DNA of 42,140 bases from Rhodospirillales bacterium (GCA_046756945.1 JBHHXI010000003.1:1-42140); one strand, 5' to 3'; shown: positions 1 through 42,140, counted from the stretch's first letter. Numbers and translations are program-made. The notes: a model not told the origin generated them from the letters alone.

Positions 1-73
1 TATGCGGGGGGCGCCCCCGCGACCCCCGGCGCGCGGCCGGGGACGGATCGGCGATAACCGGATCGAGAGTCAT
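1..73 (-). CDS. Possible 5' fragment of a gene running off the left edge (MTLDPVIADPSPAARRGSRGRPPH...)
   Basis: ATG at 73 on the minus strand with a GGAG RBS about 7 nt upstream; open to the window edge; too short to assign. Confidence 0.3.
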   Translation of the reverse strand, partial: MTLDPVIADPSPAARRGSRGRPPH

Positions 74-132
74 TTGCGTCTCCAGATGTGTTCCACGGGT
101 TTTCGCGGGTCGTCATTGGGGGGGGCGGCGGT

Positions 133-157
133 GGAAATACAAAATTTTTGAATTTCC
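133..157. promoter_or_regulatory. AT-rich 25-bp palindrome, candidate operator
   Basis: GGAAAT-A-CAAAA-T-TTTTG-A-ATTTCC, one mismatched pair, in a GC-rich intergenic region upstream of the lipoprotein gene. Confidence 0.4.
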
Positions 158-260
158 GGTCCCCGGGCCGACGGTGGACCCTCGGCGCGCCGGTCCCGCC
201 GGACCGGCGCGGCGCATGGTGCCGGCGCAATTGCGGGCCGGCGGAGCGAGGAGATGTGCG

Positions 261-665
261 ATGAAACGGATCGTGGCGATCGGTGCCGCCGCCTGCCTTG
301 TCCTGGCGGGCTGCGCCCAGTTCTACAGGCCCGAGGTGGACCTCAAGGGCGCCGACCGGGCGAAATACGAAGCCGACCTCGCCGAGTGCCGCGACGAGGC
401 CAGCGAAACCCCCGTGGAGGGGGAATCCCCGGCCCCCATTTTCGGCGCTGCGCTTCTCATGGGACTGATCGGCGCCGCGATCGGGGCGGCGAGCATACCC
501 TATGACGGAGGGACCGGTGCCGCCCGCGGCGCCGCCATCTTTGGCGCCCTGGGCGCCGCGCTCGGAGGCGTGTTCGTCGCCTCGAAACAGGCCGAGGCTC
601 AAACGATACGGGCTGGCATCATCGACACCTGCCTGCACGCGCGCGGCTATACGGTCCGCTCGTGA
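261..665 (+). CDS. Glycine-zipper lipoprotein
   Basis: GAGGAG RBS then ATG at 261; lipobox LAGC; YEADLAEC motif, GAAIGAA/GAARGAAIFGALGAALG glycine zipper, C-terminal CLxxRGY. Confidence 0.8.
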   Translation: MKRIVAIGAAACLVLAGCAQFYRPEVDLKGADRAKYEADLAECRDEASETPVEGESPAPIFGAALLMGLIGAAIGAASIPYDGGTGAARGAAIFGALGAALGGVFVASKQAEAQTIRAGIIDTCLHARGYTVRS

Positions 666-1675
666 CGCGAACAAGGGCCCCTGGCGGCGGCGGCGCGGGC
701 GCGGTCAGCTACGTCGTAACCGTTTATAACAAGGCGCCGTATCTGCCTTACGTCATCGCCGGGCTTGCCGCCCAGTCGGGCGACTTCCAACGCGAATACA
801 TTTTCGTCAACGACGGATCTACCGACGACAGCGGCGCGGTGCTCCGCCGGCTGACGGCGGGCTGGTCCGATGTGACCATCATCGACCAGGAGAACCGGGG
901 TCCGGCCCATGCGTCCATCGCCGCGGTCGCGGGCGTCCGGCACGCGTTCATCAAGCCGGTGGGGGGAGACGACGTGCTGACCCCGACGGCCACCAGGGCC
1001 CTGCTCGCCGGCATCAGGGAAACCGGATGCGGCCTCGCCTTCGGACGCAGCGGCCGCTACCGGGCCGGGGCGGGGGGCGATGGGCACGCGCCGTTGGCAC
1101 CCTCGTCGACGGAGACCGGCGCGGTTTCAAAGATCACCGACAGTTTCCGATACTCGGTCCGCAGGCCCCCGTTTTCCCTCGTCACCGCCCTGGCCCGCAC
1201 GGACCTGGTGCGGGCCGCCGGCGGCCTGGACCCGAGGCTGTACATTCTGGATTACGCCATCGCGCTCAGTTTGGCCCGGCGTACGTGCTTCGCCCGTGTC
1301 GACAAGGTCATTTTCTTGGAACCCGAATGCGCGCCCGGCCGCATGTCCGAAAACCAGGCGCAGGAGCAGCACGACACGAACCTGGCCCTGGCGCTGCAGA
1401 TCGCCGATCACCCGGAAATCGCGCCCGCGGATCGCCGCCTGGCCCTGCAGCGGGCCACCAGCCGCGCCTGGCTGTGGGCCCGCCGCCATGGCGGAAAGAC
1501 CGTGTTTTCGGTCGAATCCGCCCGTTACCTGCGGGCCAAGCTCGGCCTCGGGCCGGCGGATGCGGCGGCCATGGGGGCGACCTGCGCGCCCTTTCGGGCA
1601 ACCCATGACATTCGCCTCATGACACCGCTTCCTGAACACCTGAGGCCGGGCCGGATGAACCGGGATCGCGGCTGA
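662..1675 (+). CDS. Glycosyltransferase family 2
   Basis: VSYVVTVYN, FVNDGSTD and QENRG motifs; GTG start overlaps the upstream TGA (GTGA coupling). Confidence 0.85.
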   Translation: MTRTRAPGGGGAGAVSYVVTVYNKAPYLPYVIAGLAAQSGDFQREYIFVNDGSTDDSGAVLRRLTAGWSDVTIIDQENRGPAHASIAAVAGVRHAFIKPVGGDDVLTPTATRALLAGIRETGCGLAFGRSGRYRAGAGGDGHAPLAPSSTETGAVSKITDSFRYSVRRPPFSLVTALARTDLVRAAGGLDPRLYILDYAIALSLARRTCFARVDKVIFLEPECAPGRMSENQAQEQHDTNLALALQIADHPEIAPADRRLALQRATSRAWLWARRHGGKTVFSVESARYLRAKLGLGPADAAAMGATCAPFRATHDIRLMTPLPEHLRPGRMNRDRG

Positions 1676-1724
1676 TGCGGCCGCTGGCGGCGCGGCGGCC
1701 CGCAGACGGGAGGAGAAAGATGCG

Positions 1725-1958
1725 TCAGGCCGATGCCGGGCCCCCGTCGGACATCGTCAACTCCCAGCGTCCCGCCTTCACGTCGTGGCGCAGAATGTAG
1801 ACCGCGCCGTCATCGCCCCGGACCTTGAAGTAGCGGTGGTCGGGCGTCAGCCAGCGGTCGATCACGTCCTTCACCGCAACGGACCTCCCCCCCAGCGAGA
1901 ACTGCCGGGGCGACTCCTCGCCGCGATGACCGGCGTAACACCTGACACGAACACGCAT
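1725..1958 (-). CDS. Small conserved-looking hypothetical protein, 77 aa (DUF6504/ImuB-C-like pattern)
   Basis: MRVRVRCYAGHRGEESPRQF...VIDRW...RYFKVRGDDGAVYILRHD...WEL; globular composition; ATG at 1958. Confidence 0.7.
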   Translation of the reverse strand: MRVRVRCYAGHRGEESPRQFSLGGRSVAVKDVIDRWLTPDHRYFKVRGDDGAVYILRHDVKAGRWELTMSDGGPASA

Positions 1959-2078
1959 AGGCGCCGCGCTCCCGGATTCCCGACCGTTCGTCACCGACGG
2001 CACAAGATTGGCCGATTTGGCCTGGGACCCCAAGTCTCCGGTCAATTATTTTGGGCAGGCGCGCCCTACCCCGGCGCC

Positions 2079-2170
2079 CTACCCCATGTCGAACAGGAGG
2101 ACCTCGGCATCCGGGGTCCCGGCGAAGGTCAACGCCCCTTCATCCGAGACCGCCGCACCGAAATCATCAT
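2079..2170 (-). pseudogene. Pirin (YhhW-like) gene remnant with near-complete internal deletion
   Basis: GGGGAG RBS plus ATG at 2170 reads MMISVRRS (pirin-like N-terminus); another frame reads GAAVSDEGALTFAGTPDAEVLLFDMG* (pirin-like C-terminus, TAG at 2081-2079). Confidence 0.65.
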
Positions 2171-2222
2171 CTGTCTCCCCGGTGGGGGGCGTTCTCAAAA
2201 AGCGCGGGAAGTGGGAAAAGGC

Positions 2223-2298
2223 TGGCGTCCCCAGGGGGACTCGAACCCCCGTTTTCGGCGTGAGAGGCCGATGTCCTAGGCCACTAGACGATGGGGAC
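2223..2298 (-). tRNA. tRNA-Glu, anticodon CUC
   Basis: GTCCCCATCGTCTAGTGGCCTAGGACATCGGCCTCTCACGCCGAAAACGGGGGTTCGAGTCCCCCTGGGGACGCCA: 7-bp acceptor stem, TCGGC/GCCGA anticodon stem, TTCGA T-loop, encoded CCA. Confidence 0.97.
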
Positions 2299-2339
2299 CC
2301 GGCGAAGCCCCTTCCTTTACAGGGAATCCCCGTCGCCGA

Positions 2340-3395
2340 TCAAGTGCCTTGCCGGGCGGGCGCCGCTTCGGCGTGGCGCCGGGCGGCGGCGGCGAAAGCG
2401 TCGACGTCTTCGCCGCGCGTGTTGAACGCGGTGACCAGTCTGAGGAGCGTCGCCCCTTCCCTCTCCCAGCGGTAGAACTGAAATCCGTCGTCGAGCAGGC
2501 CGGCGATCACCGGCTCGGTGAGCGAGACGAAGACCTCGTTCGCCTCGACCGGGTGGCACAGCGCCGCCCCCGGCACGCCTTTCAGGGCCTCGGCCAGGCG
2601 CGCCGCCATGGCGTTGGCGTGGGCGGCGTTCTTCAGCCATAGCCCGTCCGTGAAATACGCCTCGAACTGGACGGCGAGGAAGCGCCCCTTGGACAGCAGG
2701 TGGCCGCCCCGCTTGCGCCGGTAGGCGAACGTCGCGGCCAGGGCGCGGTCGAACAGGACCACCGCCTCGGCGGCGAAGGCGCCGTTCTTGCTCGCCCCCA
2801 GGCTGAGGGCGTCGACGCCGGCGCGCCAGGTGGCGTCCGCCGGCGAACACCCCAGGGCGGCGAGGGCGTTGGCGAAGCGCGCCCCGTCCATGTGCACCTT
2901 GAGGCCGTGGGCGTGGGCGACGCCGGCGATGTCGCGCACCGCGTCGACGGCGTAGACAGTGCCGGCCTCGGTGGACTGGGACAGGCTGACCGCGGCAGGC
3001 TGGACGTGATGCACACCGGGGTCGTGCGCGGCCAGGGCGGCGCCCAGGGTCGCGGCGGCGATCCTGCCGTCGTCGCCCGGCAACGGGACCAGCTTGGCGC
3101 CGCCGCTGTAGAACTCGGGCGCGCCGCACTCGTTGCACTGGATATGGGACCGGGCGTGGCAGAACACGGCGCCGAAGGGCGGCGTCATGACCGAGAGGCT
3201 GAGCGCATTGGCGGCCGTGCCCGTGGCCACCAGGAAGACGTCGGCCTCGGTCTCGAAGACCTCGGCGATCCCGGCCTCGGCGCGGCGGGTGAAATCGTCG
3301 TTGCCGTAGGGCATGGCGGCGCCGTCGTTGGCGGCGGCCAGGGCCGCCAGGATCTCCGGCGCGGCGCCGGTGGTGTTGTCGCTGCAGAAATTCAT
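2340..3395 (-). CDS. ltaE: Low-specificity L-threonine aldolase
   Basis: NFCSDN start, YGND, TGTAANAL, HMDGARFANA, PLP lysine in LGASKNG. Confidence 0.92.
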   Translation of the reverse strand: MNFCSDNTTGAAPEILAALAAANDGAAMPYGNDDFTRRAEAGIAEVFETEADVFLVATGTAANALSLSVMTPPFGAVFCHARSHIQCNECGAPEFYSGGAKLVPLPGDDGRIAAATLGAALAAHDPGVHHVQPAAVSLSQSTEAGTVYAVDAVRDIAGVAHAHGLKVHMDGARFANALAALGCSPADATWRAGVDALSLGASKNGAFAAEAVVLFDRALAATFAYRRKRGGHLLSKGRFLAVQFEAYFTDGLWLKNAAHANAMAARLAEALKGVPGAALCHPVEANEVFVSLTEPVIAGLLDDGFQFYRWEREGATLLRLVTAFNTRGEDVDAFAAAARRHAEAAPARQGT

Positions 3396-3437
3396 GGAGA
3401 ACCCTTCCGCCCTTTTGGGGCGCCGAGGATAGGGCCG

Positions 3438-3866
3438 TCAGCCCGTAACCCGCAACGGGATTTCCCTGAACCGGCCGCGGCCGGCGTCGAAGAGATGGGC
3501 GGTCATGTCGCCGGCGCGGCCGCCGTCGACGGCGACGATGACCCAGACGTGGTCGGGATAGAAGACCGACCGGAGGTCGCGCTCGGACGGCGCCGCCCCG
3601 TGGTCCGGGTGGGAATGGTAGTGGCCGACGATGGATTCGGGTCCGTCGCCGAGCTCCCGCATGAGGTCGAACTGGATCCTGGGATCGACGAGAAAGCTGT
3701 CGCGGGTGTCCCCGTCGGCGACGTTGGGGCTGGCCGCGGCACGGGTGACGAGGCGGTCTCCCGAGGCCTCCGCGCGGCCGACCAGCAGGCCGCAGCACTC
3801 GTCCGGGTAGGCGGCCTCGGCGGCGTCGGCGATGTGCCCGGCCACGGCGCGGGGCAGAAAGATCAC
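3438..3866 (-). CDS. M67/JAB (Mov34/MPN) metallopeptidase
   Basis: YPDECCGLL...GHYHSHPDHGAAPSERD is an intact JAMM motif; GTG start at 3866 overlaps the upstream stop. Confidence 0.9.
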   Translation of the reverse strand: MIFLPRAVAGHIADAAEAAYPDECCGLLVGRAEASGDRLVTRAAASPNVADGDTRDSFLVDPRIQFDLMRELGDGPESIVGHYHSHPDHGAAPSERDLRSVFYPDHVWVIVAVDGGRAGDMTAHLFDAGRGRFREIPLRVTG

Positions 3867-4255
3867 GGGCCCACCGTGATGGTGCCGAGCACCGAGCCGG
3901 TGGCGACGTCGACGACGACGACGCGCTCGCACCGCCCGGCGGGGCCGATGCGCAGGTAGAGGCGGTCGCCCGCGGGGATGACCCGGGCAAGGACGCAGCC
4001 CGCGGGCAGGGGAACGTCGAGGGTGCCGAAGGCCGCCGGCGGCGCGACGGCGGCGGGAGCGGGAGTGATAGCGGGAGCGGGTGCGGGAGCGGGAACGGAG
4101 GCGGGAACGGAGGCGGGAGCCCCGTCCCCGGTCTCGTCGGGGAAGAAGGTAAACCCGGGATCGGCGATCTTCTGGTACAGGCCGTAGGCGAACAGCGTCA
4201 TCCCGATGACGATCAGGAGGGCCATCCCGATAACGAGACCCTTGAGTAGGCGCAT
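3863..4255 (-). CDS. Single-pass membrane hypothetical protein with Pro/Ala linker
   Basis: N-terminal TM (LKGLVIGMALLIVIGMTLFAYGLY), PA-rich linker, small beta-rich C-terminal domain; divergent from rluD. Confidence 0.75.
   Translation of the reverse strand: MRLLKGLVIGMALLIVIGMTLFAYGLYQKIADPGFTFFPDETGDGAPASVPASVPAPAPAPAITPAPAAVAPPAAFGTLDVPLPAGCVLARVIPAGDRLYLRIGPAGRCERVVVVDVATGSVLGTITVGP
4053..4120. repeat. Short coding tandem repeats (GCGGGA units; GCGGGAACGGAG x2)
   Basis: Encode the APASVPASVPAPAPAPA linker of the gene at 3863-4255. Confidence 0.7.
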
Positions 4256-4277
4256 GGTTTCGTTTCAGTCTCTGGCG

Positions 4278-5267
4278 ATGGAGAACCCGGCCACCGCAAC
4301 CTCATATACCGTTCCGGTCCCCGAGCACAAGGCCGGGACGCGGCTGGACACGCTGCTGGCGGACGCCGTGCCGGCGCTCTCGCGCACGCGGCTCAAGGCG
4401 CTGATCCTGGCCGGACTGGTGGTGCGCGCCACGGACGGTGCCGACCCGGTGTGCGACCCCGCCCACCGGGTCCGGGCCGGCGAGCGGTTCGACCTCACCG
4501 TGCCGGCGCCGCGGCCCGCCCGGCCCCGGCCCCAGGCCCTGCCCCTGGACGTGGTCTACGAGGACGACGACCTGATCGTCGTCGACAAACCGGCGGGCCT
4601 GGTGGTCCACCCGGCGCCGGGCCATCCCGACGGCACGCTGGTCAACGCCCTGCTCGCCCATTGCGGCGACAGTCTGTCGGGCATCGGAGGGGTCACCCGG
4701 CCCGGCATCGTGCACCGCCTGGACAAGGATACCAGCGGCCTCATGGTGTCGGCCAAGAACGACGCCGCCCACCGTCATCTGGCCGCCCAGATCGAGGAAC
4801 ACAGCGTAGCGCGTGTCTACCAGGCCGTGGTCTGGGGGGTGCCCGCCCCGCGCCACGGCGAGATCGCCGGCAACATCGGGCGCAGCGCCCGGAACCGCAA
4901 GAAGATGGCGGTGGTTGAGCGGGGCGGCAGGCCGGCCCTGACCCGCTATCGCGTGCTCAAGGTCGTCGGAACCCGGGCCAGCCTGGTCCAGTGCCGGCTG
5001 GGCACCGGACGCACCCATCAGGTTCGCGTCCATATGGCCGGCCTCGGCCATTCCATCGTCGGCGACCCGCTGTATGGCCGTGATGCAAGGAGGCGTCTCA
5101 GGGACGCCCCGGCGGCGGCGCGCCGCGCCGTGGCGGCCTTCGACCGCCAGGCGCTGCACGCCTGCCTGATCGGGTTCCGCCATCCGGGAAGCGGAAAGTG
5201 GCTCCGGTTCAGGAGTGAAATACCGCCTGATATCAATGACCTCGTAGGCTTATTAGAGGCGCTTTAG
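4278..5267 (+). CDS. rluD: 23S rRNA pseudouridine synthase, RluA/RluD family
   Basis: N-terminal S4 domain (RLDTLLA...SRTRLK), KPAGLVVHP, catalytic HRLDKDTSG, TGRTHQVRVH; upstream of rpoH. Confidence 0.93.
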   Translation: MENPATATSYTVPVPEHKAGTRLDTLLADAVPALSRTRLKALILAGLVVRATDGADPVCDPAHRVRAGERFDLTVPAPRPARPRPQALPLDVVYEDDDLIVVDKPAGLVVHPAPGHPDGTLVNALLAHCGDSLSGIGGVTRPGIVHRLDKDTSGLMVSAKNDAAHRHLAAQIEEHSVARVYQAVVWGVPAPRHGEIAGNIGRSARNRKKMAVVERGGRPALTRYRVLKVVGTRASLVQCRLGTGRTHQVRVHMAGLGHSIVGDPLYGRDARRRLRDAPAAARRAVAAFDRQALHACLIGFRHPGSGKWLRFRSEIPPDINDLVGLLEAL

Positions 5268-5393
5268 TTTTTTTCTATACATGACTAAATTGGTTAGGTA
5301 TTGTGGGCGTGCTAACGCGGGCCCGACGTCGTCGCTGGCGCAATCCGATGCTGGCGGGCTTTGGGTGTTTGGAACCGAGGAGAAGAGCACGCC

Positions 5394-6278
5394 ATGGCGT
5401 CCCTTTCGCTCGATCCCGAGATTTCGCCCGAGGGGAACCTGTCCCGGTACCTGCAAAGGATCCGCGCCTTCCCCATGCTGCGCGCCGACGAGGAGTCCCA
5501 GTTGGCCCGGCGTTGGAGCGAGCACAATGACACCGAGGCCGCCGACAAGCTGGTCAACAGCCACCTGCGCCTGGTGGCCAAGATCGCCATGGGCTACCGG
5601 GGATACGGCCTGCCGCTGGGGGAGCTCATTTCGGAAGGCAACGTGGGCATGATGCAGGCGGTCAAGCGGTTCGATCCGGACCGCGGTTTCCGCCTGGCCA
5701 CCTACGCCATGTGGTGGATCCGCGCCGCCATCCAGGAATATATCCTGCATTCGTGGTCGCTGGTGAAGATGGGGACGACGGCGGCGCAGAAGAAATTGTT
5801 TTTCAACCTGCGCAAGCTCAAGGGGCAGATGCAGGCCCTCGAGGACGGCGATCTGCGGCCCGAGCACGTGACCCGGATCGCCCACCGCCTCGGCGTCTCC
5901 GAAACCGACGTCATCACCATGAACCGGCGCCTGGCCTACCCCTGGCATTCCCTGAACGCGCCCATGCGCGAAGAAGGCGAGGGCGAGTGGCAGGACTGGC
6001 TCGTCGACGAGACCCAGGATCAGGAGACGGACCTGGCCGAGAGCCAGGAGCTGGGCGGCCGGCGCAAGCTGTTGGGCCGTGCCATGAAGGTGTTGTCCGA
6101 GCGCGAACGCCACATCCTGGTCGAACGGCGCCTGAAAGACAGCCCGGCGACGCTCCAGGACCTCAGCCGGCACTACGGCATCTCGCGCGAGAGGGTGCGC
6201 CAGATCGAGGTGCGGGCCTTCCAAAAGCTCCAGAAATCCGTGAAAAACGCGCTCATAGAACAGCGCATCACAAGCTGA
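5394..6278 (+). CDS. rpoH: RNA polymerase heat-shock sigma factor sigma-32
   Basis: RpoH box QKKLFFNLR, FDPDRGFRLATYAMWWIRAAIQEYIL, region 4 SRERVRQIE. Confidence 0.96.
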   Translation: MASLSLDPEISPEGNLSRYLQRIRAFPMLRADEESQLARRWSEHNDTEAADKLVNSHLRLVAKIAMGYRGYGLPLGELISEGNVGMMQAVKRFDPDRGFRLATYAMWWIRAAIQEYILHSWSLVKMGTTAAQKKLFFNLRKLKGQMQALEDGDLRPEHVTRIAHRLGVSETDVITMNRRLAYPWHSLNAPMREEGEGEWQDWLVDETQDQETDLAESQELGGRRKLLGRAMKVLSERERHILVERRLKDSPATLQDLSRHYGISRERVRQIEVRAFQKLQKSVKNALIEQRITS

Positions 6279-6313
6279 GCCGCGGCGCGCGGATCCCGGC
6301 CAGGTACCGGCCA

Positions 6314-6814
6314 CTAGGCGCCGGTCTTCGGCTCCGCCGGGGACGCGGTTTCGGCCACGTCCTTGCCCCACTCCTTGAGGATGTGCTTCTGCCGGGCGCG
6401 TAAGGCCGCGACGCGGTGCCTATCCATCGCATGCAGCAAGACCCCGACCACCGGAGGGACGGCCACGAACACCATCCAGCCGCCGGCCGCGGCGCTGTAC
6501 ATCACCATCAACGCGAAGACGTCGGTCAGGATACCCAGGGCGACGTCGATGGAGTGAGTGCCGGCCCACAGGTTCAAGAGGTAGGGAAAAACGCCGGCGA
6601 AGTTCATGGCGCCGACGCAGATCGTCGAGGTCTTGTGTTTCGACGGGTCGATGATGTAGGCGACGATGGCGGGCAGCATTCCGAAGAGAAGCAGTAACAC
6701 GGTCGGCAGCGAGACGATCAGCAGAAGCAGGAAAACGATGATCAGCCAGCCGGCCTTCGCGCCCCTTCCCGATCGGGGCGTTGCCGCTGCTTGTCGGACT
6801 GCCTGTCTTGCCAT
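6314..6814 (-). CDS. Small multi-pass membrane hypothetical protein
   Basis: 3-4 hydrophobic segments (GMLPAIVAYIID, MNFAGVFPYL), C-terminal helix ending LKEWG; starts 15 nt after the kinase-like gene. Confidence 0.8.
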   Translation of the reverse strand: MARQAVRQAAATPRSGRGAKAGWLIIVFLLLLIVSLPTVLLLLFGMLPAIVAYIIDPSKHKTSTICVGAMNFAGVFPYLLNLWAGTHSIDVALGILTDVFALMVMYSAAAGGWMVFVAVPPVVGVLLHAMDRHRVAALRARQKHILKEWGKDVAETASPAEPKTGA

Positions 6815-6829
6815 GGTCGTGGCCCGGCC

Positions 6830-8872
6830 CTACCAGATCCCGGAAGCGAAAACGGCCGCTACCACGGCCAGGGAGATGACGACGGACATCGCGGCCGCCG
6901 CCTTCTCACCGGTCCGCTCCGCCGCCGCCGCCCGCGCCGCGCCCTTGTCCGCGAGGTGCTTGATTTCGGCATCCGCCTCGATGAACCGGGCGCGGGCGGC
7001 GGCGTACCCCTTGGCGTCGCGCGTCAGTGCCTCGGCATCGTTGATGAGTTTGAAAATCCCGGGCAGGTTGCCCTTGCGGACCAGACGGGGGATGGCGCGC
7101 TCGATCTCGTCCCGGGCCGTGCGGCTGTGGTATATGTTGATGGCCGGCCCGAGATGACCACCCACCCAACTGGAAAGACCGCGAAGGGGGCCCAGCTTCA
7201 GGCCCCATTGCAGGAACGCCAGCAGGCTCAACATGCCGACGAGGGCCATTCCCTCTTCGGTGGCGGCGAGCGCCCGAAGGTGCGGCTCGGTGTCCTCGTC
7301 GAAGCGGGCCGCGATGAAGGCGGCGATATGGCGGTCCATGGGCCTGGCCTTGATTTTGCCGCGCGTCGCCTTGCGGTCCAGGCAGGGCAGCAGGTCCTCG
7401 ATGGCGACCACGTGGTCCCCGGTGACGAGCGGACTCTGACACGGCAGGCTGGGGTTGAGTTCGTAAAGGCAGCGTTCAATCCCATAGCCGGGCTCGTTGA
7501 TCTGCAGGAAACCCCGCAACTGGACCAGGGTCTTGGCAAGGCGCCGTATGTCCGGGCGTGCCTCCCGCTGGGCGGACAGCCAGAATCCGGGTAATTCGCG
7601 CGCCATCACCTCGGCGGCGATCTGGACGTCGCCTCCGCGCGTGAACTCGACCGCCAGTGCCGGGCCGTAGCCTCCGGGCAGAAAGGAGAACCCCTTGTAG
7701 CGGATAGGCGCCTGGGGATCGAGGAGCATGGCGACCTTGGCCACGACCACATCGTCGCTGCCCTGCCAATCGCCCTGGTGGGCCTTCGCCACGCCGACGG
7801 TCTCGGCGACCTCCTCTGCGCGTTTTACCTCTCTGAGGGCGCGGCGCAGCCACAGGCCGAGCTCGCCTCCTTTGAGCACCGTCGCAGCCTCGCTCACGTT
7901 CTGGGTCATCGCCCGCGCCAGGGTGCGCGCGGTGTGGTGTTCCTTGCCGGCAAACGGGAAACCGGTTTCCGATCTGGGCGGCAATTTCACCCGGGTCGGC
8001 GTCACGCCCCTGCCTTCGATCCACAGGTCCAGTTTCTCCCGGGTCCAGCGCTCGCCCGGATCGTCGTTTAGCGTGGCCCGCAAGGGCTCGACCAGGGCCA
8101 AGGGGATGTGCGTCTTGCCGCAATAGGCCGCGTGGCTGCCCCATTTGGTTCTGGCCGCGATCAGATCGTCCTCGCTGAGGTCTTCCACCGGGTTGCGCCC
8201 GAGCAGGAGGCACACGAGCGTCGCTCCCAAGGCGAAAAGGTCGTCGTCGACGTTGCCCTCGCCGCGTCCCCCGGGCGATGTCAAGGCCCGTTCGATGGTC
8301 TCGAACGCGGCGGGCTGGTGGAAGCCGGGCGGGGCGCTCACGCACTCGCCGAGGACCACTTCCGTTCGTTCCCCGTCCATGAAAAACAGGTTGTCGGGCC
8401 GGATGGACCCGTGGGTCATTCTGTGCCGCGCCAATTTGTTCACCGCCCTGGACAGGGGGTCGAAGACCAGGCGTGACAGGTCGCGTTCGTTGATCTGTCC
8501 GTCTTCCGCCGCCGCCGACAAGAGCAGTTTGCCGCCCTGTGGGCGTGCGTAGATCACCGCCATGCATCGCTGGCCCAGGGGTGGCCAGTACACGGTGCCC
8601 CACTCGAGGAGCGGCATCATGCCCGGGAAGGTGGCGCCCCTGAGGGCGGCCATCACCTTGCCGCGGGGCGGCAGGCCGGGCTGGCAGATGAGGGCGAACA
8701 CCTTGCGACCGGGATTTTTCCGATCCTCCGCCGCGTACGCCCCGGCGGATGGGGAATCCAGCTCACGGAGGGGGGAGAAGGGGTCGATCAGGTAGTGTTC
8801 CCGGAGCGTAACCGGGCCGCCGGACGGCTCTGCCGTGCCCGCGCTCTCCGCGTCGTTGGGCCACTCTGCCAT
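6830..8872 (-). CDS. Ser/Thr protein-kinase-fold protein, probable pseudokinase, with C-terminal TM anchor
   Basis: HGSIRPDNLFF (subdomain VIb), DDLFALGATL (IX), DPGERW (XI); ATG at 8872 with GAAAGG RBS; hydrophobic C-terminus. Confidence 0.82.
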   Translation of the reverse strand: MAEWPNDAESAGTAEPSGGPVTLREHYLIDPFSPLRELDSPSAGAYAAEDRKNPGRKVFALICQPGLPPRGKVMAALRGATFPGMMPLLEWGTVYWPPLGQRCMAVIYARPQGGKLLLSAAAEDGQINERDLSRLVFDPLSRAVNKLARHRMTHGSIRPDNLFFMDGERTEVVLGECVSAPPGFHQPAAFETIERALTSPGGRGEGNVDDDLFALGATLVCLLLGRNPVEDLSEDDLIAARTKWGSHAAYCGKTHIPLALVEPLRATLNDDPGERWTREKLDLWIEGRGVTPTRVKLPPRSETGFPFAGKEHHTARTLARAMTQNVSEAATVLKGGELGLWLRRALREVKRAEEVAETVGVAKAHQGDWQGSDDVVVAKVAMLLDPQAPIRYKGFSFLPGGYGPALAVEFTRGGDVQIAAEVMARELPGFWLSAQREARPDIRRLAKTLVQLRGFLQINEPGYGIERCLYELNPSLPCQSPLVTGDHVVAIEDLLPCLDRKATRGKIKARPMDRHIAAFIAARFDEDTEPHLRALAATEEGMALVGMLSLLAFLQWGLKLGPLRGLSSWVGGHLGPAINIYHSRTARDEIERAIPRLVRKGNLPGIFKLINDAEALTRDAKGYAAARARFIEADAEIKHLADKGAARAAAAERTGEKAAAAMSVVISLAVVAAVFASGIW

Positions 8873-9005
8873 TGCAGCCTTTCCCATTCGACATAGCGCA
8901 GTCCGACCGCCATGCACGCCGGGATGCTAGGCGTCAACGGTTGCCAAACTGTTAATATTTCACTCCGGCGTACCGCCGGGACCCCTTGATTCGCGGACCG
9001 TTCCG

Positions 9006-10298
<1,293 letters not shown>

Positions 10299-10304
10299 TG
10301 CGCT

Positions 10305-11483
10305 TCACCCCCCGCGTTTCTGTTCCAGGGCCCGGAGTTTTCCGTCCTCCAGCACATGACCGCAGTCCATGCGTTCGGCTTCCGCCGCCGCATCGGCGGC
10401 CGCCTCCATGGCCTCGACGGTGACCCAGCCTTCGGTGCGCAGCTTGCGCCCCTCCGCCGCGGGCGTGCCGGCGGGCAGCAACACGCGGCCGGGCGGCGCC
10501 GGCCTGGGCAGGGTGCGCAGCACCGTGTCCATGAACAGCGTAAGCCCGGTGGCGGGTTCGCCCCCGCCGTCGCCGCCGTTGGCAAGATAGCGCCCGCCGC
10601 TGCCCAGTTCGCCGCGCAGGTTCGGCGCGAACAGGGTAAACGTGACGCCCGTGTGATACTCGAAACCGCGGCTTTCCACCGGATCGACGGTCAGGTTCAG
10701 GTCCGGCGCCCCGGCCCGCACGCGCTCGACCACCGCGGCCAGGGTGGCCCGTTCCCGGGCCGCCTCCTCGGGCAGTGGCAGGCGGTTCAGGACCTCCAGG
10801 GTGTCCTCGGCCGGTCCGGCGGCGGCGAGCATGGCCAACAGGGTCTTCCCGGCGTCGGCGCCCAGCCGGTCCCCCATGGCGCCCACGTCGGCGGCGTCCT
10901 TGCGCTCCAGCGCCGTGCGCAGGCGCGCCGCCGATTCGCTGTCCAGGCCGAGGGCGGCGCAGACGGCGGGGACGAGGGTGGGCAGGCCGAGGTCCACCGA
11001 CATCTCGCCCACGCCCAGCGCGGCCAGCGCCTCGACGGCGATCAGGATGACCTCGGCGTCGGCGTTCGGAGTCGCCGCGCCGATGAGCTCGGCGCCCACC
11101 TGGCCGACCTGGCGCTCGGGCCTGAGCTGCGAGCCCCGCACCCTGAGGACCTGACCGGCGTAGCCGAGGCGCAGGGGCCGCGGCCTGTTCTTGAGCCGCG
11201 TCGCCGCGATGCGCGCCACCTGCAGGGTCATGTCCGGGCGCAGCCCCATCATGCGCTGGGAAACCGGGTCCATGAGGCGGAAGGTCTGATCGGCCATGGC
11301 GGCGCCGCTGCCGGCGAGCAGGCTTCGCTCGAACTCGATCAGGGGCGGTTTCACGCGCTCATAGCCGTGGCCGGCGAACGACGCCATGAGCCGCTCCACC
11401 ACATCCGCCTCGAAGGCGGCGTCCGGCGGCAGCACGTCGCACATTCCGGCGGGCAACAGGGCCTTGTCGGCGGGATCGCTCAT
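10305..11483 (-). CDS. hisZ: ATP phosphoribosyltransferase regulatory subunit
   Basis: LLPAGMCDVLP, LRPDMTLQVARIA, QVGAELIG, FEYHTG, GGRY; adjacent to purA; start may be 11501. Confidence 0.92.
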   Translation of the reverse strand: MSDPADKALLPAGMCDVLPPDAAFEADVVERLMASFAGHGYERVKPPLIEFERSLLAGSGAAMADQTFRLMDPVSQRMMGLRPDMTLQVARIAATRLKNRPRPLRLGYAGQVLRVRGSQLRPERQVGQVGAELIGAATPNADAEVILIAVEALAALGVGEMSVDLGLPTLVPAVCAALGLDSESAARLRTALERKDAADVGAMGDRLGADAGKTLLAMLAAAGPAEDTLEVLNRLPLPEEAARERATLAAVVERVRAGAPDLNLTVDPVESRGFEYHTGVTFTLFAPNLRGELGSGGRYLANGGDGGGEPATGLTLFMDTVLRTLPRPAPPGRVLLPAGTPAAEGRKLRTEGWVTVEAMEAAADAAAEAERMDCGHVLEDGKLRALEQKRGG

Positions 11484-11685
11484 GGGCAAAATTTCATCCA
11501 TGGTGGCAGGGGGGACCGGTCCCCCGCGCCGAAACGGGCCCAGCCGCCGCCTGTGGTGCCGGGCGCGGAGCCAGTCCGGTTACTACCCGGAATCGGTGCG
11601 AACGGCAACGCTTTCCGCCCCTTGCGGGTTCTGCCGGCGGTCTCGGGAGGAAAGGGTTGGGACCGGGGTGGAAACCGGCGCCCCC

Positions 11686-12333
11686 TCAGCGCAGGGTGAA
11701 GGCCTGTCTCTTCACGGTGAGGCCGATACCGGCCACCATCACCGGGACCATGGCCTTGGTCAGGGTGAAGCCGTCCGACCCGCCCACGGCGGCGGTGGTC
11801 CACGCCTGCCACAGGCGCTTGCCGTCGGTGCGGTCGTCGATGGTGGCGTCCAGGCGATAGGTGCTGGGCGTCGTGATCTGGGTGCCGGTCCGGCCCTCGT
11901 TGAACACGGCGCCCCGCTGGCTGTCATAGAGGTTGAGGCGGACCTTGGGGACCTCCTGCCCGCCCGGGCTTTGGTTGTTTTGCAACTCAACAAGCCGACG
12001 CCGTCCGCCGTCCGACCACGCGCCCAACTGGCCGCGGGTCTCGAACGTCAGAATCAGGTTCGCATCCTTGGAAATGGTGTAGCCCCCGGCCCTCAACTCG
12101 CGTTCGAACACCTGCTGCAGAACCTGGTTTTCGTCGGAGTTGTCGAGGGGACGGACGGCGATGGACGCACCGCGCGGCAGCGCCCTGTAGGCGACGGCAT
12201 TGAGCACGCCGTCGCCGGCGCTTTCCCGACCGGCGCCGGGATCGCCCGCACCCTGGGCATGGGCATCCCCTACGGTGCCTAGCAGAACGATCCCCATGCC
12301 CAAACAGGCAAGGACAAATCCCGAAAGCCTCAT
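11686..12333 (-). CDS. Exported hypothetical protein (DUF4136-like)
   Basis: GGAAGGA RBS, signal peptide ending AHA, ELRAGGY and LDATIDD...LWQA patterns. Confidence 0.7.
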   Translation of the reverse strand: MRLSGFVLACLGMGIVLLGTVGDAHAQGAGDPGAGRESAGDGVLNAVAYRALPRGASIAVRPLDNSDENQVLQQVFERELRAGGYTISKDANLILTFETRGQLGAWSDGGRRRLVELQNNQSPGGQEVPKVRLNLYDSQRGAVFNEGRTGTQITTPSTYRLDATIDDRTDGKRLWQAWTTAAVGGSDGFTLTKAMVPVMVAGIGLTVKRQAFTLR

Positions 12334-12773
12334 CGTTTTAATCCTTCCGGCCTTAATTTCCGACACGCCGCCGGGGGCGTGTCCGCGCCTTCAGCGCCGC
12401 CGCAAAAGGCTGGGGGAGAACGTGCGCGGCGCGGCCGTCCCTGTCAACCAATGGCCGCATGCCGGGGTGACACAAATCCGTGAACGGTCCTGAATCCGAG
12501 GCGATGTCTGTCACCTGAAATGTATCACGCCGGCGCCGGTGCCGCCACGCCTTTTCCCGGTTTTCGGGACGCTATTTTTCGCCGGGCCGGTCCCCCCGCC
12601 ATGCCGTGGCGCCCGGTTTCCGTGCCACCGCAAAGCCGGCGACGCGGACCGCCGGAACCGCGCCGAAAAAAAACACAAAGACCATCGCAGGGATGAAAGA
12701 TGAAAGGAGTCCGCGCCACGACCGTCATGCCTTCGATGGCGTCTTCCGCCGCTCCGTCCCCGGGAGGCCCACG

Positions 12774-14768
12774 TCACTCCAGGCGGACCGTCAACGGCCC
12801 CGTCCCGGCCGGCCACATGCCGTGGTCTACGGCCCTCCGTCCCTGAAAGACCAGATACCCCTTGGTGCCATAGTGGGCCAGGGGGCGAAGAAGCGCCTCC
12901 AGGGCCGGGGCATCGTCGGCGGCCACCACCACCAGCGGCCGGGCGTCGCCGTGCCGGCCCGCCCACACCCGCGCCGTGCCGCGCCCGGCGAGCCCGTCGG
13001 GCACGCCCGCCAGCCCCGCCCGTTTCAGGAAAGCGCTGACCCGCGCCGTGGTGCCGACGAGCAGCACCGGCCTGGCGGGAAGGCGGGCCGGCGCCACGTC
13101 CTGGAGCCGGGGCGGTGAATCCAATATGCGTTCGGCCAGCCTGCGGGCCGCCGTCCGCGCCCGCCCGGGGCCGGCCAGGACGACGGTGACCGTCGCCGCG
13201 CCCAGGGTGACGTCGCGCAGGATGGGCGGCGCCTCGGCCGGGTCAAGACGGCGGAAGATATCGAAGTCCGGGTCCACGGCCAGCGCGACGGGGCGGGCTC
13301 CGGTGGTGAGCTCGTGGCGGGTTTCCCGGCCTTCCAGGGCGACCGTGAAGCGGCGCTCCCCGGCGGCCGTGGTCACCGCCACCGGTACCTCGAGGGCGTA
13401 AGGCAAACCCTCCTGGGAGAGGGTGAAGGCGATGCGGAAGCGCCCTCCCGTCTTCTTTACCGTCACCGGGCCCAGCGTCAGCCGGGGGGCGCCGGCGCGG
13501 CGCAGCCACTGATCGAAGAATCCGCTCAAGTCCCGTCCGGAGGCCTTCTCGAAGGCCTGGCGCAGGTCCGTCCATCCGGCGGTGCGTCCCTTGTGTCGTG
13601 TCCAGAACCGGCGGATGGCGGTGTCGAACGCCGGCGCGCCGAGCTGGTTGCGTAACATGTGGAAGACGAACGCCACCTTGCCGTAGCCGACGACCTGGGC
13701 GGCATCGTGCACCTTGGCGGAAAAGTCCACCGCCGGCCGGTCACGCGCCGCCGGCAGGGCGGCGTAGGCGCGCAGCCACCCCAATCGCATCCCGCGCGCT
13801 TCCTTGGCGTCCCGTTTTTCAGCGTAGGCGTAATCGGCCATGAAGGTGGTCAGGCCCTCGGCCCAATTCCCCGCCTCGTAGTCGACGAAGACGCCGTTGC
13901 CCCACCAGGTGTGCAGCACCTCGTGGCCGAGGGAGCGCTGGCGGACGAACGGCAGGCGCAGAACCCGGGCGCCGATGTAGGTCAGGCCCGGGTACCCCTG
14001 TCCCACCGGCAGCGGGCTGGAGACGATGTAGAACGTGGACAACGGGTAGGCGCCGATCCACTCGCCATAGAGGTCGATGTAGCCGGCCGCGAGGTCCAGG
14101 TAGGTCGCCGCCAGCGAGGCGATCCGGGGGTGGAAGTACGTGCGCAACCGGATGTCGCCGTGATCGCGTTCCTCGACGGCGTATGGCCCGGCCATCAGCA
14201 CCAACCCCGGGGACGGGACCTCGCTGGCGAAGACGGCGCGGTAGCGTTCCCCGGAGACCGTTTCCTCCACCAGGCGGCCGGGGACCACCACCCTTTGCCG
14301 CCGGGGCACGTCCACCGCGATGCGGTAGGTGAAATCCGCGCCGGCGAGCCGGGGGTACCAGCCGCCCGATTCCGGCAGGAAGCTGCCATCGGGCGCCGCC
14401 ACCGGCCGGTGAAAGCCGGGGCGGCGCGGCCGTGCGTCGGTTCGCCCCAGGCGGCCGGCGTATTCGAAAACCACCGCGTGTTCCCCGGCGGTGCCCAGGT
14501 CGACGCGCCATGCGCCGTCGTGGCGCGCGGGGACGGCGCTTTTCCCGTCCACGCTCAACGCGCTCACCCGGAAGCCTGGGGCCAGATGGAAGGCGACCGT
14601 TCCGCGGCCGCGCACGCGTAGGCGATCCGTGACCGCGAGGCTTCGGTCCGCCGGGTCGAGGCGCACCTCCATGTCGTGGTGCAGCCCCGGCCCGCCGCCG
14701 TGGGCCGGCCCCGTCCCGGCCGCCGCCCAGGCCAGCACAAGCACGACCGCGCCCGTGACGCGATTCAT
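12774..14768 (-). CDS. Exported M1-family (gluzincin) metallopeptidase
   Basis: Signal peptide; HEVLHTWWGN...NWAEG Zn motif; YGK catalytic Tyr region; ATG at 14768 overlaps the upstream TGA. Confidence 0.88.
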   Translation of the reverse strand: MNRVTGAVVLVLAWAAAGTGPAHGGGPGLHHDMEVRLDPADRSLAVTDRLRVRGRGTVAFHLAPGFRVSALSVDGKSAVPARHDGAWRVDLGTAGEHAVVFEYAGRLGRTDARPRRPGFHRPVAAPDGSFLPESGGWYPRLAGADFTYRIAVDVPRRQRVVVPGRLVEETVSGERYRAVFASEVPSPGLVLMAGPYAVEERDHGDIRLRTYFHPRIASLAATYLDLAAGYIDLYGEWIGAYPLSTFYIVSSPLPVGQGYPGLTYIGARVLRLPFVRQRSLGHEVLHTWWGNGVFVDYEAGNWAEGLTTFMADYAYAEKRDAKEARGMRLGWLRAYAALPAARDRPAVDFSAKVHDAAQVVGYGKVAFVFHMLRNQLGAPAFDTAIRRFWTRHKGRTAGWTDLRQAFEKASGRDLSGFFDQWLRRAGAPRLTLGPVTVKKTGGRFRIAFTLSQEGLPYALEVPVAVTTAAGERRFTVALEGRETRHELTTGARPVALAVDPDFDIFRRLDPAEAPPILRDVTLGAATVTVVLAGPGRARTAARRLAERILDSPPRLQDVAPARLPARPVLLVGTTARVSAFLKRAGLAGVPDGLAGRGTARVWAGRHGDARPLVVVAADDAPALEALLRPLAHYGTKGYLVFQGRRAVDHGMWPAGTGPLTVRLE

Positions 14769-15952
14769 GGTGTGGGCGGGAACCTGGCGACGATGTCCAC
14801 GGTCTCGGCGCCGCGCATGACGCGCAGGGGCAGCCAGGTACCGGGCGCCTGGCGGCGGACGATGGCGATGAGGTCGCTGGTCCTGTAGACGGCCACGCCC
14901 GCCGCCTCGCGGATCAGGTCGTCGGGGGCCAGGCCGGCGGCCTCGGCAACGCTTCCCTCGGTTACCTTCTTCACGCGCACGCCGCCGTCCCCGTCGCCGA
15001 TGAGGACACCGAGCTTGGGCCTTTGCGGGGCGGCCGGGTCGGCGTGTGCGGCGAGGCCGAAGACGGCATCGGCGACGGCCGGTCCCCCCTGCCGCGCCAG
15101 CTCCGAACACGCCCGCCCGGCATCCCAGGGCGTCAGCACGGCGGTGCCGGTGACGCCCAGGTCCGCAAGTTGACGGGGAATGCCCCAGCCGTATTCCGTG
15201 TGGCCAAGGCCGACGATGCCCACCACCAGCGGCCGGCCGCCGCCGCGCCGCGCCGCGGCCAGGGCCTGGGCCATGGCCCTGTCCCAGGTGATCTGGGCCT
15301 GGACGAAGTGGCGGAACGCGGGGTCGTCCCTGTCGGGCAATTCTTTTTTCGCGTCGTCATGGTCCCGGTACACCCGGGCCAGAAAGTCCAGGTATGGGTC
15401 GGAGGCCGGCACCGGGTCGTCCACCCCCTGGCGCGCGTCCACCGGCACCGCCGGCCACCCTTCCTTGCTGATACGCTTGATCAGCGCCCGGTCCACGTTC
15501 AGGGCGATCATGGGGATGCGGTGCAGACGGGCAAACTGGAACAGCCCCATGTAGAGGCCGGCGTCGATCCGCCAGACCTCGTCCCACCGGGATTCCTCGA
15601 GGAACCGTTCCTCGCTCAGGTCTCCCCGGGTCCAGGCGTCCAGCGCCGGCTGGACGCTGCGGGGGAAGGACTCGAAGCCGAGCACCATGTTGGGGTTCCG
15701 CCCGTGCAGGGCGGCGATGGTGTGAAGCTGCCAGCGGTGGTGCTCGGCGCTGGTGTGCACTTCGCCGAGGAGGACCACCGGACGCTTCGCCATCCCGGCG
15801 ATCAGGTCCGCGTGGCCGATCGATCTGTTGCGCGCCGTGCCCAGCCACTGGCCCGGCGGCACGCAGACCTCCGCCGCCGTCCCCGCGGCGGGGGTGGCGG
15901 CAACGGTGGCCGCCAGGACCGGCCCGACAAGGGGCGCAAGCCATTTACCCAT
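14765..15952 (-). CDS. ChaN/PhuW-family (EreA-like) exported protein with C-terminal PDZ domain
   Basis: VVLLGEVH...HHRWQ, LGFESF, AQITWDRAMA, GLGHTEYG; then LGVLI...GSVAEAAGLAPDDLI PDZ; signal peptide. Confidence 0.87.
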   Translation of the reverse strand: MGKWLAPLVGPVLAATVAATPAAGTAAEVCVPPGQWLGTARNRSIGHADLIAGMAKRPVVLLGEVHTSAEHHRWQLHTIAALHGRNPNMVLGFESFPRSVQPALDAWTRGDLSEERFLEESRWDEVWRIDAGLYMGLFQFARLHRIPMIALNVDRALIKRISKEGWPAVPVDARQGVDDPVPASDPYLDFLARVYRDHDDAKKELPDRDDPAFRHFVQAQITWDRAMAQALAAARRGGGRPLVVGIVGLGHTEYGWGIPRQLADLGVTGTAVLTPWDAGRACSELARQGGPAVADAVFGLAAHADPAAPQRPKLGVLIGDGDGGVRVKKVTEGSVAEAAGLAPDDLIREAAGVAVYRTSDLIAIVRRQAPGTWLPLRVMRGAETVDIVARFPPTP

Positions 15953-16151
15953 CCGTCTCTCGCTTGGTCGTTCCGGGGCAGGGGCGGATGCCAAGGATGC
16001 CCGAGAATCATCGCCGACAAAAGCGCCAAAGGCCGTGGTGCTCCCTTGCGCGCCGTATCGCCGCGCCCAACCCGATTGACAGGGCCCGGCGCAGCCGCTA
16101 CCCAGCGTCAGCCGCCATGCGGCAGTCCCGTCCGCCAAACCGTGTGAGGCC

Positions 16152-17702
16152 ATGACATCGAAGGGCGCCATCGCCGCCGGACACCTGGAGACGGCGCGCG
16201 CCGCGGCGGCCATCCTGGCCGAAGGCGGAAACGCCTTCGATGCGGCCCTGGCCGGCATGTGCGCGGCGTGCGTGGCGGAGCCGGTGCTGACCTCCCTCGC
16301 CGGCGGCGGCTTCCTGCTCGCCCGCCGCGGCGGCGGCGACGCCGTCCTCTACGATTTTTTCGCCCAGACGCCGAAGGTCCGCAGAGCGGAGGCCGAGGTC
16401 GATTTCTTCCCCATTCTCGCCGACTTCGGCACCGCCCAGCAGGAATTCCACATCGGCATGGGGTCCATCGCCACGCCGGGCACGGTGAAGGGCCTGTTCC
16501 GGGTGCACCGGGACCTCGGCTCCATGCCCATGGCGCGCATCGTCGAGCCGGCGGCGGCCCTGGCCCGGGACGGGTTCCGGGTCGATCGCCTGCTCGCCTA
16601 CATTTTCCGGATCGTCGGCAAGATCTACGGCAGCAACGCCGCCTGCCGCGCCGTGTTCGGCAGCCGCGTGAACCCCGGCGAACTGATGGGCGAGGGAGAG
16701 GTGTTCACCCTGCCCGCCTTCGCCGACACCCTGGAAGCCCTGGCCCGCGACGGCGAGGACCTGTTCTACCGCGGCGATATCGCGCGCACGCTGATCGAAG
16801 ACTGCCGTACGTCCGGCGGCACCCTTAGCGGCGCCGATCTGGAGGGCTACGAGGTGGCGTTGCGGACGCCGCTGGAGCTGGCCCATGGGAGCGCCCGGCT
16901 GTTCACCAACCCGCCGCCGTCGACCGGCGGCATCCTCATCGCCTTTGCGCTGGAGCTGCTCAAGGACGCGGACCTGGCCGCCGCCGGTTTCGGGTCGGCG
17001 GCGCACCTGGAACGGCTGGCCCGGTCCATGGCGCTGACCAACAAGGCGCGGATCGAAAGCCGCCTGCACGAATCGGACGCGCCCGAGTCCCTGCTGGACC
17101 CCGCCTTCCTGGACGCCTACCGCCGCCAGATCCTGGGACGCCCGGCGGCGCGGCGCGGCACCACCCACATCAGCGTCATCGACGCCGAAGGAAACACCGC
17201 CAGCCTGTCGGTCTCCAACGGCGAAGGGTCGGGTTACCTGATCCCCGGCACCGGCATCATGGTCAACAACCTGCTCGGCGAAGACGATATCAACCCCCAC
17301 GGCTTCCACCGGTGGCCTGTCGACGAGCGCATGTGCTCCATGATGGCGCCGAGCGTGGTGGTGGAGGCGGACGGCGCCACGGCGGCCCTGGGCTCGGGCG
17401 GATCCAACCGCATCCGCACGGCCATCCTGCAGGTGGTCCTCAACCTGCTGGAGTTCGGCATGTCCATCGAGGACGCCGTGGCACGCCCGAGAATCCACTT
17501 CGAGAACGATCTGCTCAGCATCGAGGACGGCTTCGATGCGGACGAGCTCGCCGCGCTCGTGAAGATCTTCCCCGACAGCGAAGTGTGGGAGGAAAGAAAC
17601 CTTTTCTTCGGCGGTGTGCATTCGGTGCGCTTCGACGCCGGCGCCGGGCGGTTCGACGGCGCCGGGGACCCGCGCCGGGGCGGCGTCGCGCTGATCGTCT
17701 AG
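16152..17702 (+). CDS. ggt: Gamma-glutamyltransferase family protein (no signal peptide)
   Basis: GGNAFDAA, TPGTVKG, FYRGDIA, nucleophile in TTHISVID, GSGGSNRI, DPRRGG. Confidence 0.92.
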   Translation: MTSKGAIAAGHLETARAAAAILAEGGNAFDAALAGMCAACVAEPVLTSLAGGGFLLARRGGGDAVLYDFFAQTPKVRRAEAEVDFFPILADFGTAQQEFHIGMGSIATPGTVKGLFRVHRDLGSMPMARIVEPAAALARDGFRVDRLLAYIFRIVGKIYGSNAACRAVFGSRVNPGELMGEGEVFTLPAFADTLEALARDGEDLFYRGDIARTLIEDCRTSGGTLSGADLEGYEVALRTPLELAHGSARLFTNPPPSTGGILIAFALELLKDADLAAAGFGSAAHLERLARSMALTNKARIESRLHESDAPESLLDPAFLDAYRRQILGRPAARRGTTHISVIDAEGNTASLSVSNGEGSGYLIPGTGIMVNNLLGEDDINPHGFHRWPVDERMCSMMAPSVVVEADGATAALGSGGSNRIRTAILQVVLNLLEFGMSIEDAVARPRIHFENDLLSIEDGFDADELAALVKIFPDSEVWEERNLFFGGVHSVRFDAGAGRFDGAGDPRRGGVALIV

Positions 17703-17704
17703 GA

Positions 17705-18595
17705 ATGGAGGAACGTTCGGTGGCGCGGACGATGACGACACAGCCGACCGATCCGTCCCCGGGCGGAACGTCCGCCGGCCCCTGTCCGGTGTGCGATGCG
17801 CCGATGACCCGCCGCAAGGCGTGGCTGTACGCGTGCCCCGCGTGCCGCTTCCTCAAGGCCGACCTGCCGCCGGGGGGCGGGGCCGACGTGGAAGGGCTGG
17901 ATGCGCTCAGGCGGGAGAACTTCGAGGTCATCCTCGACCGGCTGGAACCGCTGGTCCGGGCGGACAAACCGCGTCTTCTCGATGTCGGCTGCGCGCGCGG
18001 GATGTTCCTCGACGCGGCGCGGCGCCGCGGGATCGCCGGCACGGGAATCGAACCGGACGCCGACGCGGCGGCGGCGGCGCGCCGGGCCGGCCACGACGTG
18101 CGCGCCGGCTTTTTCCCCGAGGCGGTGGAGCCCGGCGCGCGCGTCGACATCATCAGCTTCAACGACACCTTCGAGCACCTGCCCGATCCGTCGGCCGCCC
18201 TCGACGTCTGCGGCCGCCTGTTGGAGCCCGGCGGCATCCTGATCCTCAACCTGCCGAACGGCGGCGGCATTTTTTACCGGACCGCCGCCGTGCTCGACCG
18301 GCTCGGCCTGTCCTTCCCCCTCGAGCGGCTTTGGCAGGTGCACCTGAGCTCGCCCCACCTCAGCTATTTCAACCCGCAAAACCTGACCCGGATGGCCGAA
18401 CGCCACGGATTCGCCGAGGTCGGCCGGGGCCGTCTCAAGACCATCCGCATCAGCGGGCTGTGGGCGCGCATGCGGGCCGGTCCGTCCCCGCCGCTGCCGG
18501 TGGCGGGCGCCCTTTACCTGGGCGTGGTGGTGCTCGCGCCGCTGCTCCGTCTGCTGCCCCGCGACATCATCCTGCACTTCTATCGAAAACGGTGA
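17705..18595 (+). CDS. Class I SAM-dependent methyltransferase with N-terminal Cys cluster
   Basis: CPVC...CPAC, LLDVGCARG, DTFEHLPDP, LEPGGIL; start uncertain (17705, 17720 or 17732). Confidence 0.88.
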   Translation: MEERSVARTMTTQPTDPSPGGTSAGPCPVCDAPMTRRKAWLYACPACRFLKADLPPGGGADVEGLDALRRENFEVILDRLEPLVRADKPRLLDVGCARGMFLDAARRRGIAGTGIEPDADAAAAARRAGHDVRAGFFPEAVEPGARVDIISFNDTFEHLPDPSAALDVCGRLLEPGGILILNLPNGGGIFYRTAAVLDRLGLSFPLERLWQVHLSSPHLSYFNPQNLTRMAERHGFAEVGRGRLKTIRISGLWARMRAGPSPPLPVAGALYLGVVVLAPLLRLLPRDIILHFYRKR

Positions 18596-18605
18596 GGGAT
18601 GGGTG

Positions 18606-20525
18606 TCAGTCCGGCAGGTCGGGGCTGTGGGGGTCGTCGTAGCCTTCGTACGGCCAGGATCGCACCAGCTCCCACCCCCCGTCGACGCGGCGCAGGAGGT
18701 GGGAGGCGCGCGGCGCCAGATCGACGCCCAGGTCCCGCTGCACCTCCGCCAGGGGCTGATGCACCCAGACGTGGCTGACCCGGCTCCGCGCCAGGCGGTC
18801 GCGCAACTCCCCGGGTGATTTAAGCGGGGCAAAAAGGTTGATCATCGGGCCCGCGGTCAGGCCGCGCCCGGCGCCGGTGCCGCTGGTCAGTTCGAAGTTG
18901 ATCACCGTGCCCGTGAAGCCGTTGCCGCGCGGATCGACCACCGCCAGACGCGCACCCTCGGGCAGGCTCCGTCCCAGGTCCTGGCCGACCAGACGCATGT
19001 GATCCTTCTGCGGCCGCGCGTCGATGCGCAGTTTATCGGGGAACGCCAGCGGCAGAGCGACCACCAGGGCGACCCCGAAAGCAGGAAGCAGGCGGGCGAT
19101 CCCCTTCCCGTCGGCCAGGCGCGGAGAGACGTAGCGCCGCCACAGATGGGCCAGTCCGAAGGCGGCCGCCGTGCACCCGAGGATGCCGAGCTGGGTGTTG
19201 TAGCGCCAGTAAGACCCGATGTTCCGCCCACTGTTCTCTCCGAAGATGGTGATATATGCGAACCACAGGAAAAGATTGAAGCCGATGAACACGGCGCCGG
19301 CCATGACGGCCATGCGGTCGAAGCTTCCGCGGATGCGCCACAGGCCGCGCACGGCGAACACGCTGAGCACCGCCATCATCCCGAAATAGGCGCCTTTCCT
19401 GCCCGCCGCCTCGATCATGCGTCCCAGGATCTCGAAGACATAGGGGAACAGCCACCGCTCCAGGGGAAGCACGGAAAGCTCGCCGCCCGGCATATGGCGC
19501 GTCACGTGGTAGCGCCACGATACGTAGACCACGGCGGCGGGCACCAGGAGCACCGGGACCACGCGCGCGAAGTCGCGGACACGGATTTTCGGGTCCCGCA
19601 GCACGACCAGGATCATCCCGCCCAGGAGCAGGACGAGCAGGACCAGGTTGGACTGCTTGAGGCTGACCAGGAGCGCGGCGACCAGGGCAAACTGCCAGGC
19701 CAGGGCCCGGGTGTCGGCGCGTTCGCCCCCTTCGGCCAGGGCCTCCAGCATCATCCAGCCGAGAACCCCGGCGGTGGCCAGGGTGACGGCGGTGGCGCTG
19801 TCGGCGTAGGCGGTGAATATCAGCTTCTGGACAAAGGTCGTGCTGAACAACGTGACGCCGAGAATCCCCAGCGCCGCCGCGCCCCAGGTCCGCCGCCAGG
19901 CGGCGGGGGCCTCGAGCCCCTGTTGCACCACGCGCAGGAAAACCGGGGCGAAGAGCAGCAGCAGCAGCACGTTGAACAGCGCCCCCGCGTTCTCGACGAA
20001 TGCGCCGGCCAGCTTCGACGCCAGGAAATTTGTCAGCGGCAGGGCGTAGGGATAGCCGGGCAACACCGACGGACTGGCCGGCAGGCCGAGGCGGGGGAAG
20101 GCATCGAAGGTGAGGATGTAGTGGGCGTTGGGCAGCCACTGGGAGAACTCGTCCCACTGGGAGGCGCGCATGGCCGTCACCAGGACCAGCAGCGGCAGGG
20201 CAAGGACCAGGACCCGCCACAGGGTCCCCGCGGCGGCCGGCTCAAGGCCGTGCCGCCAATCGCGGCGCCATGACGCGACGGCGCACGGAACCGCCACCGC
20301 CCACACGCCGTAGGCGAGCCATGTAAAGGGGACCGGCCCGACGACCCCGAACACCTTGAACACGCCCGTGACCACGCCCCAGCCGACGACCACGTCGGCG
20401 GCCGCGAACCGGCGCCGGCCGCCGACGAACGCGCCCAGGCCCGAGAACAGGACCGCTACCGCGAGGACGGCGAGCAGGCCCACGATCTGCTGGGCGTTGG
20501 GCGTGAAGTACTGGAAAGGGCTCAC
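18606..20525 (-). CDS. Large polytopic membrane protein, probable GT-C-fold glycosyltransferase
   Basis: About 13-15 hydrophobic segments; acidic loop motif WDEFSQW...YP; YADS, LKQ and RY motifs; C-terminal soluble domain. Confidence 0.72.
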   Translation of the reverse strand: MSPFQYFTPNAQQIVGLLAVLAVAVLFSGLGAFVGGRRRFAAADVVVGWGVVTGVFKVFGVVGPVPFTWLAYGVWAVAVPCAVASWRRDWRHGLEPAAAGTLWRVLVLALPLLVLVTAMRASQWDEFSQWLPNAHYILTFDAFPRLGLPASPSVLPGYPYALPLTNFLASKLAGAFVENAGALFNVLLLLLFAPVFLRVVQQGLEAPAAWRRTWGAAALGILGVTLFSTTFVQKLIFTAYADSATAVTLATAGVLGWMMLEALAEGGERADTRALAWQFALVAALLVSLKQSNLVLLVLLLGGMILVVLRDPKIRVRDFARVVPVLLVPAAVVYVSWRYHVTRHMPGGELSVLPLERWLFPYVFEILGRMIEAAGRKGAYFGMMAVLSVFAVRGLWRIRGSFDRMAVMAGAVFIGFNLFLWFAYITIFGENSGRNIGSYWRYNTQLGILGCTAAAFGLAHLWRRYVSPRLADGKGIARLLPAFGVALVVALPLAFPDKLRIDARPQKDHMRLVGQDLGRSLPEGARLAVVDPRGNGFTGTVINFELTSGTGAGRGLTAGPMINLFAPLKSPGELRDRLARSRVSHVWVHQPLAEVQRDLGVDLAPRASHLLRRVDGGWELVRSWPYEGYDDPHSPDLPD

Positions 20526-20763
20526 CGGTGTGTCCGGTCCCGCCTAGAGCCGGCGGCGCGGCCGACGGCGGGCGTGGCCGGTTCCCGGCACATCGCGGCC
20601 GTTGTAAAATTCACCGATTGAGACGACACTGTATACACGTTCCGGTCCACTGATTGCCTTCACCAGCCATGGAGCGGCGGCATAATTGCGCGGTATTTTG
20701 TTCTGTCGCAAGGCCCTAAATTGCCGCCGGCGCCGCCTACCCCATTACGCACGCTGAGCATCG

Positions 20764-21804
20764 ATGCCCGACGCGGAAGTCACGACCGATCCCCCCATTT
20801 GCCCCTTCGCGGCCTGCGATGCCGCCGGCAACCGCGACGTCGTCGGTCGCGGCCGGGATTTCCTGTACGGCACGACCGCCGAGGAGACCGACATCGTCCG
20901 CTGCCCGACGTGCGGCATCTGGCATCTCGCGGCGGTGCCGGACGAACGCTCCATGGCCATCATCTACCCGGCGAACTACTACGCCTTCAGCGATGCGACG
21001 GCGGAACCGCCGCTCGTCAAGCTGGTCAGGGACCGGCTGGAGAGGACGAAGATCCGCCGCTACCGCCGGCACCTGCCGGAGAGGCCGATCCGGGTCCTCG
21101 ATATCGGATGCGGTGACGGGCGCCTTCTCGACCTTTTCCGCCGACACGCGCCGGAGGACTGGGAACTCTCGGGAATCGAAATCTCCGGGGCGGCGGCCGA
21201 GGCGGCGCGGGCCAAGGGCTTCGAGGTCCTGTGCGGAGACTTCATGGCCGCCGATACCAGCGCCTGGGAGGGGCGCTTCGACCTCGTTCTCATGCATCAG
21301 GTTATCGAGCACGTGCGGGAATCCCGTCGCGCCGTACGGAAGGTGAGGACCCTGATGGCAGGGGGCGGCATCTTCTCCGTCGAAACGCCGAACACCGATG
21401 CCTGGGACGCCCGCCTCTTTCGGCGCCGCTATTGGGGGGGCTACCATCTGCCGCGCCACTTCTACCTGTTCACCAGGGAGAGCCTTGCCCGGCTGCTCAG
21501 CGAAAACGGCTTCGACGTGATTGCCAGCCAACCGATGCTGAGCCCCGTTTTGTGGATCCACTCGATCCATAACGCGTTCGCCGATCACGCGGCGCTGAAG
21601 GGCGTCGCCAGGTGGTTTAACCAGCACAACGTTCCGCTGCTCGGCCTGTTCACGGCCCTCGACGGGCTTCTCATCCTGGTCACGGGAAAAAGCTCCAACC
21701 AGCGGATGCTGGCCCGCAGGACGGACCGAGGCGGCGATGTCCGGGCCGTCGGTGCGGCCGGTCAGGGCTCGCGGAATTCGTCGACGGAAGACAGGGCCAG
21801 GTAG
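20764..21804 (+). CDS. Class I SAM-dependent methyltransferase with N-terminal Cys cluster
   Basis: CPFAAC...CPTCG, YPANYYA, VLDIGCGDG, HQVIEHV, ETPN, PRHFYLF. Confidence 0.88.
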   Translation: MPDAEVTTDPPICPFAACDAAGNRDVVGRGRDFLYGTTAEETDIVRCPTCGIWHLAAVPDERSMAIIYPANYYAFSDATAEPPLVKLVRDRLERTKIRRYRRHLPERPIRVLDIGCGDGRLLDLFRRHAPEDWELSGIEISGAAAEAARAKGFEVLCGDFMAADTSAWEGRFDLVLMHQVIEHVRESRRAVRKVRTLMAGGGIFSVETPNTDAWDARLFRRRYWGGYHLPRHFYLFTRESLARLLSENGFDVIASQPMLSPVLWIHSIHNAFADHAALKGVARWFNQHNVPLLGLFTALDGLLILVTGKSSNQRMLARRTDRGGDVRAVGAAGQGSRNSSTEDRAR

Positions 21805-22712
21805 CGCAGCAGCTTTTCTTCGCGCCGTCCCCGGCTGACGCTGTCCAGGATCAGGCCGCAGGCGAGGCAGAGGAACGCGATCAGCATCATCCCCGTGGTC
21901 AGGATCGCGGTCGGGAATCGTGGCACCAGGCCGGTCTCGAGATAGGTCACGAACAGGGGCGCGGCCAGCACCGCCGAAAGCGCCGCCAGCACGGCGAACA
22001 GGAAGGAAAAGAATTTGATCGGCCTGGTTTCCTTGAGCAGCACGAGAATGACCTTGAGGATCCGCAAGCCGTCGCGCACGCTCCTCAGCTTGCTCGCCGA
22101 TCCGGCGGCGCGCGTTCCGTAGGGCGTCGCCATCTCGCCCACCGGCAGGCCCAGATCCAGACAATGGACGGTCAGCTCGGTCTCGATCTCGAAACCGGCG
22201 GCCAGGGTCGGGAAGGACTTGACGAAGCGGCGCGAGAACACCCGGTATCCCGAAAAGATGTCGGTGAACCGGCGGCCGAACAACATGGCCACGTACCTGG
22301 TGAACAGCCTGTTGCCGAATCGGCGGGCCCCCGGGAAGGGATCGCCGCTTTCCCGCGCGCCCGCGTCCATGCGGGTCCCCACCACCATGTCCAGGTTGCG
22401 GTCGACGAGCAGCGCGATCATCTTCGGCGCGCTGTCGGCGTCGTAGGTGCCGTCGCCGTCGGCGAGGACGTAGATATCGGCCTCGATATCGGCGAACATG
22501 CGGCGCACCACATACCCCTTGCCGCGCCGTTGTTCGTGGCGGACAAGGGCGCCGGCGGCGGCGGCCTCTTCGCCCGTGCGGTCGCTGGAGGCGTTGTCGT
22601 AGACATAGACCGTCGCTTCGGGAAGCACCGCGCGGAACCGCGAAACCACCGATCGGATGGCGGCTTCCTCGTTGTAGCAGGGGAGCAGGACGGCAACTTT
22701 CGGCTCTGGCAT
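21762..22712 (-). CDS. GT2 polyprenyl-phosphate glycosyltransferase (GtrB/ArnC-like)
   Basis: LLPCYNEE, DNASSD, ADGDGTY, DIFSGYR, GFEIETE, two C-terminal TM helices. Confidence 0.9.
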   Translation of the reverse strand: MPEPKVAVLLPCYNEEAAIRSVVSRFRAVLPEATVYVYDNASSDRTGEEAAAAGALVRHEQRRGKGYVVRRMFADIEADIYVLADGDGTYDADSAPKMIALLVDRNLDMVVGTRMDAGARESGDPFPGARRFGNRLFTRYVAMLFGRRFTDIFSGYRVFSRRFVKSFPTLAAGFEIETELTVHCLDLGLPVGEMATPYGTRAAGSASKLRSVRDGLRILKVILVLLKETRPIKFFSFLFAVLAALSAVLAAPLFVTYLETGLVPRFPTAILTTGMMLIAFLCLACGLILDSVSRGRREEKLLRYLALSSVDEFREP

Positions 22713-22882
22713 TGTCTGGTCTTCTACCCCCCCCGGGCACCATAAAGGGCGCCATTCGGCGGTGCAAGGTTGGCCCGGGAACGGCGGAAAAGGTCGGAAT
22801 TCCAGCCTTTCCGCCGCCCCTCGCCATAGGTCCCTTATGCCTGTACCATGCGTCCGGTCGCCACGGTTGGGAGAACGACGGC

Positions 22883-23581
22883 GTGCCGGATTCCGGTTCA
22901 GACACCCTGGCGGGGATCGATCTGCTGGCTGGCCTGACGCCCGAGCAATTGAGCGGGTTCGAGCGGCTGTGCCGGTGGAAGCGCTATCCCGCCCGGGAAC
23001 AGATCATCGACCGCCAGAGCGAGACCAGCGACGTTTTCTTCATCGTCAGCGGTCGCGTGCGCGTGGTCAATTACTCGGTATCGGGGCAGGAGATCACCTT
23101 CAACGACATGGCCGAAGGCAGCCACTTCGGCGAGCTGGCCGCCCTCGACGGCCAGCCCCGTTCGGCGAGCGTCATGGCGCTGAGCGACAGCCTGATCGCG
23201 TCCATGCCGCCGGAGCATTTTCTGGGGATGCTGGAAAAGTATCCGTCCGTGGCCCGGAAGGTCATGGTGCATCTGGCCCAGGTGGTGCGCGTCACCACCG
23301 ACCGCGTCATGGACCTGAGCACGGTGGGGGCGACCAACAGGGTGCATGCCGATCTCCTGCGCCTGGCGCAGAATTTCGCCGGCGCCGGCAACGAGGTGGC
23401 CATTCATCCCATCCCCGTGCACGGTGACATCGCCAGCCGCGTCAGCACCACCCGCGAAACCGTCGCCCGGGTCATGAACGACCTGGCCCGCCAGGGCATC
23501 GTCGAGCGCAGGAAAGACACCCTCGTCATCCGCAACATGAAGCGCCTGCAGGACATGGTCGAGGAAGTGCGCGGCGGGTAG
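22883..23581 (+). CDS. Crp/Fnr-family transcriptional regulator with cyclic-nucleotide-binding domain
   Basis: FGELAALDGQPRSA phosphate-binding cassette; HTH IASRVSTTRETVAR; GGGAG RBS before GTG at 22883; no Fnr cysteine cluster. Confidence 0.92.
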   Translation: MPDSGSDTLAGIDLLAGLTPEQLSGFERLCRWKRYPAREQIIDRQSETSDVFFIVSGRVRVVNYSVSGQEITFNDMAEGSHFGELAALDGQPRSASVMALSDSLIASMPPEHFLGMLEKYPSVARKVMVHLAQVVRVTTDRVMDLSTVGATNRVHADLLRLAQNFAGAGNEVAIHPIPVHGDIASRVSTTRETVARVMNDLARQGIVERRKDTLVIRNMKRLQDMVEEVRGG

Positions 23582-23643
23582 GCGACGCGGTCCCGTCTGC
23601 GCCGCGCCCCGGCGGCGGAATTTCCCGTTCAATTAAATGCCCG

Positions 23644-23665
23644 TCCTGTGACGACGGTCACAGGA
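23644..23665. promoter_or_regulatory. CRP-type binding site
   Basis: TCC-TGTGA-CGACGG-TCACA-GGA: exact TGTGA-N6-TCACA core (23647-23662) inside a palindrome with 9-bp perfect arms. Confidence 0.8.
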
Positions 23666-23680
23666 GGCGGAAGCGAACCG

Positions 23681-23689
23681 TGACATTCT
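23681..23689 (+). promoter_or_regulatory. Extended -10 element (TGnCATTCT) of a putative class II CRP-dependent promoter
   Basis: Placing CATTCT at -12..-7 gives +1 near 23696 and the CRP box centre at -41.5. Confidence 0.55.
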
Positions 23690-23748
23690 TCGCCTGGGAA
23701 CAACCGGTCGAACAACGGTTCGGCCGGGGGATTGGAGAGGAAACCGTG

Positions 23749-23892
23749 ATGACGACCTGGAAGGCCTTTGTGGTCGCGTTGCTCCTGGTTCTGGCTTCGG
23801 CGGCAGGCGCGTTGCCGATGGAATTCTGGGGTGCCCCGGTCCTCGAGGGCGTTTCCACCGTCTCGAGTGAAACCGCCAATCCCGTAATGTGA
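23749..23892 (+). CDS. 47-aa small protein with signal peptide or single TM
   Basis: GGAGAGG RBS (23734-23740), ATG at 23749 (or GTG at 23746); MTTWKAFVVALLLVLASAAGA|LPMEFWGAPVLEGVSTVSSETANPVM; followed by a terminator. Confidence 0.7.
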   Translation: MTTWKAFVVALLLVLASAAGALPMEFWGAPVLEGVSTVSSETANPVM

Positions 23893-23950
23893 ACCTCCCA
23901 ACCCCTTACGACCCAGACTACGGCCGCCCTTGTGGCGGCCTTTTTTCTTT
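23893..23950 (+). ncRNA. Candidate 3'-UTR-derived sRNA (suhB/MmgR-like architecture)
   Basis: C-rich stretch with anti-SD CCTCCC (23894-23899), then CCAGACTA, then GC hairpin and U-tail. Confidence 0.4.
23922..23946 (+). terminator. Rho-independent terminator
   Basis: GGCCGCC-CTTGT-GGCGGCC followed by TTTTTT. Confidence 0.9.
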
Positions 23951-24113
23951 CCGCCGGGCGCCCGGTTTGACTCGGCTAATCCGATCCTCCATCATTTCCC
24001 GACGGTGATGGCGCGCCCTTTTTGCTCCGGTCCCCCGGCACCGTGTTCACCCCGGCGACGACGGCGATCCCGGCGGGATTGCGCAACGAAGGGCCTGAAA
24101 ACCGGCAGACACC

Positions 24114-24479
24114 ATGGCCAAGACCATCCTCATCGTCGAGGACAATGAACTCAACATGAAGCTGTTCAACGATCTGTTGCAGGCCCACGGCTACGACACC
24201 GTGCAGACGAAGGACGGCAAGGAAGCCATGAAACTGGCCCGCAGCCACCGCCCCGACCTCATCGTCATGGATATCCAGATGCCCCAGATCTCCGGGCTCG
24301 AAATCGCGCGGGCGCTGAAGGCGGATGCCAGGCTCAAGCACATCCCGATCATCGCGGTTACGGCCTGCGCCATGAAGGGGGACGAGGAAAAGATCCGCCA
24401 GGGGGGCTGCGAAGACTACATCGCCAAGCCCATTTCCGTTCCCCACTTCCTGCAAACGGTGGCCCGGTTCCTGGACTGA
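24114..24479 (+). CDS. divK: Single-domain response regulator DivK
   Basis: [56 protein letters not shown] match my recollection of DivK. Confidence 0.9.
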
Positions 24480-24552
24480 CAGCGAAAGCCAGGACGATCG
24501 GGGCGTCCCGACCCGGGAAGCCGGCGACCGCGGGCCTTCGCCTTGCGGCGGG

Positions 24553-24720
24553 TTACTTGATCTTGGCTTCCTTGAAGGGGACGTGCTTGCGGACCACCGG
24601 GTCGTACTTGCGGAACACCATCTTTTCGGTGGTGTTGCGCGGGTTCTTCTTGGTCACGTAATAGAACCCGGTGTCGGCGGTGCTGACCAGCTTGATCAGA
24701 ATGGTGGCGGATTTGGCCAT
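24553..24720 (-). CDS. rpmG: 50S ribosomal protein L33 (Cys-less form); absent from the ORF track
   Basis: Manual translation: [55 protein letters not shown]. Confidence 0.97.
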
Positions 24721-24820
24721 GCTCCGGTCCTTGTCCGAGGCGGATGAGCGGGCGTCAGGCGGCGCACGATACAGGCCGTGCCGGCGCTGTCAAGGGCGGC
24801 CCCGGCGCCGCCGCCGGTTG

Positions 24821-26446
24821 CTAGTACTGGGCCTGGGAGGTGGGCGCGGTCAGGTCCAGGGCGCGGCCGTAGAGCGTGCGGTCGCCCAGCAGCCGGCGCG
24901 CCACCTCGATTTCCACGGCTTTGCGCCGCCGTTCCGCCGGACAGGCGGCGCGCAAGCTTCGGCGCCGCTTTTTCTCGCCCAAGCCGGCGGTGCGCCAGTT
25001 CGCCCGGGCGGTGGCGATCTTGACCTTCCCCCCGAAAACCGCGGCAATCAGTTTCCGGACGTTGCCGGCGGCGCCACTGGTGCAGATGACGGGCATCACG
25101 CCGAGGCCGTGCAGCACGTATCCCGAAGGGGTGACCAGGCGCGACCATGTGAGGGTGATCTCGCCGTCGTTGGGCAGGCGGATCACGGTCTGTACCGTGC
25201 CCTTGCCGAACGAGGTGGTGCCGATGACCACGGCGCGCCCGTGGTCCTGCAGGGCGGCGGCGATGATCTCCGCCGCCGAGGCCGATTTGCCGTCCACCAG
25301 GACGACCAGGGGAAGGCCGTGGGCCATGTCTTCACCACCGGCATCGTAGCGCTGCTCGCTGTCCGGGTGACGCCCGTGGGTGCGCACGATCTGGCCCCGG
25401 CTGAGGAACAGGTCGGCGACCTCGATGGACTGTTTCAGGAGCCCGCCCGGGTTGCCGCGCAGGTCCAGCACCAGGCCTTTGGGGCTGCCCGCCAACCCGT
25501 CGAGCGCCTTCGTCAGCTTGGCGGCGACGCTGGCGGCGGTGCGCTGGTTGAACGAGGTGATGGTCAGGAAAACGATGCCGTGGTCGCGGCGCTCGGTGAC
25601 CGTCGGGAGAACGATGTGCCGGCGCTCCATCACCAGCGCCAGGGGCCCGGCCACGCCCTCGCGGCGCACGGTGAGGGCGACGCGGCTATGGCTCGGGCCG
25701 CGCAGGCGTTCGACCACGTCGTGCCTTTTGAAATCCCGGACGGACACGCCGTCCACGTGGGTGATGCTGTCGCCCTTCCTGAGGCCGGCGCGGGCCGCCG
25801 GGGTGTCGGCCATGACCTGGGTCACCCGCGCCGCCCCCGCCTTCATGCGGATGCGGATGCCGATTCCGTCGAATCCGTCGCGTTTCTCGCGGTTCCTCCT
25901 GGCCTCCTCGGCCCCGGCGTAGCGCGAGAAGATGTCGAGGCTGGAAAGGACGCCGTCGAATACCGCCTCGTACAGCTTTTCGTCGGACGCGGTCCGCAAC
26001 GCTTTCGACGTCCGCCGCCCCGCCGCCGACACCTTCGCGGTGAGGGCCGCCCAGCCCTCGACGTCGTCGTCGGCCGGGGCCGGAAAACGGGCGATCGTGT
26101 GTTCCGAGGCGGCGAGGACGATCACGTCTCCGGCGCGCCTCACCGTCAACGCCGGATCGATGGCGCCCAGCCCGCGCATGCCCTCCATGGCGAGGGTCGC
26201 CGCCGGCACGGCGTCGATGTACTTCTCGGTGATGCTGGCGTAGCCGGCGGCGAAGATCTCCGCGTCCGGCCGCTCGGGAAGCTGCTGTGTGAACAACGGC
26301 GAGACGGCGTCCGCCGGCGGCGGAGGGCGCACCGGCGCGCACGCGGCCGCCAACCACGCCGCCACGACGACGACGCCCGGAATTCCAATTTTACCCGACC
26401 ACACCATGGCGCGGATTGTCTGCGATTTCGGTGCGCGCGTCACCAT
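24821..26446 (-). CDS. S41 C-terminal processing protease with PDZ domain, probable lipoprotein
   Basis: GIGI PDZ, LDLRGNPGGLL, SASAAEI (Ser), SFGKGTVQ (Lys); lipobox LAAAC; AAGGAGG before ATG at 26446 (alternative 26407). Confidence 0.88.
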   Translation of the reverse strand: MVTRAPKSQTIRAMVWSGKIGIPGVVVVAAWLAAACAPVRPPPPADAVSPLFTQQLPERPDAEIFAAGYASITEKYIDAVPAATLAMEGMRGLGAIDPALTVRRAGDVIVLAASEHTIARFPAPADDDVEGWAALTAKVSAAGRRTSKALRTASDEKLYEAVFDGVLSSLDIFSRYAGAEEARRNREKRDGFDGIGIRIRMKAGAARVTQVMADTPAARAGLRKGDSITHVDGVSVRDFKRHDVVERLRGPSHSRVALTVRREGVAGPLALVMERRHIVLPTVTERRDHGIVFLTITSFNQRTAASVAAKLTKALDGLAGSPKGLVLDLRGNPGGLLKQSIEVADLFLSRGQIVRTHGRHPDSEQRYDAGGEDMAHGLPLVVLVDGKSASAAEIIAAALQDHGRAVVIGTTSFGKGTVQTVIRLPNDGEITLTWSRLVTPSGYVLHGLGVMPVICTSGAAGNVRKLIAAVFGGKVKIATARANWRTAGLGEKKRRRSLRAACPAERRRKAVEIEVARRLLGDRTLYGRALDLTAPTSQAQY

Positions 26447-26487
26447 CGGAGTTGCGGCCTCCTTTCGGGCGCCCGGGACCGGCCGAA

Positions 26488-28761
26488 CTAGCGCCGGCGT
26501 TTCCCCTTTTTGCCCGGCTTCTTCGGCGCCGCGGCGGGCCGGCGTTTGCGCCCCGCGGCCGTGGGCCGGGTGCGGGCCCGGCCGGGCCGCGGCGCCCCCG
26601 AGTCCATAAGGTGAAAGATCATGCCGCCGGTCAGCGGGTCGGCCTCGGTCAGGCGCACCTCCACCTCTTCGCCGAGGCGGTATTCGCGCCCCGTCCGGCG
26701 TCCGCGCAGGCAATGGCCCGCCGCATCGTGGATGTAGGTATCGGCGGGCAGGGTGCGCGCCGGCACCAGCCCGTCGGCGCCGGTTTCGCTGAGCGTGACG
26801 AACAGGCCGAAGCGGGTGACGCCGTTGATGCGCCCGGCGAACACGGCGCCCACCCGATCGGCCAGATAGGCGGCGGTGAAGCGGTCCACCGCGTCCCGTT
26901 CGGCGCCCTGGGCGCGGCGCTCGGTGTCGGACAGGTGCTCGCCCATCTGGGTGAAGTCTCCGTGGTCGTCTTCGAGGCCGCCTTCGCCCAGCCCGGCGCC
27001 CCGGATCAGGGCCCGGTGGACCAGGAGATCGGCATAGCGGCGGATCGGCGAGGTGAAGTGGCAATAGCGCCTGAGCGCGAGCCCGAAGTGGCCGATGTTG
27101 CCGGGGCGGTATTCGGCCTGGGCCTGGCTGCGCAGCACCACCTGGTTGACCATGTGGGCCTGGGGCAGGGCGGCGGCCTGGGCCAGGATGCGGTTGAACT
27201 GGCTGGCCTTGATCACCTGGCCCCGCGCCAGCTTCAGGCCGAGGCCGTCGAGGAACTGGCGCAGGGCTTCCAGCTTGTCCAGGGGCGGCGCGTCGTGGTT
27301 CCGGTGCATGCAGGGTTGGCGCGCTTTCGCCAGGGTCTCGGCGGCGGCCACGTTGGCGGCGATCATGAACTCCTCGATCAGCCGGTGGCTGTCGTGGCGG
27401 GGGCGGATCTCGATTCCCGTCACCGCGCCGTCCTCGTCCACGACGACCCGGCGTTCGGGGAGGTCCAGTTCCAGGACGCCACGCCTTTTCCGCGCCTTGG
27501 CCAGCGCCCCGTAGGCGCCGTAGAGGGGGCGGACGACGGTCTCCACCAGGGGCGCCGTGTCGTCGTCGGGCATGCCGTCCGAGGCCGCCTGGACCTGGCT
27601 GTAGGTGAGCCGCGCCGCCGAGCGCATGATGGCGCGCACAAAGGCGTGGCGCAGCGGGGCGCCGTCGGCGTCGATCCACAGGTGCGCCGCCAGGCACGGG
27701 CGGTCCTCGTCCGGATTCAGCGAGCACCACCCGTTCGACAGCGCTTCCGGCAACATCGGCACGACCTGGTCGGGCAAATAGACCGAGTTACCGCGCTCAT
27801 AGGCGCAGGCGTCCAGGGCGTCGCCGGGCCGCACGTACCAGGCGACGTCGGCGATGGCCACCACAAGGTGCCAGCCGCCGGGGTTGGCCGCGTCGCCGTC
27901 GGGCCCGGCCCACACGGCGTCGTCGAAGTCCCGGGCGTCGGCGCCGTCGATGGTGACCAGGGGCAGGTCCCTCAGGTCGTCGCGGCCTTCCGGCGGCGCC
28001 GCGCCGGCGGCCGCCGCCTGGGCAAGGGCTTCGTCGGTGAACTGGGTGGGGATGCCGCATTCGTGGATGGTGATCAGGCCGATGGACTTAGGCCCCCCGG
28101 TCTTCTCCAGGCGCGCGATCACCTGCGCCCGGCGGGGACCCAGGCGCCGCCCGGGCAGGACCTTGGCGCGGACCAGATCGCCGGGTTGGGCGCCCATGGA
28201 GTCGCCGGGGGCGACGACGAAGTCGCTCCTGGCGCGGCGGTCGGTAGCCCGCAGGCGTCCCACGCCGTCGCCGGCTTCGTAGACGCCCAGGACATGGGAC
28301 GGGCGGGCGTCGATGCGGCGCATGGTCCGGCCCTCGTAGGCGACGCCGCCGGAGACCGCGTCGCGCACCCGGGCAAGACGGGCCAGCACCCTGTCCCCGG
28401 GGCCCAGCGCCGGCCGTCCCCGTTTCTCCGGCGCCATGTATATGACCGGCGGCGGGGCGTCGCCCTCCCACGCCAGCGGACGGGCCAGAACTTCGCCGTC
28501 CGTATCCGTGCCGGTGACCTCGACCACGGCGACGGTGGGCAACACGGCCGCCTTGGCGCTGCGGCGCTTGCGGCGCGAGGGCAGCGAGCCGTCCTTTTCC
28601 ATGTCCCGCAACACCCCTTTGAGACGCGCCCGCTGGCCGGCGTCCAGGCGAAAGGCGCGGACGATTTCACGCTTGCCGACCGGGGCCGGGCTTTCCGTTA
28701 CGAACCGGAGGATGTCTTCCCGGCTGGGGAAGGGCGCGGACTTCTGTCGGCTCTTGGTCAA
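26488..28761 (-). CDS. rnr: Ribonuclease R
   Basis: N-terminal HTH, TIDGADARDFDDA, IEEFMIAAN, HFTSPIRRYADL, S1 domain, basic tail; TTG start. Confidence 0.96.
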   Translation of the reverse strand: MTKSRQKSAPFPSREDILRFVTESPAPVGKREIVRAFRLDAGQRARLKGVLRDMEKDGSLPSRRKRRSAKAAVLPTVAVVEVTGTDTDGEVLARPLAWEGDAPPPVIYMAPEKRGRPALGPGDRVLARLARVRDAVSGGVAYEGRTMRRIDARPSHVLGVYEAGDGVGRLRATDRRARSDFVVAPGDSMGAQPGDLVRAKVLPGRRLGPRRAQVIARLEKTGGPKSIGLITIHECGIPTQFTDEALAQAAAAGAAPPEGRDDLRDLPLVTIDGADARDFDDAVWAGPDGDAANPGGWHLVVAIADVAWYVRPGDALDACAYERGNSVYLPDQVVPMLPEALSNGWCSLNPDEDRPCLAAHLWIDADGAPLRHAFVRAIMRSAARLTYSQVQAASDGMPDDDTAPLVETVVRPLYGAYGALAKARKRRGVLELDLPERRVVVDEDGAVTGIEIRPRHDSHRLIEEFMIAANVAAAETLAKARQPCMHRNHDAPPLDKLEALRQFLDGLGLKLARGQVIKASQFNRILAQAAALPQAHMVNQVVLRSQAQAEYRPGNIGHFGLALRRYCHFTSPIRRYADLLVHRALIRGAGLGEGGLEDDHGDFTQMGEHLSDTERRAQGAERDAVDRFTAAYLADRVGAVFAGRINGVTRFGLFVTLSETGADGLVPARTLPADTYIHDAAGHCLRGRRTGREYRLGEEVEVRLTEADPLTGGMIFHLMDSGAPRPGRARTRPTAAGRKRRPAAAPKKPGKKGKRRR

Positions 28762-28768
28762 ACTAGCG

Positions 28769-31381
28769 TCAGTCGCTTGCCGGGGCGGTGATTTTCGAGG
28801 TCTTGCGGGCGGCCGTTTTCCGAGTATGGGATTTCGTGCCGGGGGGTTTCTTCGCGCTTGTTTTTTTGCGGCCGGTCTTTTTTCCCGCCCGAGCCGCCTT
28901 GGCGGCCAGGATTTCTATCGCCGCGTCGAGGCCGAGGGTGTCGGCGGACACGCCCTTGGGCAGGTTGGCGCGCACGGTGCCGTGCTGCACGTAGGGGCCG
29001 AAGCGTCCGCTGCGCTGGGTGATGGGTTTGCCGTCGGCCGGGTGCTTGCCCAGGGTTTTCGCCGGCGCCTTTTTCGGCGCCTCGGCGAGGACGGTCATGG
29101 CCCGGTTGAGGCCGATGGTCAACACGTCGTCATCGCCCTTCAACGACACGTAAACGCCGTCGTGCCGCAGGTACGGGCCGTAGCGGCCGATGCCGGCGGC
29201 GATGGGCTCCCCGGTTTCCGGGTGGAGTCCGACCTCGCGGGGCAGCGCCAGCAATGCCAGCGCCCGGTCCAGGTCGACCGTGGCCGGGTCCATGTCCTTG
29301 GGCAGCGATGCCCGCTTCGGCTTGGCCTTGCCCTCGGCCTCGCCGAGCTGCACGTAGAACCCGTAGGGGCCCTTGCGCAGCGAAACCTCGAGCCCGCTTT
29401 CGGGATCGCGTCCGAGCGCGCGGGGACCGGTGCCGGCCGCGGCCGATGACGGCTCGTCCCCGTTGGCCACGACCAGGGCGCGCGTGTGGCGGCAGTCGGG
29501 ATAGTTGGTGCAACCGATGAAAGCCCCGAACTTGCCCAGCTTGAGAGCGAGGCGGCCGCCGTCGCAGCTGGGGCAGGCGCGGGCATCCCCGCCGCCGGCG
29601 TCGGCGGGGAAGAAGTGGGGACCAAGCAGGTCGTCCAGCGCCGTCAGGACGTCCTTGATGCGCAGCTCGCGGGTATCCTCCACGGCCTTGCTGAAGGCGC
29701 CCCAGAATTCGCGCAGCACCGCCTTCCAGTCGACGCGCCCGCCGGAGATATCGTCCAGCTTGCCCTCCAGGTCGGCGGTGAAGGTGTACTCCACGTACCG
29801 GCGGAAGAAACTGGTCAGGAACGCGGTGACCAGGCGGCCCCGGTCCTCGGGCACGAAGCGCCGTTTTTCCAGGTGCACGTAGTTGCGGTCCTGGAGCACC
29901 GAGATGATCGAGGCGTAGGTGGACGGGCGGCCGATGCCCAGTTCCTCCAGGCGTTTGACCAGGCTGGCCTCGCCGTACCTGGGCGGCGGCTGGGTGAAGT
30001 GCTGCTCCGGCGCGACGCGGGTGCGATCCACCGCCTCGCCTTTCTTCAGGTCGGGCAGGATGGATTCGCTGTCCTCGTCCTCGCCATTGTCGCGGCCTTC
30101 CCGGTAGACCCTGAGGAAGCCGTCGAACGCCACCACCGAGCCGGTGGCGCGAAAGATCACGGCGCCGTCGTTCGACGCCACGTCCACGGCCACCTGGTCG
30201 AGGGCGGCGGACGCCATCTGGCTGGCCACGGTGCGCTTCCAGATAAGGGCGTACAGCCGCTGTTGGTCGTTGTCCAGGTAGCGCGCCACGTCTTCGGGGC
30301 GCCGCCCGACGTCGGTGGGGCGGATGGCCTCGTGGGCCTCCTGGGCGTTCTTGGCCTTGGCCTTGTAGGCCCTCGGCGTCTTCGGCAGGTAGGCTTCGCC
30401 GTAACCGGCGCCGATGAGGCGGCGGCACGCGGCAACGGCGTCGCCGGCCATCTGGACGCCGTCCGTGCGCATGTAGGTGATCAGGCCGACGGTTTCGCCG
30501 CCGATGGCGACGCCCTCGTACAGCTTCTGCGCCATCTGCATGGTGCGCTTGGTGGCGAAGTGGAGTTTGCGCGCCGCCTCCTGCTGCAGGGTCGAGGTGG
30601 TGAACGGCGCCGGCGGGTGGCGGTGGGTCTTCTTGCGCTCCACCCGCTCGACGGCGAAGTCGCGGCTTTCGATGGCGGCGACGGCGGCCCGCGCCGCCGC
30701 CTCGTCCGACAGCGCCAGCTTGTCCAGCTTGTCGCCGTCCAGGTGGGTGAGCTGGGCGGTGAACGACGTCCCCGATCCGGTGCGGAAGTCCGCCTCCACG
30801 GTCCAGTATTCCCGCGCCCTGAAGGCCTCGATCTCGGTCTCGCGTTCGCAGATCAGGCGCAGCGCCACCGATTGCACGCGCCCGGCCGAGCGGCTGCCGG
30901 GCAGTTTGCGCCACAACACCGGCGACAGGGTGAAGCCGACAAGGTAGTCCAGCGCCCGGCGCGCCAGATAGGCGTCGACGAGCTCCCGGTCCAGCTCCCG
31001 GGGGTGGTTGAACGCCTCGAGGACGGCGTTCCTGGTGATCTCGTTGAAGACCACGCGCTTGACGTCGACGCCGTCGAGCGCATTGAGTTGATCGAGCACT
31101 TCGCGCATGTGCCACGAGATGGCCTCGCCCTCGCGGTCCGGGTCGGTGGCCAGATAGAGGTGCTCGGCGCCCTTCAGGGCGCGGGCGATCTCCTTGATGT
31201 GCTTGCGCGCCTTGGGGTCCACCTCCCAGTCCATGGCGAAGTCCGCGTCGGGGCGCACCGAGCCGTCCTTGGACGGCAGGTCACGGATGTGGCCGTAGCT
31301 GGCGAGCACGGTGTAGGACGCGCCCAGATACTTGTTGATGGTTTTTGCCTTGGCCGGCGACTCGACGACGACAACGTTCAT
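28769..31381 (-). CDS. topA: DNA topoisomerase I
   Basis: VVESPAKAKTI, ATDPDREGEAI, SAGRVQS, ITYMRTD, AHEAIRPT, Zn ribbon, C-terminal repeats, Lys-rich tail. Confidence 0.98.
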   Translation of the reverse strand: MNVVVVESPAKAKTINKYLGASYTVLASYGHIRDLPSKDGSVRPDADFAMDWEVDPKARKHIKEIARALKGAEHLYLATDPDREGEAISWHMREVLDQLNALDGVDVKRVVFNEITRNAVLEAFNHPRELDRELVDAYLARRALDYLVGFTLSPVLWRKLPGSRSAGRVQSVALRLICERETEIEAFRAREYWTVEADFRTGSGTSFTAQLTHLDGDKLDKLALSDEAAARAAVAAIESRDFAVERVERKKTHRHPPAPFTTSTLQQEAARKLHFATKRTMQMAQKLYEGVAIGGETVGLITYMRTDGVQMAGDAVAACRRLIGAGYGEAYLPKTPRAYKAKAKNAQEAHEAIRPTDVGRRPEDVARYLDNDQQRLYALIWKRTVASQMASAALDQVAVDVASNDGAVIFRATGSVVAFDGFLRVYREGRDNGEDEDSESILPDLKKGEAVDRTRVAPEQHFTQPPPRYGEASLVKRLEELGIGRPSTYASIISVLQDRNYVHLEKRRFVPEDRGRLVTAFLTSFFRRYVEYTFTADLEGKLDDISGGRVDWKAVLREFWGAFSKAVEDTRELRIKDVLTALDDLLGPHFFPADAGGGDARACPSCDGGRLALKLGKFGAFIGCTNYPDCRHTRALVVANGDEPSSAAAGTGPRALGRDPESGLEVSLRKGPYGFYVQLGEAEGKAKPKRASLPKDMDPATVDLDRALALLALPREVGLHPETGEPIAAGIGRYGPYLRHDGVYVSLKGDDDVLTIGLNRAMTVLAEAPKKAPAKTLGKHPADGKPITQRSGRFGPYVQHGTVRANLPKGVSADTLGLDAAIEILAAKAARAGKKTGRKKTSAKKPPGTKSHTRKTAARKTSKITAPASD

Positions 31382-31390
31382 GGAATTCCG

Positions 31391-32524
31391 TTACAGTTCC
31401 TGAACCAACGATACCTGGTTGCCCGGATGGCGTTCCAGGCGGCCCGCCAGTTCCAGTTCCAAGAGGATCATGGATACAACGGCAAAGGAGAATTGGCAGT
31501 TGCGGATGACTTCGTCAACCATCACCGGTCCCGGACCCAACAATTCCTCGATGTCCGCGCGGGCGGCATGAAGCTCGCTTTCCCCCGGCGGCTCCGGTGA
31601 CGGGGCTGAAAAATCAATGGGTTCGGTCTCGGCGAGGAGAGGCGGGGCCATCTCGTTCAGCACCGCGAACACGTCGTCGGCCGATTCGGTCAGGGTCGCC
31701 CCCTGGCGGATCAGGTCGTTGGTTCCGCGCGCCCGGGGGTCGAGGGGCGATCCGGGCACGGCGAACACCTCACGCCCCTGCTCCAGCGCCAGGCGGGCGG
31801 TGATCAGCGAGCCCGAGCGCGGACTGGCCTCGACCACGACGACGCCCCTGGACAGCCCCGAAATCAGGCGGTTGCGGCGCGGAAAGTGCCGCGCCTGGGG
31901 CCGCGTGCCGGGCGGCATCTCGCTCATCAGCACGCCGCGCTCGTGGATGTCCGCGTACAGCGTGGCCGCTTCTTCCGGATAGATCACGTCGATGCCCCCG
32001 GCGACCACGGCCGCGGTGCCGCTCTCCAGCGCCCCTTCGTGGGCGCTCGAGTCGATGCCCCGGGCCAGGCCGGACACCACCAGCAGGCCGCCCGATCCCA
32101 GGTCGCCGGCCAGCCGGCGGGCGAACCGCCGGCCGTTCAGCGACGCGTTGCGGGCGCCGACCACGGCGATGGCGGTCCTCTCCAGCAGATGGGGGTGGCC
32201 GATGACGCCGAGCAGCGGCGGCGCATCGTCGATGTGGGCGAGCAGGGCCGGGTAGCCGGCCTCTCCGCGGGCGATCAGCCGCGCGCCCAGGCTGTCCAGC
32301 GCCTCCATCTCGCGCTCGGCGGCGGCCTTGGGACAGACCGTGATCTTCCTGGCGCGGCCGCCGCGCCGGGCCAGGTCCGGCAACGCGTCGAGCGCCGCAG
32401 CGGCCGAGCCGAAACGCTCGACCAGCCTGTAGAAGGTCATGGTGCCGACGTTTTCCGAGCGGATCAGCCTGAGCCAGGCCAGCTTCTCGGGCCCCGCCAG
32501 CGGGCGGTGCGGGCTTTTACTCAT
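31391..32524 (-). CDS. dprA: DNA-protecting protein DprA
   Basis: IAVVGARNAS, VSGLARGID, HFPRRNRLISGLS, SGSLITA, VFAVPGSP, LELELAG. Confidence 0.96.
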   Translation of the reverse strand: MSKSPHRPLAGPEKLAWLRLIRSENVGTMTFYRLVERFGSAAAALDALPDLARRGGRARKITVCPKAAAEREMEALDSLGARLIARGEAGYPALLAHIDDAPPLLGVIGHPHLLERTAIAVVGARNASLNGRRFARRLAGDLGSGGLLVVSGLARGIDSSAHEGALESGTAAVVAGGIDVIYPEEAATLYADIHERGVLMSEMPPGTRPQARHFPRRNRLISGLSRGVVVVEASPRSGSLITARLALEQGREVFAVPGSPLDPRARGTNDLIRQGATLTESADDVFAVLNEMAPPLLAETEPIDFSAPSPEPPGESELHAARADIEELLGPGPVMVDEVIRNCQFSFAVVSMILLELELAGRLERHPGNQVSLVQEL

Positions 32525-32634
32525 GCCGCGGGACTGTGGGGCAAGCCCGGAGAGCGCGTCAAGGAGGCCGGTGTGGGTCGATAAAAGGAATGCATCGCGA
32601 AAAAACCGAATTTACGGTGCCATAAGAAAAAAAT

Positions 32635-32649
32635 GTTCATGATATGTTC
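32635..32649. promoter_or_regulatory. Alphaproteobacterial LexA (SOS) box
   Basis: GTTC-ATGATAT-GTTC (GAAC-N7-GAAC on minus), about 110 nt upstream of dprA, overlapping a putative -10 TAGAAC that lies 17 nt from TTGCGC. Confidence 0.8.
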
Positions 32650-32775
32650 TAACACGGGCTTCAATGGCGCGCAAGAGACCCGCCCGGGGAGGGGCACCGT
32701 CCGCGAGCCGCGAGGTCGCCCCGTCCGTGGGCGGATCTCGAAAAGCCACCGTTGGAATGTGATCGTCGGCGACCG

Positions 32776-33408
32776 TCAGCTTGAGCCTGGCCCGCCGGCG
32801 TTCTCCGTCGCCCCGATCTTCGATTCCTCTTTCTTCAGCAGGCGGCGGATGTTGGCGTGGTGACGTGCGATGGCGAGCACGGCGAGGGCGGCGGCGAGGC
32901 CGATGCCGGGCCCGTCGGCCAGCCATTCCATGGTGAACGGCGTGGCCATGATCGCCACCAGGGCGGCCAGCGAGGAGTAGCGGAACAGGGCGGCGACGGC
33001 GAGCCAGGTCAGGCACGCCAGCAGCCCCACCGGCCAGGCGACGGCGAGGAGCACGCCGAACGTGGTCGCCACCCCCTTGCCGCCCCTGAAATGCAGCCAG
33101 ACAGGGAAGTCGTGGCCGATCACGGCGGCAAACCCGGCGACCAGGCCCAGGCCCGCGTCCCAGGGCGCCAGGGCGAGGACCGCCACCGCCCCCTTGCCGC
33201 CGTCCAGCAGCACGGTGGCCGCCGCCAGGGCCTTGCTGCCGGTGCGCAGCACGTTGGTGGCGCCGATGTTGCCCGAGCCCAGCCGGCGGATATCGCCCAG
33301 CCCGGCGGCGCGGGTCAGCACCAGGCCGAACGGGATGGTGCCGAGCAGGTACCCGGCGGCGGCGGCAAGAAGATACCACCAGGTGAGCGCCGCGCCGCCC
33401 TCGGGCAT
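32776..33408 (-). CDS. plsY: Glycerol-3-phosphate acyltransferase
   Basis: YLLGTIPFG, GSGNIGATNVLR, GH.FPVWL.FRGGKGVAT, RHHANIRRL. Confidence 0.96.
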   Translation of the reverse strand: MPEGGAALTWWYLLAAAAGYLLGTIPFGLVLTRAAGLGDIRRLGSGNIGATNVLRTGSKALAAATVLLDGGKGAVAVLALAPWDAGLGLVAGFAAVIGHDFPVWLHFRGGKGVATTFGVLLAVAWPVGLLACLTWLAVAALFRYSSLAALVAIMATPFTMEWLADGPGIGLAAALAVLAIARHHANIRRLLKKEESKIGATENAGGPGSS

Positions 33409-33411
33409 GGC

Positions 33412-34728
33412 TCAGCCTTCCCGCCCGTAAACGGCCCGGCCGTCGACCACGGTGCGCAGCACCCGCCCCTGCACCGGGCGGCCGTCGAAGGGCGAGTTCT
33501 TGGACTTGCTCAGCAGGTCGTCGGCGACCACCTTCCAGGCGCGGTCGGGGTCGAACAGGGTAAGGTCCGCCGGCAGGCCCTTTTCCAGCCGCCCGGCGCT
33601 GAGCCCCAGCAGGTCCGCCGGCGCGCACGTAAGCAGGCGCAGCACGTCGGTAAGCGACATCTGCCCGTTCTGATAGAACTCGAGCGACACCGGCAGCAGG
33701 GTCTCGAGGCCGATGCCGCCGCAGGCGGCCTGGGCGAAGGGCAGACGCTTGGCGTCCTCGTCGTGGGGGGCGTGATCGGAGGCGATGGCATCGATGGTGC
33801 CGTTCTTCAACCCGTCGACCACCGCCTGGCGGTCGGCCTCGGCGCGCAGCGGCGGCGACAGCTTGGCGAAGGTCCGGTAATCGCCGACCGCGGTCTCGTT
33901 GAGGGCGAAATAGGGCGGCGCCGTGTCGCAGGTTACGTTCAACCCGCGGGCCTTGGCCCGGGCCACGGCTTCGATGGCCTCGGCGGTGGAGACGTGGGCG
34001 AAATGGATCCGCCCGCCGGTCAGTTCGGCCAGGCGGATGTCCCTCTCCACGATGATGATCTCGGCGGCGCGCGGGATGCCCTGCAGGCCCAGCCGGGTCG
34101 CCGTTTCGCCGGCGTTCATGGCGCCGTCCTCGGCGAGGCTCGATTCCTCCGGGTGCTGGACGATCAACAGCCGGTAGGTGCCGGCGTAGCCGAGCGCCCG
34201 GCGCATGACCTGGGCGTCGCCCACCGCCTTGACGCCGTCGGTGAAGGCGACCGCCCCGGCCTCGGCCAGCATGCCCATTTCGGCCAGGGCCCGGCCCTCC
34301 AGGCCCTTGGTCACGGCGCCGTAGCAGTATACCTTGGCCAGCCCCACCAGGCGCGCCCGGCGGGCGATGAACTCCACCACCGACATGTCGTCGATCACCG
34401 GATCGGTGTTGGGCAGGCACACCATCGTCGTGATGCCGCCGGCCGTCGCCGCCCGTCCCCCCGACGCCAGCGTGCCCTTGTGTTCGTCCCCCGGCTCGCG
34501 CAACTGCACGCGGATGTCGACAAGCCCCGGGGCCAGGCAGTGGCCGCCGCAGTCGACCACCTTGATGCCCTCGGGCACCCCGTCGTCGAACAGCCCGGCG
34601 CCGACGTCGGCGATGACCTCGCCCTCGGTCAGCAAGGCCCCGGGCGCGTCCAGGCCCGAGGCCGGGTCCACCAGGCGGGCGTTGACGTAGGCCACCCGGC
34701 CCAGGGATTCGCTGGGCTTGCCCGCCAT
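33412..34728 (-). CDS. pyrC: Dihydroorotase-like protein, probably inactive PyrC'
   Basis: PGLVD..LREPG, GGITT, PNTDP, PPLR, ASDHAPH; HxH Zn motif reads R-V-Q; coupled to pyrB. Confidence 0.9.
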   Translation of the reverse strand: MAGKPSESLGRVAYVNARLVDPASGLDAPGALLTEGEVIADVGAGLFDDGVPEGIKVVDCGGHCLAPGLVDIRVQLREPGDEHKGTLASGGRAATAGGITTMVCLPNTDPVIDDMSVVEFIARRARLVGLAKVYCYGAVTKGLEGRALAEMGMLAEAGAVAFTDGVKAVGDAQVMRRALGYAGTYRLLIVQHPEESSLAEDGAMNAGETATRLGLQGIPRAAEIIIVERDIRLAELTGGRIHFAHVSTAEAIEAVARAKARGLNVTCDTAPPYFALNETAVGDYRTFAKLSPPLRAEADRQAVVDGLKNGTIDAIASDHAPHDEDAKRLPFAQAACGGIGLETLLPVSLEFYQNGQMSLTDVLRLLTCAPADLLGLSAGRLEKGLPADLTLFDPDRAWKVVADDLLSKSKNSPFDGRPVQGRVLRTVVDGRAVYGREG

Positions 34729-35699
34729 CAGAGGTTCCTCTGCTCGGTGTCGGGCAGGTCGGGGGTGAGGAGCTCGAGGCAGGCCATGCGCACGGCCACG
34801 CCCATCTCCACCTGCTCGCGGATGGCGCTGCGGCCGAAGTCGTCGGCCACTTCCGAATCGATCTCCACGCCCCGGTTCATCGGGCCGGGGTGCATGACGA
34901 GGGCGTCCGGCTTGGCGCTGGCGAGCTTTTCATAGTCGAGGCCGAAGAAGTGGAAATATTCGCGGATGGACGGGAAAAAGTTGCTGTGCATGCGCTCGCT
35001 TTGCAGGCGCAGCATCATGACGATGTCGCAGTCCTCCAGGCCCTCGTTCATGTCGTGGAAGACCTCCACGCCGAGCCGTTCCACGCCCTCCGGGACCAGG
35101 GTCCTGGGCGCGATCAGGCGCACCCGCGCCCCCATGGTGCTGAGCAGGTGGATGTTGGACCGGGCGACGCGCGAATGCAGGATGTCCCCGCAGATGGCCA
35201 CCTTGAGGCCCTGCAGCCGGCCCGTGCGCCGGCGGATGGTCGCCGCGTCGAGCAGCGCCTGCGTCGGGTGTTCGTGGCTTCCGTCTCCGGCGTTGATGAC
35301 CGCGCAGTTGACCTTCTCCGACAACAGCTTGGCGGCGCCGGCATCGGGATGGCGCACGACCAGGACATCGGGATGCATGGCGTTCAGCGTCATCGCCGTG
35401 TCGATCAGGGTCTCGCCCTTCTTGATCGAGCTGGTCGACACCGACATGTTGATGACGTCGCCGCCGAGGCGCTTGCCGGCCAGCTCGAACGAGGTGCGCG
35501 TGCGGGTCGAAGCCTCGAAAAACAGATTGATGATGGTGCGCCCGCGCAGCACCGACTTCTTCTTGTCGATCTGGCGGTTCTGCTCGACGTAGGACTCGGA
35601 GCGGTCGAGCAGAAGCGTTATGTCGTCCGGCGACAGGCCTTCGATGCCAAGCAGGTGGCGGTGCGCAAACTGAACGGTGTCCGAGGCGCCATCGATCAT
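34728..35699 (-). CDS. pyrB: Aspartate carbamoyltransferase catalytic subunit
   Basis: [42 protein letters not shown]. Confidence 0.98.
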
Positions 35700-36044
35700 G
35701 AAACGGCACTATAAGACCGGCGCGCCGAACAGCGCAAGGCGGGACCCCCGCCGGCGCGACGGCGGGTGGGTGGCCCACCGGTGAACCACGGCACCCCTCG
35801 CCGCCCCGTCGGGAAATGTCGCGGAACGGTCCCCATATGCACCTTAACCCTATGCCGGAACCCTGTGCCGGCCGGTGACGACGCCGGGGAAACGGCGTCG
35901 AACCAGACCATTCAACGGGCTGCTGAAGAACTGTCATATGGCGCACATGAAGGTTTTCCGGCATTCCGCGGGAGGCATTGCGGCCCGACACAAGCCGTTG
36001 ACCGAGGCCTTCGGGCGGGCCTCCCGCCCGCAGGCCGCACGGCC

Positions 36045-38492
36045 ATGACGTCCTTCGTTTCCATGTCCCTCAGGGCCGCCGTTCCGCTTCTCTTGATCGG
36101 ATTCTCCGGGTTATTGATTGCCTTCACCCTGTTCCACAGCGTGCCCGAGGTGGAGAGGGAGGTGGAGGAAAAAGCGCGCCGGCTGGTTTCCAATACCCTG
36201 GGCCATCTTCGGGGCACCCTGGAGTACCTGTACCGAAAGGGTGATACGGAAGGGGCACGGCGGGAGGTCGCGGACACCGGGTCCAATCCGGAACACAAGG
36301 TCGTACTGGTACTCGATGCAAACGATTCGATTATCGCGTCCAGCCGCCCGGCGTGGCTTGGCCGTGCCATCGCGGAGGTCAACACGTCCTTTGACGCCGC
36401 CGGCGCCCGGGAGGCCAGGAAGCGGCGCCTTCCACGCGTCGTCCTGGCGCCGGATCGCCGGTCCTTCCTCGGCTACGCCCCTGTAAGACTGGGGGCCGAC
36501 GGCGATGCGCCGCGGCCGTCCGCAACCGGCCTCGTATTCTTCCAGGGCGATGTCGGCCGGGCCAAGGCGGCGGCCCGCCGGCACGTCCTCGCCTACGCCA
36601 TGTACCCGCCCCTGTTCATCGGCACCCTGGCGGTGTTTTTTTGGCTGGCGTCCCACTTCATCGTCACCCGGCGATTGGCCCGGCTGCTCGGGGCGGCCGA
36701 GAAACTTGCCGGTGGCGACCTGACGGCGCGCAGCGGCCTCGAGGGCGGCGACGAACTGGGCCGGGTGGGCCGCGCCTTCGACAACGTGGCCCGCCAGATC
36801 GCCGATGCGCAGGCCCGGCTGGCGCACAGCGAGGAACGGTCCAGGGACATGGCCGAAGCGGCCTCGGACTGGTTCTGGGAAATGGACGAGAATCTGCGGT
36901 TCTCGTATTTCTCGGAACGGTTCGGCGCGGTGACGGGGGTCGATCCGGTCCACGTGCTGGGCAAGACCCGCGCCGACATGGGGAAGGGGAATATCGGCGA
37001 CAAAAAATGGCGCAGTCATCTGGCCGACCTCGAAGCGCACCGGCCGTTCCGGGATTTCCGCTACACGTTCTATTCGCCCGATGGCCGGACGCTCCATCTC
37101 AGGATCAGCGGCAGGCCGGTCTTCGACGCCGACGGGGTGTTCCGGGGCTATCGCGGCGTCGGTACCGACATCACTTCGCGCCAACGGGCGGAAGAGGCGC
37201 TGCGCGAGAGCGAGGAACGTCTGCGGGCGGTCATCGACAGCATGGTCATCGGCGTCATCACCATCGACGAGCAGGGCGTCGTCCAATCCTTCAGTCCGGG
37301 GGCCGAGCGCATGTTCGGATTTGCGCCGGGCGAGGTGGTGGGCAATAACGTCCGGATGCTCATGCCCGGGCCCCACCGTTCCGCGCACGACGGCTACATC
37401 GCCAACTATCTGACTACCGGGGAGGCCAGGATCATCGGCATGGGCCGCCAGGTCGACGGCCGGCGCAAGGACGGCTCCACGTTTCCAATGGAGCTGGAGG
37501 TCGGTGAAATGATGGCCGGCGGGCGGCGCCTGTTCTCCGGCGTCGTCCGGGACATCACCGTGCGCAAACAGGCCGAGGCGTCGCTGCGCGAGAGCGAGGC
37601 GCGGTTCAGGGCCGTCGTCGATCACTCGCCGGCCAAGATCCACATCAAGGATGCACAGGGGCGCTATACCCTGATCAACCGGGAAGCGGAGAAGCTGTTC
37701 GGCGTCACCGACGAAGAAGGCCGGGGCAAAACCTCCCACGAATTATTCCCCGAGGAGATCGCGGATTCCATCACCGCCCATGACCGCGCCGTGTTGGAAA
37801 CCGGGAGGATCGTCGAGGGTGAGGAGGCATGGCCGCGCGCGGGCGGGCTCCGCACCTATCTCACGGTCAAGTTTCCGATCCTCGACGCCGCCGGTGAGAT
37901 CGTCGCCGTCGGCGCCATTGGCACCGACATCACCGAAAGCAAGAAGGCGGAGGACCGCATCCGCCACCTGGCCACCCATGACGTCCTCACCGGCCTGCCC
38001 AACCGGGCGCTCGGCATGGACCGGCTTTCACAGGCATTGGCAATGGCCAGGCGCACTGCCGCCTTGGCGGCGCTGGTGTTCGTCGATCTGGACGGCTTCA
38101 AGGGGATCAACGACACCCACGGCCACCAGGCCGGAGACCGTGTGCTCAGGGAGGTGGCCGGACGGCTGAGCGCCTGCGTCCGCGAAACCGACACGGTGGC
38201 CCGGTTCGGTGGCGACGAGTTCCTTCTCGTGCTGACCGCCATGACCGACAAGGCGGCGGTTGCCGCCGTCGTCGAAAAGGCTCTTAAATCCCTGTCCCGG
38301 TCTTTTGCCGTGAACGGGCGGGTGACGCCGCTCGGCGCCAGCATCGGCGTCGCCCTCTATCCCGGGGACGGAGAAACGCCCGAAGAGCTGCTCAGGCACG
38401 CCGACAGGGCCATGTACGCGGCCAAGGGCGACGGCAAGAACACCTACCGCTTCGCCACCCGCGAACAGGCAACGACCCCCATCAGGGCTTGA
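36045..38492 (+). CDS. Membrane-bound diguanylate cyclase: 2 TM, periplasmic domain, HAMP, 3 PAS, GGDEF
   Basis: HAMP (GDLTAR...DELGRVGRAFD), three PAS/PAC, HDVLTGLPNR, RETD I-site, ARFGGDEF; no EAL domain. Confidence 0.93.
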   Translation: MTSFVSMSLRAAVPLLLIGFSGLLIAFTLFHSVPEVEREVEEKARRLVSNTLGHLRGTLEYLYRKGDTEGARREVADTGSNPEHKVVLVLDANDSIIASSRPAWLGRAIAEVNTSFDAAGAREARKRRLPRVVLAPDRRSFLGYAPVRLGADGDAPRPSATGLVFFQGDVGRAKAAARRHVLAYAMYPPLFIGTLAVFFWLASHFIVTRRLARLLGAAEKLAGGDLTARSGLEGGDELGRVGRAFDNVARQIADAQARLAHSEERSRDMAEAASDWFWEMDENLRFSYFSERFGAVTGVDPVHVLGKTRADMGKGNIGDKKWRSHLADLEAHRPFRDFRYTFYSPDGRTLHLRISGRPVFDADGVFRGYRGVGTDITSRQRAEEALRESEERLRAVIDSMVIGVITIDEQGVVQSFSPGAERMFGFAPGEVVGNNVRMLMPGPHRSAHDGYIANYLTTGEARIIGMGRQVDGRRKDGSTFPMELEVGEMMAGGRRLFSGVVRDITVRKQAEASLRESEARFRAVVDHSPAKIHIKDAQGRYTLINREAEKLFGVTDEEGRGKTSHELFPEEIADSITAHDRAVLETGRIVEGEEAWPRAGGLRTYLTVKFPILDAAGEIVAVGAIGTDITESKKAEDRIRHLATHDVLTGLPNRALGMDRLSQALAMARRTAALAALVFVDLDGFKGINDTHGHQAGDRVLREVAGRLSACVRETDTVARFGGDEFLLVLTAMTDKAAVAAVVEKALKSLSRSFAVNGRVTPLGASIGVALYPGDGETPEELLRHADRAMYAAKGDGKNTYRFATREQATTPIRA

Positions 38493-38547
38493 CGTTTGGC
38501 CCGCCACGGCGGCCATGGCGGCACGCGTGGCCGCCCGGACGATGGCG

Positions 38548-39030
38548 TTACGGCGCGGCCCCGGCGGCGCCGGCCAGGGCGTCCAGGGCGCCCTGCAGGA
38601 TGTAGGCGGCGGCGGCCTTGTCGATCACCTGGGCGCGGCGCCGGCGCGACATGTCCGCCTCCCTGATCAGCACGCGCTCCACCGCCGCCGTCGACAGGCG
38701 TTCGTCCCAGAACGCGATCGGCATATCCATCCGCTCCAGCAGGTTGGCGGCGAACCGGCGCACCGACTGACAGCGCCGGCCTTCGGTGCCGTCCATCTGG
38801 ACCGGCAGCCCGATGACCAGGCCGCCGACGCCGTGCTCGTCGATGGTCCGGCGCAGGCGCTCGGCGTCCTTCGCGAACGTGGTGCGCCGCAGCGTCCGGT
38901 AGGGCGTGGCGATGGTGCGGGTGACATCGGAAAGCGCCAGCCCGACCGTCTTCGACCCTACGTCGAGGCCGAGAAGGCGGCTGTCGGGCGCAAGCTGCGC
39001 CGTCAGCTCCTGCAAGGTCGTGACTGCCAT
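38548..39030 (-). CDS. ruvX: Pre-16S rRNA nuclease / resolvase-like YqgF
   Basis: LGLDVGSKTVGLALSD, VIGLP, WDERLST, IDKAAAAYILQG. Confidence 0.95.
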   Translation of the reverse strand: MAVTTLQELTAQLAPDSRLLGLDVGSKTVGLALSDVTRTIATPYRTLRRTTFAKDAERLRRTIDEHGVGGLVIGLPVQMDGTEGRRCQSVRRFAANLLERMDMPIAFWDERLSTAAVERVLIREADMSRRRRAQVIDKAAAAYILQGALDALAGAAGAAP

Positions 39031-39255
39031 GGGACCCGTTCCGCCCGCTCGTTGCCGGCGCCGGCCACAGTACTGCCCCCGAGCCGGCGAAGTCGAGCCC
39101 GCACCGGGCCCCGGGCGCGACCGGGAAAAGACAGTGGAGGGAACCCGTCCGGTCGACTATCATGCCCGGTAACCCATTGGTATTCCTGATCCTTGCCGGG
39201 TGGGGGCTGACACGACATGGGGATGGCTGCCGCCCGTCGCCGGAAAAAGCGAGCC

Positions 39256-40038
39256 ATGCGGTTTCGTATTGCGGTTCTGGTCCTGGTTGCCGGCCTCGTC
39301 CATGCCGGGGCCGTCGGCGCGCAGGAAACGTTCCTCGGCGTTGCCGTGGAGCCGGCCTCGGGGACCTACCTGGTGTTGAAGCCGGTCAACATCCGCGCCG
39401 GGCCGACGACCAGTGCCAAGCGCCTCGGGCGCCTGAAGAAGGGCGAGAAGGTCCACGCGGTCGGCCAGGCCGCGGACGCCGCGTGGCTGGCCGTGACAAA
39501 GGACGGCAAGGACCTGGGGTTCGTCTACGCATCCGTGCTGCTTCCGCTGATCGACGGCTTCCTGGCCGGGGACCTCACCGGGAAGGCGACCGTTCCCGGC
39601 GGGCCGTCTTGCGATTACGCCGTCCATTTCGAGGGCAAGAGCGCGGTCGAGGGCGAATTCTTCGAAATCGCCGATTACGAGGTCACCTACCGCTGCGACA
39701 ACAAGGGCGCGAAGATCGACATTCCGGCCCTCATGTTCATCACCGAGGCGCCCTACAACCTGTCGCAAAACCAGGTCTACCAGATCAGCATCGACATCCT
39801 GGAGATCGAAAACGGCTATGACGAGATCTTCTCCACAATCCTGCTGTATAAGCGCAAGGAAGAGAAAGTCGTGTTCGACAGCGTCACCCTGAAGGAATTC
39901 CGCGCCGTGCCGCCGGTCGCGGAAAGACCGGCCAAGACCGTCGGCGATGCGCTCGCCGCGGCGGTCGAGATCGCCCCCGGCGCATGGAACAGCGAGGTGT
40001 GGGAGGTCCTCGCCCGGGCCCAGGGTCCAGGACACTAA
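39256..40038 (+). CDS. Exported protein with bacterial SH3 domain
   Basis: Signal peptide; VNIRAGPTT...[10 protein letters not shown]...WLAV...GFVYASVL; unknown C-terminal domain. Confidence 0.8.
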
Positions 40039-40197
40039 TCAGGGGCCGGCGATCCACAGTGCCGTCGCCGGCCTCCCCCACCGGCGTCCCCTTTCCCGCC
40101 CGGCCCCAAGGGTGTTACCTTCCCGGCCGCGCCCCGGAGACCATGTCCCGTTTTCCCGTTTTCCGGGGCGCCCGTGCTTTTCGTGGAGACGCGACCC

Positions 40198-40481
40198 ATG
40201 GCGCTGGACAAGGCCACCGTCAAGACCATCGCCTTCCTCGCCCGCATCAAGGTGCCGGACGAGGACCTGGAACACCTGGCCGGCGAGCTGTCGAACATCC
40301 TCGGCTGGGTCGAGCAGCTGGGCGAGGTGGACACCGAAGGTGTCGAGCCCATGACCAGCGGCGCCGAGATGACCTCGCCCGAACGCGAGGACTCGGTGAC
40401 CGACGGCGACGCACGGGACCAGGTGCTGGCCAACGCGCCGGAGGCCGACGACGGCTTCTACGCCGTCCCCAAGGTGATCGA

Positions 40482-40485
<4 letters not shown>
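40198..40485 (+). CDS. gatC: Asp/Glu-tRNA amidotransferase subunit C
   Basis: [29 protein letters not shown]...FYAVPKVIE. Confidence 0.95.
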
Positions 40486-41966
<1,481 letters not shown>

Positions 41967-42054
41967 AGGCCGTGGCTTGGATTGATCATGCAAGGTTCTC
42001 AATGCCTCCGTTTGCGCTACCGATGATTACGTGATCGGGTAGGCTGGTAAGGTT

Positions 42055-42140
42055 TAGCAGGCTGCTGAAAAAGGGCGTTGCTGGTACCTTATGCTTCGAG
42101 ACGGCGCTCCGCGCCTCCTCAGCATGAGGGGTAAGTGTTT
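42055..42140. mobile_element. Probable left end of a MITE/IS-derived element, cut by the window edge
   Basis: TAGCAGGCTGCTGAAAAAG resembles IS terminal inverted repeats as I recall them (IS5/IS1182-like); partner end and transposase not in the window. Confidence 0.45.
42087..42129. repeat. Alphaproteobacterial REP/RPE-like palindromic element
   Basis: CCTTATGCT-TCGAGAC-GGCGC-TCC-GCGCC-TCCTC-AGCATGAGG nested hairpin, similar to the CTCATxxTGAGGAG...GTCTCGAA intergenic repeat type. Confidence 0.7.

Follow-up and report, generated by a model that had tools for sequence, protein, structure and literature searches.

Downstream of a CRP-type receptor gene, the window (the whole 42,140-nt stretch of Rhodospirillales DNA analysed here) contains what is probably a self-contained, Crp-activated class II transcription unit for a small inner-membrane protein. 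Comparison with sequences from relatives established the unit, its geometry and the coding constraint on its ORF, and both confirmed and strengthened the anatomy and regulatory logic proposed in the initial annotation. The features of the unit are collected in Table 1.

Our model predicts how Crp binds and activates the promoter, where transcription starts, how the protein is oriented in the membrane and how it acts, as follows. A ligand-bound dimer of the Crp protein encoded in the window or of its 45%-identical paralogue, more likely carrying cAMP, would occupy the box centred at about position -41.5 and switch on a class II promoter possessing an extended -10 element and no separate -35 element. 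The resulting monocistronic RNA of about 250 nt (ca. 23696 to 23946) would carry a 5' stem-loop, a strong Shine-Dalgarno (SD) sequence and an intrinsic terminator. Its product would span the inner membrane with one helix (residues ca. 6-22), keeping the N-terminus and K5 on the inner side and exposing the tail to the periplasm, and would most likely bind and modulate another membrane protein. The function assigned to the small protein is a guess by likeness to other small membrane proteins under the control of regulators.

Table 1. Position and basis of the features of the Crp-linked unit (window coordinates)
Feature	Position	Strand	Basis
Crp-family regulator gene, 232 aa, GTG start	22883..23581	+	Pfam domains, orthologues in relatives
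CRP-type box TGTGA-N6-TCACA, perfect, TGTGACGACGGTCACA	23647..23662		direct read; box in 25 of 29 distinct relative loci
Extended -10 element, TG-A-CATTCT, 21 nt past box	23681..23689	+	TG 23681-23682, CATTCT 23684-23689; conserved spacing in relatives
Predicted transcription start	23696..23696	+	inferred: 7 nt after -10 hexamer; box centre then at -41.5
5'-UTR stem-loop, 10-pair stem, 24 nt	23704..23727	+	-18.1 kcal/mol, z = -3.4 against 100 shuffles
Shine-Dalgarno sequence GGAGAGG, 8 nt before ATG	23734..23740	+	direct read
Small ORF, 47 aa: K5, hydrophobic segment 6-22, 25-aa acidic tail	23749..23892	+	family alignment A2, codon positions, hydrophobicity
Pyrimidine-rich 3' element CCUCCC ... 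AGACU, ahead of terminator	23893..23921	+	locus comparison, covariance model R1
Intrinsic terminator, 7 G-C pairs then T run	23922..23946	+	stem 23922-23940

The regulator gene and the promoter downstream of it

The regulator is a CRP-like protein and not a CRP equivalog. Pfam identifies a cNMP_binding domain (PF00027, 2.5e-20) and an HTH_Crp_2 domain (PF13545, 3.4e-13) in its sequence, and the closest solved structures are those of Crp-family regulators and CAP. Against the NCBIfam CRP equivalog model NF008732 it scores 82 bits, under the cut-off of 266 bits, which places it outside enterobacterial CRP orthology. The translation contains the cyclic-nucleotide motif FGELAALDGQPRSA, in which the nucleotide contacts GE...RS are kept as FGELA...PRSA, and an R-E-x-x-x-R recognition helix reading TRETVAR, in agreement with the RETVAR helix and intact cNMP cassette described initially. 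E. coli CRP possesses the same type of helix and the same nucleotide motif (PMC10187061, available part); the regulator of the window differs from it in not being an enterobacterial CRP orthologue and in that activation is predicted here. In 30 crp loci fetched from relatives across the order, the window itself excluded, the orthologues are 52-94% identical and the TRETVAR helix is invariant. A search for related loci with the Crp protein returned five loci, all in metagenome-assembled genomes, three of which are Crp relatives.

A crp paralogue in the same genome encodes a protein that is 45% identical and has the same recognition helix, so either Crp protein could use the box. On contig C90, a box and a 27-aa hydrophobic ORF are found at the paralogous crp. 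We did not count this as a repeated design of Crp, box and small peptide because two genomes of the same genus have no box downstream of the paralogue. As to the ligand of the Crp protein in the window, cAMP appears somewhat more likely than cGMP since the RS of the nucleotide motif is kept; the cGMP-preferring CgrA has RT at this place (PMC10187061, available part). CgrA of Rhodospirillum centenum is a cGMP-binding CRP homologue with a footprint on TGTGA-N6-TCACA in its own cluster (PMC4681086 and PMC10187061, available parts). Its gene shares an operon with those of guanylate cyclases; the crp gene of the window instead lies between a glycosyltransferase gene and the small ORF. The genome contains seven class III cyclase domains, and another of its perfect boxes has a cyclase gene on one side and a CBS-domain gene on the other.

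The box starts 65 nt past the crp stop codon, just as the initial annotation described it, and is perfect. It represents the sole match with one mismatch or fewer in the window. At least one such match arises by chance in 31 of 100 shuffles of the window, and a single match is consequently not significant alone. Across the whole genome, five perfect boxes are present compared with one for a reversed control pattern, and boxes with up to one mismatch total 16. It is conservation in relatives, and not the window alone, that places the arrangement beyond chance. Within 160 nt upstream of the small-ORF ATG, 25 of 29 distinct loci possess a box with two or fewer mismatches, against a background of 0.02 such boxes per equally long window elsewhere in the same loci. 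The remaining four small-ORF loci have no recognisable box.

Anchoring the box-bearing loci (n = 25) on the box reveals a conserved -10 region, with T35 present in 17, G36 in 22, A39 in 23 and T43 in 23 of them. In the window, as in 23 of the 25 loci, the box ends at position 16 and the conserved A occupies position 39, leaving 22 bp between the two. Such a 22-bp distance between the site and the second base of the -10 element is exclusive to class II CRP promoters (PMC10187061, available part); the spacing in our unit is measured against a predicted -10 element. Class II CRP promoters of E. coli share the palindrome and have their site centred at -41.5 (same source). The proposed TGnCATTCT element was confirmed, and the predicted start would place the box centre at -41.5 as proposed; both the box and the 21-nt distance to the extended -10 element are conserved across the 25 relative loci. 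Taken from sequence comparison, these observations support a separate transcription unit in which a class II CRP-box promoter serves a small translated ORF.

The possibility that the palindrome acts only as the crp terminator, raised in the initial annotation as a refutation of the unit, was rejected. No T run follows the palindrome, the distance to the -10 element is fixed, and the box is kept with the small ORF at four loci where crp is not adjacent (L048, L052, L053 and L063). The absence of a T run, the fixed spacing and the tendency of the box to follow the ORF all argue that the box is a promoter element of the small gene.

The small ORF and its transcript

The small ORF recurs mainly next to crp and, judged by codon positions and frame, is coding and under purifying selection. 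A profile made from eight peptides encoded downstream of crp was run genome-wide in six frames, without regard to location, on 201 genomes of the order and matched 29 of them, from at least 11 families, at E <= 0.01. Among the 30 best places, 23 are located just downstream of a crp orthologue and 24 have a box with at most one mismatch in the locus. A divK-like gene lies downstream in 20 of these places and is missing from the other 10. A class-wide sample of 401 genomes yielded two further true cases from other orders and one false match; outside the order, locus L075 consists of crp, box and small ORF, and locus L074 of the end of crp, two boxes, the small ORF and divK. Viewed from the regulator, 8 of the 30 crp loci have a perfect box on their downstream side, 14 have a box with no more than one mismatch and 8 have a small ORF beginning like that of the window, while about half of the crp loci are without any such unit. 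In nearly all cases the small ORF is found in one copy per genome, and it is syntenic across many families.

Differences by codon position, added up over 16 within-group pairs, amount to 117/85/165 and thus show a third-position excess, which is clear in single pairs as well (2/0/9, 3/3/13 and 12/7/19). The window's own genus shows no such excess (4/4/4, 8/11/7 and 6/10/7). There, coding constraint is indicated by the reading frame, which is preserved in all of the at least 15 database sequence variants of the 47-aa form. Pfam contains no family matching the small ORF of the window, and NCBIfam returned no matches for five members of the small-ORF family at E up to 1. The ESM Atlas gave clusters without names for the small protein, at 0.76-0.77 and so beneath lead level. 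In a collection of 5.8 billion proteins 63 clusters were found, each displayed source name being 'hypothetical protein'. In the published literature we found no paper carrying the small peptide's words, and the one paper retrieved for crp, divK and small proteins of the group concerns the Caulobacter iron response and is unrelated to the unit.

The hairpin, strong ribosome-binding site, 47-aa ORF and terminator of the initial annotation were all recovered at the positions given in Table 1. Relatives commonly have a stem-loop near the 5' end (mean z of -1.27 over 22 loci, 7 of them below -1.5), and its sequence is not conserved. Most relatives have a GGAG/AGGA-type sequence ahead of the small-ORF ATG, and a terminator, as defined by our own rule, follows the small ORF in 21 of 29 loci. 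Metatranscriptome contigs of 173-204 nt from related organisms, found in three RNA libraries (two studies), align at 88-95% identity from 23703 or 23743 up to 23905 and end within one base of each other, ahead of the terminator stem. They provide a weak hint of a separate small-ORF transcript and, being assembled contigs, are uninformative on the transcription start. The two smallest RNA runs contain no coverage of crp or divK, an absence that proves nothing in contig data, and just 0.04-0.07 of the sampled words are present in the RNA-library runs X1-X7.

The stretch between stop codon and terminator is pyrimidine-rich in most loci, often containing UUCCC and often RACU beside the terminator. 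TTCCC is present in 9 of 20 lineage representatives, whereas shuffled sequences average 3.5; in only 6 of 300 shuffles does any 5-mer attain a count of 9. We built a covariance model (R1) from 16 ORF-bearing loci only; it comprises three base pairs and has low information content. On held-out loci it scores 31.7 (L014), 29.3 (L004), 28.5 (L026), 25.0 (L075) and 18.0 bits (L016), and the best background score in the whole 3-Mb genome, the unit itself aside, is 23 bits. Six crp loci keep box, -10 element and terminator without the family ORF, which is not found elsewhere in those genomes. Two of them, L014 and L026, score above the genome background, so that by this measure the 3' element appears to be kept independently of the small ORF in two loci. 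R1 misses three of the six and detects L016 at an E value of 0.08 only. Rfam returned nothing for the + strand of the window unit and no matches for 18 loci at E up to 0.1. On the opposite strand there is a sub-threshold match to Hrs1 (24.5 versus 56.4 bits).

Retention of promoter and 3' end after loss of the ORF suggests that the protein is perhaps not the sole functional product. As a tentative extension of the membrane-protein unit, the Crp-dependent transcript might be a dual-function RNA that encodes the 30-aa membrane protein and also acts as a base-pairing sRNA through a pyrimidine-rich, anti-SD-like seed, with the riboregulator alone left in some lineages. Beyond the CU-rich stretch, the TTCCC enrichment and the six ORF-less loci, this is favoured by the above-background R1 scores of ORF-less L014 and L026 and out-of-order L075, and by a further perfect box in the genome. 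That box is followed by TGcGACAAT at the same spacing and then by about 85 nt that are CU-rich, end in a terminator and contain no ORF. However, the k-mer enrichment is modest, the few base pairs of R1 carry little information, a generic terminator contributes part of its score, four of the six ORF-less loci are missed or barely detected, and these loci may be decaying remnants. Predicted pairing of the 3' element with the unit's own SD is likewise inconsistent, and masking of the SD by this element was rejected because the predicted SD partners vary by locus. We consider the dual-function RNA possible but less likely than not.

The small protein and the relation to divK

The family looks like a single-pass small membrane protein, as its constrained part is the hydrophobic N-terminus and not the tail. 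In 26 of 29 distinct members the length is 28-33 aa, with K5, A10 and L13 invariant and A6 nearly so. The hydrophobic segment extends over residues ca. 6-22 and its N-terminal side has a charge of +1, for which the positive-inside rule would predict an N-in, C-out topology. Outside the window's genus, the tail that follows the segment is 6-13 residues long, neutral or acidic, and variable; the 25-aa tail is confined to the window's genus. Of the 29 family members, 21 have F or Y as their last residue.

Two products had been offered initially, a roughly 26-aa exported peptide or a small membrane protein, and the family comparison upholds the second while speaking against the first. Export of a free signalling peptide, 26 aa long here, after cleavage of a Sec signal peptide is unlikely. 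The sequence in the window's genus does show an n-region, an h-region and then ASAAGA ahead of LP, the tail motifs EFWGAP and VSTVSGETATP are conserved in at least 15 variants of this genus, and the F/Y end could help a released or exposed C-terminus to be recognised. However, the invariant residues are located within the would-be signal peptide, the tails outside this genus are short and variable, and a crude rule detects no AxA-like site in 10 of 29 members. Cleavage by signal peptidase at ASAAGA/LP is possible in the window's genus and does not look like a family trait.

A type I toxin-like hydrophobic peptide whose translation is restrained by RNA structure or by antisense RNA is a still more remote interpretation. 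It would account for the size of about 30 aa, the one hydrophobic helix, the structured 5' UTR and the presence of CU-rich sequence able to pair with the SD, but pairing with the SD differs among loci and the gene is nearly always single-copy, keeps its synteny over many families and evolves under purifying selection. Type I toxins typically have a patchy, multi-copy distribution.

The membrane-protein unit is, judging by its arrangement across loci, tied to crp and not to divK. The downstream neighbour (24114-24479) encodes a single receiver domain in Pfam, and the name divK rests on resemblance and on the pleD-like genes that come after divK in relatives, the library being without a curated DivK model. 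Genes of divK/pleD type also make Alphaproteobacteria the probable class of these genomes. A functional link to divK, implied in the initial annotation by the position of the unit, was not borne out. The unit has its own terminator, past which divK has a promoter-like element of its own (TTGACT-17-CATCAT). A regex for this element finds it in 14 of 30 crp loci, including those where crp is directly followed by divK without the unit, and the 10 of 30 best places from which divK is missing include the whole f5 group. It is these three features, terminator, separate promoter-like element and divK-less loci, that indicate independence from divK. We give very little weight to a leader or attenuator in which small ORF and terminator would regulate whether transcription from the Crp promoter continues into divK. 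The location directly upstream of divK in 20 of 30 best places fits such a device, but the divK-less loci, the promoter-like element present even without the unit and the conservation of the small ORF as a protein do not. Genes with GGDEF-EAL, GGDEF or HD_5 domains are found beside three relocated or divK-less copies of the unit. A link to c-di-GMP genes was rejected, since each of these genomes has 32-43 GGDEF matches and the neighbourhood may be due to chance.

Least probable of all, and close to dismissible, is a chance ORF next to a box that serves only Crp autoregulation or crp termination: the box is indeed an 8-bp-arm palindrome in the 3' flank of crp, but the missing T run, the conserved -10 element at fixed distance and the crp-less loci noted above speak against this, and genome-wide the small ORF is found only at such places.

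Related systems and significance

MgrB, AcrZ and SgrT are proteins of about 30-50 aa with one helix that are under the control of a global regulator and bind a larger membrane protein. The small protein encoded in the window has no homology to them and resembles them in kind only.

Spot 42/SpfP, AzuCR/AzuC and VcdRP/VcdP of Gammaproteobacteria are, as far as the available parts of their descriptions go, short CRP-linked transcripts that encode proteins of 15-29 aa and also base-pair. The unit in the window differs from these dual-function RNAs in having no sequence relation to them, in its product being a predicted transmembrane helix and in its RNA function being hypothetical. The geometry of the unit would imply activation. 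In contrast, AzuCR and VcdRP are CRP-repressed. Spot 42 is likewise repressed by CAP (PMC10187061, available part). The available parts of the CgrA regulon paper (PMC4681086) and of a paper on Magnetospirillum Crp make no mention of such a small ORF.

Each ingredient of the unit is of a known kind, which makes the find moderately rather than highly surprising. CRP-like regulators outside Gammaproteobacteria have few well-defined direct targets. The small gene represents a candidate direct Crp target that is linked to its regulator and whose class II geometry is conserved over many families. It adds an unannotated family of small membrane proteins, and the unit would be a ready reporter for the signal of the regulator, cAMP or cGMP, in these bacteria. 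If the transcript does have a second function, a dual-function RNA would be a core output with an ancient link to this Crp over the whole order, and it may be a first CRP-activated dual-function RNA outside Gammaproteobacteria.

A candidate small RNA behind a second perfect CRP-type box
Outside the window, a second perfect copy of the TGTGA-N6-TCACA box is followed, at the 21-nt spacing also seen in the small-ORF unit of the window, by the sequence TGcGACAAT. Roughly 85 nt without an ORF lie 3' of this motif and are rich in CCUC and CUCC, ending in a G-C hairpin and a T run. The covariance model of the pyrimidine-rich 3' element, built from 16 ORF-bearing loci, gave a weak match at the 3' end of this stretch (14.1 bits, E 0.62). 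The ORF-less stretch behind this box is a candidate Crp-dependent small RNA.

Sequence features at the boxes and upstream of the divK-like gene
Feature	Coordinates	Location
Perfect box and ORF-less terminated stretch	C7:26973-27115 (L032:1501-1643)	source genome, outside the window
Perfect box	C7:30049-30064 (L033)	source genome, 186-nt gap between cyclase gene and CBS-pair protein gene
One-mismatch box, then 27-aa hydrophobic ORF	C90:4523-4700 (L070:2224-2400)	source genome, about 1 kb downstream of paralogous crp
Promoter-like element: GTTTGACT, about 17 nt, CCATCAT	23967-23995	window, upstream of divK-like gene

The small-ORF family and its neighbors
The last residue is F or Y in 21 of the 29 aligned small-ORF peptides, often directly preceded by G or P, while peptides from the window's genus carry C-terminal V-M, V-L or A-M in its place. 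The promoter-like element upstream of the divK-like gene is strongly conserved: among 30 crp loci from relatives it recurs in 14, both with and without the small-ORF unit alongside. Copies of the small gene located away from divK (L048, L064 and L042) adjoin c-di-GMP-type genes (GGDEF-EAL, GGDEF and HD_5), which belong to the same signaling world as divK-pleD, the usual neighbor pair. As the genomes carrying these copies contain 32-43 GGDEF matches, this adjacency may be due to chance.

Further boxes in the source genome
The 27-aa hydrophobic ORF near the paralogous crp is unrelated to the small-ORF family, and no box was found 3' of the paralogous crp in two same-genus genomes. The cyclase gene adjoining a perfect box encodes a 457-aa class III adenylate/guanylate cyclase (PF00211), and the CBS-pair protein gene starts 66 nt downstream of the box. 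An additional conserved stretch, TGTTGATCG, flanks the boxes at C7:27736, C7:30049 and C97:8602 on one side, only a few bases away; one of these boxes has a Sel1-repeat protein gene downstream. That all three boxes have it suggests either that another factor binds there as well or that a promoter module has been duplicated.
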